Notes under the pieces: generated by a model
What the model was told of the DNA's origin: nothing
What the model saw: the letters and a program-made list of their open reading frames with translations, nothing else
Database searches by the model: none
Assembly (NCBI GenBank): GCA_963709405.1
Contig: CAVPXM010000053.1
Location: 32,001 to 96,000 of the forward strand
Source: an uncultured Nitrososphaerales archaeon
GTDB lineage: Archaea; Thermoproteota; Nitrososphaeria; Nitrososphaerales; Nitrososphaeraceae
Length of the DNA: 64,000 nt
Reading direction: 5' to 3'
Part shown: piece after piece, positions 1 to 64,000 of the stretch
Layout: each line of letters opens with the position of its first letter
Numbering within the stretch: position 1 is the stretch's first letter
Position numbers and translations under genes: made by a program

Positions 1-79
1 ATCTTTGTCTAATATTAAAATAATTCTGATTAAAATACGATAATTACCTTAATATCACTCAGTAAAAGTACTATACAGA

Positions 80-1343
80 TTGCACTGGAAGGATACACTG
101 CCTGACTGGTATATCAAAGAATATGGATATCAACCAAATATTAACATAGGCACGTCCGGTCATGTTGACCATGGAAAGACTACTCTAGTAGAGGCTATAA
201 CTGGGGTTTGGACAAGCGCACATAGCGAGGAATTAAGGAGAGGCATTACTATTAAGGTGGGCTATGCTGACGCAGCTTTTTATAAATGCCCACAGTGTCC
301 CCCGCCTGATTGTTACTCTACTAATCCAATATGCGCGAATTGTGAAGGAAAAAGCGAGCTGTTGAGAGTCGTAAGTTTCGTAGACTCTCCAGGCCACGAA
401 AGCCTAATGGCAAACATGTTGTCGGGATCTGCTCTTATGGATGGAGCAATCCTAGTCGTTGCTGCCGAACGATCGAGTTCCCCAACCTCAGACACGAGAG
501 CACATGCTTGCTCTACAGGTCCTCGGAATTAAGCAGATAGTAATTGTTCAAAATAAAGTAGATTTGACTGACCCGGAAAATGCATTAGAAAATTATGAAG
601 AGATAAGGGATTTTGTGAAGCATAGTGTAGCTGAGAGTGCTCCGATAATTCCGGTATCTGCACAGCACAAAATCAATATCGATGCCCTGATAGAGGCAAT
701 AGAGGGAACAATAAAGACTCCTGTTCGAATGAAAAATGCAAATGCAATAATGCACGTCTTGCGCTCATTCGATGTGAACAAGCCTGGAATTAGAATAAAA
801 CAGGTCAAAGGAGGAGTCATAGGAGGAGCTTTAATTCAAGGCGAATTTAATGTAGGCGACGAAGTTGAGATTCGACCTGGCTTCTTCGACGAAAAGAAAG
901 GCAAATACGAGCCGATTAATTCTACTCTCGCGACATTGGGTACAGGAGCCGGCTTGGTAGAAAATGTGAAACCAGGTGGACTCATTGCTCTTGGTACTAA
1001 ATTGGATCCAACCTTTGTGAAGAGTGATTCCCTGATCGGCTCCGTTGTTGGGAGGCCGGGAGACTTACCTAAAGATATTGAAGATATATCGGTGGAAGTG
1101 CACCTTTTTGATACCGCGGTAGGTACTCAAGAATTGGTTAAGGTTGATCCCATCAGAGTGAAGGAACCATTGAGATTAAATGTAGGGACAGCAACCGCTC
1201 TGGGAACGGTTGCAGGTACCAGAGATGACAAAGTAGAGATAAGATTGAAGAAACCTGTCTGTATGATGCCTAAGAGCAGGGTAGCTATTAGCAGGAGGAT
1301 AACAGACAGGTGGAGATTAATAGGAGCTGGCATAGCTTCATAA
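80..1343 (+). CDS. eif2g: Translation initiation factor aIF2 gamma subunit (split by an apparent +1 insertion at ~466-467)
   Basis: [18 protein letters not shown], zinc-knuckle cysteines, DSPGHE, NKVD and C-terminal RWRLIGAG. Removing one base in GCTGCCGAAC joins ORFs 80..532 and 459..1343 as [12 protein letters not shown]. Confidence 0.95.
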
Positions 1344-1686
1344 GAAAACATATATTCTCACTCAATGATACAACACCTGACGTAAGATATGTTACGCAAG
1401 ATCAGACAGCATTTCAGGTTTTCAAACCCCTTAAAGTTCCAGGCTGGCTTCTCTCCTCTAGGTCATAGCCAAGATACGCTTACTTATGAATCTCTATTTT
1501 AGAAATTAAATATTTCAAACAAAACTGGTATGTATCGCTTTACGCGTGGAGTAGCATTTATCAGCCTTTCCAAATATTTTTTGCAACATCTCTGGTAACT
1601 CATAATAAATCAGTTTGTCTTCGGATAGCATCGGCTCAGTTTTATGGGAAGGTTTTTAATCTAGAATCAGTCCGTCATAAAGGATA

Positions 1687-2787
1687 ATGAAGGTTCTCGA
1701 TATAGCGAAAACAAAAGTCCTCAGTCTTGATCCTGAAGAGACGGTAGGCAAGGCGTTGAGTCTAATGTATGAAAACAAGATTCATCAAATTCCGATTATC
1801 GACACTGACTCCGTATACAGGGGTATGATATTCGCAAAACAATTTCTAACTGTAAATGCTCTACCACACTCTAAAGTCAAGAGTTTTATTAGTAATACTC
1901 CCTCACTTGATGAAAGTGACGACGTTGAAAAATGTGTCCAACTAATGGTCGTCACTGGAAATAGGGCCTTACCACTGCTTGAAAGTGGAAGACTTACAGG
2001 CCTACTCAGTGAGATTGATATTCTTACGATTTCAGATTTTGGACATGCTATCGTAGACGAAGTGATGTCTGGAGCAATTGTGATCGAAGAACAGACAGCT
2101 CTAGGCAATGCATTGTCAAAGATGCGTCGATATAATATATCACGTCTTCCGGTTATCACTCCAAATGGGATTCTTGTTGGTATTATTAATTCGCTAGACA
2201 TAGCTGAGGTCATTTCCACGCCAATAGAAAGGTCTACGAAGTCTAAGGGAATCGGTGGCTTGGTTGCTATCAGAGATCTTAAAGTGAAATCCATCATGAA
2301 ACGCCCGATTTCTGTTGAAAGGGGTACAAGAGTGAATGATGTCGTAGCCCATCTCAAAAATAGTGAAGAGATTGTTGTTGTTGGGGATAAGAGGCCTATT
2401 GGAATCATTACTCCAAAGGATATCTTGGAACTAATTCTTCCTAGGATGAACAAACCTACGGTCCATGTGGCCCATCTAGATGACGAAAATGCCCGATCAG
2501 AAATCGAGATTCAAATGCACAAATTTTTAGATAAAATTCGGGGAAAAATGGGAGATATTCACCTAGTAGTAGTTTACGCTGATAAACACAAGACTCGTAA
2601 GTATTCTATGCGTGCAAGACTAATCACAACTACAGGAGTAATCGATGCAAAATGTGTTGCATTCGATCCTTTAAGCGCATGTAAAGGAATGATAGCCAGA
2701 CTCGATAGGCGGATAAAATCTGAACATAGCCAAAAGGTCAGAAATAGGCAGCACGCTAAATCGGCGAGAGGTTATGAATTAGAATAG
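1687..2787 (+). CDS. Four-CBS-domain protein with C-terminal HPF/RaiA-like domain (candidate ribosome hibernation factor)
   Basis: Two CBS pairs (IHQIPII, NRALPLL..GLLS..DI, ISRLPVI..GII, IGIITPKDI). The last ~110 aa show a beta-alpha-beta-beta-beta-alpha pattern with a basic final helix (ARLDRRIK), as in HPF/S30EA. Confidence 0.75.
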   Translation: MKVLDIAKTKVLSLDPEETVGKALSLMYENKIHQIPIIDTDSVYRGMIFAKQFLTVNALPHSKVKSFISNTPSLDESDDVEKCVQLMVVTGNRALPLLESGRLTGLLSEIDILTISDFGHAIVDEVMSGAIVIEEQTALGNALSKMRRYNISRLPVITPNGILVGIINSLDIAEVISTPIERSTKSKGIGGLVAIRDLKVKSIMKRPISVERGTRVNDVVAHLKNSEEIVVVGDKRPIGIITPKDILELILPRMNKPTVHVAHLDDENARSEIEIQMHKFLDKIRGKMGDIHLVVVYADKHKTRKYSMRARLITTTGVIDAKCVAFDPLSACKGMIARLDRRIKSEHSQKVRNRQHAKSARGYELE

Positions 2788-2918
2788 CGCAGATGAGGAG
2801 ATTCGAACTCCTGATCGCCTAGAGGCGAATCGGCTAGCTTTTAGCCCCGTAACTCAAGGCCGACGCATTATTATGTTCATGCTGCTCTGAGCACCGAAGA
2901 CCACTCTGCCACATCTGC
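2788..2918 (-). tRNA. tRNA-Ser(UGA) with two introns (D-loop and canonical 37/38)
   Basis: Minus strand: acceptor GCAGATG/CATCTGC with discriminator G. D arm GCAGAGTGGTC...AATGC is interrupted by ~28 nt. Anticodon arm TCGGC-CTTGAG[17-nt intron]A-GCCGA. Long variable arm TCGCC-TCTA-GGCGA. T loop GTTCGAATC. Confidence 0.9.
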
Positions 2919-3379
2919 ATGATTCATAACGTCGGCTAACTGATTATTATATGTTAACAAATTATTGATCATTTGGTATATCTAGCAAATCAGTAGTCGG
3001 CATATAACAAAGAATAGCTTAATCAAAAAGTATACAAAATAGAAATAGAAGACTGATATTGAAAAATTAGATGCAGGCATTTGACAATCATGTATTCCAC
3101 ATAAGTGGTCGGTGATATATATAGGATTAAGTTCAATATAGGTAAATCAAAAACCCGCCGACAGTAGGAGAAAAAAAGTTTTTGCAATTAATAATTTCAA
3201 TAATATGCCTGATCTGATCTGATCTGGTTTAACATGATCTAGCATTAGATACTTGAAATGTTAGTTCTCTTTATGTGGAACGTATGTTGTTCAAAATAAT
3301 TCTGAACCTTAAAATCTATATACAAAAGAAGTGGAGAATAATACAAACAATTAATAATTGATCCTTTACCAATTATTTA

Positions 3380-3442
3380 TTACTTTTTTGTCTTTTTTTC
3401 TACCTTCTTAGCAGATTTAGCTGCTTTCTTCTTTGCTGCCAT
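3380..3442 (-). CDS. 20-aa Lys/Ala-rich basic microprotein MAAKKKAAKSAKKVEKKTKK
   Basis: Clean ATG..TAA ORF below the ORF-track cutoff. 10 of 20 residues are Lys. An archaeal TATA/BRE-like element lies ~28-40 nt upstream. Confidence 0.65.
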   Translation of the reverse strand: MAAKKKAAKSAKKVEKKTKK

Positions 3443-3469
3443 ATTCAAAGATATAAAATAAAGAATTCG

Positions 3470-3483
3470 TATTTAAGTTTTTT
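3470..3483 (-). promoter_or_regulatory. BRE/TATA promoter of the basic microprotein
   Basis: Minus strand AAAAAA-CTTAAATA, 28-35 nt upstream of the ATG at 3442, the typical spacing for short-leader archaeal mRNAs. Confidence 0.5.
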
Positions 3484-3538
3484 ATAACACTAACAAATCG
3501 ACGCTTTTCTGAAAGTTTATAATTTGGTTATTCTCGAA

Positions 3539-4207
3539 TCAGTCCTTGGGGAGAATCTTCGTTTCACAAATTTTAACAAGATTACTAAAGGTTACTGCAT
3601 CTTTTTCAGAGCCCACAATTGTTCCATAATGCATAGGTATAACAAGTTTCGTTGGTCTTATAAGTTCGTTTGTTGCTTTTGCCGCCTCTTCTGCAGTCAT
3701 GACATATGTTCCAGATACCGGCACCAAGGCAATATCTGGTCTCATGAATTCCATTTCTGGGATGATATCCGTGTCACCAGCATGATATAGTCGATATTTG
3801 CTTCCTACAATTATAAAGCCCACCTTATTATCTATCTTGGGATGGAAACTCTTGTTGGTATTATATGCGGAAACAACCTCTATTGGCACACCTTGAATTG
3901 TCAACATGTCACCTGGCACGACTCCTTTCAGTTCATTTGGAAGATCAGTTAACTTTTCAATACATTCCTGCGCGGCTAATATACTGGTATTTGCATTTGT
4001 GATTTCATTCAAATCCTCTGGACTCAAATGATCAAAATGTGCATGTGAAATTAGAACTATATCCGCATCATGGGCATTTTTTTTGGATTCACTCAACCGG
4101 TAAGGATCGATATAAACAGTTTTCTCCTCGTTATGATTATTCATTAATATTATTTTGAATCCATCATGGCCAAGCCATGACAGCCGAATGGAATCATATT
4201 CTAACAT
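3539..4207 (-). CDS. Metallo-beta-lactamase fold hydrolase (UPF0173/UlaG-like)
   Basis: WLGHDGF, IDPY, SHAHFDH, YHAGDT and IPMHYG motifs. Confidence 0.9.
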   Translation of the reverse strand: MLEYDSIRLSWLGHDGFKIILMNNHNEEKTVYIDPYRLSESKKNAHDADIVLISHAHFDHLSPEDLNEITNANTSILAAQECIEKLTDLPNELKGVVPGDMLTIQGVPIEVVSAYNTNKSFHPKIDNKVGFIIVGSKYRLYHAGDTDIIPEMEFMRPDIALVPVSGTYVMTAEEAAKATNELIRPTKLVIPMHYGTIVGSEKDAVTFSNLVKICETKILPKD

Positions 4208-4240
4208 ATCATCTCTTGAGATGCTTTTTAATTTAAAGGT

Positions 4241-4630
4241 TTAATATTGGATATCATTAGCTACTATCAAGCGATTTTTGCTTAGTGTAAATACAAGGAT
4301 TTTATATTGAATTAACTTTCTCTTTAGAACGATATCCAACGTTGCAGCCGCACATCTATTGGTCAAAGCATATTCAACTATCGCATCATCTACAAGATGA
4401 GAATGTGTAAATTTAACTATTTCAAATTTGGAAAGAGCAATTTTAACTGCAGTTCTAGCTGCCATGGATCGTTTTGGTCCTGACATCTTCTGTAAGTGCT
4501 TTAATTCATCCAGTACAATATCTGGAACTAAGAAATTCAACTTACCCAATTCGGCCTCAATTGTATCCAATTGTTTTATTGGATTAGAAACGAGGACCAT
4601 AAGAAAACTAGTATCGCAAATGACCTTCAT
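4241..4630 (-). CDS. PIN-domain nuclease (Fcf1/Utp24-like)
   Basis: VICDTSFLM, VPDIVLDEL, VDDAIV and ATLD acidic PIN motifs. Confidence 0.85.
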   Translation of the reverse strand: MKVICDTSFLMVLVSNPIKQLDTIEAELGKLNFLVPDIVLDELKHLQKMSGPKRSMAARTAVKIALSKFEIVKFTHSHLVDDAIVEYALTNRCAAATLDIVLKRKLIQYKILVFTLSKNRLIVANDIQY

Positions 4631-4839
4631 GATTAGTACAATACAATACTAATTAGTGATAGGACATATATTCTATGAAGATAACAAGAAGTAAAATTCA
4701 ACGGTTCATGAATTTCATCTTTGATAGTCATGATACTACTCAGGCAAATCAATAACTGTATGAACGTTACGGACATAGATATAGCACCTTAAACCAACCT
4801 GACTATTATCCATTGCAAAAAATATAAGTTAAAATTGCA

Positions 4840-5388
4840 TTGCAAATAACTTGCCACACAAGCCTATTGTTTAGAGGAGCATTTATTGGTCGGTTTCAAC
4901 CCTTACATCTGGGCCATCTGGCCACTATAAAGTATGCGCTACGTGGTGTACATGAGCTTATAATTGTAATTGGTAGTGCTCAAAAGAGTCATGAATCAAA
5001 AAATCCGTTCACGGCTGGCGAGCGGATCGAGATGATAAGAGATTCATTGCAGGCAGACCGTGAAATTAACATGGATAAAATATTTTTGATCCCTGTCCCT
5101 GATATTGATATACATAGTCTGTGGACTCATCAGGTAGACCTTCTGGTTCCAAGATACAACGTGATTTTTACCAATGATATATTTACAAGACAATTATACA
5201 TCGAGAGGGGGATCACTGTAATAGAACCCGCAATGTACAGGCGAGAAGAATTTTCTGCCACCGAAGTAAGAACTAGGATAGCAAATGGGCAGGAATGGAA
5301 ACAATTAGTCACTCATCAAACTGCCAAAATTATTGAAGAGATAGGAGGAATTGAACGAATACGCCAGCTTTATAATCTTGCCCAATAG
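4840..5388 (+). CDS. nadM: Nicotinamide-nucleotide adenylyltransferase
   Basis: FIGRFQPLHLGH, GSAQ, NPFTAGERIEMI, SATEVR. True start may be TTG near 4867. Confidence 0.93.
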   Translation: MQITCHTSLLFRGAFIGRFQPLHLGHLATIKYALRGVHELIIVIGSAQKSHESKNPFTAGERIEMIRDSLQADREINMDKIFLIPVPDIDIHSLWTHQVDLLVPRYNVIFTNDIFTRQLYIERGITVIEPAMYRREEFSATEVRTRIANGQEWKQLVTHQTAKIIEEIGGIERIRQLYNLAQ

Positions 5389-5617
5389 TGAATATGGCAT
5401 TTTTGAATATCAGATCGTAGGCCACAATCTCATTATCTCAATTAACTGCATATATTTATAAAAATGTATTAATAATGATATATAATTCTGCAAATATTTA
5501 GCCCTTATAGAAATACTTTGCCATAGTCTTAACAATATATTCAATCTGCTTCAGAATTTGTTTGCTCATCAAAGAAAATGTATTTCTATTTGATAAGTCG
5601 ATATACTATGCATACCA

Positions 5618-6034
5618 TTGAAATCGAAACCTGGTCTTTCAAATAGAAAAACTCGAGAACTCGAAAACACGACTCAAACAATTATTCCTAATAGTGATTC
5701 ATGGTTTACCGACTTGCAAAAGCTGTCTAGTGACGAGTTGGTACGCATGTATAACACTATTAAAAGTAGTGATTATGAGTTCGCAAAAGATGCATGGTAT
5801 AACCCGCTGGAAATCGACAAGAGATGTCCTATCATGGTTGCCAAAGGATATAGAACGCCCGATACTCCGGATAAGATGATCGAATTTCAAGATACAGCGA
5901 AGACACTAGAACATGAATTTCGTGGGTTTATAGATGCATGGGACTTTGGCGTTATATCAATACATGACATTGAAACAGCTATATTATACCTCCTTGAATG
6001 TGGAAGCATAGAAATCAGGGAATATTCTGCGTAG
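5618..6034 (+). CDS. Hypothetical protein
   Basis: 138-aa ORF with protein-like composition. No motif recognised. Confidence 0.5.
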   Translation: MKSKPGLSNRKTRELENTTQTIIPNSDSWFTDLQKLSSDELVRMYNTIKSSDYEFAKDAWYNPLEIDKRCPIMVAKGYRTPDTPDKMIEFQDTAKTLEHEFRGFIDAWDFGVISIHDIETAILYLLECGSIEIREYSA

Positions 6035-6162
6035 ACGAGAACGCTGAGTTATTAGCGAGACTAGGTACAGGGGGCTCTCCCAGTAAGTAAAAATAAACTT
6101 CAAAATCGAGTAGCTCAAAAGTAGGAATCCATATATGGGAGGTTGTGTTATGACCGGAAGAA

Positions 6163-7540
6163 GTGGGATCGGTAGGATACAAAGGAAAAGCTTCTGAACT
6201 ACTCATCAAATATGGTATCAAAATAGGAGAGAGTGTTAATATTCACACTAGCAGTGGAAAATATTCAGGGATCTTGCTTCCTCGTTATGAATTATTCGAT
6301 AACAATCACGTTGTTATAAAACTAAGGAATGGCTACAACATTGGTATAGATCTGACAAAAATTAAATCAATTGATAAAATAGATATTGGACCTCAGGATG
6401 GTATACTTTTTGGCAGAACTACTTTGGATGATATAGATCAACCTACAGAGCGTCATACCCATATTGATGAACCTAGAGGTGAACGTACACTTCCTAAAGT
6501 TGCACTTATCAGTACAGGTGGTACCATAGGCAGCAAGATTGACTACAGGACCGGAGGTGTTACCTCAGTTTTATCTGCGTCTGATCTTTATGTATCAGTC
6601 CCAGAAATTTCTAGATATGCTTCAATCGACACCGAAATGTTACTAAATGAATATAGCGAAAATTTGAGGCCAGAGCATTGGACTCTCATGGCAGATAATA
6701 TCCTAGAAAAGCTTAGATTGGGTACATATGATGGGATCATTTTGTCACACGGAACTGATACCATGCATTACACTGCTGCCTGCTTTAAGTTTCGCACTTC
6801 ATCACATCCCCATACCGGTCATATTAACGGGGGCTCAAAGATCATCTGATAGACCATCTTCTGACGCCGCGCTTAACTTGATAGGAGCGACAAAGTTTGC
6901 TGTGAAATCCAAATTTTCTGGAGTCTTTATTGTGATGCATGCCGACGCCTCTGACAACTTATTAGCTTGCCACCTAGGTACCCGAGTTCGAAAAAACCAT
7001 ACTAGCAGTCGCGATGCATTTGAATCAATTGATATAAGGCCTGTAGCGTTAATCAATGGGGAGAAGGTCGAGATGCAGCAGAACCCCGGACTAGAATTGC
7101 GAAGACGTGGAGAAACAACTCGCTCTCCATATAAAACGTCTTTTGATAAACATGTGATTTTGCTTAAATATTATCCTGGATTTGACCCGAAGCTCATTTT
7201 ATATCTGGTACGAAGCGGTTACAAGGCCATAATCCTCGAAGGAACCGGTCTAGGTCATATAAGCAATGAGTGTTTCGCACAATTAAGACAAGCAATCGAG
7301 TCAGGAGTGATGATATTTATGACCTCTCAATGTATCTGGGGGCGAGTGAATATGAACGTGTATGATACAGGAAGAGACTTGCTCGGGATGGGGGTCATAC
7401 CCTTATCAGATATGACACCAGAAACAGCATTGGTAAAGGCAATGTGGCTACTGGCAAATATCCAAGATAGTACGAACATTAAAAAAATGATGCAAGAAAA
7501 CATGTGTAATGAGATATCTTCTATTAGCCCTATTCAATGA
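6163..7540 (+). CDS. gatD: Glutamyl-tRNA(Gln) amidotransferase subunit D (apparent +1 insertion at ~6780)
   Basis: KLRNGYNIG, ISTGGTI, SENL, HGTDTMHY, TGAQRSSDRPSSD, EGTGLGH. Frames join as YTAAALSF after removing one base in GCTGCCTGC. Confidence 0.95.
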
Positions 7541-7579
7541 GATAAGAAATAAAAGACTTGAATAACTTTCAGATTTCAA

Positions 7580-9488
7580 GTGTTAATAGATTCATTAGAA
7601 ATTAACGTGAAGGTGGGTTTGGAAATTCACCAACAACTGGCGACAAGAACTAAGCTCTTCTGTGACTGCCGCTGTGACGAGAATGAAGAATATAGTATGT
7701 TCCTTTCTCGTAGTTTAAGACCTGCTCAGAGTGAGCTAGGAATAATCGATCCCGCTGCATTATTTGAATTTAAAAAGATCCAGTCTGTAAAATACCATGC
7801 TGCTACCAGAACAAGTTGCTTGGTAGAAGCTGACGACGAACCACCACATCATGTAAATGAAGAAGCGTTTGAATCGTCTATAATTTTCTCAATGGCACTC
7901 AATTCTGACATCATCGACGAAATTCACGTAATGCGTAAAATAGTCATAGATGGATCAAATACTAGTGGGTTTCAGCGAACTATGTTAATTGCTACAGGTG
8001 GTTATATCGAGATCAATGGGAAGAGGATTGGCGTTCAAAGTGTATGTCTTGAAGAGGATGCGAGCGAAATTGATATCAGACAACACCAAACTAAGAGAAT
8101 ATGGACTGGATAGATTAGGAATACCATTAGTAGAGATTGCTCTTGAACCCATAACCGGTAACGCCAACGAAGTAATGCAACTTGCATTGAGTTTAGGAAG
8201 ACTAATGCGGGCAAGCAAACGAGTGGCTCGAGGCATCGGAAGCATACGACAAGACGTCAATATCTCTATAGAAAATGGACATGTAGTAGAAATAAAAGGT
8301 GTTCAAAAATTAGAACAATTAGTCAAAGTAATAAAATATGAAGCTATCAGACAACACGGCCTGATAACTATCGCGAATAAACTAAAAAACGAGAGAGGGA
8401 TTACAGAAGTAAGAATTGAAAATAGAATAGCAGACGTTACAGATATCCTAAGAGAATCATCTTCTAAAACAGTCATTGAATCACTTAAGGATCAGAACAC
8501 AGTATATAGAGCTGTTAAAATAGATGGTTTTGCTGGAATGCTCGGATATGAACCACATGACCATGTTAGACTGGGTAAGGAATTGAGTCATATTGTTCGA
8601 TTTTACGGGATTGGTGGAATATTTCACTCCGATGAGCTTCCAGGGTATGGCATATCAAGGGAAGACGTTGATGACATAGAAAAAAAGCTTGGAATAGACT
8701 CCAAGAATGACGCATTCATAATAATTGGTGGGCCACCAGAAAAGGTGTCTCATGCAATAGAATCTGTGATTCAGAGGCTAAAGATTGTACCTGAAGGAGT
8801 TCCTGCGGAAACACGAGCAGCGACACAAAATGGTGAAACCCTGTACATTAGGCCCAGACCTGGTTCAGCTAGAATGTACCCTGAAACTGATGTCGCTCCG
8901 ATCACAGTTGATAGTGCACTTATTGATTCACTACGTCATAAGATTCCACGACCGATAAAAGAATATACAAACGAGCTAATAAACAGATACGGATTAAACG
9001 AAAAACTTGCCGAGGAGATCTTTGATTCACCATATCTAAACCTCTTTGAAAAGATCGTTTCATCGACGAGAATATCACCTACATTTATCGCATCGAAATT
9101 GACAGAGGATATTACAAATCTAGAGAGACAAGGATACGGTAGTTCTATTTTGACTAATGATAGGCTGTTAGAAATCTTTAACGAGCTTGAGCACGGAAGG
9201 ATCGCAAAGGAATCGGTAACCTTACTGTTCCAGAAACTAATGACTCACGAGATCGAAAATCTAGATGAATTCAAGTCTAGAATTAAAACAATTAGTGAGC
9301 AACAGCTAGAGGAGGAAATTAATACTATTTTATATAAACACCTTGATGTTATAAAAGAGAAAGGGATGGATTCTATCGGTATGCTAATGGGCAGGACTAT
9401 GACTGTCCTGAGAGGTAGGTCAGATGGCCAGAAAATTAACGCAATTCTAAGGTGCAAATTAGAACAAATTGTGTCTTCGATGGAGTAG
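7580..9488 (+). CDS. gatE: Glutamyl-tRNA(Gln) amidotransferase subunit E (apparent +1 insertion at ~8062)
   Basis: KVGLEIHQQL, KLFC, DGSNTSGFQRT, LEEDA|AK, LDRLGIPLVEI, RQDVNISI, RMYPETD. Adjacent to gatD. Confidence 0.95.
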
Positions 9489-9559
9489 GTAAAAGAACTT
9501 GAAAAACTAGTTGCAGATTATGATGCATAATTGTAATTGTGAGTAGCAGTCATATACTA

Positions 9560-10576
9560 TCAATGACTATTCATATTTTTGTAAGACACATCAAATTTTT
9601 TGGTTATGCTGCCATAGAGATCATATATCTTTCCGCCCGCATAATCGCTTACATAGTTCCACAGATAATGGTTTATTGGTAGGGATTTAAACGCTAGCTT
9701 CTGTCTTTCATCCAACGAATCATATACCATTTTACCTATTACTATCTGATCTGGCTTTGCCAGTCCAGTCATTTTTGTAGTTATATTGATAGTATAACCG
9801 AGGGCATCGAGGTGAGCCTTTTTCATTATTACCTTTCCATTCCTGTTATACGTATCCCATCCATATTGTACAACTACATTTTCACCAATATCTATTCCAA
9901 TCCTAACCTTAAGCTCTGGATAATCATATTGGTTCAGTATGGGGTTTATTCCTTCGCGATTTACCTTGATCATCGAGCATGCACAATTGACAGCATTGAG
10001 ACATGGCAAATACGCATTCGCTTTATAGCTTTCATCCGTATCATAATCAGGGACAACAAAGAATGCCAAAATGGCATCACCTACATATTTTAAAATATAT
10101 CCACCATAGGCTTGAATCAACATTGACATTTCTTGGGTAAACGCCTGAATTATCGTAGCCAACCTGTGTATAGGAAGCATCATAGAGAGCCTAGTTGATT
10201 CAACAAGATCGATATATAAAATTACAAATGTTACTTTGGATCCTTCATAACTTTCTAAAATATTCTGAGTCTCCTCCATAGAAATATTAAACTGAGGTTT
10301 TACTTTTAGGGCCTGCCAGATTCTAGACTGCGCCTGTTTAATGGCTAGGTCCACATTGACTATCGTATCAAGGTACAGTCCACTCAGTAATGGAGCATCT
10401 CTTAGCCTTTTCTTGGAAGTCCTTTTATTCGTCTTGTGGCTATTAGCTTCATTTATTATATTCATGACATTTTCTTGATTCAAATCCATTTGTAATGCTA
10501 TTGTGTCTGGCGATATCCCAGACTTGTGCAAATTAATTATGGTTTCCCTTTGTTCTAGTGATATATTTGATATCAC
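9560..10576 (-). CDS. Class III adenylate/guanylate cyclase with N-terminal HTH-like segment
   Basis: YIDLVEST and KYVGDAILAFF (two catalytic Asp), RIGIDIGE, DALGYTINITTKM. N-terminal ISLEQRETIINLHKSGISPDTIALQMDL. Confidence 0.88.
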   Translation of the reverse strand: MISNISLEQRETIINLHKSGISPDTIALQMDLNQENVMNIINEANSHKTNKRTSKKRLRDAPLLSGLYLDTIVNVDLAIKQAQSRIWQALKVKPQFNISMEETQNILESYEGSKVTFVILYIDLVESTRLSMMLPIHRLATIIQAFTQEMSMLIQAYGGYILKYVGDAILAFFVVPDYDTDESYKANAYLPCLNAVNCACSMIKVNREGINPILNQYDYPELKVRIGIDIGENVVVQYGWDTYNRNGKVIMKKAHLDALGYTINITTKMTGLAKPDQIVIGKMVYDSLDERQKLAFKSLPINHYLWNYVSDYAGGKIYDLYGSITKKFDVSYKNMNSH

Positions 10577-11085
10577 CTTGCCATTCGAACTGAATATCTA
10601 TTGTATAACATGTTTTCTATTAAATTGATCCCTTCATATTATTATTGTGATTAAATTAATAAGTAAATTAATGACTAATGCACTCCAACTATATGGCCGA
10701 CCTTCATGTAATTACTGGATGATGGTTAATTTGCGTAGTAGCTGTTCTACCTAAATCAATAGGTTTAGCGTCGTTGATAGGTCAACTGAGCATTCGGATT
10801 TGCGCTCAAAAACCTGAACGCGGTCTCATATTTATCAGGATTAATTATGTCTCATCTATCTAGAATCCACAATCAGATTCGCCGATAAGAACCAATGATA
10901 TCTCAAGGTAGAAATAGGGCTAGAATTACCCTCATCATAGATAAACCGCTACACTGGGTAATGGTCACGTTTTGGATTATGCTTAATAAGTCGCTTTGTA
11001 TAGATAGGACTGGTTAACAGGTCGTTGCTGTTCCATACAAAAACACATATCAGAGCAGTAAACAAATGTCATAGGATAGCTCTTC

Positions 11086-11445
11086 ATGGTTATGCCAGAT
11101 GACGTGACTAAGGCTAAGATCGTCTATATGATTCTGAATGGCAAGACTGAAGAAGCATTACATCAACTTAGCAACTTCTACAATGTTACCCCGCCCGAAG
11201 TAGTCGTAGGTACTATCAAAGGGAAAAGGAGAAGTGTATACGCTGTATATGTTCAAAAAAACATGAAGATTTATACCATAAACTCCGATATATTTTATAA
11301 TCCTTTTGTCATATTACATGAATTTTATCATCACTTGAGGACATTGGGAGGAGAACACAGAGGTGCCGAGAAGTATGCAAACAGGTATGCCATGAGTTTC
11401 ATCTCCTCGTATAATAATCTAGTACGGGATATAAACTTAATATAG
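11086..11445 (+). CDS. Small zincin-like protein (HExxH)
   Basis: VILHEFYHHL followed by E..AN..A, resembling minimal metallopeptidase folds. Confidence 0.65.
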   Translation: MVMPDDVTKAKIVYMILNGKTEEALHQLSNFYNVTPPEVVVGTIKGKRRSVYAVYVQKNMKIYTINSDIFYNPFVILHEFYHHLRTLGGEHRGAEKYANRYAMSFISSYNNLVRDINLI

Positions 11446-11814
11446 AAAATCATAACGTGATCCTAAATATATATCATTAAACATTTGCTCGTTATTTCAG
11501 GATATTCACTACGTTATAATGAATCATTGGCAGAACAGGTTCATGTGACTTTTCAGTAAGCCAAGCTAGTTAGATAAGTAAAAATGATCTGCTAATTATG
11601 TTATTATTAAGAGTAACTAGTTTTCAATTTATACATCTTATATTATTCAATTAAGCAAAATGTCACCCCAGTCAAATTTAGTTGTCGAATGCAATCGTGA
11701 ATTTTGTTTTAAAAGCTCCTGCGAAGGAGGTGAGTTGATCTGAAGGTCAGATCAAAGTACTGGGATATGTTTGCGTCAAGAATACCTGGAGAAAATTCGA
11801 CATCAAATGCTGTC

Positions 11815-13383
11815 TTAGTTTTTTGGAATCTTCACAGCATCGGAATTTGCGTTATTCTCATAAAAAAGGCCAAGAGAAGACAGTATTTTTTTTCCTCCAC
11901 TGGTTGAAGATAATTGAGAAACTATGTCACTAATTCTGACCATATATTCTTCTCGCTGCTTGTTAGGTGCATCATAGCGTAAAATTAATTCACCTTTGAT
12001 GGGACTTTTTACTATTAACATTTGTATTAATGACGCAAAACCAGAGGCTATTGATCCCAAAAATGAGATTATTAAATCCTCATCATATGACAAATGGTTA
12101 CCTGCCGTTTGATCATTATTTAGAACAGCTGCTTCTTTATCGCTGACTCTAATGGAATAGAGCTTCACATGCGAAGACATTATACGAGAGTCCAATACCT
12201 CTCGCAGTTTCTCCTCAAGTTTACTTCCCATATTCATGATGCATGAAATATCGGTAGCCCGATAAAACTGCTTCTGAAGCAGGTCTATCCGGCGGGTTTC
12301 TTTTTCATCGACATACTCGACTCTAGGGACTTTACCTTCAGCTATTAGTCGTGTATAATTGGATGATCTCGCTGATACTGTTGAGAGCTCAGTGTCAGCA
12401 TAAAGATCCTTCAAATCGTACTCGATTCTTAGAACTTTGTCTGTAGGCCTTGATTCATCAGAAAGTATCACCGATAAGGACTTCCCACGTTCCAATTTTG
12501 CATGTGTGATATAATAATTCTCGGCTGAAATAAGATCTAGTTCTCTTTCAGAATCGCTTTGCTCGCTGGAATGGCCTAATCTAAAGGATCTTTTTAATTT
12601 CTCCGAGATAGAGGTTTTAAAACCAATTGGAATAGACATTTGATCTATTCCTAGGTCAAGTACCTTCCTATTGCTATTCCAAAAACCTACAATAGAGGTA
12701 TCAACATAAAATGAGTATGAAACTGAAGGGGTCGCTATGTTATCGGTTTCCCGATCTGATCCCAACATGATTTCAGTGGTGCGAGAGATCCTATAGCTGC
12801 CGCCATCCTCCTCCACATTCACTATCAGGACATTTGACGCCTTAGATATTAGTGTACTTGGTAAATTATGTTCATCCTTTGATAGCCATGCCTGCAGAAG
12901 TATCATAGAACTCATGTAAGAATCCTCCATCTTAGATCTAACGTACCTCTTGTATTCATCAAAGCGGATAGCACATTCTCTTTCCACATCTGTAATAGAA
13001 CGCACTAAGGAATTTTTGATCCTATAAAATGGCTCTGAATCTATTAGATCTGGGAAAAGCACTTTGATCATTCTTTCATAGAATTCCTCATAAAATGTAT
13101 CCATTGCTGATTCGCTGGTGGTCTTAAATAGACTCATCCTTGTGTTTATTCCTTCTTGCAATATCTCTGTGTTCTTCAATAGAAAATTCAATTTATCCAC
13201 GTTTCTGTGAATTTGAAGTACGTGGGCTGAAATCGAAACGAAATCCTTCAACATATCTACAATATTTTTGTTTTCTTCTAACGGCGAATAATCACCAAAA
13301 AGATATTTCCCCTCGCTTAGATTGTTGCTCTGAGAAGAGGTGGCAGAATCAACATTGGTTCGGTTCTTGTTCTCATGTCCCAT
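11815..13383 (-). CDS. Large hypothetical protein with N-terminal helical/coiled-coil region
   Basis: Uninterrupted 522-aa ORF. No family recognised. Confidence 0.75.
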   Translation of the reverse strand: MGHENKNRTNVDSATSSQSNNLSEGKYLFGDYSPLEENKNIVDMLKDFVSISAHVLQIHRNVDKLNFLLKNTEILQEGINTRMSLFKTTSESAMDTFYEEFYERMIKVLFPDLIDSEPFYRIKNSLVRSITDVERECAIRFDEYKRYVRSKMEDSYMSSMILLQAWLSKDEHNLPSTLISKASNVLIVNVEEDGGSYRISRTTEIMLGSDRETDNIATPSVSYSFYVDTSIVGFWNSNRKVLDLGIDQMSIPIGFKTSISEKLKRSFRLGHSSEQSDSERELDLISAENYYITHAKLERGKSLSVILSDESRPTDKVLRIEYDLKDLYADTELSTVSARSSNYTRLIAEGKVPRVEYVDEKETRRIDLLQKQFYRATDISCIMNMGSKLEEKLREVLDSRIMSSHVKLYSIRVSDKEAAVLNNDQTAGNHLSYDEDLIISFLGSIASGFASLIQMLIVKSPIKGELILRYDAPNKQREEYMVRISDIVSQLSSTSGGKKILSSLGLFYENNANSDAVKIPKN

Positions 13384-13616
13384 TGTTGCAAGGTATATAC
13401 ATTTTCAATATATGAATCAAAGTATTCACTGCATTAAGCACTAAGAATCCGAATCGTGCTCGGGGCAAAAGTCTGAATTTGCTTTGTTAAACACTTGTGT
13501 AAATCGCAAATACATCATGATTTTAGTTTCATTCATTGTTAGACCCGTTGCGATACATGAATACTATAAAATCCCCATATTTAATATAATAACAATGGAG
13601 CTAAAATATAGTTCAA

Positions 13617-14560
13617 TCAATTAAGGAAGGGTATCCGAAATGACTTCTCCGTCTCACAATTAGGATTAGGACATCTAATAAACATTATAGGTTGGTTTAC
13701 AGTATTTGCACAAATCATCCGTATTTTGTATTCTAATAGATCAACAGCAATCGGTATATAATATTGACACTTTGTACAATAACCTTCGAGTGCAAGGTTT
13801 AGGGTCATTTCTAACTTAAATAGTTTTTTAATTCTTATCATTGTTTACTTGCAAATCCATTCTTCTTTCTCAATCCCTTTAAATTGAACTACTAAATTCT
13901 GGATTTCAGGTTCTAATCTTTCTCGCATAAAATGAATTTTAATCGTCAGTCAAGATCCTTGACATCAACCCTGGATTTGTTCGTTAATTTCTCTGACCGT
14001 AGTTACGGTCGGATTGTCAGATAACAGTGTCGTTTTAATTAGATCAATTATATCCTGAAACATTCAGCTGTTTACACATATTGAAAAAATCTGAATAGAA
14101 TATCGAAGAAGATGGTGCGTGTAGTCCGGTACGAAAGATTGATTGAATTGAATCATATGCCCCTGAAATGATATCATCTATATTATATTCTCTATCACTC
14201 CTCAACGACCATGCAATTAAGAATCCGAATGGAGTATAAGCATAAAGCTTAACTACTCCTCCTCCTTTCCTATTTTGTCTTGTGCCAAATGGTTTAATCA
14301 ATTCGAGTTTTATAAAATTTTCAATCTTGCTTTTAATACTCATTAGCAGACTTTCAATTTCTGTCTGTGGGCTAGATAACGGCTTCTTATTATACCTATC
14401 AACATAATTTTTATTATTGTATCTTAACCATTTAGTAACGTCATATATGCTGAATGAATAATGCTTACTATTTTCACTCTCTTTTGATTTTTTAGTTACT
14501 ATTGCGTATTTTAAAATATCTTGATAAAGGACAGCTCATCAGCGAAATTCCCAGTATCTC
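13617..14560 (-). pseudogene. Fragmented winged-helix-like / C-terminal zinc-ribbon protein (copy 1)
   Basis: Pieces 14044..14343 (IKLELIKPFG...LYAYTPFG) and 13617..13841 (LALEGYCTKC...CPNPNC) lie on one strand, separated by stops and frameshifts. Start is approximate. Confidence 0.55.
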
Positions 14561-14717
14561 TTCAAAGAATGAATCAATCCCAATTGATATCTGTTCGGCC
14601 GTCACGAAGAGTTTGTGGCTTAAGAGAATAATAAATTTAATTAATCAAAATTACTACCTCAAACCTATATGGTAATCAAAGACAGAATAGAAAATACGCT
14701 CTGCAAGCTGTGTACAG

Positions 14718-15300
14718 TTATGTAAGCATCTTCTTACTTCTACGCAATAGCAACATAGGATCATTGGTAGGAGCTTCGTATTTTCTAAATAAGCCATAGT
14801 TTCTATATGTATAGCCGAGATGCATGGCCACGACTCTGGCAAACTCCTTCCAGTGCAAGAATATTTGGTTGGTCCCTAAGTTCAAAACGCAATTCTTCAA
14901 ATCCTCTAATGTATTTTACCTGCTCTCCCATTATTCCTTCAATTTCTAATTTTATGTGTTGCAGAACACACTTTTTCATTTCTTCATCCAATTCATCCAT
15001 TGTTTCACTCCACAACTGAGAATAAAGATTTGCTTTGCCTTTGTCCGTAAAATGTAGGATTCCCAAGTTCGAAAATAGTTCATTCATATTCATAATTTTG
15101 ACGTTTGAATCATTCATTCTTGCTCTTAAAACATCTATAACAAATTCTCCGAATACTCCTCTTTTCCTATATTTTGTAAATAATCCTAAGGCAAAGATAT
15201 CGTATGAGGAAGCAGTATCTTTATCGTGGATATCTAATAAATTGTATATTTGTTCTTCAGCTAGTATTTTTTTTCTTGATTTAGCGCCCTCTAAAATCCA
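14718..15300 (-). pseudogene. 5'-truncated, frameshifted paralog of the 13617-14560 gene (copy 2)
   Basis: NILALEGVCQS matches NLALEGYCTKC, and ASSYDIFALGLF matches APSSSIFYSDFF of copy 1. Confidence 0.5.
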
Positions 15301-15380
15301 ATGTTACGAGATTAAGCAATCCTCTGGTTCCCATCAGCATCAAAACTATCAATAAAGAAACGGTCGAATAATAGTATCAA

Positions 15381-15592
15381 ATGCCCATCATCTTCCCTGA
15401 CAAACAAGAAGGGAATATTCTAACGACCTCGATCTAGAATCTATAGAGTATACTCCATACAGGTACTACAAGAACGACTTCACCCTAGTTTTGCCTAAAG
15501 AATTTGCCGTTAGATTAGGAATTGGCAAGGGCGATTTTTTGAAATGCAGTGTTGACGGTCAAAGGTTAGTCGTAGAAAAGGTGGAGACCTAA
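15381..15592 (+). CDS. AbrB/MazE/SpoVT-type DNA-binding protein (not in ORF track; frameshift near GAAGGGAAT)
   Basis: Translation ...YKNDFTLVLPKEFAVRLGIGKGDFLKCSVDGQRLVVEKVET*. Its stop overlaps the next ATG (TAATG at 15590-15594). Confidence 0.75.
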
Positions 15593-15894
15593 TGGACAAG
15601 CTGAAAATCGAGAAGGCTCGATTTGAAGGTAAATGTTCGAAATGCGAGCGTTATCAGAAACAAATTGACAGATTAAAAAAGGCATTCATAGAGGCAGACG
15701 ATGAAAATGTACGTTGCTGCATGAAATACGAAGATAAAATTTTGAAATTTAAAGCCGAGAAAGAATGGTTAGAAGATGAGCACAGTTCAGCAAGTCAAAG
15801 CAAGAAGAAAGCGTTAGGAAAGGTCGGTAGCCCGAACTCTAATGCCGAATTGCGCGCACCCTCTTCAGTCAGAGGTGAAGAAATTGAGCACTAG
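15592..15894 (+). CDS. Small CxxC/coiled-coil protein coupled to the AbrB-like gene
   Basis: CSKC followed by a heptad-rich helix. TAATG overlap with the upstream gene. Confidence 0.55.
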   Translation: MDKLKIEKARFEGKCSKCERYQKQIDRLKKAFIEADDENVRCCMKYEDKILKFKAEKEWLEDEHSSASQSKKKALGKVGSPNSNAELRAPSSVRGEEIEH

Positions 15895-16141
15895 AAATAG
15901 ATTCTCTGAGGATAAAGATAAGTCTTCTGTTGGTGACCTAGAGCAGATTATACCAAGCCCAACGACCATATCAGCTAGATCATAAAGCTGCAACCTTACG
16001 GGTCCTACAAGTAATGAGTGATTCTTAAAAATAAGATCAGATCTATAGAACTAACATATCATCCACAGACTTAATTTACATCTTTAAAATAACTTATGAT
16101 TATGGCAAGAATAAAAGGCTTTAATTTATCAAAATACATGA

Positions 16142-16197
16142 GATCATTAAATGAAAATAAGGCATATCTGATATTGTGATCATTAAATGAAAATAAG
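16142..16197 (+). repeat. 20-bp direct repeat GATCATTAAATGAAAATAAG x2
   Basis: Exact copies at 16142-16161 and 16178-16197, covering the start codon of the next gene. Confidence 0.85.
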
Positions 16198-16917
16198 ATT
16201 GATTTATCTTGGTATTGGGGGGTCTATATTAATAATAATCGTGGTTTTAGTTTACTTAGAGGGTAATGCAGGCGTAAGTAATGGCAATATTAAGAAAGTA
16301 CAAGACGATACTGCGAATAATGTTGCACAGCATTCTGATTCACAAAGAAGCATCAGAATTTCAGTCGCAAACGTAACGGTAAATAAAATTAATAATAATA
16401 ATTCATATATTCAGGTGATTTTTGATGTTAATAATCCTACTGTTATATTTTTTATAGGAGTACTTCAGTAAGTGATTGATATTATTATATCTAGTGCGGA
16501 TTTTGCCGAGACCGGTGATAATTTGCGATGTATGGGTATATGAAGCGAGTTCCTTGACTTATATCACGAATATTTGCATACTTACTGACGAGCAATAGTG
16601 CTATCTGTGGCTATGCAAGTTAGATTTGAGAGCAGATCGACTGGCAGCACAGTAACTCAGGTATACAAGAGTTTATAACTACAGCATATGATTGAGGATT
16701 GTACTTTTGTATGTGGCAGCTAGTTCTCAGCAGGAGGATCAACGAGTTAAACGATCTAGGTCTAAGGCATCACTATAGAAGTTATCTGGCTGACACTTCC
16801 ACAGGCTTACGAGGTATCAAGATATGTAGTGCAGTCAGAGCGTCAGGGAGGGGAACTATAACCCTAGAAGAAATTCAGTATGACATGATGATAGGGAACA
16901 CTCGCTTATCAGCATGA
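16187..16917 (+). pseudogene. Membrane-anchored LEA_2/WHy-like protein split by a ~410-bp insertion
   Basis: N-terminal TM helix, then ...QVIFDVNNP (ends ~16437). It resumes ~16849 as RGTITLEEIQYDMMIGNTRLSA, matching the NPN..i.l..i.Y pattern. Confidence 0.6.
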
Positions 16918-17029
16918 ATACGTATCTTAGTCTAGTAATCTCTTCCAATTTTCTCACTCTGTACCAGTATTCTCTATGAGCAATTATAGTCGCCTAGCGG
17001 GTAAGCAATAGTCCACCGGCAGAAGCTGG

Positions 17030-17135
17030 AAACTATTATTGCCGTTCGAAGAAAAAGAAGAAGGACTATTACTATCCCCAGTATCTGCCGTATAGTCACC
17101 CTTTCCTCCCCCGACCAAGGCGCGGGTTTCAACTT
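17030..17135 (-). pseudogene. Remnant resembling an EamA/DMT transporter C-terminus
   Basis: Minus strand reads GERVTIRQILGIVIVLL, like the DMT 'gE..t..qilG..l' motif. Surrounding sequence is decayed. Confidence 0.35.
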
Positions 17136-17645
17136 TTAATCGAGTATAATCATAATTTACCGGAACTGAACAGCTTGCTAGGACAAAGTCTGCTATGATA
17201 CCATCGTCGTATCTTATAACGTGTTCAAATAGTTCAGTATTCTCCTGATCTTTGCGAAGCTACAGATTTCACTACGTATCTACGTATTCGACTTCTTGTT
17301 CATCTCTTTTGTAGCATCGGAAACCACAGGAGTAAGTCTGTACATCACAGCAACTAGCAAGAGTCTCGGTTATTATTTGAGTTGTAGAATGGAAACTTGG
17401 CAAACTTTTCAACTAATGGCTATGTATAGATATAAGTATTTGATGGATAAAAAATCTATGTCTGGCAAAGGTGTCTTTGGTATAAACACGTGGAACTCTT
17501 TAAAATAAATTCAGTGCTAAATATTTCGCAGATTCTCTGAGCAATTGTCTATGCAATGAGGGCTTCTTGACTCCTTCCGCTGACATCTATTCCTATCATA
17601 GTGTAATAGTTCTGTAATCCTCAAGGACAGGCAAGTAGTTAATCG

Positions 17646-18059
17646 TCATAATTTGGGATAGTATTTTGATACGAGCAGATCATATTTTCCCTGTCTCCAG
17701 CATTCTTCTACAGCATTAAGCTCAGACGAGCCTTTTGGAAAATATATTACTTTCAGAACATCTTTGTTTTGCTCTATGTGTTCTCTTACTATGATGGACC
17801 GGTGATGCTGACGTGCTCTATCTATGAACAGTATTAGTTTTCCAAACTTCTTTTGCACTTGTATGAGATAATGCAGAAAGGTGTATTGGTTAAAGGAATC
17901 ATATTGACGAAAGAGCTGTCTGTCATTCATGCTTAGTGCACCAAATACACAGGTCCTTTGATGTGATCCAGTAATAGTTACAATTGGTCTGATTCTATCT
18001 GCAGTCCACATCTTCCTTCGAACCAAAGACTCATGTATGAAGATGGATTCTCCGTGCAT
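17646..18059 (-). mobile_element. IS630-family transposase fragment
   Basis: (D/G)ESIF, CVFGAL, FIDRARQH and PKGSSELNAVEECW DDE_3 motifs. N-terminal HTH region is missing. Confidence 0.85.
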
Positions 18060-18684
18060 TTATCTGGAATAAAATATATCAGGGAAACGCAGAGTACACA
18101 ATAGATGGAACTATTTCATATAAATCTACAACCGGATTAGAATCGAATAGATTAGAGAAGGACTTTAAGTTAACATTTCCTCCCCCGTCGTAATATTGTA
18201 TAACACGATAACGCATGTAGCTTGATTTCGAAATTAGATAGATGAGGATTATCCATCATAGTTCAGAAATCTAGTACGTAAATAAATGTAATTTGTTTGT
18301 CATAAGGTTCAGACACGCGATTCTTGACGTTAAAACTGCAGACCAACTAGGATAGGAGATCATTGTCAATCCCAAAACTAAGCCAAACCTCGCCGGATTT
18401 TATACCATTTAGCAGAATGTTTAGGCCGACAATCCTTGACAATCAGATATAATGTTAGAATGACGATCTCATCATCTTACTTTCAAGATGAATATATATT
18501 TGCAAATAAGTAAATTGGATTCGATACGATAATAATGTCCCGCATTATTTGTTAGTCTTTTTAGTCTTTTCGTACTTTCTAACAGAAATACAGTTCCGAA
18601 GATTTCCATAAACGTTGGATTATTAGTAGTTTAACTAATCAATGATTTACCGAATCAAACGTCAAGTAGAATAGATCAATTCAT

Positions 18685-20094
18685 CTATTCTACAAGTATC
18701 TTGCTTGCCAAGTCTTTAACTGCGACTGACTTGATATTAACAAATTCCTTGATTCCGAATTCAGATAATTCTCTACCGATGCCTGAATATTTTACTCCCC
18801 CGAAAGGCAGCCTTGGATCTGATCGAACCATTTCGTTCACTCTCACTATACCACTCTGAATTTGTCTTGCTAATCTGACGCCCTTCTCTAAATCGTTTGT
18901 CCAAATACTTGCTCCCAGGCCAAATTCAGAGTTGTTTGCCTCTTGGATAGCTTCTGACTCATTATTTACAATTATAACAGGAGCCGCGGGTCCAAATACT
19001 TCTTCTTTTACAACGGCCATATCGGAGGTTACATCTGATATCACAGTTGGCTCGTAGAAATAACCATCACCTGGAATTTTTTTTCCGCCAGTTAAAATTC
19101 TGGCCCCCTTAGTTTTTGCATCATTGATTTGCTGTTCTAAGGCTTGTCTTTGGTTATCTCTGACTAGAGGGCCAACCGTAGTCTTGGGATTCATGGGATC
19201 CCCTACTACCTCATTTCTTGTATTTTCCACAAACAGCCTAAGGAATTTTTCAGCAACATCCTTTACAACAATGAACCTCTTTGCGGCAATACAGCTTTGT
19301 CCCGTGTTTAATAATCTAGACTGTACAGCCAGTTGCGCAGTTTGGATTAGGTCTGCATCCTCAAGTACAATAAACGGGTCACTACCACCCAATTCTAAGA
19401 CTGATTTTTTTAGACTTTTCGACGCGAGTTCTCCGATTCGTCTGCCTGTTTCAACGCTACCAGTCACTGATACTGCGTCAACTCCTGGGGTTTGGATTAA
19501 TGCCTCACCAACTCTATAGTCTCCGATGACAGCTTGAAATACGCCTTCAGGAAATCCAGCATGTTGAAAAGCTCTTTCTATCTCTAATGCGCTGCCTAAA
19601 CAAACGCTAGAATGCTTTAATATTCCGACATTTCCGGCAATCAAAGCTGGTACTGCATAACGCATAACTTGCCAAAAAGGAAAGTTCCAGGGCATAATAC
19701 CCGCAATAACACCTAGAGGTTCAAAAGACACAAAACTTTTGCGAAATTCTGTCGGGATTATTTCGTCTCTAAGAAAAGCCTCGGCGTGTTCGGCATAATA
19801 ATCACAGAGCCATTCACACTTTTCTATTTCAGCCATTGATTGTCTAATGGGTTTACCCATCTCCTCTGTTACTAGAGTAGAATATGACTCCTTATTTCTT
19901 CTTAGCACTTTTACCAAATTTCGGATATAATCGCAACGCTCAGTTATCTCCTTCTTTCTCCAAAGGTCAAAAGCAATCCTTGATTTTTTAACAATTTGAG
20001 ATATCTGTCCTGCGTCCATAACATCAAACGAACGTACTATCTTTCCGGTAGCAGGATTGATTGTCTCAACTTTGCTATTACTGGACATATCCAT
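18685..20094 (-). CDS. NAD(P)-dependent aldehyde dehydrogenase, succinate-semialdehyde dehydrogenase-like
   Basis: IMPWNFPFWQ, TGSVETG, LELGGSDP, GQSCIA, EEVFGP, PFGGVKYSGIGRE. Confidence 0.92.
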   Translation of the reverse strand: MDMSSNSKVETINPATGKIVRSFDVMDAGQISQIVKKSRIAFDLWRKKEITERCDYIRNLVKVLRRNKESYSTLVTEEMGKPIRQSMAEIEKCEWLCDYYAEHAEAFLRDEIIPTEFRKSFVSFEPLGVIAGIMPWNFPFWQVMRYAVPALIAGNVGILKHSSVCLGSALEIERAFQHAGFPEGVFQAVIGDYRVGEALIQTPGVDAVSVTGSVETGRRIGELASKSLKKSVLELGGSDPFIVLEDADLIQTAQLAVQSRLLNTGQSCIAAKRFIVVKDVAEKFLRLFVENTRNEVVGDPMNPKTTVGPLVRDNQRQALEQQINDAKTKGARILTGGKKIPGDGYFYEPTVISDVTSDMAVVKEEVFGPAAPVIIVNNESEAIQEANNSEFGLGASIWTNDLEKGVRLARQIQSGIVRVNEMVRSDPRLPFGGVKYSGIGRELSEFGIKEFVNIKSVAVKDLASKILVE

Positions 20095-20391
20095 ATATCT
20101 ACTAGTCTCTCTATATTATCTAATCTGCCTGGTAATGATCAGTGGGACCATATTGTGAAATAGATACATCGTTTGGCTGATCATTATGTCAGAATTATCT
20201 GCGAGCAACAACGAAGATACCGTTATTAGATTCACAAAATCGTATGCATCAATAGACTGCAAAGATGATTGCAATTAACGGTGACTTGGTGCGTGAACCA
20301 GATCTGCGAGATACGTTTTCTTTAGTCGTTAATCTTGCAGATTATTCCTCTGAAAAATAGTCTTGGCTATTTGTTCTGAATAATAAAGTAG

Positions 20392-20895
20392 ATGAAAAAA
20401 GGAAAGAAATTGAACACGATCACACTTATCATACTATCTTACCAACTACCTATTAAAAATGCAATCATCTTTGATTCGATGTCTATAGGAAATAGATCGA
20501 CTAGATTCCTGTTTTCAATAGGAACAGCTGTTATGTTAGTCATTGGAGCGTCTTTTGTCCACTATGCTGTCGCTCAAGAAAAAGATGGCAATCATATAAA
20601 AGTTGCAAAATTCGATGTGAAGGTCTCGAAAAGGAATTTAAACGAATTATCAAACTGTGAATCCGATCTGTCTAAGGATGATGGCCAACTGACTTCTGCG
20701 GATGTCCGAGACTGTTACAGCCAAATATTTACAAACTCAAACAATACTGCGGCACAAGCATCAAAAAAGAATTTAAACGAATTATCAAACTGTGAATCCG
20801 ATCTGTCTAAGGATGATGGCCAACTGACTTCTGCGGATGTCCGAGACTGTTACAGCCAAATATTTACAAACTCAAACAATACTGCGGCACATTAG
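20392..20895 (+). CDS. Secreted protein with two identical Cys-flanked EF-hand-like modules
   Basis: Signal peptide ending in AVA|Q (true start probably ATG ~20479), then NCESDLSKDDGQLTSADVRDCYSQIF twice. Confidence 0.75.
   Translation: MKKGKKLNTITLIILSYQLPIKNAIIFDSMSIGNRSTRFLFSIGTAVMLVIGASFVHYAVAQEKDGNHIKVAKFDVKVSKRNLNELSNCESDLSKDDGQLTSADVRDCYSQIFTNSNNTAAQASKKNLNELSNCESDLSKDDGQLTSADVRDCYSQIFTNSNNTAAH
20634..20891 (+). repeat. Perfect 123-bp direct repeat (135-bp period)
   Basis: 20634-20756 is identical to 20769-20891. Confidence 0.92.
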
Positions 20896-20983
20896 CCAAA
20901 GTCAGCGTCAAATGGCCTACGGAGAAAACTTGACAAGATAAGGCTGAAATAGCGTAAATGAGTCCAGTTCCATAAAACCGTAG

Positions 20984-21673
20984 CTAAATCTTTAACCTTC
21001 TTTTTCTTCTAATAATCGCCTCAAATTTTATGGTGGTTAACAAGTATGAAAGTGTAGGATTGATAGCTGTGATTGCTGCTGGGAATCGTGAGAGTCCTTC
21101 AGTAACACGCAAAATGAGTGTCATATCACATAAATGTGTGAATTCTTTAACCTTAATATCTGCATTAATTAAACCACTCTCTACTTGCTGTAAGACTCTT
21201 TTTGTAATCCAAGTCGCATCTCTAAAATCCGCGATAATATGCAATTTCATTTCTTTACCTGTCCACAACTCTGGCAAATTCTTCAAAAGGTTAGTCACAT
21301 AATCATCATCAGTATCAGAAACACTGATTGCTGTGGATATTGGTACATTATCCTCAGGTGGCAAATCTCTTGTTAAAGAGGTAAGACGCTTATCCGAGCC
21401 TCTATCTTGAGAATAACTCTCATCATGTATATACTCAAGTTCGTTGTTTTCAATTTCTGCTTGAGGTGAAGTTTCATCTGAGTCTGCATTTCTCAATTCA
21501 CGAGATGACTTCGATTCAGTGTTTGGTGAATATTGGGGTTGAGGTTCAACATAGCCTAGGTTCTCCTTATTTTCTTGTGGTTCTGAAAATACTGACAAGT
21601 CTTCATCAGGGGGGTTTTGTTTCAATTTTTTCTGAAACCAGTCCTTAAATCCCACAAGAGTACAATGATACAA
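20984..21673 (-). CDS. Hypothetical protein (acidic disordered N-half, globular C-half)
   Basis: 229-aa ORF with an E/D/S/P-rich linker. No family recognised. Confidence 0.65.
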   Translation of the reverse strand: MYHCTLVGFKDWFQKKLKQNPPDEDLSVFSEPQENKENLGYVEPQPQYSPNTESKSSRELRNADSDETSPQAEIENNELEYIHDESYSQDRGSDKRLTSLTRDLPPEDNVPISTAISVSDTDDDYVTNLLKNLPELWTGKEMKLHIIADFRDATWITKRVLQQVESGLINADIKVKEFTHLCDMTLILRVTEGLSRFPAAITAINPTLSYLLTTIKFEAIIRRKRRLKI

Positions 21674-21791
21674 CTTCTTAATAGAACTTTTGCGTTCACC
21701 AAAATTATATCCTGGGTTTGACGACTATCCCCAGAACTTTGGGGCAAAACCTCTGATGATTCCCTATTTTGACAATAGTTATCTCAAACAA

Positions 21792-23306
21792 TCAGATATC
21801 ATAATAGTATAGGAATTGTTGCGACTTTGATTTTTCACCGACTTTTTTCGTTTCTTCTTGTTTAATCATTAAATATGTTTCTATTAAATCATTATTATAG
21901 CAAGGTTTAAGGTATTTCGAATCACTCTTCAGCATTTCCAATGAGTCTTGTAGGGAGCGCGGCAACGATCTGATACCCAGACTGATCCTTCTTGATTCCG
22001 ACATCTTGTAAATATTTTCATCAGTAGGAGATCCAGGATCAATTTTTTTCTGGACACCGTCAAGCCCAGCTGCTATTATTGCCGGAAAGACCAGGTAAGG
22101 ATTTGAAGAGGGATCGGGAGCTCTAAATTCGACTCGTTTTGTTCTGTAGTTGTCTTTATCGTTTATCGGAATTCGGATAACTGTTGACCGATTCCCTCTC
22201 GCCCAGGCCACATAAACGGGAGCTTCAAATCCTGGAACTATACGATGGTAAGAATTTACTGTGGGTGCAACTAATGCGGCTAGTGAAGGAGAATGATCAA
22301 GAACGCCCCCAATGAAATACCGTCCTACCTGACTTAGATTAGCGTATGCGTCATTAGCATCATAAAACACATTCCGACTGTTCTCCAGAGATGACCCAAG
22401 TGAAGAGTTTTCCCACAAACTTACACTGACATGCATGCCCGAACCGTTATCCTCTCTACTATCAAAGTGTACTTTCTTTGAAGTCGCAGAACTGTCAAAT
22501 ATTGGCTTGGGCATAAAATTCGCAACTCTGTTGCTTTTTTTTGCCACATTTCTGACTACATCCTTGTAAATCTGAACGTTATCTGCACTCTTGGTTATCT
22601 TGTTATGAACAAAATTTATTTCGATCTGGCCACTACTTGCTACCTCGTGATTCAGGTTTGTTACATTTATGCAATAGTTCTCCTTCAAGATCCTTGCAAC
22701 TTCGAATCTGAAATCTAATAACGAATCTTGGAAGGGAGGTGCATCATATCCCCCTTTTGTTCTAATTGGGTAATTCCCTATCCCAACTTTTTCCTGAGAT
22801 ATAATGCCGGGACCATCTGCAACATTATCGGCTGGGTCCGTATTATCATTAAAAATGATCTTATCAAAGATGAAGCATTCGACCTCCGCTCCAACTTGAC
22901 ATACTAGGCCGTTTTCGGCAAGCTGTTCCTCCATCTTTTGTGAAACGTATCGTGGGTCTTTGAGTAATCTACCTTTTTCATATCCTCGATAAACGTCTGA
23001 GATTACAGTAGCGGTAACTTGATTTGCAAACGGAAATAGTCTAAGTGTATGCCTGTCCGGAATCAACAATAAATCTGAGTCGTTGATCGGCGTAAATCCT
23101 TCGACGGATGAACCATCTGTTCCTATACCGTTTGTGATCAACTTTTGCAGGTGATCATTGTCAGTCATTGCATATTTCGCCAGGAATCTACCGAGTATGT
23201 CCGTATATCTCAACTGAAGAAATTCTACATCTTGCATGTTAATGTTGTTATTTTCAGCAGAATTAAATGAAGATTCCATTATAGAATCATAACTCTTGTT
23301 AGACAT
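21792..23306 (-). CDS. glnA: Glutamine synthetase type I (divergent)
   Basis: DGSSVEGF, GAEVE, NHEVA..Q.EI, FMPKP, NGSGMH, SYHRIVPGFEAP, NRS, RVEFRAPDP. Confidence 0.9.
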   Translation of the reverse strand: MSNKSYDSIMESSFNSAENNNINMQDVEFLQLRYTDILGRFLAKYAMTDNDHLQKLITNGIGTDGSSVEGFTPINDSDLLLIPDRHTLRLFPFANQVTATVISDVYRGYEKGRLLKDPRYVSQKMEEQLAENGLVCQVGAEVECFIFDKIIFNDNTDPADNVADGPGIISQEKVGIGNYPIRTKGGYDAPPFQDSLLDFRFEVARILKENYCINVTNLNHEVASSGQIEINFVHNKITKSADNVQIYKDVVRNVAKKSNRVANFMPKPIFDSSATSKKVHFDSREDNGSGMHVSVSLWENSSLGSSLENSRNVFYDANDAYANLSQVGRYFIGGVLDHSPSLAALVAPTVNSYHRIVPGFEAPVYVAWARGNRSTVIRIPINDKDNYRTKRVEFRAPDPSSNPYLVFPAIIAAGLDGVQKKIDPGSPTDENIYKMSESRRISLGIRSLPRSLQDSLEMLKSDSKYLKPCYNNDLIETYLMIKQEETKKVGEKSKSQQFLYYYDI

Positions 23307-23977
23307 ATATATACAGACTATTTAATCGAATATAACGCTTGTTGTCATAAATTCTAACAATTGATAATGCATGTATCTGAATAAATCGTATTTGTTAAAT
23401 ATTACTTGTTAAAACATACTTGGATAAAACAGATGTTAAAATGCCAAAAGACATTTTGAACAAGTCTCCACGCACATAACTGAATAAACGGAATGTCACG
23501 ACAACAACCAGCTCACAGATTGTTTGGTTATGAAACTCATAGGCTTAAGCAATCAGGTTAACTCATTCTAAATGAAGACCAAATTTATTGTAGAAATCTT
23601 ATCCCCGAATGAACATGTATACGATTTACTCTATCATCGTTTCAACTGACCTGATTAGTATTAAACCAATAGAATTAGAAGCTAGCAGGGATTCATAGAA
23701 ATAGAATTTCGTGCCGAGGTGCCAATATGACGCAGTATTGGTAACAATAGGTAAATAGTGGATTTGATCGAAGATGCTTGATAAATAGAAGATCAAATAA
23801 AAATCTTGAAAAAAGGTTTAGTTACCTAAATTGCAACTCATGTCATAAAGTAATGTCTGCAGTCATACCAGAAAATCTTGATAGCGTGATACATTGAGAC
23901 ACTGGCATATTAGTGAGAAACAGAAGGAAATGAAATATGGGTCGAACATTGATCGGATAGTAATTTAGTATTATATT

Positions 23978-24565
23978 TTAAGAGTGTGTCGATTGCACAT
24001 GTTTTGTAAGTACATCTTTATCACCATATTCTGTCTGGCAATGAGGACAAATTAACTTCGCCCCTTTATCTTTTATATGCGCGGACGCAAATGGATTCAT
24101 AATACACAATGAAGACGTTATATTAGCCGCATTGATCGTCTCCATTGCTGCTTTTTCCATTTTTACCATTATGTCATCTCTACTTACTATACCGTAGACG
24201 CTATTAGAAGTAGATACAACAAGTTGTCTGATAACATGTTTTTCCATAACAGAAAGAGCGTCTACAATAGACATATCAGGAGGAATAGAAATCACAGGTG
24301 CAGACATTACTTCCTTAATCATTATCTTTGCAGGCGATTTGTGAATCGCCACCACCTTAAAAGGTACATCCGTTTTTGAGACTAATCCAATTATCTGTCC
24401 CCCCCGATCTGAGACAAGGATAGAACGCAGCAGGTTATCTTTCATTGCAGTAATTGCCTCAGCAACTGTCCTGGACTGCTCTAATACGATGACATTCGAA
24501 TTCAATGCAAAAGTGACAGGCATTGATAATAAAGATGATCTGTTAAAACTCTTGTCTTCTATCAC
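23978..24565 (-). CDS. CBS-pair protein with C-terminal C2H2 zinc finger
   Basis: Two CBS repeats, then CPHC-x12-H-x4-H. Confidence 0.85.
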   Translation of the reverse strand: MIEDKSFNRSSLLSMPVTFALNSNVIVLEQSRTVAEAITAMKDNLLRSILVSDRGGQIIGLVSKTDVPFKVVAIHKSPAKIMIKEVMSAPVISIPPDMSIVDALSVMEKHVIRQLVVSTSNSVYGIVSRDDIMVKMEKAAMETINAANITSSLCIMNPFASAHIKDKGAKLICPHCQTEYGDKDVLTKHVQSTHS

Positions 24566-25076
24566 CCTAATATATTATTAAAAGAATTATTTAAATAAAT
24601 TTCTCGATAGTTTAGTACTTATCAGTTCTGACATACTTTCTATATAAGAAGAGTATCTTTGAGTCCGACTTTATTGAGTTTACTTTCAATACCTTCTGAT
24701 CTAGCTTCAAATACTGTACCTTAAATTTAGATAGATCTTAACAAATATGAAAGATCTACGCATGGTGAAAAACAATTAACCCAGTGAGAAAATTCTAAAA
24801 ATATATCATTTTTTCGATCATACAATTTGAGTGAGATCAAGTCTAAAATATGAAAAAGTTAAAAACGTATAAAATAATATGCCATATAATCATCCACAGC
24901 AACTCAAATTTGTGATATGCCTATCGATGGATGCATCTTCAGCAATATTGACAAGGGCAGAAATTTTTATTTGCTTATTCTATTGCGAATCAATAAATAA
25001 CTTAAAGCTGTTAAACAACTTTTCTTGATGTACAATAACAATAACTCATCCAGTAGATGATACAAAGTATTACAAT

Positions 25077-25760
25077 ATGTCATTTGGAAATAAATGGAGT
25101 CGATCTCAACACGGTGAGAGTGTTAGTGAGAGTGTAAGGAATAAGATTCGCGAAGGTATAAAATCATCAGAGCCGCTAAAGCCGCGAATAGAGGATGCTC
25201 AAAAAAAATTGCAGATGCAGATTTCCAAGTTAGACGCGATATCTACTAAGATGAACGAAAAAGATAAGTTAATTTTTGACCGTGTTATCCAGGCAGTTCA
25301 AAATCATGATAGTCAATACGCCAAATTGTTATCCAATGAATTATCTCAAGTTCGTAAAATGAATAATATGGTCGACTCTACAAAATTGGCATTGGAACAA
25401 ATACAGTTGAGATTAAATACAATGACAGAGCTTGGAGATGTGGTAGTCACTCTAAGTCCAGCCATGTCAGTCATAAAGGGAATTCAAGGAGGATTGTCAT
25501 CTATGATGCCAGAAGCAGATCAGTCGCTAGGACAGATATCAGATCTGTTGGGCAGTATCCTGACAGGAACTGGTCAGGCCATTTCTTCGTCCACAGTAGC
25601 AAAAGAAATAGGAGCTGGAGTTACAGGTCTAGATGAGGAAGCAATGAAGATAATCGAAGAAGCTACCGCAACGGTGGAAGAGAGTACTAGAAGTAAGTTT
25701 CCAGATTTGCCATCGTCAGGTAGCATTCCTTCCAGACGAACTGAAACTTCTGTCTATTAG
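25077..25760 (+). CDS. cdvB: ESCRT-III/Snf7-family protein (CdvB paralog)
   Basis: PLKPRIEDAQKKL, LEQIQLRLNTMTELGDVVVTLSPAMSVIK, FPDLP tail, typical of thaumarchaeal CdvB paralogs. Confidence 0.9.
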   Translation: MSFGNKWSRSQHGESVSESVRNKIREGIKSSEPLKPRIEDAQKKLQMQISKLDAISTKMNEKDKLIFDRVIQAVQNHDSQYAKLLSNELSQVRKMNNMVDSTKLALEQIQLRLNTMTELGDVVVTLSPAMSVIKGIQGGLSSMMPEADQSLGQISDLLGSILTGTGQAISSSTVAKEIGAGVTGLDEEAMKIIEEATATVEESTRSKFPDLPSSGSIPSRRTETSVY

Positions 25761-26071
25761 AACCAACCAAATTTTTTTGGAAACTCGTAAATCTGTACGA
25801 ATCTTTAGTGCCTGCCTTTTTTGATAAATATACAAATCTAACATTAACCTAGAATTATGGAAGGGAATACATTTGTTCAAGATGAAATGGCTTAGATTGA
25901 TTTCAACTGACGAGGTCAATAGTTTGATGTCACCTCAGGAATTGTGTGATTTATCAGAGCTAACTAAAAACCTGACGTGTATAATTTTATTTATTTTTGG
26001 AAGATATCTATGATAATTACAATTATAATTATAAGCATGGATGTACATCAATAGTAACACGGTCACAATTA

Positions 26072-26203
26072 ATGCAAAATGTGTGCTGGCGATGTAAGAT
26101 TCAGAGCAATGAAACATATTCCTGTGAACATACTGATGATAGGCAAATGTGTAAGGAGTGTTATAAGGAAGTACATTGGTTGATTAACGATCATAAGAAT
26201 TAG
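26072..26203 (+). CDS. Zinc-binding microprotein (43 aa)
   Basis: MQNVCWRC...CEH....MCKECYKEVHW, with CxxC/CxH/CxxC/H ligands. Confidence 0.55.
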   Translation: MQNVCWRCKIQSNETYSCEHTDDRQMCKECYKEVHWLINDHKN

Positions 26204-26272
26204 TATACATACATATTTTATTACAATTTTCTCCTACTTTTATCAATCACCTAAGGGTAATGTATATTTTTC

Positions 26273-27440
26273 TTAAAATCTAGAATATTCCTTTCCAGCG
26301 AGAGAAGAGCCCCCTATTTCCTTTAGATATTTCATCTTGATCATTTTCTTGAGTTTGCTCGCGGAATATCCAAATAGATCTAATCCTGATATTCTAGAAA
26401 TCCCAAAGTCTGAACCTATAGAAATTGCATAACTAGATCCAGAGTCACCCGGCTTGTATTCTCGCATTGGTTTGCCCATTATTCTAGCGTAGATATTGTA
26501 TGCAGCAACTTTCCCATGTTCTTTCGCAAAAAATGCAGTGGTTGGAAGAGGTTGTCCATGCCTGTCTAGTATGAGAGCTGAGTCACCAATTACAAATACA
26601 TCATTTTTTCCCTCTGGTTGTAGGTAGTTATTGACTATGACTCTTCCCTTATTACCAGTCTTCAGTCCTATTTGTTTAAGAAGTGGACTGGAGACAACGC
26701 CACCTGTCCAGATGAACAAACTACTCTTTATTTCGTTTCCGTCTATGAGCCGAATCGAATCTGGTCTAATTTCTACGATGGAATAAGCGTTACCTACAAG
26801 TAATTGAACGTTCAAACTGTCGAGGTAAATTTTTGCCCATTTGACCGCATCATTTGGAAATCCAATTAGTAAATTTGATGAGACCAATACGATCTTTGGA
26901 CGATTAGATTTAAAATAATCACTTCTCAGTACCTGTTGCAATTTCTCCAGCAATCTCAACTCCGGTAGCACCTCCTCCACCTATAACAACTGTTTTTCCC
27001 ATCCCTAGGTTAGATAGAGCAATGGCTATCTTTTGAGCGTCTTCTATGCTATTGAATAAAAATGCGTGCTCCTTCATACCGGCTATAGAGGGAACAAATG
27101 GCTGGCTTCCCAAAGAAAGAACTAAAAAATCGTAGTCCAATACACGAGAGATTTGTAAATTTTTTGCAATAGATATTGTCTTAATTTCTAAATTAATATC
27201 TCTAATATCTGCTTGGGTAAATTCAATATTTCTATTTTTTAGAATATCTTTATAATAAATTATGGAAAATCCCCGCTTTGAAATAATTTCAGGCAAACTG
27301 GGGAGTAAAGTATGATATGCTCTTTTGTCGATTAGCACTATTTTTGATTTTATGCCCTTAAGCAAACGATCCAGATGGAGGACAGTTTGCAATCCCGCGT
27401 ACCCACCACCTGCAATTAGGATCTGTATCAAGAAATTCAA
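26273..27440 (-). CDS. NAD(P)/FAD-dependent oxidoreductase, NDH-2-like (apparent +1 insertion at ~26936)
   Basis: IAGGGYAG, YDFLVLSLGS, GGGATGVEIAGE, WTGG and VFVIGDSA across two frames. Confidence 0.85.
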
Positions 27441-27822
27441 CTTGTGGATAAGCTACAAATTGATATTAACTATTATGCCACTAATAACTAGAGGTCATGG
27501 AATAAGTCGTCCAGCTGGGACAGCTATGGATAAAGTGTGTCAAGATGGTCTATAGCGTCCAGAAAGAGAGGCAATTGTGGCTACTTGTTTCATTAATCTT
27601 GCGTGCCTATATACTGTGCATAACCAAAAGATAAATTAATTTATGATTTTCATCCATTATCACAATTTCTGAATTAGACACAGATCCCGGTCTGCTCCCT
27701 AGATCCGATTTACTGGCTTTTTGTCATCCGTATCATTATGGATCATTATGGATATACAATAATCAACTTTTGCAGCTACAAATGAACGCGCTTACGAGTT
27801 AAATCCTCATGTTCTTTGTCCT

Positions 27823-28140
27823 TTATTGTAAAGGATTTATAGAGTGTCCTATAACTCGACTTCCTTTCATAATGATGCAGCATGCACATTTCTGCTGGAG
27901 ACAAATTCCTGCTTCGTCATGTTTACAAATAGGGCATGCGCATGCCTCTACATTGGCATCAGTCCTTTTTCTTTGATCTTTTGTTTTTTGATCAGCATAC
28001 AGCCATAAGAGTACTAGTGGTAGGCCAATTATGAAAAATATCATAATTGTTCGTATGGGAATCCGTAGAATAAACAGGCCAATTCCAAAACATATCGTAG
28101 ATATTCCGAGAATGGAGAACCAACGAATAGCAGCGTCCAC
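27823..28140 (-). CDS. Two-TM membrane protein with Cys-rich cytoplasmic tail
   Basis: Two hydrophobic helices, then CACPICKH....C....CACC. Confidence 0.7.
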   Translation of the reverse strand: MDAAIRWFSILGISTICFGIGLFILRIPIRTIMIFFIIGLPLVLLWLYADQKTKDQRKRTDANVEACACPICKHDEAGICLQQKCACCIIMKGSRVIGHSINPLQ

Positions 28141-28569
28141 ACATGATTATGATACGCCTCGTTATTGTTCTTTACTCATCCATATTTTATTTCTCGCATC
28201 GTAAGTGATCCATTTGATGATTTTACCTTTTCGCATAGTTACTCTTATCATTCTTTTTTCTAATAATATCGCTACCTCGAATCATTTCTAACCTAGAACG
28301 TATCACATATTTTCTGTAGGGAATCAAAGTGACATACATCACTAGATAGCTGGCACTCTTCTATTGATTATACCTATCCCAGATATCTCAGTCTCATTTA
28401 CCCGAATCATTCTATCGTAGTAGAGGCTCGTAAAGCCTTGCCTAATTTTACAACCATGGATGGAGTGGAAGAGATGTAATCTACAACAAGAAATACACTG
28501 TAGGTCGACTTGCATCTAATGATTACGTTCACGACTTAATTTTTGAGTTAATTCTTGTCACTATCTTAT

Positions 28570-29153
28570 CTACCAGCTTTTATGTACGCCTGCCATGGGG
28601 GAATTGAATGTACTAGTGTCCTACATCATTCCTCCTGGCCCATGTCGCATCATACCTGTGTGCGGCAGTCCAGAAATCATACTACCCATCATCATACCAT
28701 GCATCATCATCGCTCCTTCCTTAGAAATTTGCTAAGACAAAATCTTCCTGTTTCCTGCATCAACTAAAACTCTGAAAATTATAATTGCTATCTACGACCC
28801 AAACAGGATATACCAGGTATCCGTTTTCTACACCAATATGTGACTCTAAAGCATGCGAGTTATTACCCACCGATTTTTGTGCAGTTGTAGTAGCTTGACT
28901 TAATGAAATTTTGATCTATGGAGCGAGTGCATTTCCAAATATTGTAGATAATTTCAATGATCCTGTAATGTTTGAGGCGTTACCCATCATCATATCCATC
29001 ATGCCTCTTCCCCCTACCTTACTGTTGTATTGTCCACTAGTCGAAATTTGTTGAGCAGTTGCGCTGAGTACCACTTAGTGCGAATGTTCTAGCCATCAGC
29101 ATTACGACGGACAGCTCTGCTACAATGAAAATTGTCCTAAAGGAAGACTTCAT
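28570..29153 (-). pseudogene. PepSY-domain secreted protein with Met/Gly/His-rich segments, pseudogenised
   Basis: ISLSQATTTAQKSVG..ENGYLVY.VWV..VLVDAGNRKIL PepSY pattern and MMMHGMMMG tail. Internal TAG at 28916-18, 28732-34 and 28621-23, plus frameshifts. Confidence 0.7.
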
Positions 29154-29644
29154 CTATAATCTATAAAAGTGACGATTCCAACTACATTAGATTTGCTTAA
29201 CATTCAGACAACATTGATTAAATATGTATTAGACATTCAGACTCGCAAGGATTTCATCCTGAATGGTTGCGTTGATATGATTTATTCTCTAACATATTGG
29301 CAAGATATTAGTCTCATCAATACTGCAGAGTAGGGCACAATTAGAACTCATCCTTCAGACAGCAGAGAGGATATTATAGTCTGGAATCTACGTTTCAACA
29401 AAACAAGATCATTCAATTGAGCGTAATTCCAATTTAATACTCACCAACGCCACATGATTGTCAAGATGTGATGTGATCTGTTACCACATATTATCTGTTT
29501 ATTACTAATCGAACCAGTCGGCAATTAACCCAGTCAAGTTAAAGATGGCACGTTTTTGATTGATCACAAGACATGTGATTTGAGATATGTACCATAAATA
29601 TATTTATATATCAAAATATTAACAATAACTCATCTAGTATAATA

Positions 29645-30629
29645 ATGGTGTATCCAAATCGAAGTTATAATTATATCTCATGAATCAGACCTTGATGGGA
29701 TATATTCAGCCTCCATCGGACTAATACGATACCCACAAGCCCGCCCCTTTTTTCTAGGCTATGGAATAGAACCATTTAAGAAAATGGCAAAATTTCTTCG
29801 AACTGCCGTAAATTCACCGGGAAAAGCAGGGTTAGTTTTGATTTCAGATTTAGGAATGAATGAGGATCGTGATCTGATAGAGATATGCATCGATGTATTC
29901 GTTGATATGGAACAAAATAATTGGAAGATAGTATGGTTAGACCATCATCCTTGGCCGATCAAGGTAGTGAATTCTTTTAGTACTCATGTTGAACTAGTAT
30001 TAGATAATTCTGGTAACAAATGTGCTGCAGACTTAATGTACGACTATCTTTTGAAAGGTAACGCATTGGCTGCAAACCTTGCAAGCATGGCTCACGCCAT
30101 GGATTTTTTTACCAAGACTGAGTATTTGACTCCAGCTGCAGAGCTTATTCGTTACTATAGCAATTTCGAAGATTTCTATGACAGACTTACGAATTTAGCT
30201 CGGAAGGCGTCTATGGGGATACTATGGGATGTAGAAATGCAAATTCAATATAGCGAGTATGCCAGATTGCGTGATTATGCTAAGAAGCAGTCGGTTTCCT
30301 CAATGAGAATCAAGAATGTAGACGGCATCAACGTTGTGTTTGTTAAATCCTCTCCGTATATTCAAAATAGTTTATTTGCTGAAGAATTATTTTCATCGAC
30401 AAAAGCTGACATAGTTATGCTTTACAGTGCGAAGGGAGATGTAAGCATTAGACGAAATACTGATAAGCTTGCATGTAATGAAATAGCGAATAATTTGCAT
30501 TTGGGTGGGGGTCATCAGTTTGCCGCCGGAGCAAGTTTTCATAGTAATCCTCTCGACACTGATGCCGTAATATCAGAATTAGAAGCAGCAATCAGAGCTG
30601 GTCTTTCAAATGGAAAATCGAGCAGGTAG
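29645..30629 (+). CDS. DHH/DHHA1-family phosphoesterase
   Basis: In-frame extension upstream of the 29784 ORF gives IIISHESDLDG, followed by ISDLG, WLDHH and GGGHQFAAG. The start codon needs a frameshift or a non-canonical start. Confidence 0.88.
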
Positions 30630-31202
30630 ATTTGTAATTGGCCATAGATTATACATAGTTCAGGAATTGCAGTGATAATAAATCTGAATCGATTCAGATT
30701 CAGAAAAGACATTCCTTTGATAGCAATGCTCAGTAAAATATAACCGAAGAGAGCTTTCTATTAATTTTATGCGGTCGAGGCCTACTTTATAATCGACAGT
30801 AGAAGATACTCGCCATAACCAGAATTATAAAATAGAACCAAACAATGACGACGATAACCCCGTTAACTAAATAGTAACTATGTAAGTGGACGGCATCTGA
30901 AGCCTTTAAACTTTAGTGTTTCAGTTGCAGCTCATGACGCCACTTGTAAATTAAGCTATGCTCTTCAGTTAGAACCATTTATACTAGCTAATAGTAAACA
31001 CTATACATTCATACTCCATGGCTTAATCTAATGTCTGAACATAATATTAGATCAGATGTTAGAATATCCTCTAAAAAAGTATGGATAGGCTCAAAAAAGA
31101 AAAATATAGTGAAGATTTTATTTCAAATCTTACTCTGATTTTGGATATCCTGAACTCGGATAAACGAGTTATTGAATACCAAACTTTCTTACTTCTCTAG
31201 AT

Positions 31203-31397
31203 TTAGTGTTTGTTGTATTTGTTGTGGTGGTGATGATGCTTGTGGTGGCGGTTATTATTGTCGTCTCCATGATGATGCTTATGTTTGTATGCTAATGCAT
31301 CGCTTCCAACGAGAGGGCCCGATGCGAAGAGTAGCACCATTGCAGTTATAGCAACAAGACTTAATGTTGTTGCGACGTTTTTGCTTAAAGTCTGCAT
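31203..31397 (-). CDS. Secreted His-rich microprotein
   Basis: Signal peptide MQTLSKNV...SDALA, then a 28-aa mature part with 12 His. Confidence 0.75.
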   Translation of the reverse strand: MQTLSKNVATTLSLVAITAMVLLFASGPLVGSDALAYKHKHHHGDDNNNRHHKHHHHHNKYNKH

Positions 31398-31979
31398 ACT
31401 GCATGAATAAAAAACATACTCATTAAGAACTCCATTAGGAAAAATATATATCATATATCAAAAAACCTTCTAATTTTATTGAAATCGGATGCAGATTAAA
31501 ACTTCCACACATAATATAACTATTATCAATAAAATTCTTCTAATCCAATGTTTATGATCAATAAGAAACTCATTTGTGACTCGTGATATTTCCTCGACAT
31601 TACTATCTCTAGGCGACAAGGGCGGAATTTTCTATGGGAATTCTCCTCAGCAGCATAAATTAGGATCCATATATTATAAACGCAGTGCGGCTGAAAAAAT
31701 CCCGATAAAGACATTCGAATCACGAAATCCGAATTTTTGACAATAATATGGGAAAGACTCCTAATTTCAAGAAATTTGCTTCGAATAGTTTATTCCTGTA
31801 CACAAAATATCATGTAGATTACTATAGAAACTTGAAGCAGCATTATCATTCCTCATTACAAACAGCGAGATAATCAATCAATCCCAGATTAATAAGAAAA
31901 TACCACTTAAAGATGCAAATTCACTTGCAGCGAGTATAAATTGGGCAAGATATACAACTCTTCAGCTGAATAATCTAGT

Positions 31980-32162
31980 ATGAACTGGCCACCAGACATT
32001 AAGAATTGGATTCTAGCTAGTATAGTGGCATTTGCAATTTCATATGTAGTTTCACTGATTGCACATGTTCCGTATGAACGAGCTATCGTGGCATCCGCTT
32101 TGGCTGCTACATTGGTTTTTACTGGACTCTTCTTTAGATCTAAAGGGCGACGAGAAAAATGA
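31980..32162 (+). CDS. Small two-TM membrane protein
   Basis: Two hydrophobic helices and a basic tail. TATA-like TATAAA lies ~40 nt upstream. Confidence 0.6.
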   Translation: MNWPPDIKNWILASIVAFAISYVVSLIAHVPYERAIVASALAATLVFTGLFFRSKGRREK

Positions 32163-32686
32163 AAAATTAGATGTCGATGAATTAGGATATCACAAGACTA
32201 TGAACGAAAGAAGAAGCAAAGTACCACGTTCTTGTTTGTGCCCAACAGATTACCTAATCCTAATCTCGTTCAACCTTAGTGAGATCGTCAAATTCTTCAA
32301 TTCTCTTCTTTTACGACCCTATTGCTTTTTCAATAATTCTGCTTTTCATATGAATAATGCGATTTAGGCTTTGACCGTTGGAGACAAATGCCCCTGATAA
32401 TATGCTCAAATATTGGAGTTGGACTGAGTACCTTCATCAACAATCGAGTCAGAAAAATGGATTCAGCAAGGATATTTTCCCTGATTGAGATTGCAAGTAA
32501 AATCTGCTTGTAGATTAGTTTCGATTGATTAGATTACTCGGATCACGATAGGTTGGAAGAGTTCCTCTGAGGTTTTGTCATACTAACATATTCTGTATGT
32601 ACAATAGTAACTATTGTGTCTCTATCGGGTAATATATTTGCAATAAACTTGTGACCTTAATCATTGTACTATGACCCAATCAAGCG

Positions 32687-33016
32687 TCAATCATTACGGA
32701 TGAGTTTCCTCCTAATAGTCCTTTTTTTGACGACCTTAGGTTTCACTGCATCTCTATCCGCGGCCGGTTTTTCTTTTACCACTAATTTTGACTCATTGAT
32801 CTTATCCGCGGCAACTTTTAACTTATCGACGTTTTCCGGGTATGTTGTGCGTCTTAACTTGTCAATCGGTATCCCGCGCAACATCGCTATATGTAGATCC
32901 TGTAGGCCTGCCTCATTAAGCTCCTTTAATGAGTACCCTCTTCCATTTCTGGTCGCAACTACACCATTATTTCTGAATTTAACTATTGGTTTTTCTATCT
33001 GCAATTTTGTCGGCAA
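32687..33016 (-). CDS. rpl13e: Ribosomal protein eL13 (L13e) with basic C-terminal extension
   Basis: RNGRGYSLKELNEAGL...GIPIDKLRRT..ENVDKLK, the archaeal L13e signature. Confidence 0.85.
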   Translation of the reverse strand: MPTKLQIEKPIVKFRNNGVVATRNGRGYSLKELNEAGLQDLHIAMLRGIPIDKLRRTTYPENVDKLKVAADKINESKLVVKEKPAADRDAVKPKVVKKRTIRRKLIRND

Positions 33017-33280
33017 TTTTACTTGATTTATTCCTGCACAATAATAAATATTTCTCGAATTTTGTTCGGCAAGTAATAAGATAGGTAGCTGATTTTATCA
33101 CCTCTCTGTTCTATGCCCATTGCAAGTTATTTTTCATAGTATGGTAGTAACCATCAATAATTCTACCAAGTGATTTATTTCGCATAAGTGGTAAGATAGA
33201 ATAAACCTTTGTCTACAGAATTCCTACTCGACGCCTGAATCATAAAATATATTTTTGTGGTTGCATTGTTGTTATGGACT

Positions 33281-33770
33281 TTATTTTATTATCAAAACTG
33301 GGCACGTCGAATAGGTTGCTACCCCTGTCGCGACACTACCTAGCAATAGTCTTTTAAATCCCGATAGTCCTCTTGTCCCCATTACAATCAAATCAACGTT
33401 CTCCTCCTCAGCATATTCTACAATTGTGGCCTCAACTGATAGTTGAGTATCAACTAATTCTGTTTTAAAGCTAACATGATTTGCTTCTGCTTCGTGGATG
33501 AACTTGTCAAACCATTCTTTGGTTTTCAATGCTCGTTTTTCTTTATCTTGTTCAGTATCATCAGGAGCCGGAGCAAGTCCGTAAGATGATAACGACTTAT
33601 GAAGGACTGTTATTGCTATTAGATCTGCGGAGTTGGATTTGGCTAATTCTATCGCATAGTGTGGCAGCATCCTTAGAAGATTCTGAACCATCGATCGCTA
33701 ATAATATCTTGGAGAACCCAATCCTTGTTCTATCTTTTGTATTCGTAGACAAATTTGGCTTAAGTATGAT
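33281..33770 (-). CDS. Universal stress protein (apparent +1 insertion at ~33663)
   Basis: FSKILLAIDGSESS|YAIELA...DLIVMGTRGLSGFKRLLLGSVA..V..CPVLIIK. Start is approximate. Confidence 0.9.
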
Positions 33771-34102
33771 CACACCGGTTCGAGTAATAAATACTGTTTG
33801 CAATGAACTTGTTATCTCATACAAGATGGAAACATAATCAAAATTAATGGATTCTGGTATCAGACTAAATGAGTTGAGCCAAATATATCGATATGCACGA
33901 TCTTCTTAGCATCATTACGCGATCTAGGTAACACGTTAAATTCTACTATAAATTAGTTCACGACACTGGTTAAAATACACCTAAGTATGTCTCAAAATCA
34001 TAAGACGAATATTGGTATACCTTTGACTCTATTCACCCAAATTTAATTTCTAACACACCATAATTATTTAATAGTACCTCTACTGAATCAAATGCCGATT
34101 GA

Positions 34103-34309
34103 ATGGGTAAAATCGGAAGAGGTGTAGATTGCGATGTTCAAGGCTGTGACGAAAAAGCAGAAAGATCCATGAGCGGAGCTAAAGCCGCTATGGCCACAAA
34201 TTTGACTGTCAGCTCTGGTAAGAGAGTGTATCTTTGTAGGACTCATTATAAAGAATGGAAAAAGGCGACAAAGGAAGATAGAGAAACCGAGAGGGCTCGA
34301 TGGGGATAA
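34103..34309 (+). CDS. Small zinc-binding archaeal protein
   Basis: CDVQGC...YLCRTHYKEWKK. TATA-like TTTAATA lies ~30 nt upstream. Confidence 0.75.
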   Translation: MGKIGRGVDCDVQGCDEKAERSMSGAKAAMATNLTVSSGKRVYLCRTHYKEWKKATKEDRETERARWG

Positions 34310-34500
34310 CATCTCAGTGAGTAAGATTCCCAGTTTTTTTAGGCGGTCTAGTCTATTTCCAAAGAACGACTTCTATTTTATAAAGTAGATCCTCTAGAAA
34401 TAAAGATGTAAAAAGAGATGACACATACCGTTGTAAGCGTTGCTATGATATTCCAAAACCTTTAATCCTACTCGTCAGCATACATCTGTTCAACAAACAA

Positions 34501-36405
34501 ATGCGTCTACTCCAACTGCATTCTGATTTTATAGAATACGAGCCAATTGATAAAGAAATCGATGAAGCTGAAGAGATTACTTCAAAATCTAAGCAACGGA
34601 TCGAGGAACTTGTCGTGAATCTCATTAGTGTAGAACTTGGGGATGATAAAGAAATAGTGTCGGCAGCACTCGACGAGATATTTAATTATTTAGAAAGAGT
34701 GAAAAGCAAGAGGATATTGATTTATCCTTATTCTCATTTAAGCTCAAATCTTGCTCCTCCAAATATTGCATTTCAAATTTTAAAGTCTATAGAATCATCT
34801 GCAAAAAAATCTTTAGAAGTCTACAGGGCACCGTTTGGATGGACCAAATCTTTTAATGTCAAGGTCAAAGGACATCCCTTGGCTGAGAATTTCAGGGTAC
34901 TCAGCAAGCAGGAAGCGCCGATGCGCCCCAGTGGTAGTTCGAATGCTGATGGCTATGAAGATAAAGTTTCTTATGCCCTAGAGGCAGAAGAGAGACTAAC
35001 CTCTTCATGGTTTATTATGCAGCCAAACGGCATGTTGATTCCAATAAACGAGCACAAATTTTCTGATTATGAAGATAATCTCAGGATCCTTGCTAACTAC
35101 GAAATATTAAAGAGGAGATCTGTTGAGGAAGTACCTCCTCATGTGAGACTGATGAAAAAGATGGCTATTGCAGATTATGAACCCGCATCTGATGCAGGCA
35201 ACATGCGGTTCTATCCAAAAGGTAGACTCATGAAATCATTGATAGAACGATATGTTTCTGATCGTGTAATTGCTTACGGTGGGATAGAAATAGAGACGCC
35301 GATAATGTATGATTCCAAACATCCGTCTATGGAGAGCTATTTTAATAGATTCCCGGCTCGCCAATACAGTATCCTTTCTGACAACAATAGGCAATTTTTT
35401 TTAAGATTTGCCGCTTGCTTTGGTCAGTTTTTAATGGCTAAAGATTTCCAGTTATCGTATAAACATTTGCCTCTTAGACTGTACGAACTTAGTAGATATA
35501 GCTTTCGAAGAGAAAAGAGTGGAGAACTTGTGGGGTTACGCCGTCTAAGGGCATTTACCATGCCTGATTGCCATGCATTCTGTAAAGATATGAGCCAAGC
35601 AAAGGAAGAATTGCTGAGGAGGATTCAGTTATCGCTCGATGTAATAAATGGCTTAGGTCTATCAACTAGCGGAGATCTTGAAATGGCAATACGCTTCACT
35701 GAAGGATTTTACAATGATAACAAGGATTTCGTAAGGGAGTTGGTGAATAAATTTGGTAGATCCGTCCTAATTGAAATGTGGCGAGATCGCTTTTTCTACT
35801 TTACATTAAAATGGGAATTTAACTTCGTCGACAATTTGGGTAAAGCCTCTGCGCTTTCTACAGATCAGATTGATGTTGAGAATGGAGAGCGTTATGATAT
35901 AAAATTTGTAGACGAGGACGGCAGGGTAAAATATCCCATCATCTTACATAACTCACCAAGCGGTGCTGTGGAACGCGTAATATATGCATTATTAGAGAAA
36001 GTAGCTAAATTGGCAAAAATGGGCCACAAGTCTACGCTTCCATTATGGCTTATTCATACTCAGGTTCGAATTATTCCCGTTGCGAAGCAGCATATGAACT
36101 TTTGTGAGGAGATGCTTGAATACCTCTCTGACATGAGAATTAGAGCAGATTTAGATGATCGAGAAGAATCTGTTTCCAAGAAGATCAGGGAATCTGAAAC
36201 AGAGTGGATAAGATATACTCTGGTAGTTGGCGACAAGGAAATCGAGGAACGGAAATTTATGGTTCGTGACAGAGTCCAAGGAAAGCAACGAACTGTCATA
36301 TTGAAAGATTTGGTTGATGAGATACATTCTGAAACAGGGGACAAGCCCTACCAACAACTGAATCTGCCTAGTCATCTTTCAAAGAGACCGCAAATAATGG
36401 TCTGA
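34501..36405 (+). CDS. thrS: Threonyl-tRNA synthetase (archaeal type with N-terminal editing domain)
   Basis: MRLLQLHSDFIEY, YPYSHLS, GHPLAE, LRFAACFGQF, FRREKSGEL, RAFTMPDCH and anticodon-binding domain. Confidence 0.97.
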   Translation: MRLLQLHSDFIEYEPIDKEIDEAEEITSKSKQRIEELVVNLISVELGDDKEIVSAALDEIFNYLERVKSKRILIYPYSHLSSNLAPPNIAFQILKSIESSAKKSLEVYRAPFGWTKSFNVKVKGHPLAENFRVLSKQEAPMRPSGSSNADGYEDKVSYALEAEERLTSSWFIMQPNGMLIPINEHKFSDYEDNLRILANYEILKRRSVEEVPPHVRLMKKMAIADYEPASDAGNMRFYPKGRLMKSLIERYVSDRVIAYGGIEIETPIMYDSKHPSMESYFNRFPARQYSILSDNNRQFFLRFAACFGQFLMAKDFQLSYKHLPLRLYELSRYSFRREKSGELVGLRRLRAFTMPDCHAFCKDMSQAKEELLRRIQLSLDVINGLGLSTSGDLEMAIRFTEGFYNDNKDFVRELVNKFGRSVLIEMWRDRFFYFTLKWEFNFVDNLGKASALSTDQIDVENGERYDIKFVDEDGRVKYPIILHNSPSGAVERVIYALLEKVAKLAKMGHKSTLPLWLIHTQVRIIPVAKQHMNFCEEMLEYLSDMRIRADLDDREESVSKKIRESETEWIRYTLVVGDKEIEERKFMVRDRVQGKQRTVILKDLVDEIHSETGDKPYQQLNLPSHLSKRPQIMV

Positions 36406-38204
36406 ATTTATACATCATGAAAAGCTCAATCAACATAGTTGCCAGTCCGTAATTTACATTGGAGGTTTGCATCAAGGATATCACGTAGGAGTTCTAATAT
36501 CCAAATATAATATTCACTAGATTAAGCCATAAGTTTCATATCATATTTGAAGAGTTTGATCATCTTTAATTATTGCTTGCCATTTCTGAGAGCAATGATC
36601 CATATTAACCTGGTAACAAATGAATGAATGGTACCTAGTAAGGTAACTTGAAATTACCAAGACAATCTAGAATCACAATACGCCATATTTAGTTCCTATT
36701 GAATACAATTAAAATTAAATCTTGTTTATCAAATAAATCATGCAATCTTTTTAGGAATCAACAATACTATTATTTAAATCCAATCCATACGACATGGTTT
36801 AAACAGATGAGAGAAGCCTACATGCGGTCTAGTCAAAATATATGGGCAGACTGATTCTAAGTTGCGCTATAAAAATAATCACAGTAATTAGCGTGCCAGG
36901 AAGGCTTGTGCTTAAACGAATGACACATAATCTATAACGTAACTGATTCCATGATCTCTGAACAATGACCAGTACAACGTTCATTTCATAAATTTTAACT
37001 TAACCTCATGTGATCAATCACTGCTCGATTCCATGCTGGAAATCAGAAACGATACTAAATACTAAACCTGTGTGCAAGTTAAGACGCATACATATGATCT
37101 AGAGATATGAAGCACATACAAAAATCATCAGCCAAGTAATTATATAATGGGTACATAATACCTACCGACTTACAATTACTGATGTCGGTTCTACGCGTTA
37201 AGATTCCGCAGGGTAAATCTCACGGTTAGAGCTAGATGACAAATTATATTTTAAAAGAGCCGAAGACATCATGTTAAAAAAATGAATTAACGAAAATATA
37301 GACAACAAGGACAACAATATGCTTTTGTATTTTAGAAAACATTTAACCCGCTTATGATTCAATAGTAATATAATGTCTAACCACTTGAGAGTAATTACAT
37401 TTCTGATTACCCTATCACTACTTTGGGGATCAAGTTTTCTGGCAATAAAGCAAGTGATCAGCAATATTCCCCCCTTTTGCTTTTGGAATCAGATTCGCAA
37501 TCTCGGGCGCTGCTTTCATTTAGTATTTTTTCCACTGACCTAAGAATAAAAGGCATAATTCGATTGGTACGTGGCAATGGAGAGATGATCAATAGCTGAT
37601 ATATTCATAACCCCTTCACTGTTAGGTTTGAACTTGGATATTCGTAGCCGTTACCCAGAAAATGAACGTTAGCTACGAGATGGTTAATCAAAGATTATAA
37701 ACTCGATTTGACGTATGACCCGTACATATAGATACACATTGTCGAATGCACGGCCAATAATATCGACTAGAAATCGGAGCATATGTCTAATTTTATTGCG
37801 GATGACCAGTATGATAGAGATCACTCAACAACGCAATAGAATGCTCAAATAATAATAATTATATTAGTTTCAGTCGTTTCCAAGCATATCGTAATACCTT
37901 CAGGCAAGTTGGGGATTAGTGAAGCCCCATGTTTATGACCACAATACCCTATCGTCCGTTTGTGTCATTATTTAAAGCCAAACTGGATTTCGCATATCCA
38001 TAATTACATGATGAGAAAAAACAAGGACGGTAGTTCCATTTATTATACTGCAGTCGCTCCTTTGCATACCTGGACGTTAGATAGTACATAATCATCTGTG
38101 GATTTGGTTTATCAATATTGGAATAGAGTTGTAGCTTGTAAAATTGAGGTAATTTGAGATTATATGCGTCGTCCTGTTGCTTCAGTCCAAAACGCAGACC
38201 TACG

Positions 38205-38540
38205 TTAGCTCCTCATGTGATACTTTTCAATGGCTACAGTCCCTTCTTTATATGTAATGGTTATGACATCACCCACCTTATACGGACATTTTGCAATTGA
38301 ACGGGGTTCATGATCCGATGACTCAACTATGCATGTTCCTTGATCATCCTTAATGACGACCCGGGCATTATCGGTAACTTCCCTCCTAAATAGATCCTTC
38401 AACGGGAATCCAAATAGAACTTGAACGCCGAAAACTGCCCCTATAATAACCAAAATAGCAAGGGGAGCCATTTTCTTGCCAGACATTTTGGAGAAGAGAG
38501 ACGAACCTGTGTCGGATTCAGAATCGAAATCGTATCCCAT
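38205..38540 (-). CDS. Membrane-anchored hypothetical protein
   Basis: One TM helix, then a small beta-rich domain with two Cys. Confidence 0.65.
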   Translation of the reverse strand: MGYDFDSESDTGSSLFSKMSGKKMAPLAILVIIGAVFGVQVLFGFPLKDLFRREVTDNARVVIKDDQGTCIVESSDHEPRSIAKCPYKVGDVITITYKEGTVAIEKYHMRS

Positions 38541-39207
38541 TAACTATGCACAGCATTTAATACATCACTATGCAATTTAAAAATATATCATTGCAAAGCC
38601 GTGTTTTAAATTAAGCTAGAGAAGTGTTTGGAGTTTGATTTACTGCTGGACACATGACCTTGAACAAAGAAATACATTCCACACATTGAGTTCAATGCCA
38701 TAACTTCAATCTTACCAGGATATGCCAATACAGAATTCCTCTCTGACCCTTTAAATAAGTAAAGCAACGAGTGTTAATGCTAATTCTATACCATAGGCAC
38801 TGGCATATGCCACAGAGTTTATACTTGTCTAGTATGGCAGAATGTTCTAGACCGAATTGTTACACTTAAGTTGACAAGTATTACCACGAAGCTACTATCA
38901 TTTACTATCCATCTGCCAAAATGCAAAGTTGGAATCCTTCACGTGAATTCCGAATCGCTCGTGATTTCATGATAATATCTTTATCTCCACAGAGTAGATT
39001 ATGTTTCCAATGTATTATCATTCAAATGAAATTGTCATAAGTAGTAGATAGAATTACTTGATCGACTGTTCTAAAGCCAACACCATAAATTTATCCTAAA
39101 ATTGATTATGATTATTTACTTTAGTGGTTCCATCTTTCAATAGAATTCATACAATAGTCAAAGTTAAGAGTGTGGTCTCAATAAACTCTAGTATTTAGAT
39201 ATAGATC

Positions 39208-39828
39208 ATGGCCCATGGACCAATAGACGAAAACAGGAAGTCTCTCGAAGAATACGGAACAAGGGTAAAATCGCTTAAGAAAACGGCCGTGACAGGTATT
39301 ATATTAATCTTGACTGTGGGTGCTCTCACCCTTTTCTTAGAAGGCCTAATTCCTGAAACTTATCTGAGATACGTAAAGATTGTAGAGGTGGGTATTATCG
39401 GATATTTCTTCATAGAGGTTGTAAGTGAAGCAATTTATAGGGTAACCCGCGATTACTTTCAAGCAAATGCAAGTGGCATAAAGGCTTTCGTGAGAATCAC
39501 TACTGCGATCATATTTGCAGCCATTATCCTCTCATATCTTAGCAGTGATCCGTTCTTGGCGGCGTCTATCACTACTGTAGCAGGCTTGGTACTTGCCTTT
39601 GCCTCGCAGACAGTTATGGGTAATATGATAGCAGGGTTATATCTATCACTTACGCGACCATTCAAGATCGGGGATAGAATAACAGTCTTTGGAAACACTG
39701 GGACTATCTTTGAAATAGGACTGCTATATACCCGGTTGATATCTGAGCACGGAGATACCATTTTGGCGCCAAGTTCTGCACTAGTGAATTCAGCCATAGT
39801 ATTGCATCATGATCAAGATAGGACTTGA
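39208..39828 (+). CDS. mscS: Small-conductance mechanosensitive channel family protein
   Basis: TM helices, then AFASQTVMGNMIAGL...RPFKIGDRI..G.TG.I.EIGL..T. Confidence 0.88.
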   Translation: MAHGPIDENRKSLEEYGTRVKSLKKTAVTGIILILTVGALTLFLEGLIPETYLRYVKIVEVGIIGYFFIEVVSEAIYRVTRDYFQANASGIKAFVRITTAIIFAAIILSYLSSDPFLAASITTVAGLVLAFASQTVMGNMIAGLYLSLTRPFKIGDRITVFGNTGTIFEIGLLYTRLISEHGDTILAPSSALVNSAIVLHHDQDRT

Positions 39829-39952
39829 GTAAGGAACTCATTTTTGTTGTTGTATCTGCCGTAAAATGGTCTTCTCACAATAATCACAAAATATTGATTA
39901 TTAGCATGATATTCGTTAGGTATAAAGCACGTATAATTAATAATATTATTTA

Positions 39953-40585
39953 ATGTCAATAGAGAGGAGAGATAAACACTCGAGTGCATCTATTAATATA
40001 TCATTCGCGATAGTCATTGTTGCTTCTTTACTTGTCGCAACTCTGGCAATAGTTGTAACAAACTCCATAAAAGATATGATGGTTTTCGCCCAGCCCGGAT
40101 ACCCTTCTGAGGGAGGCAAATATAAATTTGGCACTATCTCAAGCGTACAGCTTGATAAGAATGGCAAGCCAGAATGGATACTGTCTGGTCATTGGAAATC
40201 AAATTTATTGAATGCGTTGTCGAGGTCCACAAGTGGACAGGGCAACACATCTTTTACTCCTGTATTCGATGCGTCAATTAGAATGGTAATGGTAAATGGG
40301 TCTGGATTGCATTCACATACAATGACGAACTTCAACCTAACAAAAATATCTTCGCCGGACAAAAATACAAAGCAATTCAATGGTACAGTTACCGCCAGTA
40401 TGAGAAATGGCCCTATTACTGATATTCCGGTGAGCATAAAATTCGTTGGAAATGACGTTATAAGCATATGGCTCGACCCTATGAAGATCAAAAACCACTA
40501 TGGAAGCACTCCTATTTTTGGTTTTGAGGTAAACCCTGATAGGCCCATGCTACCACAGGGGGCATCAACTAAGCCTCCCACTTAA
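39953..40585 (+). CDS. Secreted/surface hypothetical protein
   Basis: Signal peptide (VFA|Q), GTISSVQ..WILSGHW, several N-glycosylation sequons. Confidence 0.75.
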   Translation: MSIERRDKHSSASINISFAIVIVASLLVATLAIVVTNSIKDMMVFAQPGYPSEGGKYKFGTISSVQLDKNGKPEWILSGHWKSNLLNALSRSTSGQGNTSFTPVFDASIRMVMVNGSGLHSHTMTNFNLTKISSPDKNTKQFNGTVTASMRNGPITDIPVSIKFVGNDVISIWLDPMKIKNHYGSTPIFGFEVNPDRPMLPQGASTKPPT

Positions 40586-41054
40586 GTAGATCATCACTAT
40601 CTTTTTCTGTCATTGCTTTGATCACGACATAAGAACAACCCTAGACACACTAGTAGATATGACAATAGGTTCGAATTCAGCTTGTCACTTTGTACCTGAA
40701 TTTTGACAACAAGGTGGTTCTTACAAACATTCAATCTGTCTGGATATAGGTCTTGTAATTCAGATTGCAGAGGGTGAATTGATAAGTCAGTATATGGTAC
40801 ATCCATACCTGATGGAGCGAGTCAATGGGGTACATATTCCATCAAAGCAAGGTTGGGCTACCTAGAAAGACATTATACCTACACGATGACTCGTATTGAG
40901 CTAACTTGATAAATTTGAATTACAATAACTACACCATTTTATGCCTCATCATATCTAAACGATGGGTTTTACAGAACTAAATGAACCTATATTCGATTCA
41001 AAACCCTCGACAGATAGTTAATTTTTTATATACGTAAGAGTTCAATCCCAATTC

Positions 41055-42059
41055 ATGCTAAACGATCAAAAGCAAAGCCCTTGTAATAATGGTTTTTGTA
41101 TCTATCTGTGCGGTTCAATTCTAATTAGCTTACTGGCAATGAGCGCCATGATTTCACCTCATCCGCTATACTCTGCAGGATCAGAGCAGTACTCATTTGT
41201 TGGAAAATGGGGATCAAAAGGTGTAGGCCACGGAATGTTCTCGCAGCCAACAGGCATAGCTACAGATTCGATTGGGAATGTATATGTAGGAGACTTCACT
41301 GGAGTTAGTGGCAAAATACAAAAATTTACTAGTAATGGCACCTTCATTACCTCCTGGGGAAATCTAGGGTTTGGTCCTGGCACATTTACGAATCCAACTC
41401 AGATTTCAGTAGATTCTCACAATAACATATATGTAGCTGATTTGGGTAATGCCGAGACAGCAGTTCAAAAATTTACTAGTAATGGCACCTTCATTACTTC
41501 TTGGGGTTCGACGGGATTAGCCGATGGACAATTTATAAACCCAAGCGGAATAGCAGTTGATTCCAAAGGCTATGTTTATGTGGCCGATTATGGAGAAAAT
41601 AACCGAATACAAAAGTTTGATAGCAATGGGAACTTTATTACTAAATGGGGGTCTACAGGTACCGGTGATGGACAATTCATAAATCCTGCAGATATTGCTG
41701 TAGACAAGGCAAACAATGTCTATGTAGTAGATAGGGGTAATGATCGTGTCCAAAAGTTTGATAGCAATGGGAACTTTATTACTAAATGGGGGTCTACAGG
41801 TACCGGTGATGGACAATTCCAAAGTCCCATAGGAATTAGTGAAGATCCCTCTGGGAATATTTATGTAGTTGACTTTGGTAATGATCGTGTCCAAAAATTC
41901 GATAGCAATGGGAACTTTATTACTAAATGGGGGTCTACAGGTACCGGTGATGGACAATTCCAAAGTCCAGTAGGAATAGATGTCAATTCTAAGGGAGTTA
42001 TTTATGTTACTGACTCCGGGAACAGCAGGGTACAGCTTTTTTCTCTTACTCCTAAATAG
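41055..42059 (+). CDS. Secreted NHL-repeat beta-propeller protein
   Basis: Six repeats of F..P.GIAVD..GNVYV.D..N.RVQKFDSNG.FITKWGS.G, with a signal peptide. Confidence 0.93.
   Translation: MLNDQKQSPCNNGFCIYLCGSILISLLAMSAMISPHPLYSAGSEQYSFVGKWGSKGVGHGMFSQPTGIATDSIGNVYVGDFTGVSGKIQKFTSNGTFITSWGNLGFGPGTFTNPTQISVDSHNNIYVADLGNAETAVQKFTSNGTFITSWGSTGLADGQFINPSGIAVDSKGYVYVADYGENNRIQKFDSNGNFITKWGSTGTGDGQFINPADIAVDKANNVYVVDRGNDRVQKFDSNGNFITKWGSTGTGDGQFQSPIGISEDPSGNIYVVDFGNDRVQKFDSNGNFITKWGSTGTGDGQFQSPVGIDVNSKGVIYVTDSGNSRVQLFSLTPK
41610..41966 (+). repeat. Three near-identical ~69-bp blocks at 141-bp period within the NHL gene
   Basis: CAAAA(G/A)TT(T/C)GATAGCAATGGGAACTTTATTACTAAATGGGGGTCTACAGGTACCGGTGATGGACAATTC at 41610, 41751 and 41892. 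Confidence 0.9.
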
Positions 42060-42319
42060 TTTCGGTAGAATTGACTGCTAGTACTATCAGGCTTGGCAGC
42101 CCAGTAATCTAAAGTGTTCTCTGCAAACAAACGGTCACCATATCTGTATTTTTCTAGTCGTGCGCTATTTTATTTTGGCACTTGCTCCAAACTTGTTGTT
42201 GCCAGATAAGGACGTCTTTGTGTAGTTGACTCAACAATTTGAAGATTTCCAGCAAAAATGAAAGCAGATATTAAGATGCGTTTAATAATAAATGCTTGGT
42301 AAACTAAAATGAGTAAAAA

Positions 42320-43655
42320 ATGAAGAGAAGATTCTCATCGTCATTCCTGTTACTTAGTGTTACTCTCCTGTGGTGTATTGTTTCAAATATCAATCTTCGC
42401 GTTGACTATCAGTCAATATATGCGCAGGGAAATGTTATAAATACCACGAATAATGTGCCGTCAAGACAACTAGAAATACCCGGTTCCTTATTTTCACATA
42501 ATGCCGGAACACCAATTCTTAACGACTCAAATTTGAAAGCAGAAAGAGTCGTTAGTGGATTAAGTCTTCCAACCACGATGGCCTTTGTAGGAAATAATGA
42601 TATCTTGGTATTAGAAAAGGCGAAAGGTACTGTAGAAAGAGTTCTAAATGGTAAGGTATTGAGCAACCCTGTTCTAAAGGTGAACGTTGAATCAGAAGTA
42701 GAGAGAGGTATGCTCGGTATTGCTGTCGCAAAGAGTAAGAGTCGGCCTCACATATGTTTTCTTGTATTTTACTGAAAAGACCAGTCCATCAATCAGTCAT
42801 AACGATACTAGCACTTCTTTTTCGAATCGTGTGTATAAGTATGAGTTTGTTGATGGGAGGCTTATTAATCCGAAGCTCATTTTGGATTTACCAGCTACTC
42901 CAGGACCAAGACATAACGCAGGCTCTATAATAATTGGTCCAGATAATAACCTGTATGTTCCGATTGGAGATGTGGATGGTCATAGTAGTCAGGCACAGAA
43001 CGTAGCTGACGGAGGACCACCTGACGGAACAGGTGGAATACTTAGAGTTACTCAAGATGGTAAACAGGTAGGTAATGGGATCATTGGAACAACTAATCCT
43101 ACAAACAAATATTATGCTTATGGAATACGAAATACCTTTGGTCTTGATTTTGATCCTTTGACCAAAAAATTATGGGATACAGAAAATGGTGCAGGTTCAA
43201 ACGATGAAATTAATATTGTGGAACCAGGATTCAATAGTGGCTGGGTACAGGTAATGGGAAAAGCGCCTGCGGATTTCGATTACTCTCAATTAGTTACGTT
43301 TGGTGGTAAGGGGAAATATCATGATCCAGAATTTTCTTGGCACGATACAACAGGTCCGACCAAGATCCTGTTCTTAAACACATCAAAATTAGGAATAAAG
43401 TACCAGAATGATGTCTTCGTATCAGATATTCATCATGGAAGAATATTTCATTTTAAGTTGGATGCAAATAGAAGTAGTTTAGCTCTGCAAGGTCCGCTTG
43501 CGGATAGAGTAGCTGACACGGGTAACGAAACAAGTGCAATGATATTCGGATCAAATTTTGGAGGTATTTCAGATATGAAAGTTAGTCCTGATGGCTACCT
43601 GTACGTAGTTTCACTTGGCCGTGGGACAATCTATAAAATAAGCCCCAGATTGTGA
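42320..43655 (+). CDS. PQQ-dependent glucose/sorbosone dehydrogenase family protein (apparent +1 insertion at ~42730-42745)
   Basis: GLSLPTTMAF, ERGMLGIAV, RHNAGSI..GPD..LY..IGD, YAYGIRNTFGLDFD, DEIN.V..G.NSGW. Confidence 0.9.
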
Positions 43656-44477
43656 ATCAGAAGCACGTCAGATTCACCCCTGCTCGCTCTTACGGGAGCT
43701 GCTTGAATCCAAATATCTGCATAAATCTCTCCTTTCTATGCTGTAGTTCTTAATTTTTATGAAATAATCCCCTCTAGAACAAAGCGAACATCTGCCTGAA
43801 TGATTTGACTCCTCTGCTTCTAGTCATCCTATGGCATTCTACTATGCCACATTGTATGATAAGATCTGGCATCTATCCCGAAGTTGATGTAGTACACATC
43901 ATGTCTGAGAACCACTGAGGTTACCAGTATAGGGATAGGACACACAAGTAATGATCTTGATCAGGGTTTCTGTTCTATAATGATAGATATAGATTGATAC
44001 TATCTACCATCTGATAGACCTTTTTGAAGCCATGCTTTCAGTACGGAACGTCTTGGACACAATAAAATAGCACATATGACGGAAAACATATCAGCTAACG
44101 CTTGTGAGAAAGAAGAGGAGGAATACAGTATCACCTTATTCCTGAACAACAGTTTTTAACGCTTAGAAAGTCATCTTCAATAAGACTTGTAATAGCCGTC
44201 ATATAAGATATCACGATGAGGACATGTCAGAGAAGTTTCTGAATCTGATATTCAAGGTCGTATAAGGGATACCTTATATAAGTGACAAGAGAAGTAGGAT
44301 GGTATATTCTAAGCCATAGATTATTTATAAGGTATGTCAAACATAATGTCGGTACAAGCTAAATGTGGCTCACGGCCCAGCACCGTTCACCAACATCAAA
44401 GTTAGACAATAGCTCGTAATAACTAGAACCGTAGTAGATTTATAGATGAGCACCATTACGACAATTGTAGAAAGAAT

Positions 44478-45290
44478 TTGTCAACACCTAATGTTGGTAA
44501 TCCCGATCATAGAAGCATGGCAAAAATCGTGCATAGCACCAAAGGTAAGTATATTGTAGCAATTTTGACTGCCAGTTTAATCATTCAGGTATTACCTGGA
44601 GTACCCTCTGCCAGGCCATCACATTTCTTTTCGGTAATGAGTCAATCATCTCTGTACTCTATAGTTCCACATGTACTTGCGCAAAGGGTGGCACCAAACA
44701 GTACATGTAATTGCACTATAGATAGCACTACTTATGGCCACTTATTTAATAATGTGTCCGGAATCACTATCCCCAAGGTAAAGCTTGTACAAAATCAATC
44801 TTTGGAAAGCCAAACTGAGGGTCATCTGACTTGGAAAGCAATAAAATCCATGCAATTGATGGGCATTCTTACCAATGGGTACTTTCTTGGCAATTTTTCC
44901 AGTGGCACAGGGTCCACAGTAGCACTGAACTCATTGACTGTGAAACCGAATGACTCATTAGGGATTCAAATAACCGGAGGAACTATCCCATCTACTGCAA
45001 AAGCAGAGATCATAAAGGCGGATGTAAATGAGAACGGCACTCTTGCACAAATTAAAACTATTGGTAAAACGTTATCTAGCTTGCATGTAAACCACGATAA
45101 AAATATGAAGATGGCATTAAATAAGAATAAGCTCCTTGTAGGACTAGATCCTCGTCCAAATGACTATCTATTCCTCATAACTTTAACATATAGCGATGGG
45201 GTCAAGTCAGGAGGAGGCTCAATGGTTAATAAAGAACCGAAGTCGAATCACATTGTGGCAATATACGAGACTGTTTTGCGGGTGAGCTAA
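44478..45290 (+). CDS. Secreted hypothetical protein
   Basis: Hydrophobic N-terminal segment and many N-x-S/T sequons. Start is possibly ATG ~44517. Confidence 0.65.
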   Translation: MSTPNVGNPDHRSMAKIVHSTKGKYIVAILTASLIIQVLPGVPSARPSHFFSVMSQSSLYSIVPHVLAQRVAPNSTCNCTIDSTTYGHLFNNVSGITIPKVKLVQNQSLESQTEGHLTWKAIKSMQLMGILTNGYFLGNFSSGTGSTVALNSLTVKPNDSLGIQITGGTIPSTAKAEIIKADVNENGTLAQIKTIGKTLSSLHVNHDKNMKMALNKNKLLVGLDPRPNDYLFLITLTYSDGVKSGGGSMVNKEPKSNHIVAIYETVLRVS

Positions 45291-45609
45291 AATACTATCT
45301 TTTTCATCCAGAAATTAACACTATAGGAGCCAAAATAATACCCATATAATATTGTACAATCGTTCGGTCACTAGTTCGCCAATATTGCACCAACTGGTGA
45401 TATTCGATTTTGATTTAATAATTGAGAACAATATTGAGACATCATAATCATGCAAATGCAGCCATCAAAATTAGGAAATCAGGCACTATTGATTAGAATA
45501 GAAAACTGGGCTCATCAAAATAAATGCAGAATTCCCGAATTTAGTTCTAGTTAGAGTTAAAGCAATTAATAACATCCTTTCCAGTTTGTATGCATTCCGC
45601 ACTCTATCG

Positions 45610-46992
45610 CTATGAGTGATCCCGTCCATAAGTCTGCATTATATTTGCTATGCATTTGGTCGCTTTATTGATCAGATCTAATCGGGCAAATTCATTAGGA
45701 GAATGAGATCTATTATATTTGTAAGATCCTCCTATGCAAATACATGGAGCATCAAGTATTTTTTTAAAATGGTACATGGGACCTGAGCCTGCGGAAGATA
45801 CGCTGATAACTGCCCTCCCAAAGGTTTCAGTCGCGGCACGTTTAACTAACTTTACAAATGGATGATTTATAGATGTTCGAGCAGGGTGCTCGCCATCAAC
45901 CATTTTCAATTCTATCCTGTTTTCAAATCCCTTTTCCACAAGATGATTCTGAAGACGAGCGAATTGCTTAGCAGGAACCATGTCTGGGACGAGCCTAAAT
46001 TCTAATCTCGCGATAGCTTTGGCAGGTAAGACTGTCTTGGAGCCTTCTCCAGTATAACCAGACAAAAACCCACAAATGTTGCTCGTTGGTTCGTCGATTA
46101 GAGCCCTTCTGAGTTCAATTCCCTCTAAGTTATTAACAAGTTTTTCTATTCCATATTCACTCTTAAAATCTTCATCATCGAATGGTTCGTCTTTTATAGC
46201 ACAAATCTCCTCTTCCGTCGCATCCCTCACGTCTCTATACCATTCGTTAATCAAAATTCTTCCGTTGTTATCACGGATTGTACCTAAGGCCCTCACTAGA
46301 ACCCATGCGGGATTTTCTATTAAGACTGCCAAACTAGAATGAACGTCATCAGATGGACCTCTTGCGACGAGATCTACAGATAAGATTCCCTTTAGTCCTA
46401 ATTGTATAATAGCCCTTTCCTTTGCGTCTACAAAACCAAATTCCCAAATTATACCATCGCAAATAAATTTTTTCTTGTATTTAGTAAGAAACTCTTGAAT
46501 ATGTACACTTCCAGTCTCCTCTTCTCCCTCAACAATAAATTTTATGTTGCATGGCACATCTCCTGTTTCCTTTAAATAATATTCTACGGCTTTAATTCGA
46601 GTGATCAACTCCCCTTTATCATCGGATGAGCCACGTCCAAAAATGTAGTTACCATCAACCCTTCCACTAAATGGATCGGCGTTATTCCATAATTCGATTG
46701 ATCCTACTGGTTGTACGTCGTAGTGATTGTAAAATAGGATCGTCTTTCCGCATGGATTCGATTTTGATTTAATCTCACCAAATACTATTGGAGGAACAGC
46801 ATCCTCTTTAAAATCATTTAAATAAATTAGCTCACTTTTGATATTGGCCTTATTCATAATTGCAGCTACGAGATGGGCACATTTAACGAGGTTTTGCTTA
46901 TTTGAAGATACACTCGGTTGTCTAATGAGAGTTTGAAGGTCACATACAATATCACGCATATTGGAGTCTATTGCGGAATTTATGTTCTTCAT
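45610..46992 (-). CDS. M20 family metallopeptidase/deacylase
   Basis: YNHYDVQP, GRGSSDDKG, EGEEETGS, SHSPNE. Confidence 0.93.
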   Translation of the reverse strand: MKNINSAIDSNMRDIVCDLQTLIRQPSVSSNKQNLVKCAHLVAAIMNKANIKSELIYLNDFKEDAVPPIVFGEIKSKSNPCGKTILFYNHYDVQPVGSIELWNNADPFSGRVDGNYIFGRGSSDDKGELITRIKAVEYYLKETGDVPCNIKFIVEGEEETGSVHIQEFLTKYKKKFICDGIIWEFGFVDAKERAIIQLGLKGILSVDLVARGPSDDVHSSLAVLIENPAWVLVRALGTIRDNNGRILINEWYRDVRDATEEEICAIKDEPFDDEDFKSEYGIEKLVNNLEGIELRRALIDEPTSNICGFLSGYTGEGSKTVLPAKAIARLEFRLVPDMVPAKQFARLQNHLVEKGFENRIELKMVDGEHPARTSINHPFVKLVKRAATETFGRAVISVSSAGSGPMYHFKKILDAPCICIGGSYKYNRSHSPNEFARLDLINKATKCIANIMQTYGRDHS

Positions 46993-47106
46993 CAGCTACC
47001 ATCAATCACTTGTAGCAATATTATTAATTAATCCCTTTGAGATGCATTCCATTTTCAAATATTGAAATCAATTAATATTAAATACTGGGCAGTACTCTGA
47101 AAAATG

Positions 47107-47620
47107 ATTACATATAGAGCATAATATTATTGTATATTCAGATTTCCTTGCACTAAAGGACTTTTATACAAACTATTGCAAAGGCACACTTCCATCAAAT
47201 GAACTCATTCTGCTCTTATCGCACTACGAATCTGCAATCAAGGTCTTTGAAAGTCTAAAGAGTAATATCAACTTCATAGAAAACTATAAGGCAGATGGCT
47301 CACTCGTGATTGTGAACTCGACAAAAGCATATTTTGACTTGAAAAATGATTTTGTTGGGATCATGATCATGATGAAAATGTTGCTTACGCGTAAGAGTAA
47401 ATTATCTAAGGATGGGATAAGTGTAATTTCTGACATGGGAAATTTTTTCCATCCTCGAAATCGAATTCAGGACCTTTTCAAACATGAAAGACAAATATCT
47501 TCTCATGCATCTTTACCATTTAAATTGTATTGCAGTTATAATACCTATGATCTTGATTTCCTTGACGGAGGCCAAGATCAAAAACTATTGCGCTACCATG
47601 ATAGAGTTATACATATTTGA
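47107..47620 (+). CDS. MEDS/KaiC-like sensory-domain protein (5' end unclear)
   Basis: Frame extends upstream of ORF 47306 as HIEHNIIVYSD...DGSLVIVNS, then ISDMGNFF, HE, LYCSY and HDRVI. Confidence 0.55.
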
Positions 47621-47854
47621 TGTATAATTTGTAGATACATTAATAGAGTGAAATGGCCGTATTGTAACGTACCTATGAGGTTGTCGCTTATCAGATATCG
47701 CCTTATGCGTATAAGAAGGGTAACTAAGAATAAGCTTTTCCTTATCGTTAGATCTCTTATATTTTTCTACCTTAGCATCAAACTTAAGCTTGGATGGGTT
47801 TGAATTAGCATGTTTTCTAATAATGTAGTCCTAACCCAATTATAAATAAGCCAA

Positions 47855-48151
47855 TTATGGCCTATACCAATTAGAAAAGTTGTTTTCTTCAGGTTTCTTT
47901 TTTGACCATATCCTTTGTTTCCACAAATATTTGATCAGGAGAAAATGTTTTGCTATGAAACCAAGAGCAATTGAAATCGCTCCTCCGATTAGAAACCTTA
48001 GGCCGATAATTTTGAATCCATCAGCCTCTTCCCTAATGGAAATGACAGTACTTCCTATCCAGACACAAACTACTCCAAAGGCCAGAAGTATTATGCCTGC
48101 TATCAAAAATGGCTTGAACAGCATCATGGACTCATTAGTAGATTTGGTCAT
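47855..48151 (-). CDS. Two-TM membrane protein
   Basis: Two hydrophobic helices and a basic C-terminus. Confidence 0.6.
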   Translation of the reverse strand: MTKSTNESMMLFKPFLIAGIILLAFGVVCVWIGSTVISIREEADGFKIIGLRFLIGGAISIALGFIAKHFLLIKYLWKQRIWSKKKPEENNFSNWYRP

Positions 48152-49072
48152 TTACGCAACACTAATAGGATGCTTCGACTAATTAAATTTGCTAGATCAT
48201 ATTCTTTTTGCGCGTATCTATACTACACAATGATTGAATAATTATACAGATATCTTCATTTTTTCTCTATACAAAACGTAACGGATAACTAGTCCATAAA
48301 CACACACAAGTAATTACGTGTCTAATTTCAAGAGGTCGAGTAATTTATTCGCGTGGTACTAGTTTGATTTTGTTTGGATCTCCTAGTATCTTAAGGTAGT
48401 AAATATTCAATATCTGGAGGGACCTTTAAATATGCTATTACTTTCATCTCCATATGCCTAAATAGGGCTTATATATTAAAAGGTCGTAAAACACATTTAA
48501 ATCGTAAACCAGAATCCTTAACGTCGCGTTGTGCTTGGCTATTCATCATTGCGTTGCTGTCTTCATTCATTTTTCTAAAAGGTGATTCTATAGACCGCAT
48601 AAGAATTATTCGTGAACTGATCAGTTCATTGTACAAAATAACTAGATGGGATCAAAATTTTAGCTAACCCACGACTGCATAGAATATCCCATCTCAGCAT
48701 CAATTATCATAAACCACAGAGAGCAATCAATGAGCTTAGTCATGCAGCTTGCCCCGAATTGAGGACATAAGCCTGTTTGTAGAAGCTTTTTGTGGCTATA
48801 GCAAATTCCTATACCCTCCATTCTAATTGTTATTATTGATCAAGAAAACCTTGATTAAGAGTTAGTGTAAGAATATTTGAGGTTGAGACCGTGTTTCTGT
48901 AGCTCACAGCAACTGCTTAACGTACACATCTCGATCGGCATATAGATATCGACGTTATCTTCCTAATGAGGTCGGTTATGGCCAGAATTCGCAACAGTGT
49001 TTTTTGACCCTATTTTGGAGGCATTATAAACGCATTTACGAATTTCAAGAAACGAATAACACCCACGTTGAT

Positions 49073-49116
49073 TGCAGTAACTGCAGTAACTGCAGTAATT
49101 GCGAAGTAACTGCAAT
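49073..49116 (+). repeat. 9-bp tandem repeat (TGCAGTAAC)n
   Basis: TTGCAGTAAC-TGCAGTAAC-TGCAGTAAT-TGCGAAGTAAC-TGCAAT. Confidence 0.8.
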
Positions 49117-49331
49117 ATCGGCTTCCACTTATAAAATATACAACACTGAGGTATCCCTTTCTGTGAGACGTTCAGGGCTAATTTGAATTCAGCGAATCGG
49201 GTGACCATAGGATCTTCTAGGAGCTAAATTTGATGCCATTCACAGAATTCGTCTGGATATGACGATTAGAAATCGAAATATAACGACAGGAATGGAAATA
49301 GATCAAATGGCAGATTTAAAGCGCGTCCATA

Positions 49332-49607
49332 TTAATTCTCTCCCCTATTCTCCATTCTCGAGTAATAATCAACAAATTCCGGGGAAATATTTGCCGTTTC
49401 CGCGATAGTGAGGTGGTTACTCGTTTTTTGTCCCCTGATCCAAATAATATTTCCGTCAAGATCAATTTCAATTTTTTTTGAATTTTTCAGGTACCTCAGA
49501 ATTGCATTAATCTTATCCAAATTCAGTATTGGGACAAGCATTTTTTGTAAATCTCTAACCTTAGGGTAACCCTCCACCTTGCTTATTGTCGCTAGGAAGA
49601 AGTCCAA
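49332..49607 (-). CDS. Small winged-helix-like protein
   Basis: Helix-helix-wing pattern (INAILRYLKNSKKIEIDLDGNIIWI). True start is possibly ~49670. Confidence 0.55.
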   Translation of the reverse strand: MDFFLATISKVEGYPKVRDLQKMLVPILNLDKINAILRYLKNSKKIEIDLDGNIIWIRGQKTSNHLTIAETANISPEFVDYYSRMENRGEN

Positions 49608-50467
49608 GTGTTCGTCTGTAAATTCTCCTGGCGAAGTAGATGTTTTTTTTCTTGCCTTTCTTTTTAATCTAATTCGTTATCACCTCACGGTTAAGAGAAA
49701 TATAAAGGCTTAAGCCGTTATAAAAATATCTCATATTAATCAATAGCTGGTGCAATTAAATATCTTTCTTTGTTACGTACACAATATAATTTCGGCGATC
49801 TCTGTTCCCAGCCTCTGATTCTGTAATTAATCGATACCATATACAAAATATGAAATCGTTATGTTACGACATCCCATCAGTTCCCAAGCCCTATCTCAAG
49901 TCTTTTTTTTGTTAGCCTTATACTATCAATACACATGGTCATGAAGTTCTGTCACAAACCAGTCACAAATTTGATTTAGAATCTCGAATACAGACAGTCT
50001 GCTAGAAGGTCTGGTCAGAAAATTAGAGGGTAGTACAAGACCACAAATATTACACAAATTTTATTCTTTTCGCGGCTGACTGATAAGCAGATTAGTCTGG
50101 ACATTGATGGTAGATCGAATTCCTAGTCAAGATCATGCGATATGAATTTCGACTCAATCCTATGCGGCCTTAGATCGCTACAAACGTTTGCTTTCACACA
50201 ATTCCTAATCAGTGAGATAGATCAAATTTGAATCATACCATTCGTTGCAGATATCTGCTTAGTAAAAGATCGATCAGGTATCGAAATATAGAAATGAAGA
50301 AGTGTGTATAACTACAATTCAATCATTTTAGTAGGTTCAAAAACCCAGGAAGAAGCACACACTAGTCCATGGGTTCATAAGATGATTTTTATCTGTACTA
50401 TTCAGTAAAGTCCGAACCTCATGTATGAATACCAAAACGCCGCTGGGATATGGTAATACCACTAAAA

Positions 50468-50851
50468 TTATCTTGACCTAGAGACTATATCGCCGTTAAT
50501 GTGTTCAACAAAAAATGTTGAACCATCGTTCTTATTTTGAACTTTCCATGCAAAATAGTTACCTCCACTTATGGTAGAAGATGCTGTTCCAAGATATTGT
50601 CCTATTGAATCTGAGTTGGCGTTGGATTCATAGTACGCACCATTTCCCTTGATATACACATAGCCCACTGCAAAATCTTTTGGGCTAGGATGCATTGAAC
50701 TGTTTTGCGCTATAACGATAGAAATAGCAGCTTCAGGTGGAATAGGGAATCTGTTGATAGTTGGCTGTTCAAGTGAACCATTTAATGCCAAATAGACTAA
50801 GATCGTCGCACCGATTCCAACCGCGATAGATAGGATTACTTTCTTATCCAA
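50468..50851 (-). CDS. Membrane-anchored hypothetical protein (weakly PepSY-like C-terminus)
   Basis: N-terminal TM, PEAAISIV, AWKV...FFVEHINGDIV. Confidence 0.6.
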   Translation of the reverse strand: MDKKVILSIAVGIGATILVYLALNGSLEQPTINRFPIPPEAAISIVIAQNSSMHPSPKDFAVGYVYIKGNGAYYESNANSDSIGQYLGTASSTISGGNYFAWKVQNKNDGSTFFVEHINGDIVSRSR

Positions 50852-52345
50852 TCTTAACTAGTCTAGTAAAAATCTCAAATATAAACCTGAGATTTATTAA
50901 GGTACGAACTTATAATATTGGCCTAATCTGATCTTCGTGCTAGTTATAATAAGTCAGGAATTCTAGAAAGGATAGAAATGTGGATTCTTTGTTAATAGCC
51001 TTTATTATGTTTCACGATTTTAGCTGTGTAATTCTATTTAGATCAGTTTAAACGAAATTAGATAAGATAGCGGTAACGTCGATTATGCATGCCTTGTCGT
51101 AGGATTCGTTCAAAATCAGCTTATCTCGTGCTCAACTATGTACATATTGTGTTGCAAAAATTTACAATATGCTGGTGTTTAGGACTATCAAAAGGTGCAT
51201 TAAGCAGTATAATTCACCCAATAACGCTCAATACGATCTAGAAGACGTAAGAAATTTTTTAAAAATATTAGACTTTCTATTTAGCTTCTTTAGTCGCGCA
51301 GCGCGAATAATGCAGTCCATCTGACTCACATGATTGATTCACGGGGTTTATCTTTGACAGGCAATATTCCATTTACCACCAATTTTGTATTCACAATTTT
51401 TGTTCGTGCTAGTAAAGCTCACAAATGCAAGTGACCGATTTTATATTAGTCAACCTCCAAGTCATCTTCTAATATTTCTCCAACTGAGTTCGCGCATCTA
51501 ACTAGATTTTCAAATGACAATTCAATGAGTAACTCCTGTTATTACATAACTAAGGGCCAATCGCTGTCTAGCCAATGGCAGTCAAGGGGCTCACGAAGCG
51601 CCCTATTTATTTATCTTAGCGGTAATGCGTCTTCGTACAATGCCGTTCATTGTAAGCCAAACGACAGCCCCGATACTCAATCCTATAATGAATGTTTGAA
51701 TGGACTCTGAAATTATTTTCAGGAATATATTAAGAAAATTACTAACTCGAATACCATTATCGTTAATACCCTGTATGCGGCCAGTATCTAATACTGCATA
51801 TGAACCTTCATATTTGAAATCTCCTGGATATTTTAACCGAACATTCCTCCAACCATCTCCTTCGTTCATCGAATCACTCTTTATTAGGCTGCTGACACAT
51901 ATATTACTCCGTTTGCAAGATACACCGAAGTGCACAAGAAAATCCCAAATAATGAGAGAGATATCACCTTATGCAATAGGGTCGTTTCTACCTGCATAAA
52001 CCAGAGTGTAAGAACTGAAAGCCTTCTTACTCGCAAGATCTCTTTCACAGATGAAAAATAAAGTTGGCTTCTATTTTGCCTAACTGTTATTTGTGTATGA
52101 ATTATTTGCACCACTAATTAGAAAATTCTATGCTAGCCTCAAACCATATGTAATACATAATAGAATAGTATTTTTAATCAAACTATTTCTGACTAATAAC
52201 TACTCATGATTTCTTGCTTCTAGTTTTAAGTGCAATTAATATCAATGTAGAGTTATCTCAAAGTTATGTTGCTAATGTTCTCATCAAAGTCTCGCACCCT
52301 TAAAGGAAGAACATCATTAGTACAAAACAATTCCACAAAAGGTGA

Positions 52346-53341
52346 GAGAATAAAAACAGTCAAACGTTTAAGCTGCATTTTCAATATGCCTACTCTGACT
52401 TTTCGATCCTCTTGTTCTTTCTTGCAATCGTAATCGGAATCCCAGATGGGCACGCTGAAAATCGTAATCAATTCGTATTAACTAAGCAAGGATCCTTTAT
52501 AGATCACGTCGGCAGATAGAACATAGTGGGAGTATTAGACAACGTTGTAAAGACACCAGTTACGATCAATATGAGTCTTTTAGTAAAGAATAGAAATAGT
52601 GGATCGATCATGAGTCAAGTGGAACCAACTTGTGGTAAAATTATCTATCCAAAGACTGGCTCTCCATTCAAATTTGGTCGAGATCGTAACTCGTCTGCAA
52701 TCGATAAGGCATCCATCTCTAGTCTTAAATATGCTTCGGTGCCGTACTATAATATTTTGAGACTGAACTATTCCAATATGCCTGTGCGCAAAAATATGGC
52801 TCTTGTGGGAACCGTTAAGAACATTGGAACTGTCGATGCAAAGGATGTAAGAATATATGCATCGGTTCATAACAATAAAACAACATAGATTGACTCTGTT
52901 AGGAGTGCGGTCATCCCTGTTATTAGTCCAGATCAAGAGGTGGCATTTATAGCCATTCCAGATCCCTCCGTAGCCCCAAATATTAGATATTATAATTGCA
53001 CGCACATCGATCTCCACCCACATATGAACACCTTAGAAATAGGCAAGGACGAATTTATCAGATATGATCTACACAGGATAGTTAGAATTAGTGAATTTAA
53101 GTACGAAGCATTAACAGATAGCATAGTCTTTGCGGTAGGACACTAAAATCCCAGCGGTGGACCTATGGACATGAAAATAATCAAACCACTAAGTTCATCC
53201 ATTTCTGTATTGATGGATGGTAATATGCAGAATAAAGACGTAACTATCAGAACTGTGGATTCAAAGACGGTAAATCTAAATTTTTTCATATCGCCAGGAG
53301 ATCATAAAGTTAAGATCAGAGGATTAAATCATCCCACTTGA
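52346..53341 (+). pseudogene. Secreted Ig-like (FxLYD-like) protein inactivated by nonsense codons
   Basis: One continuous frame (signal peptide, NIVGVLDN, LVGTVKNIG, ...GDHKVKIRG) with stops TAG 52517-19, TAG 52886-88 and TAA 53144-46. Confidence 0.7.
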
Positions 53342-53411
53342 ATCATTATGAGACAGTGGAAAATCTTAGTATCACCTCCGATGATAAATTCATTGAATGA
53401 TCTGCCATTTA

Positions 53412-54293
53412 GAGCCTGTCCCAAAAATAGATAGACATATAGCTAGAGAGTGTCTGTTCAAAGTGTGGCTTACGACAGAATCAAGTACAGTTCCAGCTGT
53501 CAAGAGAATCCCAGATGAGTTATGGGATGAGATAAGGTTTATACTTCCATCAGAAAAACCAGCGAATACCATAGGACGTCCGGCACTATCATTTAGGAAG
53601 GTACTGGATGGTATTTTGTATGTCTTAAGAACTGGATGTCAATGGAAGATGTTGCCAAAGGAATTTGGTTCGGGTTCGACATGTCATAGACGATTCCAAC
53701 AATGGTCAACATCTAAGGTATTTGAAAGATTATGGACCAGACTGCTAAAAGTTTACGATGGTATAGTAGGTATTCGTTGGAAATGGCAGTCACTTGATAG
53801 TGTATCTATAAAGGCACCTTTAGGGGGGAGATGACTGGGCCTAATCCTACAGATAGAGGCAAGTTAGGAACAAAACGTCATATATTGACCGATGGACAAG
53901 GTATTCCACTATCTGTTGTTATAACTGCGCCTAATACGCATGACATGAAGGCCGCTATTAGAACGCTGAACAATATCGTATTTGAAAGATCATCCCATAA
54001 GATGTATGAAGAGAAACAGAACCTTTATCTCGATAAAGGATATGATTTTCCGGAGATTGAAAACGAAGTTATCAAGAAAGGATACTGTCCACACGTTCGA
54101 CATAGAGATAGGAAGCGCAGGAGAGCCCATCATCATAGTTCCAGAAGATGGGTTGCAGAAAGAACCAACTCCTGGCACAACAGGCTCGGAAAACTTTTGG
54201 TTAGATACGAAAAGAAGCTAGAAAGCTATTTTGCGTTAGTATGTTTAGGCTGTTGTATTGTTATCTACAGGAGGATAATTTTGGGATAGGCTC
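53412..54293 (+). mobile_element. IS5-family insertion sequence (882 bp), apparently intact
   Basis: TIRs GAGCCTGTCCCAAAA / TTTTGGGATAGGCTC (14/15 match). TTA target duplication at 53409-11 and 54294-96. Two-ORF transposase. Confidence 0.93.
53463..54289 (+). CDS. IS5 transposase, orfA/orfB joined by a -1 frameshift at TTTAGGGGGG
   Basis: ILYVLRTGCQW..LP, LDSVSIKAPLGG|MTGPNPTDRGKLGTKRH, LDKGYD, RWVAERTNSW...RYEK. Start is approximate. Confidence 0.9.
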
Positions 54294-54511
54294 TTAGTGA
54301 ACGAACAGTAATGTTATCAATATAAGAATCGTCGTGCTAAATACTGTTACGCAATTATTCCATCCTACCCAAAATTACTTAATTAATCTACGGATCGTAA
54401 GTATATAGATCCATCAATAACAACGTGACATATGACTATTTCCCAGAATATGTAGATTTATTTGCATTCGTGAACGATAGGTAAAATAATCACATATTCT
54501 ATGAATATCTT

Positions 54512-55111
54512 ATGCCGTTCAAGGTATTAGGAGTCGGCGGCAGCATGCGGGAAGCCTCACGCAGCACCCTGGCATTGAAGATCATACTGGAAGCGGCAAA
54601 GACGTATGGTGCAGAAACTCGATTGCTTGATTTGCGAAAATATCCTCTACCATTTTACAATCCTAGCAGATACAGTAAGGATGCCAACAAATATGAAATT
54701 CACAGTGTTAGCGATGATGTAAATTGGGCTGACGCCCTTGTATTAGCATCTCCCGATTACCATGGTTCTATGTCTGGAACAATTAAGAATTTTCTCGATC
54801 ATTTTTGGAAGGAATTTGCTGGTAAGACATTTGCCTACGTTTGCACTTCGCATGAAAGGGGGTTAACCGTTATGGATCAGATGCGGACTGCGGTGCGTCA
54901 ATGTTATGGATGGAGTATGCCTTATGGAGCTGCGATAAACGGTGATGAAGACTTTGATGAAGGTGGGAATATAACCAACATTGCATTACAAAGGCGCTTG
55001 AGAATGCTTGCTCGAGATTTGGTGATTTATGGCAGATTAATAAGGGAACAATTTCAAAATGATATAGCAGGTGATGAGATTACGACATTTGCGGCTCTAT
55101 ATAGAAAGTAA
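54512..55111 (+). CDS. NADPH-dependent FMN reductase
   Basis: GGSMREAS.S, ASPDYHGSMSGTIKNFLD, FAGK. Confidence 0.9.
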   Translation: MPFKVLGVGGSMREASRSTLALKIILEAAKTYGAETRLLDLRKYPLPFYNPSRYSKDANKYEIHSVSDDVNWADALVLASPDYHGSMSGTIKNFLDHFWKEFAGKTFAYVCTSHERGLTVMDQMRTAVRQCYGWSMPYGAAINGDEDFDEGGNITNIALQRRLRMLARDLVIYGRLIREQFQNDIAGDEITTFAALYRK

Positions 55112-55567
55112 AAAAAAGAGCTCGCTTAATCTAATGATTGGCTAGGCCTTGAATTATATTGTCTTAACTATCAAAATGGCAAATCCCTAAAGATTTCTAA
55201 ATTCTAATTTCTTATCACTATATGCCTCAGGGTTCGTAGTACTATAGGCTTGGATTCGATAAATAATCCAATGTCATGAATTATTGCGAGAATAAAAAGG
55301 TCCACGGATTTATGATTGGTCTTTATATGCTGCATTAGACCCGTCTAGCCACTATTATTGGAAGATGAATGTGGTCCTTTTTTGGAATTATATTTGCAAA
55401 TTATAAACCATTCTAGGTCCTTATCGTACATACTCGTGACATATAATGCACTGACATTATAATAGGTGAAAATGTATCTATTTGAAAGCATTTGTTACCT
55501 TTATATGAATGACAGGCGACTCAGATTCAATGCTTTTTATAGATAATAATCATTAGGTTGTGTCAGG

Positions 55568-57712
55568 ATGGGTAAGAATTTAGATCGAAGAATAACTGCC
55601 CTATTGGACTCTTTAGGATATTCCACTTTATATCCCCCACAGGAATTAGCTATATCGAAAGGGGTATTAGAAGGAAGGAATCTGCTTATTACGACTCCGA
55701 CCGCAAGCGGTAAGACAATGGTAGCATTAATGGCCGCAATTAAGACAATTGAGAAGGGATTGAAAGTGGCATATCTAACTCCTCTACGCGCACTAGCTGC
55801 AGAAAAATGTCAGGATTTTCATGCTCTTAACAATCCCAAGATATTCGAAAGAAGAATTAAGATTGAGTTAGCTAGCAGCGATTATGATTCTCCAGGTGAA
55901 GAGCTGGCTGATGCAGATATCACAATATTAACTAATGAAAAAATGGATTCCTTAATGAGACATAGATCCGATTGGATATCTGAAGTAGGACTTTTTGTGA
56001 TCGATGAGGTGCATTTTATAGGCGACCGTGAGAGGGGTCCAGTCCTTGAAATGATGTTAACTATAATACGAAAAATGTACCCGCGAATTCAGCTCTTAGC
56101 ACTGAGTGCTACTGTCGTTAACTCAACTGATATTGCTTCTTGGCTTGGATGCGAGTTGGTTGATAGTAAATGGAGGCCTACGGAATTAATAGAGGGTGTG
56201 TATCAGGATGGCATCATTAAAATGAGTGATGGTAGCAAAACTAAAATCAAATCATATAACGGATCTTCAAATGCAATAATCGATCTTGTAGAAGATTCCA
56301 TGGTTAAGGGAATTCAGACGTTGGTGTTTGCGGAAACTCGTAAATGTACCTCATCTCTTGCAAAAAAAGTAGCTGGCATTGTATTTACCAAGCTAAATGA
56401 GAACGTTAGAAAAATGGCGTTGGAGGCATCATCTCAACTACTTACTAATGGAGAAGACACTGAGATTACATCGACTCTTTCTCATCTAATTTCTAAAGGT
56501 GTAGCCTTTCATCACGCAGGCATAGGATCGTCAAGTAGAAAAATCATAGAGGAATCATTCAAAAAAGGAATTATTAGAATTCTGTTCACAACTCCAACGC
56601 TTGCTTCAGGGGTGAATCTGCCTGCTAGACGTGTTATTATGTCAAATATCTTACGTTATGATTCAGATGTTGGGAGCAGGATACCCATCAGTATTTTAGA
56701 GTATAAGCAAATATGTGGCCGTGGGGGCAGACCAAAGTATGACGAAAAGGGAGAATCTATAATCATAGCTGGATCGAATCTTAATCCTGATGACGTATAC
56801 GATCACTATGTGTTAGGTACTCCCGAACCGTTAAGGTCCCAACTTGCAAATAACAAGGCAATCCGAATTCATGTGTTAAGTACTATAGTTACTATCCCTG
56901 GAATAAAAAAAACTGAAATTATAGATTTGTTTCAAAATACGTTACTGGCACTACACTACAGGGAACCAACTTTATCTTTCAAAATTACAAGCGCGTTAGA
57001 TTATCTGCATACCGAACATATGATAAAAACGAGGAAGGACAGATATATTGTAACAGAATTCGGAAAGAAAATATCATTGCTGTACATAGATCCTTCGACA
57101 GGAATAGAGTTTAGAAAAGCTATTGAATCGATCAAAAAACCCAACGGAGAGAATCATGCTTTAGGTTTTTTGCATATAATAACAAGTAGTGTGGATTTTT
57201 ATCCACGCCTTGCCCTGCGAAGTACAGATTATGACACATTTTCTGCAATTTGTAAGCGCGATGCCAATCAATTAATTTTCGATATAAATGAGTGCGAATG
57301 GTCTAGAAGCCTTTTGGCGCTCTATGAATGGATCAACGAATCTAGCGATAGGAAGCTGAGTGAGAAGTTGGGAGTTGAACCAGGAGACATGTACAGAATA
57401 GTTGAGATCAGTAATTGGTTAGCTTATGCCTTATACCAAGTTGCAAAGACTATTGGGCGCGGGGATTTGCTCAGCGAAATATACAAATTAAGAATTAGAA
57501 TTAAGTATGGCATAAAAGAAGAACTTTCATCCCTAGTCCAACTCAGAGGAATAGGAAGGATTAAAGCACGATCATTGTATAATGCTGGAATCACAGACCT
57601 GACTGCACTTGCAAATACTCCGGAGTCAAAGTTATCTGCTATTCCAAAGATTGGAATGGCATTAGCTAGGATGCTGAAGGGCGACCTAACGAATAGAATG
57701 CTTTCTGCGTAA
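55568..57712 (+). CDS. hel308: Ski2-like DNA helicase Hel308/Hjm
   Basis: LYPPQ, PTASGKT, PLRALA, DEVH, LSAT, FHHAG, GVNLPA, C-terminal HhH (GIGRIKAR). Confidence 0.93.
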   Translation: MGKNLDRRITALLDSLGYSTLYPPQELAISKGVLEGRNLLITTPTASGKTMVALMAAIKTIEKGLKVAYLTPLRALAAEKCQDFHALNNPKIFERRIKIELASSDYDSPGEELADADITILTNEKMDSLMRHRSDWISEVGLFVIDEVHFIGDRERGPVLEMMLTIIRKMYPRIQLLALSATVVNSTDIASWLGCELVDSKWRPTELIEGVYQDGIIKMSDGSKTKIKSYNGSSNAIIDLVEDSMVKGIQTLVFAETRKCTSSLAKKVAGIVFTKLNENVRKMALEASSQLLTNGEDTEITSTLSHLISKGVAFHHAGIGSSSRKIIEESFKKGIIRILFTTPTLASGVNLPARRVIMSNILRYDSDVGSRIPISILEYKQICGRGGRPKYDEKGESIIIAGSNLNPDDVYDHYVLGTPEPLRSQLANNKAIRIHVLSTIVTIPGIKKTEIIDLFQNTLLALHYREPTLSFKITSALDYLHTEHMIKTRKDRYIVTEFGKKISLLYIDPSTGIEFRKAIESIKKPNGENHALGFLHIITSSVDFYPRLALRSTDYDTFSAICKRDANQLIFDINECEWSRSLLALYEWINESSDRKLSEKLGVEPGDMYRIVEISNWLAYALYQVAKTIGRGDLLSEIYKLRIRIKYGIKEELSSLVQLRGIGRIKARSLYNAGITDLTALANTPESKLSAIPKIGMALARMLKGDLTNRMLSA

Positions 57713-57823
57713 AGAAGTAGGAATGTCTATGATTCATTTAAATAATCACGGCCAAATATTAATACACGATTCAATGTTTAAGTTATATAGCAAATCTTTT
57801 CTATTACCAAGCCTGATAGATAA

Positions 57824-58846
57824 TTGCTAAATCTTGCAGACGGCCATATCCTAATTCAAGCAATAACTGTCTCTGCCATCTCCTTTCTATTGGTTTTATA
57901 CTTGATGCCTAAAACAATCAATTCATTAATCTCTAAAGGAAAGGTGGTAAAGGACTTCCATAAGCCTGAAACTCCACTCGTTCCTAGGCCGGCTGGACCC
58001 GTATTACTCGCAGGAATCGCAACAGCAGAGATAGTCCTATTCTTGCTTACTTTAAATATGAAAGTCATTGCAATCCTGCTGACAACCACCATAGGATTTA
58101 TCATTGGGCTGATTGACGACAAGCGGATTATGCCTGGATCATTTAAACCAGTTGCTCTAATATTAGCAGCTATTCCCTTGATAGTTTTCGGAGCTTATGG
58201 TTCTCATCTCTATCTCATATTTGGTGCCGTGTTTATTCCTTTGTTGTACATACCATTGATCTTAGTGATAGTTCCCATTGTGGGAAACACAATTAATTCT
58301 ATCGATGTTCTAAATGGCGTTGCTAGTGGATTTGTGATCATATGTACCATACCTGTTCTAATAAGTATTGCAATTTTTGGCAATAACGATACGTTCGTTG
58401 CATCCTTACCATTACTATTCGGAACAATAGCATTCTATAGATTTCATAGATTTCCGAGCAGGATCTTTCCTGGTGACTCCGGAACTTTGCTAATTGGATC
58501 TATGTATGGCGCTATTGCAATAGCTGGGAGCTCAGAGGTAATAGGGGTTATTGCGTTGCTACCTGCAGTCATGAACTCTTTTCTTTTTCTTGCCAGTGTA
58601 AAGAAAATCGTTGAACACAGGCAGGTTAAGGCTAGACCTACAGTCTTAATGAATGATTTTAGGTTAGCGGCATCAAAGGATAAGGAAGCGCCAACTACTC
58701 TTCTAAGATTAATTCTAGCACATGGTCCTATGTCAGAAAAAGAGATAGTCGGTCAGGTGTTTAGACTAGGAATATTTTCTTCACTCTTGGCAGTGATCTC
58801 GATAATCATTCAATATTACTTTGTTACTGGATTAGTCCCCAAATGA
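57824..58846 (+). CDS. aglH: UDP-GlcNAc:polyprenol-phosphate GlcNAc-1-P transferase (MraY/GPT/AglH family)
   Basis: GLIDD, NTINSIDVLNG, FPSRIFPGDSGT, multiple TM helices. Confidence 0.82.
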   Translation: MLNLADGHILIQAITVSAISFLLVLYLMPKTINSLISKGKVVKDFHKPETPLVPRPAGPVLLAGIATAEIVLFLLTLNMKVIAILLTTTIGFIIGLIDDKRIMPGSFKPVALILAAIPLIVFGAYGSHLYLIFGAVFIPLLYIPLILVIVPIVGNTINSIDVLNGVASGFVIICTIPVLISIAIFGNNDTFVASLPLLFGTIAFYRFHRFPSRIFPGDSGTLLIGSMYGAIAIAGSSEVIGVIALLPAVMNSFLFLASVKKIVEHRQVKARPTVLMNDFRLAASKDKEAPTTLLRLILAHGPMSEKEIVGQVFRLGIFSSLLAVISIIIQYYFVTGLVPK

Positions 58847-59082
58847 AACCTGCTGCTGGCCTTTTAGGATTCATCACTATTATGTGGATAATGATTCTAG
58901 CAGCTGCGGCTTTTCTAGTGATTATCATAGGCCCTATGGATCAGATTCTGTTTCACAACGGAGCCAGCAGAGAAATGGTATCCATCATCCAAGCATCTAT
59001 TTCGATTACCGTCGTCATAATGCTAATACTATTTCTGAGCAGGTTCAAAATGCTCTATGTAAAGAGGAACATCCAAACATAG
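58843..59082 (+). CDS. Small two-TM membrane protein coupled to the AglH-like gene
   Basis: ATGA overlap and two hydrophobic helices. Confidence 0.7.
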   Translation: MKPAAGLLGFITIMWIMILAAAAFLVIIIGPMDQILFHNGASREMVSIIQASISITVVIMLILFLSRFKMLYVKRNIQT

Positions 59083-59419
59083 AGGCAAGGTCAGAGTTCG
59101 TGCATTAACTATTATCTAGAACATAGGTGGTGCCTGCAGTGCTGCCCGCTATCTTTATTATAGAGTCGCCGCGACACCATAGTCTGTTTAATGATATAGA
59201 GTTAAAAGATGCAATTTAGGTGCGTACTGAATAAGAGCTTTGAATTATAGCTATATGACTCATTATCACCTACGTGAGACAAAACCAAATTATACTTTTT
59301 TTGACTTGAATGAGGATAAATATGGTGCTCGATATTCAATCTAATAATTGACAAATAACACCACTGAATGCTTAAGTATTTGATTCTCTATTTGATTCTC
59401 TAACCAAGTCGCATATGAC

Positions 59420-60331
59420 TCAGTCATTCAAAGAAGTACCCGAAGTTCTTTTTCTTCTCTTTGCTAAGTGGGGATTGTGGCAAACATAGTCACTCAGAGA
59501 CTTGATCATATGTCCCATTTTGTAAATTTCTGGCATTACGTCAATACCAATCGCATTGTCCTCAAGTACTTTTTTTGTGGATGGACCAACCACTGTAACG
59601 ATCACTGATTTATTTAATGACGACTCAAGCGATTGTCTCATCTTGTATTTGTCTGCTATCAAAAGCAATTCTTTGACTGCCGGCGGACTTGTAAAGGTGA
59701 TGACGTCTATATTTCCCTTGTCTATTTGCTCTATCAGTTCGATCACCCTCGATTCAATTGGAGGCACATACCTGAATCCCATCTCCCGTAAAACTCTTGC
59801 GCCGTCATTGTCCAGCTCGTAAGAATATTTGTAAATTGTTAACTCAAATAATTCTGCCCCAGCCTTGCTAAGCTCGTCCACAAAATATCTTGAATATGAA
59901 CCATGCCATAGTACGCCTATTTTCTTGCTAACTAAATTACTCTTTTTGAGAAGTTTTAGGATTCCTCCTGTTGTATTTTCAATCGGAATCAGTTTGGTAT
60001 GTATATCGTATTTTGCTAACGCCGCTTGTGGTTTTGCGCTTCGAGCGATTAGTGATATATCTTTCAACGCATCCCTTAACCTTTCCCCTAGTCCAAGTTT
60101 CTCGGCAGTAGACATGAGAGAATAGACTCCTGGGCCAGACATAAATATCAGGAAGTCAGGGTGTTCAAAAATCTTGTCAATAAATTTCTTAACTTCTTCG
60201 ACATCCCCCGTTGCATTTATACCCACCGTGGGTGCAATGTGGGGCTCGCCTCCGAATGATACGATTAATCGAGCCAGCTCAGAGGCTCTTCTACTAGCTG
60301 TAACGGCAACAGTCAAGCCTTTCAATGACAT
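59420..60331 (-). CDS. hemD: Uroporphyrinogen-III synthase
   Basis: LKGLTVAVTASRR, IFMSGPGV, ITFTSPPAV, VGPSTKKVL. Confidence 0.88.
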   Translation of the reverse strand: MSLKGLTVAVTASRRASELARLIVSFGGEPHIAPTVGINATGDVEEVKKFIDKIFEHPDFLIFMSGPGVYSLMSTAEKLGLGERLRDALKDISLIARSAKPQAALAKYDIHTKLIPIENTTGGILKLLKKSNLVSKKIGVLWHGSYSRYFVDELSKAGAELFELTIYKYSYELDNDGARVLREMGFRYVPPIESRVIELIEQIDKGNIDVITFTSPPAVKELLLIADKYKMRQSLESSLNKSVIVTVVGPSTKKVLEDNAIGIDVMPEIYKMGHMIKSLSDYVCHNPHLAKRRKRTSGTSLND

Positions 60332-60756
60332 ATGTAATTACAATTTATGAAGCATATGCAAATAAATAGTAGTAGCCTAATGAGTCAATTTAGATTAAGC
60401 ACGTCCTTCGCCCATACTTTCTACGAGGCTAACGTATTAGCTATAGCTATGCACAGAAAGGAAAAAGAAGAATCTCATCCCTTCGTTTTCCTCTCTTGTG
60501 AGCCTATTCGTAATCGTCAATCATGTATTTCGCTATTTGTATAAATTGCTTAGGTAACAACGTTAACTAAAGGAGAAAAATGGTAATTGTATCCATCCAT
60601 GTATTTCTCAGTATATCTAAGAATACCTATCTAAGCTAGATAAACCAAGTGAAGGATCACGATTCAATCGTCATGCTAGTCAGGTTAATCAGGATTTTAT
60701 CATAATCGCGTTGTGAAATACCCCTTCGTCTTGCCTCCCCAAACTTGTTTACTAGA

Positions 60757-63114
60757 TTAATTTTTGAGGTTATGCATTTTTTCTAAATCTTGCTTGAATA
60801 ATACAAGAGTAGGAGGTACTGCAATCTGAATCGGATCTTTTAGCGACAGTGGCTTTCCTGTTTCACGCGAAATCATTTCCTTTTTTTGTGTCCACACCAT
60901 GGAATTAAATTCTAGAATCGATTTGGTATATTTTGTTAAATCTTGATATTCCAGATCTATTTTAGGCATCTTCTGTACATGTATACTTTTGTCAGAGTAC
61001 ATTTTCGTCCAGATTTCGTCTGTAATAAAGGGACAGACTGGGGATAACAGCAAAAGTATTGTAGATAAGCATTTATTTATTGTCGATATGGCAGACTCAT
61101 GACCGTCCTTATAATTCTTTTCATAAACACGCCACTTGACCATTTCTAAATAATGAGAGGCAAAAACGTTCCATGTGAATTCCCTTATTGCGTTTGCTGG
61201 AATAAAGAAATTAAAATCATTATATCCGATTTCGCATTCCTTGACTAGCTTTGATAATTCTCCTAGTATCCACTTATCGGCGTTATCCATAGGTTGGGAT
61301 GAATTCTGAGTATCCTCAAAAGAAGAAACAAATCTTGCTATATTCCACAACTTTGACAGAAAGTTCTTTGATACAGCGATTTTTTGTTCAGAGCATCTAA
61401 AATCCTGGCCCAAATTGCCTTCAGAGGCCGACCAAAAACGAAATGCATCTGCTCCATACCTGTGAATAATTGGAAAAGGATCTATGACGTTTCCTTTGCT
61501 CTTACTCATTTTTTCACCCTTCTCGTCTACACCGTAACCCATAATCCAAGCATCAGACCATGGTAATTGATCTGTTTGTTGGAAGCAGCGTAACATGCTA
61601 TAATAGAGCCACGTTCTTATGATATCTTTGGCCTGTGGTCTTAGTCTAGTAGGATAGAGATAGTCATATATTTTTTGATTTCGTAGATATCGTGTGATGA
61701 ATAGTGGAGTGATGCTAGAATCCATCCAGGTATCAAATATTCGATCCTCTCCGGTGAACTCTGTCTCTCCACACTTCTTACACTTCTCGAATGGGGGCTT
61801 TTCCTTCCATGGTCTATAATATTGACCGGCCTCTGGAAGATTTGGAGTCTTGCAAATCTTACAGAACCAGACGGGAATTTCTGTCCCGTAGAATCTTCGT
61901 CTCGAAATTGGCCAATCAATTGAAATCGAATTCAGCCAGTTATTCAAAATTTGTCTATGTATTTCCGGGTGGAAATTTATTTTCATGGCGAGCTCTTTCA
62001 GTTTTGGGATGTAATTCATCTGTTTTAGATAATAGTCCTCCATGGATAGTATTTCGATCGGAGTTCTACTTCGTTCACAAATAGGCGTACGATGCATAAT
62101 ATTTTCTTCTCTTTCGATATATCCATCCTTCTTCAGATCCTCAATTATTCTAGATCTGGCCTGACGTATTCCAAGATAGGCGTATGATTTGGCTGAATTA
62201 GTGGTAGTTCCATTCTCAGTTAAGGAAATTATTTCTTTAAGCCCCAATTCTCTAAATAGTTGAACATCATTTCGATCACCATAGCTACAGACCATTACTG
62301 CACCCGAGCCAAAATCTGGATTTACTGAATAGTGAGGAATAATTTCAACTTCTCTATCGAATATAGGTAAAACCGCATGTTTCCTTATGAAAGCAGAATA
62401 ACGCTGATCTTCGGGGTTCACTATTATTGCTTGACATGCGAAGAGAAGTTCTGGTCTGGTAGAAGCAATAATTAGGTTTCCTCCTTCTTTAATATTAAAT
62501 TTCATATAGATGAGTTTGGTTGGAATTTCTTGATAGATAATCTCTGCATCAGCCAGAGTAGTCCCACACTCATAACAATAATTATTGGGCCTATTTGCCA
62601 TGTATATTAAGCCTTTCTTCCACAAATCTATGAAGGTACTCTGAGTCAATGATCTAAATTCAGCAGAATCTGTCCGATAGTACTCATCAAAATTCCCGCT
62701 TAGTCCCATGTCCTTCATGATTTGGATCATTTCTGATTCAAGATCGTCCAGTGCTTGCTTGCAAAGGTCGAGAAATTTTTCTCTGTCAGTCCTTCGCATT
62801 TGAATTTTGTATTTTTTTTCAGTATAGATCTCAACCGGTAATCCATTCCTATCGATGCCAATTGGAAAAAAAACATTATAATCCTTCATTCGAGCGACCC
62901 TAGCAATCATATCGATCTGTGCATAATGGGCCGCAGCTCCGATATGCCATGGTCTACCAGAGGGATACGGTGGCGGAGTATCAATTACAAAAGGGATACT
63001 ATCTTGCTCTATAATTGAGAATCCATAGACATTATCTTGATGCCATCTTTTTAGAATTTTCTGTTCTATTGAAGGATCCCATGTTTTAGAGTCAATTTTA
63101 CAGTTATCGTTCAT
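60757..63114 (-). CDS. valS: Valyl-tRNA synthetase (archaeal type)
   Basis: IDTPPPYPSG..WHIG, STRPELL, DWPISRRR, FDTWMDSS, KMSKSKGN. Confidence 0.96.
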   Translation of the reverse strand: MNDNCKIDSKTWDPSIEQKILKRWHQDNVYGFSIIEQDSIPFVIDTPPPYPSGRPWHIGAAAHYAQIDMIARVARMKDYNVFFPIGIDRNGLPVEIYTEKKYKIQMRRTDREKFLDLCKQALDDLESEMIQIMKDMGLSGNFDEYYRTDSAEFRSLTQSTFIDLWKKGLIYMANRPNNYCYECGTTLADAEIIYQEIPTKLIYMKFNIKEGGNLIIASTRPELLFACQAIIVNPEDQRYSAFIRKHAVLPIFDREVEIIPHYSVNPDFGSGAVMVCSYGDRNDVQLFRELGLKEIISLTENGTTTNSAKSYAYLGIRQARSRIIEDLKKDGYIEREENIMHRTPICERSRTPIEILSMEDYYLKQMNYIPKLKELAMKINFHPEIHRQILNNWLNSISIDWPISRRRFYGTEIPVWFCKICKTPNLPEAGQYYRPWKEKPPFEKCKKCGETEFTGEDRIFDTWMDSSITPLFITRYLRNQKIYDYLYPTRLRPQAKDIIRTWLYYSMLRCFQQTDQLPWSDAWIMGYGVDEKGEKMSKSKGNVIDPFPIIHRYGADAFRFWSASEGNLGQDFRCSEQKIAVSKNFLSKLWNIARFVSSFEDTQNSSQPMDNADKWILGELSKLVKECEIGYNDFNFFIPANAIREFTWNVFASHYLEMVKWRVYEKNYKDGHESAISTINKCLSTILLLLSPVCPFITDEIWTKMYSDKSIHVQKMPKIDLEYQDLTKYTKSILEFNSMVWTQKKEMISRETGKPLSLKDPIQIAVPPTLVLFKQDLEKMHNLKN

Positions 63115-63168
63115 ATTTTAGCAACATATCTATTACCGTTATTAACGTTAATGACTCACCAACTGTGC

Positions 63169-63424
63169 ATGGTAAAGGGATTATTGCTGCCTGAAAGGAT
63201 CTACTGTGTTAATGACAGCGCTATTTTACCTTTTCATTATGAGTATTTCCGTTCTTTCCACAATTATCTTCATTACTCCGAGATTTTCTGGACAGATCGC
63301 GCTATTCTCAATCGTGATTGCAATGATCCCCCCTTCAGTTCTTACTGTAGTTTTTTTGAAAAAAATAAATCAAATCATCTTTCATAATACGGCCACGAGG
63401 GTAGATAAATATTCTGAAAAGTAA
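63169..63424 (+). CDS. Small membrane protein (possible +1 insertion at GCTGCC 63186-63191)
   Basis: Removing one C joins MVKGLLL to LKGSTVLMTALFYLFIM..., giving two TM helices. Confidence 0.45.
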
Positions 63425-64000
63425 GTAGGACCTAATGAAACACTCGTAATTTCTCTGAGGTTTGCTCGGCGACTATTTATTTACGTTTAAGTTAAGGTTG
63501 CTCATCCTCATAGGGATACTAAAAATGCAAGTCAAGTTTATGATGCCGCAATCGGCAGATGTCCTTCTACTGTCTTAATCTCGTTTCGGACATGTCATTT
63601 TTCTATGATTAAATTGGCTCGCTTGACTGGAAATCAATTGAATAAACGTGCGATCGAGTATTATGATTGTAGAGACCTTGGTCAAACTTCATTTCGATAT
63701 ATTCGTTCGATTTATAGCTATCCCCATCCTACCCTCTTCATTATTATGCAGATATCTGCAGTACTTCGATGAGGTATTAGTCTCACAATTTGTTATAATT
63801 GGCATATGTTCTTGTGCTAGCTTATTGATAAACTTGAAATCAATAAGTTGCAAAGTCTGGGATCAATTTTGAAAATCATGAATTAAACTGGAAATGGAAT
63901 GGAACTCTTATTCTAGAAATCCTTTCTAATGGGTAACTCAGGATTTCCAAACCCATTTGAATAGAGTGAATAAAGTCTGATTTCCTGGCCATGTTTTATC

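Follow-up and report, generated by a model that had tools for sequence, protein, structure and literature searches.

The window, a stretch of 64,000 nucleotides, lies on contig 53 of 100 in the source assembly (4.83 Mb, 91% complete) of an archaeon of the family Nitrososphaeraceae. The genome carries an archaeal amoA gene (E 5.2e-118), and the term 'AOA-like' used in an earlier note on this DNA, which had been made from the letters alone, therefore holds. The gene under study, referred to below as hibA, is an uninterrupted open reading frame located between an aIF2-gamma gene and a tRNA gene, and both of these neighbours, named in the same note, have been confirmed (Table 1).

Table 1. Features at the hibA locus, with positions counted from the first letter of the window
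Feature	Position	Strand	Description
hibA/AHA-type gene	1687..2787	+	Open reading frame; ATG start, 366 aa (366 codons) plus stop; CBS tetrad and HPF/RaiA-like domain
N-terminal CBS module, residues 1-253	1687..2445	+	Four CBS domains, two Bateman pairs (Pfam, model)
CBS3 extended loop, residues 180-197	2224..2277	+	Equivalent of the HibA 'PTC loop' / AHA 'loop 3'
HPF/RaiA-like domain, residues ~256-345	2452..2721	+	Predicted; VIA-align, Foldseek, domain profile A2
Basic C-terminal tail, residues 346-366	2722..2784	+	Extends the last helix; putative role
tRNA-Ser(UGA), class II	about 2788..2918	-	Convergent, abuts the hibA stop; two introns (D-loop region, 37/38)
aIF2-gamma	80..1343	+	NCBIfam NF003077; two fragments, 1-base insertion near 465

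The tRNA gene beside hibA is found neither by ARAGORN with default settings nor by Rfam at the gathering score; Rfam gives a match of 18.2 bits, below gathering, and ARAGORN in intron mode (-i) places a tRNA at 2787-2918 and names it Glu. The identities that ARAGORN assigns to this tRNA and its orthologues (Glu, Gln, Ile, Phe and Leu) are mutually inconsistent and were dropped in favour of a reading from an alignment of 14 sequences, in which the exons are conserved and the introns variable, the edges of intron 1 being approximate. In one relative (locus L015), the tRNA is without intron 2, displays the anticodon loop CUUGAGA and a long variable arm, and matches the long-arm tRNA-Sec model with 34.2 bits. 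Because of this loop and this arm, the tRNA is read as Ser(UGA), and it is a real, intron-bearing gene. It adjoins hibA at all five loci of the same genus and at 9 of the 10 more distant ones; aIF2-gamma stands next to hibA in the genus and one other genome only. The two fragments of aIF2-gamma match positions 6-131 and 119-409 of the 412 positions of NF003077. The extra base that separates them is absent from all five same-genus genomes and is 'left out' in the contigs of all four public runs, two of which are DNA runs and otherwise identical there. Because the base is absent from relatives and public runs alike, the split is an assembly error, and programmed frameshifting or pseudogenisation of aIF2-gamma is ruled out by the same relatives and contigs.

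The protein consists of four CBS repeats followed by a C-terminal domain, as the earlier note had described. Pfam recognises four CBS stretches (PF00571, E 2.4e-33), and all of the peptides that had been quoted (PTVHVAHL, VVVYADK, YSMRARLIT, VIDAKC and ARLDRRIK) are found in the translation. The AlphaFold2 model, made with an alignment of 115 full-length homologues (alignment A1), has a mean pLDDT of 93.1, and its sole dip in confidence is the CBS3 loop (block 181-190, pLDDT 56). The CBS module of this model is similar to the tetrads of SriA/SriB (9znf_4, E 3.8e-21, TM 0.81 by target), and further CBS-tetrad fold matches include MJ1225, AMPK-gamma, and Dri. A Foldseek search with the whole-protein model gave at least 500 matches; those listed are CBS-tetrad proteins only, and the HibA entries (9SR9 series and 9L96) are absent from among them. 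Because CBS matches fill the list in this way, the C-terminal domain needs a separate fold search. Pfam applied to the window's protein alone likewise reports nothing besides CBS at E ≤ 10, and NCBIfam gives CBS-type matches only, which are partial and far under the cut-offs. As evidence against an HPF domain, however, this CBS-only result was overruled by later profile and fold tests.

In the AlphaFold2 model, the elements that follow the CBS tetrad are, according to DSSP, a strand (258-262), a helix (267-283), three strands (291-300, 306-314 and 318-325) and a long final helix (328-365), and the last 27 residues (340-366) contain 10 K/R/H against 4 D/E. A single-sequence model is confident for residues 256-366 alone and, being confident in the C-terminal domain only, was used as the domain-only search probe. 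With VIA-align against 48,161 representative PDB chains, the best 16 rows are all HPF-type (Z 9.6-12.5, model residues 253-366), with an rmsd of 1.7-3.0 Å over 92-103 residues; below them, the scores fall to Z 8.6, followed by a series of dsRBDs. A Foldseek search of the PDB gave HPF-type proteins in each of the 32 rows listed within ranks 1-37, under the names HPF, RaiA/YfiA, pY, MPY, RafH, and 'ribosomal subunit interface'. The best of them is 8fmw_W (E 6.3e-6). Most rows have a TM by target of 0.6-0.81, the ten best rows have an rmsd of 2.4-3.4 Å over about 90-105 columns, and the earliest unrelated row has an E of 0.021. Both programs thus return for the predicted domain the HPF/RaiA fold that the earlier note had proposed.

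The same relationship appears at the level of sequence profiles. A profile of the C-terminal domain alone (A2, 23 sequences), compared with PDB sequences, matches P. abyssi HibA (4.2e-11) and chain 9l96_a (1.9e-7) as well as the bacterial factors HPF (9sda_9, 2.1e-4), RaiA/YfiA (3.6e-4) and E. coli HPF (6h4n_x, 4.5e-3). All 14 matches at E ≤ 0.01 are either HibA-type (2) or bacterial HPF/RaiA/YfiA-type (12); at E ≤ 10 there are 29 matches, of which 22 are bacterial HPF-type and five are unrelated, every unrelated one having E > 0.06. The Pfam family PF02482 (Ribosomal_S30AE; gathering cut-off 23.7 bits) is reached at E ≤ 0.01 by 48 of the 115 full-length relatives. The window's own protein has no match to PF02482 at E ≤ 10, and a PF02482 scan of the source genome lists only another paralogue (19 bits), with the window's protein absent. 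Because the cut-off is missed, the domain is treated as homologous and kept outside the Pfam family. The HPF link of the protein rests on profiles, relatives, and predicted fold, which together indicate that its C-terminal domain is HPF/RaiA-like in fold and in profile-level sequence.

The top two phmmer matches among PDB sequences are 9l96_a, a 'CBS domain-containing protein' of 406 aa (E 2e-19), and 9sr9_H, the HibA of Pyrococcus abyssi with 392 aa (E 1.1e-17, query residues 10-352). Profile A1 aligns end to end with both, giving E 5e-82 for 9sr9_H (positions 2-367 against residues 5-382) and E 6.6e-64 for 9l96_a. Identity to HibA is low, and distant members of A1 show 20-30% identity with the window's protein. 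HibA (PAB0961, PDB 9SR9-9SRF) has been described by Madru et al. (Nat Commun 2026; PMC13324472), and given the end-to-end alignment with it, the earlier note was right about the description of CBS-HPF fusions as hibernation factors in Thermococcales. According to the accessible part of that paper, HibA's C-terminal domain occupies the mRNA/tRNA channel of the 30S subunit, and its CBS module adopts three positions on the 50S subunit, one of which puts a 'PTC loop' (190-207) in the peptidyl-transferase centre (PMC13324472). A second member, AHA, is HVO_2384 of Haloferax volcanii (Souza et al., EMBO J 2026; PMC13728122). The survey given in the available portion of that report covers 3160 homologues in 2723 archaeal species, includes a Nitrososphaera viennensis protein among its queries, and places archaeal HPF domains in a separate clade (PMC13728122). 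Knock-out phenotypes are reported for both HibA and AHA in the abstracts (PMC13324472; PMC13728122).

The full-length homology to a factor characterised by cryo-EM supports the reading of the protein as an archaeal ribosome hibernation factor, which the earlier note had suggested. The window's gene very probably encodes a ribosome hibernation factor of the HibA/AHA family in a Nitrososphaeraceae ammonia oxidiser, the function being assigned by homology. Architecture, predicted fold, family membership, residue conservation, and the amoA-bearing genome are shown for this protein. It is an ordinary member of the family and nothing new in kind, since the family, its mechanism, its archaeal spread and its presence in Nitrososphaera are already in print (2025-2026).

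Residues conserved across the family are kept in the window's protein, both in the CBS part (G46, G105, S108, D111, G165, D171, G239, T242, K244 and D245) and in the C-terminal domain (Y306, S307, R309, R311, T314 and G317). The ribose-phosphate motif of CBS domains is G-h-h-T/S-x-x-D. Because the conserved Asp and Thr residues of CBS3 and CBS4 are kept, these two sites are likely to bind adenine nucleotides, with AMP preferred, by analogy with the solved relatives. The CBS3 loop aligns to residues 190-207 of P. abyssi HibA without an indel (phmmer alignment, residue count), and the stretch 178-200 that holds it has 23 residues, the family mode being 22-23. In HibA, the affinity of the CBS module decreases in the order AMP > ADP > ATP, with a Kd of 12 µM for AMP by ITC (PMC13324472, accessible part), and the AHA map contains two AMP at CBS3/CBS4 (PMC13728122, accessible part). 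A further proposal in the earlier note, namely that the protein couples energy charge to ribosome silencing, reaches further than this binding. HibA-ribosome complexes formed in vitro are described in the accessible text as unchanged by AMP or ATP (PMC13324472), and the energy-sensing step is therefore unproven even in the model organisms.

The cryo-EM structures available for HibA (P. abyssi) and AHA (Hfx. volcanii) allow a mechanism to be proposed by homology. The HPF-like domain (~256-345) would lie in the 30S mRNA/tRNA channel and cover the A and P sites, with the basic tail extending in the direction of the mRNA exit channel. On the 50S subunit, the CBS tetrad at the N-terminus would dock and fill the tRNA space, from which the CBS3 loop (180-197) could enter the peptidyl-transferase centre. 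With the HPF domain on 30S and the CBS tetrad on 50S, a single polypeptide would therefore bridge the two subunits, excluding mRNA and tRNA, and the covalent CBS-HPF link would keep the 70S ribosome together. Idle 70S ribosomes would in this way stay intact, inactive and protected during starvation or stress. Ribosome binding, nucleotide binding and the physiological role are all features that the window's protein would be expected to share by homology.

The protein exhibits considerable likeness to HibA, including full-length sequence homology and a CBS3 loop as long as the PTC loop of HibA, but there are also differences. It has 366 aa against 392 aa and is distant in sequence; in addition, its HPF domain has a beta2-beta3 hairpin that is shorter by about 5-6 residues. 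At the position of a conserved Trp of the family (W in 90 of the 115 sequences), the window's protein has a Phe, within 'VAFDP', and the host of HibA is a hyperthermophile, whereas that of the window's protein is a mesophilic aerobic soil nitrifier. AHA belongs to the same family under another name and is likened here by description, pdb 12DM not being among the matches; its two AMP at CBS3/CBS4 have been seen, whereas nucleotide binding by the window's protein would be the expected counterpart. The likeness to bacterial HPF/RaiA (YfiA, pY) lies in the predicted C-terminal fold (Z up to 12.5) and in profile-level sequence similarity, and by homology the binding site in the 30S channel would be the same. 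However, the HPF domain is here fused to a CBS tetrad, whereas bacterial HPF occurs alone or with the long-HPF dimerisation domain.

Other proteins share only the CBS part. SriA-D / ARC-A,P of Methanosarcina and Dri of Thermoproteota have the CBS-tetrad fold (9znf_4, TM 0.81; 9e7f_3, TM 0.67) and are ribosome-bound in published structures, but they are without an HPF domain, and the HPF-like domain of the window's protein therefore sets it outside this type. Dri consists of two tetrads, and the orientation of its tetrad on the 50S subunit is described in the accessible part of the AHA report as turned by about 180 degrees relative to AHA (PMC13728122). Eukaryotic AMPK-gamma resembles the protein in its four-CBS disc and its adenine-nucleotide sites at CBS3/CBS4 (Foldseek E ~1e-17, TM 0.66-0.71 by target), but it is a kinase subunit, lacks an HPF domain and plays no part at the ribosome.

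Homologues of the window's protein at E ≤ 1e-3 number 441 among 4374 candidate proteins, and the best 120 of these 441 show 55-100% identity over 93-100% of the query. In a 50%-identity representative library, 2368 proteins match at E ≤ 1e-3, 514 at E ≤ 1e-10 and 51 at E ≤ 1e-30, many of these matches covering residues 1 to about 355 with 25-35% identity. Among the matches listed, the named homologues belong to Nitrososphaeraceae, including N. gargensis (59% identical) and Nitrosopolaris. Of 24 further genomes searched within the family, 20 have the window-type gene (E < 1e-70); among 16 genomes that each represent another family of the order, one has it. RNA-library contigs from two studies cover the open reading frame at 95-99% likeness (X15 records 11/14, X16 21-23; those of X16 gapped), which is a weak hint of hibA transcription, contaminating DNA being a possible source.

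The source genome encodes a second, very divergent paralogue with four CBS domains and an HPF domain (G000:C22:22735-24006, 424 aa). This protein (P0272) matches alignment A1 with an hhalign probability of 99.8 (E 5.8e-28) and scores 18.4 bits on PF02482, under the cut-off. Its type occurs in 7 of the 24 genomes from the family and in 10 of the 16 from other families. At least one of the two types is present in all 24 same-family genomes, and both occur together in four genomes, the source genome (G000) included. A search for the locus of the second paralogue in close relatives yielded Nitrososphaeraceae/Nitrososphaera-type records and, apart from these, a single 'Nitrosopumilales' record; Nitrosopumilaceae are reported in the accessible part of the HibA paper to be without known hibernation factors (PMC13324472). 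A third copy, at C16:18039-19095, is decayed and contains stop codons. With the C-terminal domain as the query, the source genome also gives a weak match at C69:103702-103836 (E 0.004, one TGA).

Because a second paralogue is present, the window's copy need not be the main hibernation factor of its host. It might bind ribosomes but be sub-functionalised with respect to ribosome state, subunit, stress, or ligand, and either copy could be the general factor. The two proteins are only 23% identical in the CBS part (BLASTP) and yet both fit the family profile, the genome distributions of the two types differ, and the AHA report, in its accessible part, describes more than one paralogue per genome as frequent (PMC13728122). 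Nevertheless, the window type is the nearer of the two to solved P. abyssi HibA (E 1.1e-17 at full length versus 2e-8, partial, for the second paralogue), and within the family, 4 genomes have the second type only and 17 the first only, which looks more like interchangeable use than like a division of labour. Such a sub-functionalised role for the window's copy is judged improbable. Less credible still is the view that the protein is a regulator built on a CBS tetrad and working mostly away from the ribosome, for example as a transcription regulator of the HhpR/CM-3 kind or through nucleotide-dependent binding of replication or recombination proteins, with the HPF-like domain reused as a generic module for binding RNA or protein. 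CBS tetrads have many roles, one of them being that of the transcription factor HhpR, and pull-downs with Thermococcales HibA show links to replication and recombination proteins (PMC13324472, accessible part); moreover, the fold matches under the HPF rows are dsRBDs with Z up to 8.5. However, the HPF-type matches reach Z 9.6-12.5 over 91-105 residues, whereas the dsRBDs stay at or below 8.5 over 60-81 residues. Homology to ribosome-bound HibA spans the full length, PTC loop included, and HhpR-type proteins are without an HPF domain.

The distribution of the two types also suggests a broader, though tentative and on balance doubtful, scenario for Nitrososphaerales. Two anciently diverged lineages of the CBS tetrad-HPF fusion may exist in this order, one centred on Nitrososphaeraceae, whose HPF domain has drifted away from PF02482, and the other wider and order-level. 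Across the genomes covered by the search, the two are distributed in a largely either/or manner, with a few large soil genomes keeping both together with decayed copies, and if they differ in ligand, ribosome state or stress response, this would amount to a two-tier hibernation system. Such a system, if true, could help to explain the persistence of soil ammonia oxidisers through drying and ammonia starvation. For the biology of nitrifiers, the HibA/AHA-type gene is a concrete candidate, with a second paralogue beside it, for ribosome preservation in starved soil ammonia-oxidising archaea. A literature search combining ammonia-oxidising archaea with hibernation factors found no work on archaeal hibernation in the accessible parts of the sources returned.

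Finally, we suggest that the gene be annotated as a 'HibA/AHA-type ribosome hibernation factor', which is worthwhile because Pfam and the NCBI names give only 'CBS domain-containing protein'. The expectation in the earlier note that routine annotation would call it a CBS protein and nothing else is correct for these two sources but not for JGI, where many close homologues, among the matches listed, carry the name 'CBS domain-containing protein/ribosome-associated translation inhibitor RaiA'.

The window's CBSx4-HPF protein, encoded by hibA, is accompanied in its source genome by a second, divergent paralogue on another contig (Table). The two proteins share 23% identity in the CBS part. On the second paralogue, the Pfam model of bacterial HPF/RaiA, PF02482, scores 18.4 bits (E 0.0037), which is under its gathering cut-off of 23.7 bits, and an hhalign comparison of this paralogue with the family profile, built from 115 full-length homologues of the window's protein, gives a probability of 99.8. 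The window type was found in 20 of 24 genomes of the same family and in one of 16 from other families of the order; for the second type, the corresponding counts are 7/24 and 10/16.

The source genome also contains a stretch in which the second paralogue is matched three times in succession; these matches are broken up by TGA and TAG stops and look like a decayed third CBSx4-HPF copy. In a relative from another family of the order (G033), only the HPF part of the second paralogue (residues 315–413, E 7.5e-17) is matched by a short open frame, a stand-alone HPF-like gene. Its occurrence is in line with PMC13324472, according to which stand-alone HPF-like genes are found mostly in DPANN and Nitrososphaerales.

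Table. Features of the hibA neighbourhood and related copies elsewhere
Feature	Location	Strand	Remarks
aIF2-gamma	window 80-1343	+	break near 465
class II tRNA	window 2788-2918	-	intron-bearing
metal-dependent hydrolase	within window 3539-5388	-	NF001911, E 4.7e-31
archaeal nicotinamide-nucleotide adenylyltransferase	within window 3539-5388		TIGR01527, E 5.9e-56
129-aa ORF	within window 3539-5388		no NCBIfam match
second CBSx4-HPF paralogue, 424 aa	G000:C22:22735-24006 = L010:493-1767	+	outside window
putative third copy	G000:C16:18039-19095	+	outside window; three adjacent matches to second paralogue
130-aa open frame	G033:C1:435457-435753	-	relative from another family of the order

The hibA stop codon adjoins the 3' end of a tRNA gene, and this adjacency is kept in all five same-genus loci and in 9 of 10 more distant ones. 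No tRNA was called in this interval by ARAGORN at default settings or by Rfam at the gathering score. ARAGORN -i names it Glu, a misnaming when set against an alignment of 14 sequences, from which the gene is read as tRNA-Ser(UGA). Its D-loop region carries intron 1, and intron 2 is located at 37/38; the version in the relative L015 is without intron 2.

In the window, a single extra base at the break splits aIF2-gamma into two ORFs that overlap. This base is missing in all five same-genus genomes and in contigs from all four public runs, and on these grounds both a pseudogene and a programmed frameshift were rejected; the break stems from a mistake in the assembly or sequencing of the window's record.

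Among the downstream neighbours, the metal-dependent hydrolase is syntenic in four of the five same-genus loci, the contig of the fifth (L007) ending about 120 bases past the hibA stop. The 129-aa ORF may loosely be labelled as putatively PIN-like. Upstream, a TATA-like element, TTTTTAAT, lies on the forward strand at window 1653-1660, approximately 30 nt 5' of the hibA ATG, a position that would be consistent with an mRNA that is leaderless or nearly so.

Follow-up and report, generated by a model that had tools for sequence, protein, structure and literature searches.

A 64,000-nucleotide stretch of DNA from an uncultured archaeon of the family Nitrososphaeraceae (GenBank assembly GCA_963709405.1, contig CAVPXM010000053.1, positions 32,001 to 96,000, hereafter the window) harbors a micro-gene of 20 codons that very probably encodes a genuine protein, judging from the way its sequence varies among relatives. 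The micro-gene occurs widely in two ammonia-oxidising archaeal families. Its product, MAAKKKAAKSAKKVEKKTKK, consists of 10 Lys (50 %), 5 Ala (25 %) and a single Glu among its other residues, has neither Arg nor Pro and carries a net charge of +9. By analogy with known lysine-rich proteins, we give about an even chance to the view that this would be a free, disordered and abundant polyanion binder of low specificity, i.e., a minimal peptide resembling the tail of histone H1. The free-standing form of this known Lys/Ala-rich polycation theme is new and unnamed in the libraries searched.

Anatomy and surroundings of the micro-gene

The coding sequence occupies positions 3383..3442 on the minus strand and is marked by a frame-specific excess of synonymous changes and by indels of whole codons. 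It opens with an ATG at 3442-3440, continues for 20 sense codons and is closed by a TAA at 3382-3380, immediately followed by a second TAA at 3379-3377; with the bases that precede it, the minus strand is ...GTGTTATAAAAAACTTAAATACGAATTCTTTATTTTATATCTTTGAAT-ATG GCA GCA AAG AAG AAA GCA GCT AAA TCT GCT AAG AAG GTA GAA AAA AAG ACA AAA AAG TAA TAA. Relatives keep only the first of these tandem stops (3377..3382), as TAA or TGA. An in-frame TTG at 3446..3448, situated at about the predicted transcription start, would yield a product of 22 aa (ORF 3380..3448). Its position is taken by an ATG in seven other genera, which gives rise to MKM/MTM-AAKKK forms (ATG-AAA-ATG in loci L009-L014, ATG-ACA-ATG in L016).

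Upstream of the ATG lies a BRE/TATA-like element, AAAAAAC-TTAAATA (AAAAAACTTAAATA; 3470..3483, minus strand), a putative promoter by its likeness to the archaeal BRE/TATA consensus. In archaea, the transcription start lies some 25 nt downstream from the centre of the TATA box. Since the centre of the box is 31 nt upstream of the ATG, this rule predicts an mRNA that is leaderless or has a leader of about 5 nt. Of the 16 family loci, 15 have TTAAATA or TTATATA, after an A-rich stretch, aligned some 27 nt ahead of the start codon; in the remaining one (L007) the box is shifted or degenerate. The initial annotation had described a half-Lys ORF of 20 aa with tandem stops and a BRE-TATA at canonical distance, and every described item is correct on the minus strand. 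At the level of sequence, the conserved TATA-like box also speaks for its proposal that the ORF has a promoter of its own.

From the stop codon onward the minus strand can form a hairpin of 15 pairs (3343..3380; -9.9 kcal/mol, z = -2.7 versus shuffles). Over the 16 loci the 3' hairpins have a mean z of -2.0 versus shuffles, with z <= -1.4 in 13 of them, and their stem sequences vary from genus to genus. A pyrimidine-rich tract ending in TTTT follows (TATTCTCCACTTCTTTT; 3324..3340, minus strand), presumably an archaeal oligo-T terminator. A TTCTCCCCTTCTTTT-like block ending in CTTC-TTTT is aligned in most family loci amid surrounding sequence that is not alignable. With RNA start and end predicted from these signals, the micro-gene would be transcribed as a compact unit of about 125 nt. 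A sigma-70/terminator scan of 3200-3600, a tool not applicable to archaeal promoters, returned one terminator-like match, on the opposite strand and inside the ORF.

As initially noted, the micro-ORF is located between an MBL gene and a tRNA gene. The former (Lactamase_B_3 in Pfam; 3539-4207, minus strand) ends 97 nt upstream of the ORF and is itself preceded by a PIN_9 gene on the same strand (4241-4630). The tRNA gene, about 130 nt long with at least one intron, lies some 460 nt downstream on this strand (2787-2918); it is detected by ARAGORN -i and as a sub-threshold Rfam tRNA match (18.2 bits, the gathering score being 29). Default ARAGORN over 1-10000 reported no tRNA, and Rfam at gathering threshold gave 0 matches in the whole window. 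Anticodons assigned by ARAGORN -i differ among the orthologues of this tRNA. A protein of 366 aa with four CBS domains is encoded convergently with tRNA and micro-gene on the plus strand (1687-2787), and a Pfam search at E <= 10 leaves its C-terminal ~116 aa unmatched.

The PIN-MBL-microORF order holds only within the family of the window, and the tRNA is found downstream in this genus only. Four genera of the same family have the MBL gene without the micro-gene after it, and in the sister family the gene occurs in several unrelated contexts and is preceded there by a conserved block, about 50 nt long, that belongs to it. Such varied neighbourhoods indicate that the PIN-MBL synteny reflects local history and no functional link, so that a role in ribosome dormancy, which had been suggested on account of the neighbours, loses its footing.

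Three essential genes on the plus strand (80-1343, 6163-7540, 7580-9488) are each split mid-domain into two overlapping ORFs: eIF2-gamma within GTP_EFTU (profile 3-114 and 106-186), GatD within Asparaginase (1-101 and 95-191) and GatE within GatB_N (1-126 and 124-276). These splits look like assembly indel errors, or pseudogenes.

Nearly identical DNA occurs in soil, peat and rhizosphere metagenome runs. An RNA-labelled library (X15) contains a contig of 1051 nt from a related strain that extends over 3010-4063 and comprises the ORF, the MBL gene and intergenic DNA; because it spans several genes, it is no sign of a micro-gene transcript. Contigs from three other RNA libraries (X17, X19, X20) are confined to the MBL gene (3574-3924), leave the ORF uncovered and are uninformative about it either way. 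Several short contigs from RNA libraries cluster at the 3' part of the tRNA gene (2783-2834), and one contig skips 51 nt at 2735-2787. The Lys codons of the micro-gene (6 AAG, 4 AAA) do not depart meaningfully from those of the genome (0.41 AAG), and codon bias therefore gives no sign of high expression. Transcription, translation, abundance and every binding partner of the peptide are what we infer.

Coding signature, paralogues and distribution

Taken alone, neither the ORF nor its TATA string is remarkable. ORFs of at least 20 aa are common (120 in the first 8 kb of the window), and with as many as 2 mismatches allowed, the window has 4 copies of the promoter string where 3.09 are expected. 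The composition is rare: K+R reaches 45 % in only 18 of the 43,752 ATG ORFs of 14-45 aa in this genome of 4.83 Mb and 37.3 % GC, and two of these 18 begin with MAAKKK. It is conservation that makes the ORF more than a chance occurrence. A 201-nt query over the ORF, run against 41 genomes, matched 17 of them: the window's own, 15 of the 24 other genomes of the same family (6/6 in the same genus), where the match covers 3489-3370 at 76-88 % identity, and a single sister-family genome with a short match. An in-frame Lys/Ala ORF of 16-25 aa is present in all 15 family genomes, so that the ORF initially described from the window alone does recur in relatives, and start and stop are found in 16 of 16 family loci, the peptides being of the type MAAKKKAAKSAKKGEK..KK. 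As identity among the adjacent MBL proteins across genera is just 55-62 %, the micro-gene is conserved better than its neighbour.

How the family loci differ is more telling. Their alignment shows lengths to differ by whole codons only, with a start and a stop in every locus. Counted pairwise over the first 13 codons of 16 loci, codon differences are synonymous to nonsynonymous as 293:199 in frame versus 29:386 and 28:449 in the shifted frames, the nonsynonymous count being inflated by one locus (L015) that is badly aligned past codon 9. The related strain represented by the X15 contig displays a synonymous GCT>GCA change at 3410, no indels in the ORF and 4 substitutions in the 3' untranslated part. 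The synonymous excess in one frame only, the codon-sized indels and the synonymous strain change, together with the retention of start and stop, are the general marks of a protein-coding sequence and point to selection on the peptide.

Two further paralogues of 16 aa exist in the genome, which brings the number of loci in this genus to three. The copy on contig C21 encodes MAAKKKSVKKASKGKK and comes with a TATA box (AAGGCTTATATAC), a hairpin and a T-run of its own. The third, on C69 (G000:C69:92344-92459 (-), L087), has a 1-nt gap in codon 2 (ATGG-AGCA). As the same assembly splits eIF2-gamma, GatD and GatE mid-domain, this gap may be an assembly indel rather than the mark of a pseudogene. Each of the 6 other genomes of the genus has both paralogue loci, with ORFs of 16 aa of the form MAAKKK[ST][VA]KK..K.KK and again a TATA box (AAGGCTTATATA), hairpin and T-run for each locus. 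The ORFs are intact in 12 of the 13 loci aligned, namely 11 from the six other genomes and the C21 copy.

Homologues were surveyed with degenerate DNA patterns. The start pattern ATGGYNGCNAARAARAAR (M[A/V]AKKK) is found in 59 of 81 family genomes and in 14 of 18 genera, a count that includes the unpublished-flagged genomes G237 and G199 within the tallies of g11 and g8; its reversed control gave 1 match. A sample of 20 extra matches comprised 8 K-rich micro-ORFs, 5 C-terminal tails of an unrelated gene, 2 starts of long proteins and 5 that were neither. These extra micro-ORFs span four more genera: g4, with promoter and terminator as in the window gene, g14 and g12, with 15-16 aa, and g17, with 30 aa. 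Micro-ORFs were thereby verified in 13 of the 18 family genera sampled. The start pattern is absent from g2 (0/7 genomes), g5 (0/2), g6 and g10, and this patchy distribution argues against an indispensable role. Two matches in g3 turned out not to be micro-ORFs, and a recurrent MVAKKK match (L318-L320, L328, L335) was rejected as the C-terminal tail of a conserved gene (...KYFSI-MVAKKK...); directly downstream of that tail is a gene starting ...FVGSGPGDPELIT. Other searches have to be read with their limits: a profile search found 25 of the 81 family genomes, an undercount that missed known loci in G012, G013, G016 and G018, and a strict pattern (K at 4-6, 9, 12 and 13) matched 0 of 5 complete g2/g14 genomes, a zero that is a pattern artefact since g14 holds micro-ORFs of 15-16 aa outside the pattern.

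A class-wide scan matched 50 of 151 genomes, 45 of 80 in the sister family. When 30 of these loci were examined, 11 had ORFs of 14-25 aa such as MAAKKKAAAKKTTKKASKKK, in varied contexts, 2 belonged to a third family with a form of 39-41 aa, 1 was a longer repeat protein with masked bases and 16 were starts of longer proteins. Identical peptides occur under the record titles Nitrososphaeraceae archaeon, Candidatus Nitrosopolaris, Nitrosarchaeum, Nitrosopumilaceae and Candidatus Nitrosotenuis. Five sister-family loci (L024, L036, L039, L041, L042) encode proteins of 157-164 aa with a MAAKKK start, a Lys-rich tail of about 35 aa and then a conserved helical part (...PEFEKAWKEYNSAL...), with weak Pfam matches only in the one tested (L036). 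They are possibly a fused relative of the polycationic peptide theme.

Databases have little to offer on these peptides. The exact 20-aa sequence is absent from a collection of 15 billion proteins, in which 4 of 7 variants are present, all as 'hypothetical protein'. Pfam and NCBIfam searches with 13 peptides at E <= 10 produced nothing except a meaningless 5-bit match to a ValRS tail, and the family profile matched none of the PDB chains at E <= 10. Rfam 15 had no match over 3300-3500 at gathering threshold, and at E <= 1 over 2700-3560 it found only the sub-threshold tRNA. The ESM Atlas holds a 41-aa relative and 30 similar clusters (~40 aa), all unnamed; the nearest cluster with any Pfam family is HC2, at a score of 0.87 that lies below the level counting beyond a lead. 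Literature searches at the level of abstracts, with subscription papers mostly outside their reach, returned no description of such a peptide.

Look-alikes outside the class

A scan of a 185,579-species genome collection with ATGGCNGCNAARAARAARGCNGC gave at least 122 matches in at least 120 stretches. Among the matches listed, 69 start complete ORFs of up to 45 aa, 21 start longer complete ORFs and 32 leave the locus; 62 of the 69 short ORFs keep at least 70 % K/A/R beyond residue 8. The set was chosen by the pattern searched, and a short length after the match is expected by chance. Among these same listed matches, a Shine-Dalgarno-like motif lies 4-16 nt upstream in 46 of the 62, and a hairpin (dG <= -8) followed by T4 occurs within 90 nt in 32 of them. 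The titles among the matches listed include Dormiibacterota, Eisenbacteria, Reyranella, Planctomycetota, Acidobacteriota, Gemmatimonadota and Nitrospirota, as well as several candidate-phyla-radiation groups, Planktophila, and Woese-, Pace- and Micrarchaeota, and local GC rises to 0.66. An identical 18-aa peptide with synonymous differences is encoded at no fewer than 6 loci (three titled Reyranella; L179 titled Proteobacteria bacterium). Within the matches listed, the scan shows stand-alone Lys/Ala micro-genes with putative expression signals to be common in prokaryotes. Low complexity implies that homology beyond the class Nitrososphaeria cannot be claimed.

Some arrangements among these loci recur. 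Tandem pairs of Lys/Ala micro-ORFs are present in bacterial L108, L133, L157 and L212: the two copies in L108 are separated by 400 nt and have almost the same leaders and terminators, and in the other three a second K/A-rich start comes directly after the first. In two candidate-phyla-radiation loci (L123, L151) a Lys/Ala micro-ORF is placed about 70-110 nt upstream of what appears by eye to be a SecA-like N-terminus. Viral contigs furnished 16 short frames in 102 stretches. Several of these look like internal Met codons because, by eye, an in-frame coding sequence precedes them, and a stand-alone gene of the thaumarchaeal type was not seen among the 102 stretches.

A far broader proposal would make the window gene one instance of a pan-prokaryotic and essentially undescribed class of free 'micro-polycations'. 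The class would comprise stand-alone Lys/Ala genes of 15-40 codons with strong expression signals, often multi-copy, in ammonia-oxidising archaea, DPANN and many bacterial phyla. As abundant macromolecular counter-ions, their products would adjust how far nucleoid, ribosomes or polyphosphate are compacted or condensed; neither gene callers nor tryptic proteomics would detect them. We regard this proposal, on balance, as doubtful.

Proposed polyanion binding and competing readings

The proposed function starts from a micro-gene that stands alone and is probably strongly transcribed, with a putative BRE/TATA promoter, a predicted near-leaderless 20-codon ORF, a hairpin and a presumed oligo-T terminator. 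Its product would be a free, intrinsically disordered polycation of about +9 in 20 residues, disorder being predicted from composition. Acting alone, it may bind nucleoid DNA, RNA and ribosome surfaces, or polyphosphate, and would in effect reduce the Lys/Ala-rich tails found in linker histone H1, AlgP and PhaF to a minimal, domain-less form. A peptide with 50 % Lys and no hydrophobic residues or core would neither fold alone nor insert into a membrane, which excludes a folded enzyme or a membrane peptide. Within the family the N-terminal 13 residues are nearly invariant, and the C-terminal half varies in length but not in composition. This pattern, the charge density and the presence of several gene copies that each come with a TATA box and a terminator-like tract fit an abundant polyanion ligand of low specificity.

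Larger proteins supply the precedents. The Lys/Ala-rich disordered region of AlgP, of the KPAA type, binds DNA and associates with polyphosphate granules, and closely spaced lysines cause KPAA proteins to be under-counted in tryptic proteomics (PMC9239181). PhaF binds RNA in a lysine-dependent manner and activates translation (PMC12818456). These Pseudomonas proteins ('histone H1-like') share with the window peptide a Lys/Ala-rich, predicted disordered and strongly cationic character. However, they carry tails of 150-200 aa with 9-25 KPAA repeats on a folded N-terminal domain, whereas the window peptide has 20 aa, no Pro and no repeat unit, and is encoded by a stand-alone ORF with a putative promoter of its own and stops on both sides. 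Since a peptide with a charge of +9 can be expected to bind every polyanion in vitro, the analogy with AlgP and PhaF discriminates little. The C-terminal tail of linker histone H1 and chlamydial Hc2 (PF07382) are likewise alike in composition, as Lys/Ala-rich cationic stretches, but the window peptide lacks the globular winged-helix (Linker_histone) domain, is about one tenth as long and has no Pfam match at E <= 10. The initial interpretation thus stands in part: a genuine micro-gene with a conserved promoter element and a composition that fits a putative polyanion or nucleic-acid binder was rightly proposed, but the protamine-like option is unsupported, as not one of the 20 residues is the Arg that dominates protamines, and the eL41/eS32-like option fares no better for want of Arg and of any PDB chain matching the family profile at E <= 10.

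The main rival to low-specificity polyanion binding is nevertheless a ribosomal one, in which a lineage-specific ribosomal or ribosome-hibernation microprotein would sit in a defined rRNA pocket. Tiny basic ribosomal proteins of restricted lineages do exist. Among them, eL41/eS32, bTHX, bS22 and bL37 are Arg-rich, of fixed sequence and present in one copy. They have in common with the window peptide a size class (~20-35 aa), a strong positive charge and the ease with which annotation misses them. An N-terminus almost invariant across genera over 13 residues would suit a defined pocket, and abstract-level literature searches brought up no ribosome structure from an ammonia-oxidising archaeon that would show the peptide. 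In length and composition class the closest ribosomal parallel is the Ala/Lys-rich C-terminal extension of about 25 aa that uS19 of Parcubacteria carries (PMC9297842), and which lends the ribosomal reading plausibility; yet that extension is bacterial and forms part of a ribosomal protein, and in the genomes that were profile-searched the window peptide turned up in short frames only, never fused. Known ribosomal micro-proteins also contain Arg or aromatics, both missing here, and the lack of matches to solved chains is joined by a length that is free to vary (14-25 aa, or 39-41 aa in the third family), a similarly free C-terminal half, up to three paralogues per genome and a start pattern missing from all seven g2 genomes. 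Taken together, we consider a ribosomal role unlikely.

The remaining readings would place the function outside the free peptide. A cis-acting leader ORF rich in Lys codons, serving attenuation or the sensing of Lys-tRNA or translation capacity, would account for 10 clustered Lys codons followed by a hairpin from the stop and a T-run (TTTT), which is the layout of a leader peptide, and bacterial look-alikes with a Shine-Dalgarno-like site, about half of them with hairpin and T-run, are among the matches listed. However, there is no conserved downstream gene or cognate operon, the tRNA following in this genus only and varied genes in the sister family, and the ORFs downstream of the 62 look-alike loci are by eye diverse, spurious or missing among the matches listed. 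Moreover, the non-Lys residues A2, A3, A8, S10 and G14 are kept as well, with synonymous change, which argues for selection on the peptide and renders a leader ORF quite improbable. Even less probable is a small non-coding RNA with an ORF that lies in its conserved sequence by accident. A unit this short, with putative promoter, hairpin and terminator of its own, would suit such an RNA, but not synonymous excess confined to one frame, whole-codon indels, start and stop retained by all 16 family loci of the window type and by 12 of the 13 paralogue loci, and the absence of an Rfam match over 3300-3500. As for a chance ORF in AT-rich intergenic DNA, the frequency of short ORFs and TATA-like strings in the window is outweighed by conservation across genera, by the paralogues and by the coding signature, which refute it and leave it a negligible probability.

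Ammonia-oxidising archaea play a major part in nitrogen cycling, and little is known about how their chromatin and ribosomes work. The peptide is absent from the protein family libraries and would escape standard annotation and proteomics. Look-alike micro-genes in many bacterial phyla, among the matches listed, suggest a general and overlooked class of cellular polycations, of which the window gene is probably one example. In the archaea themselves, a polycation of 20 residues that is conserved better than neighbouring enzymes and present in up to three copies per genome would be a candidate for an abundant ligand of the nucleoid, RNA or polyphosphate.
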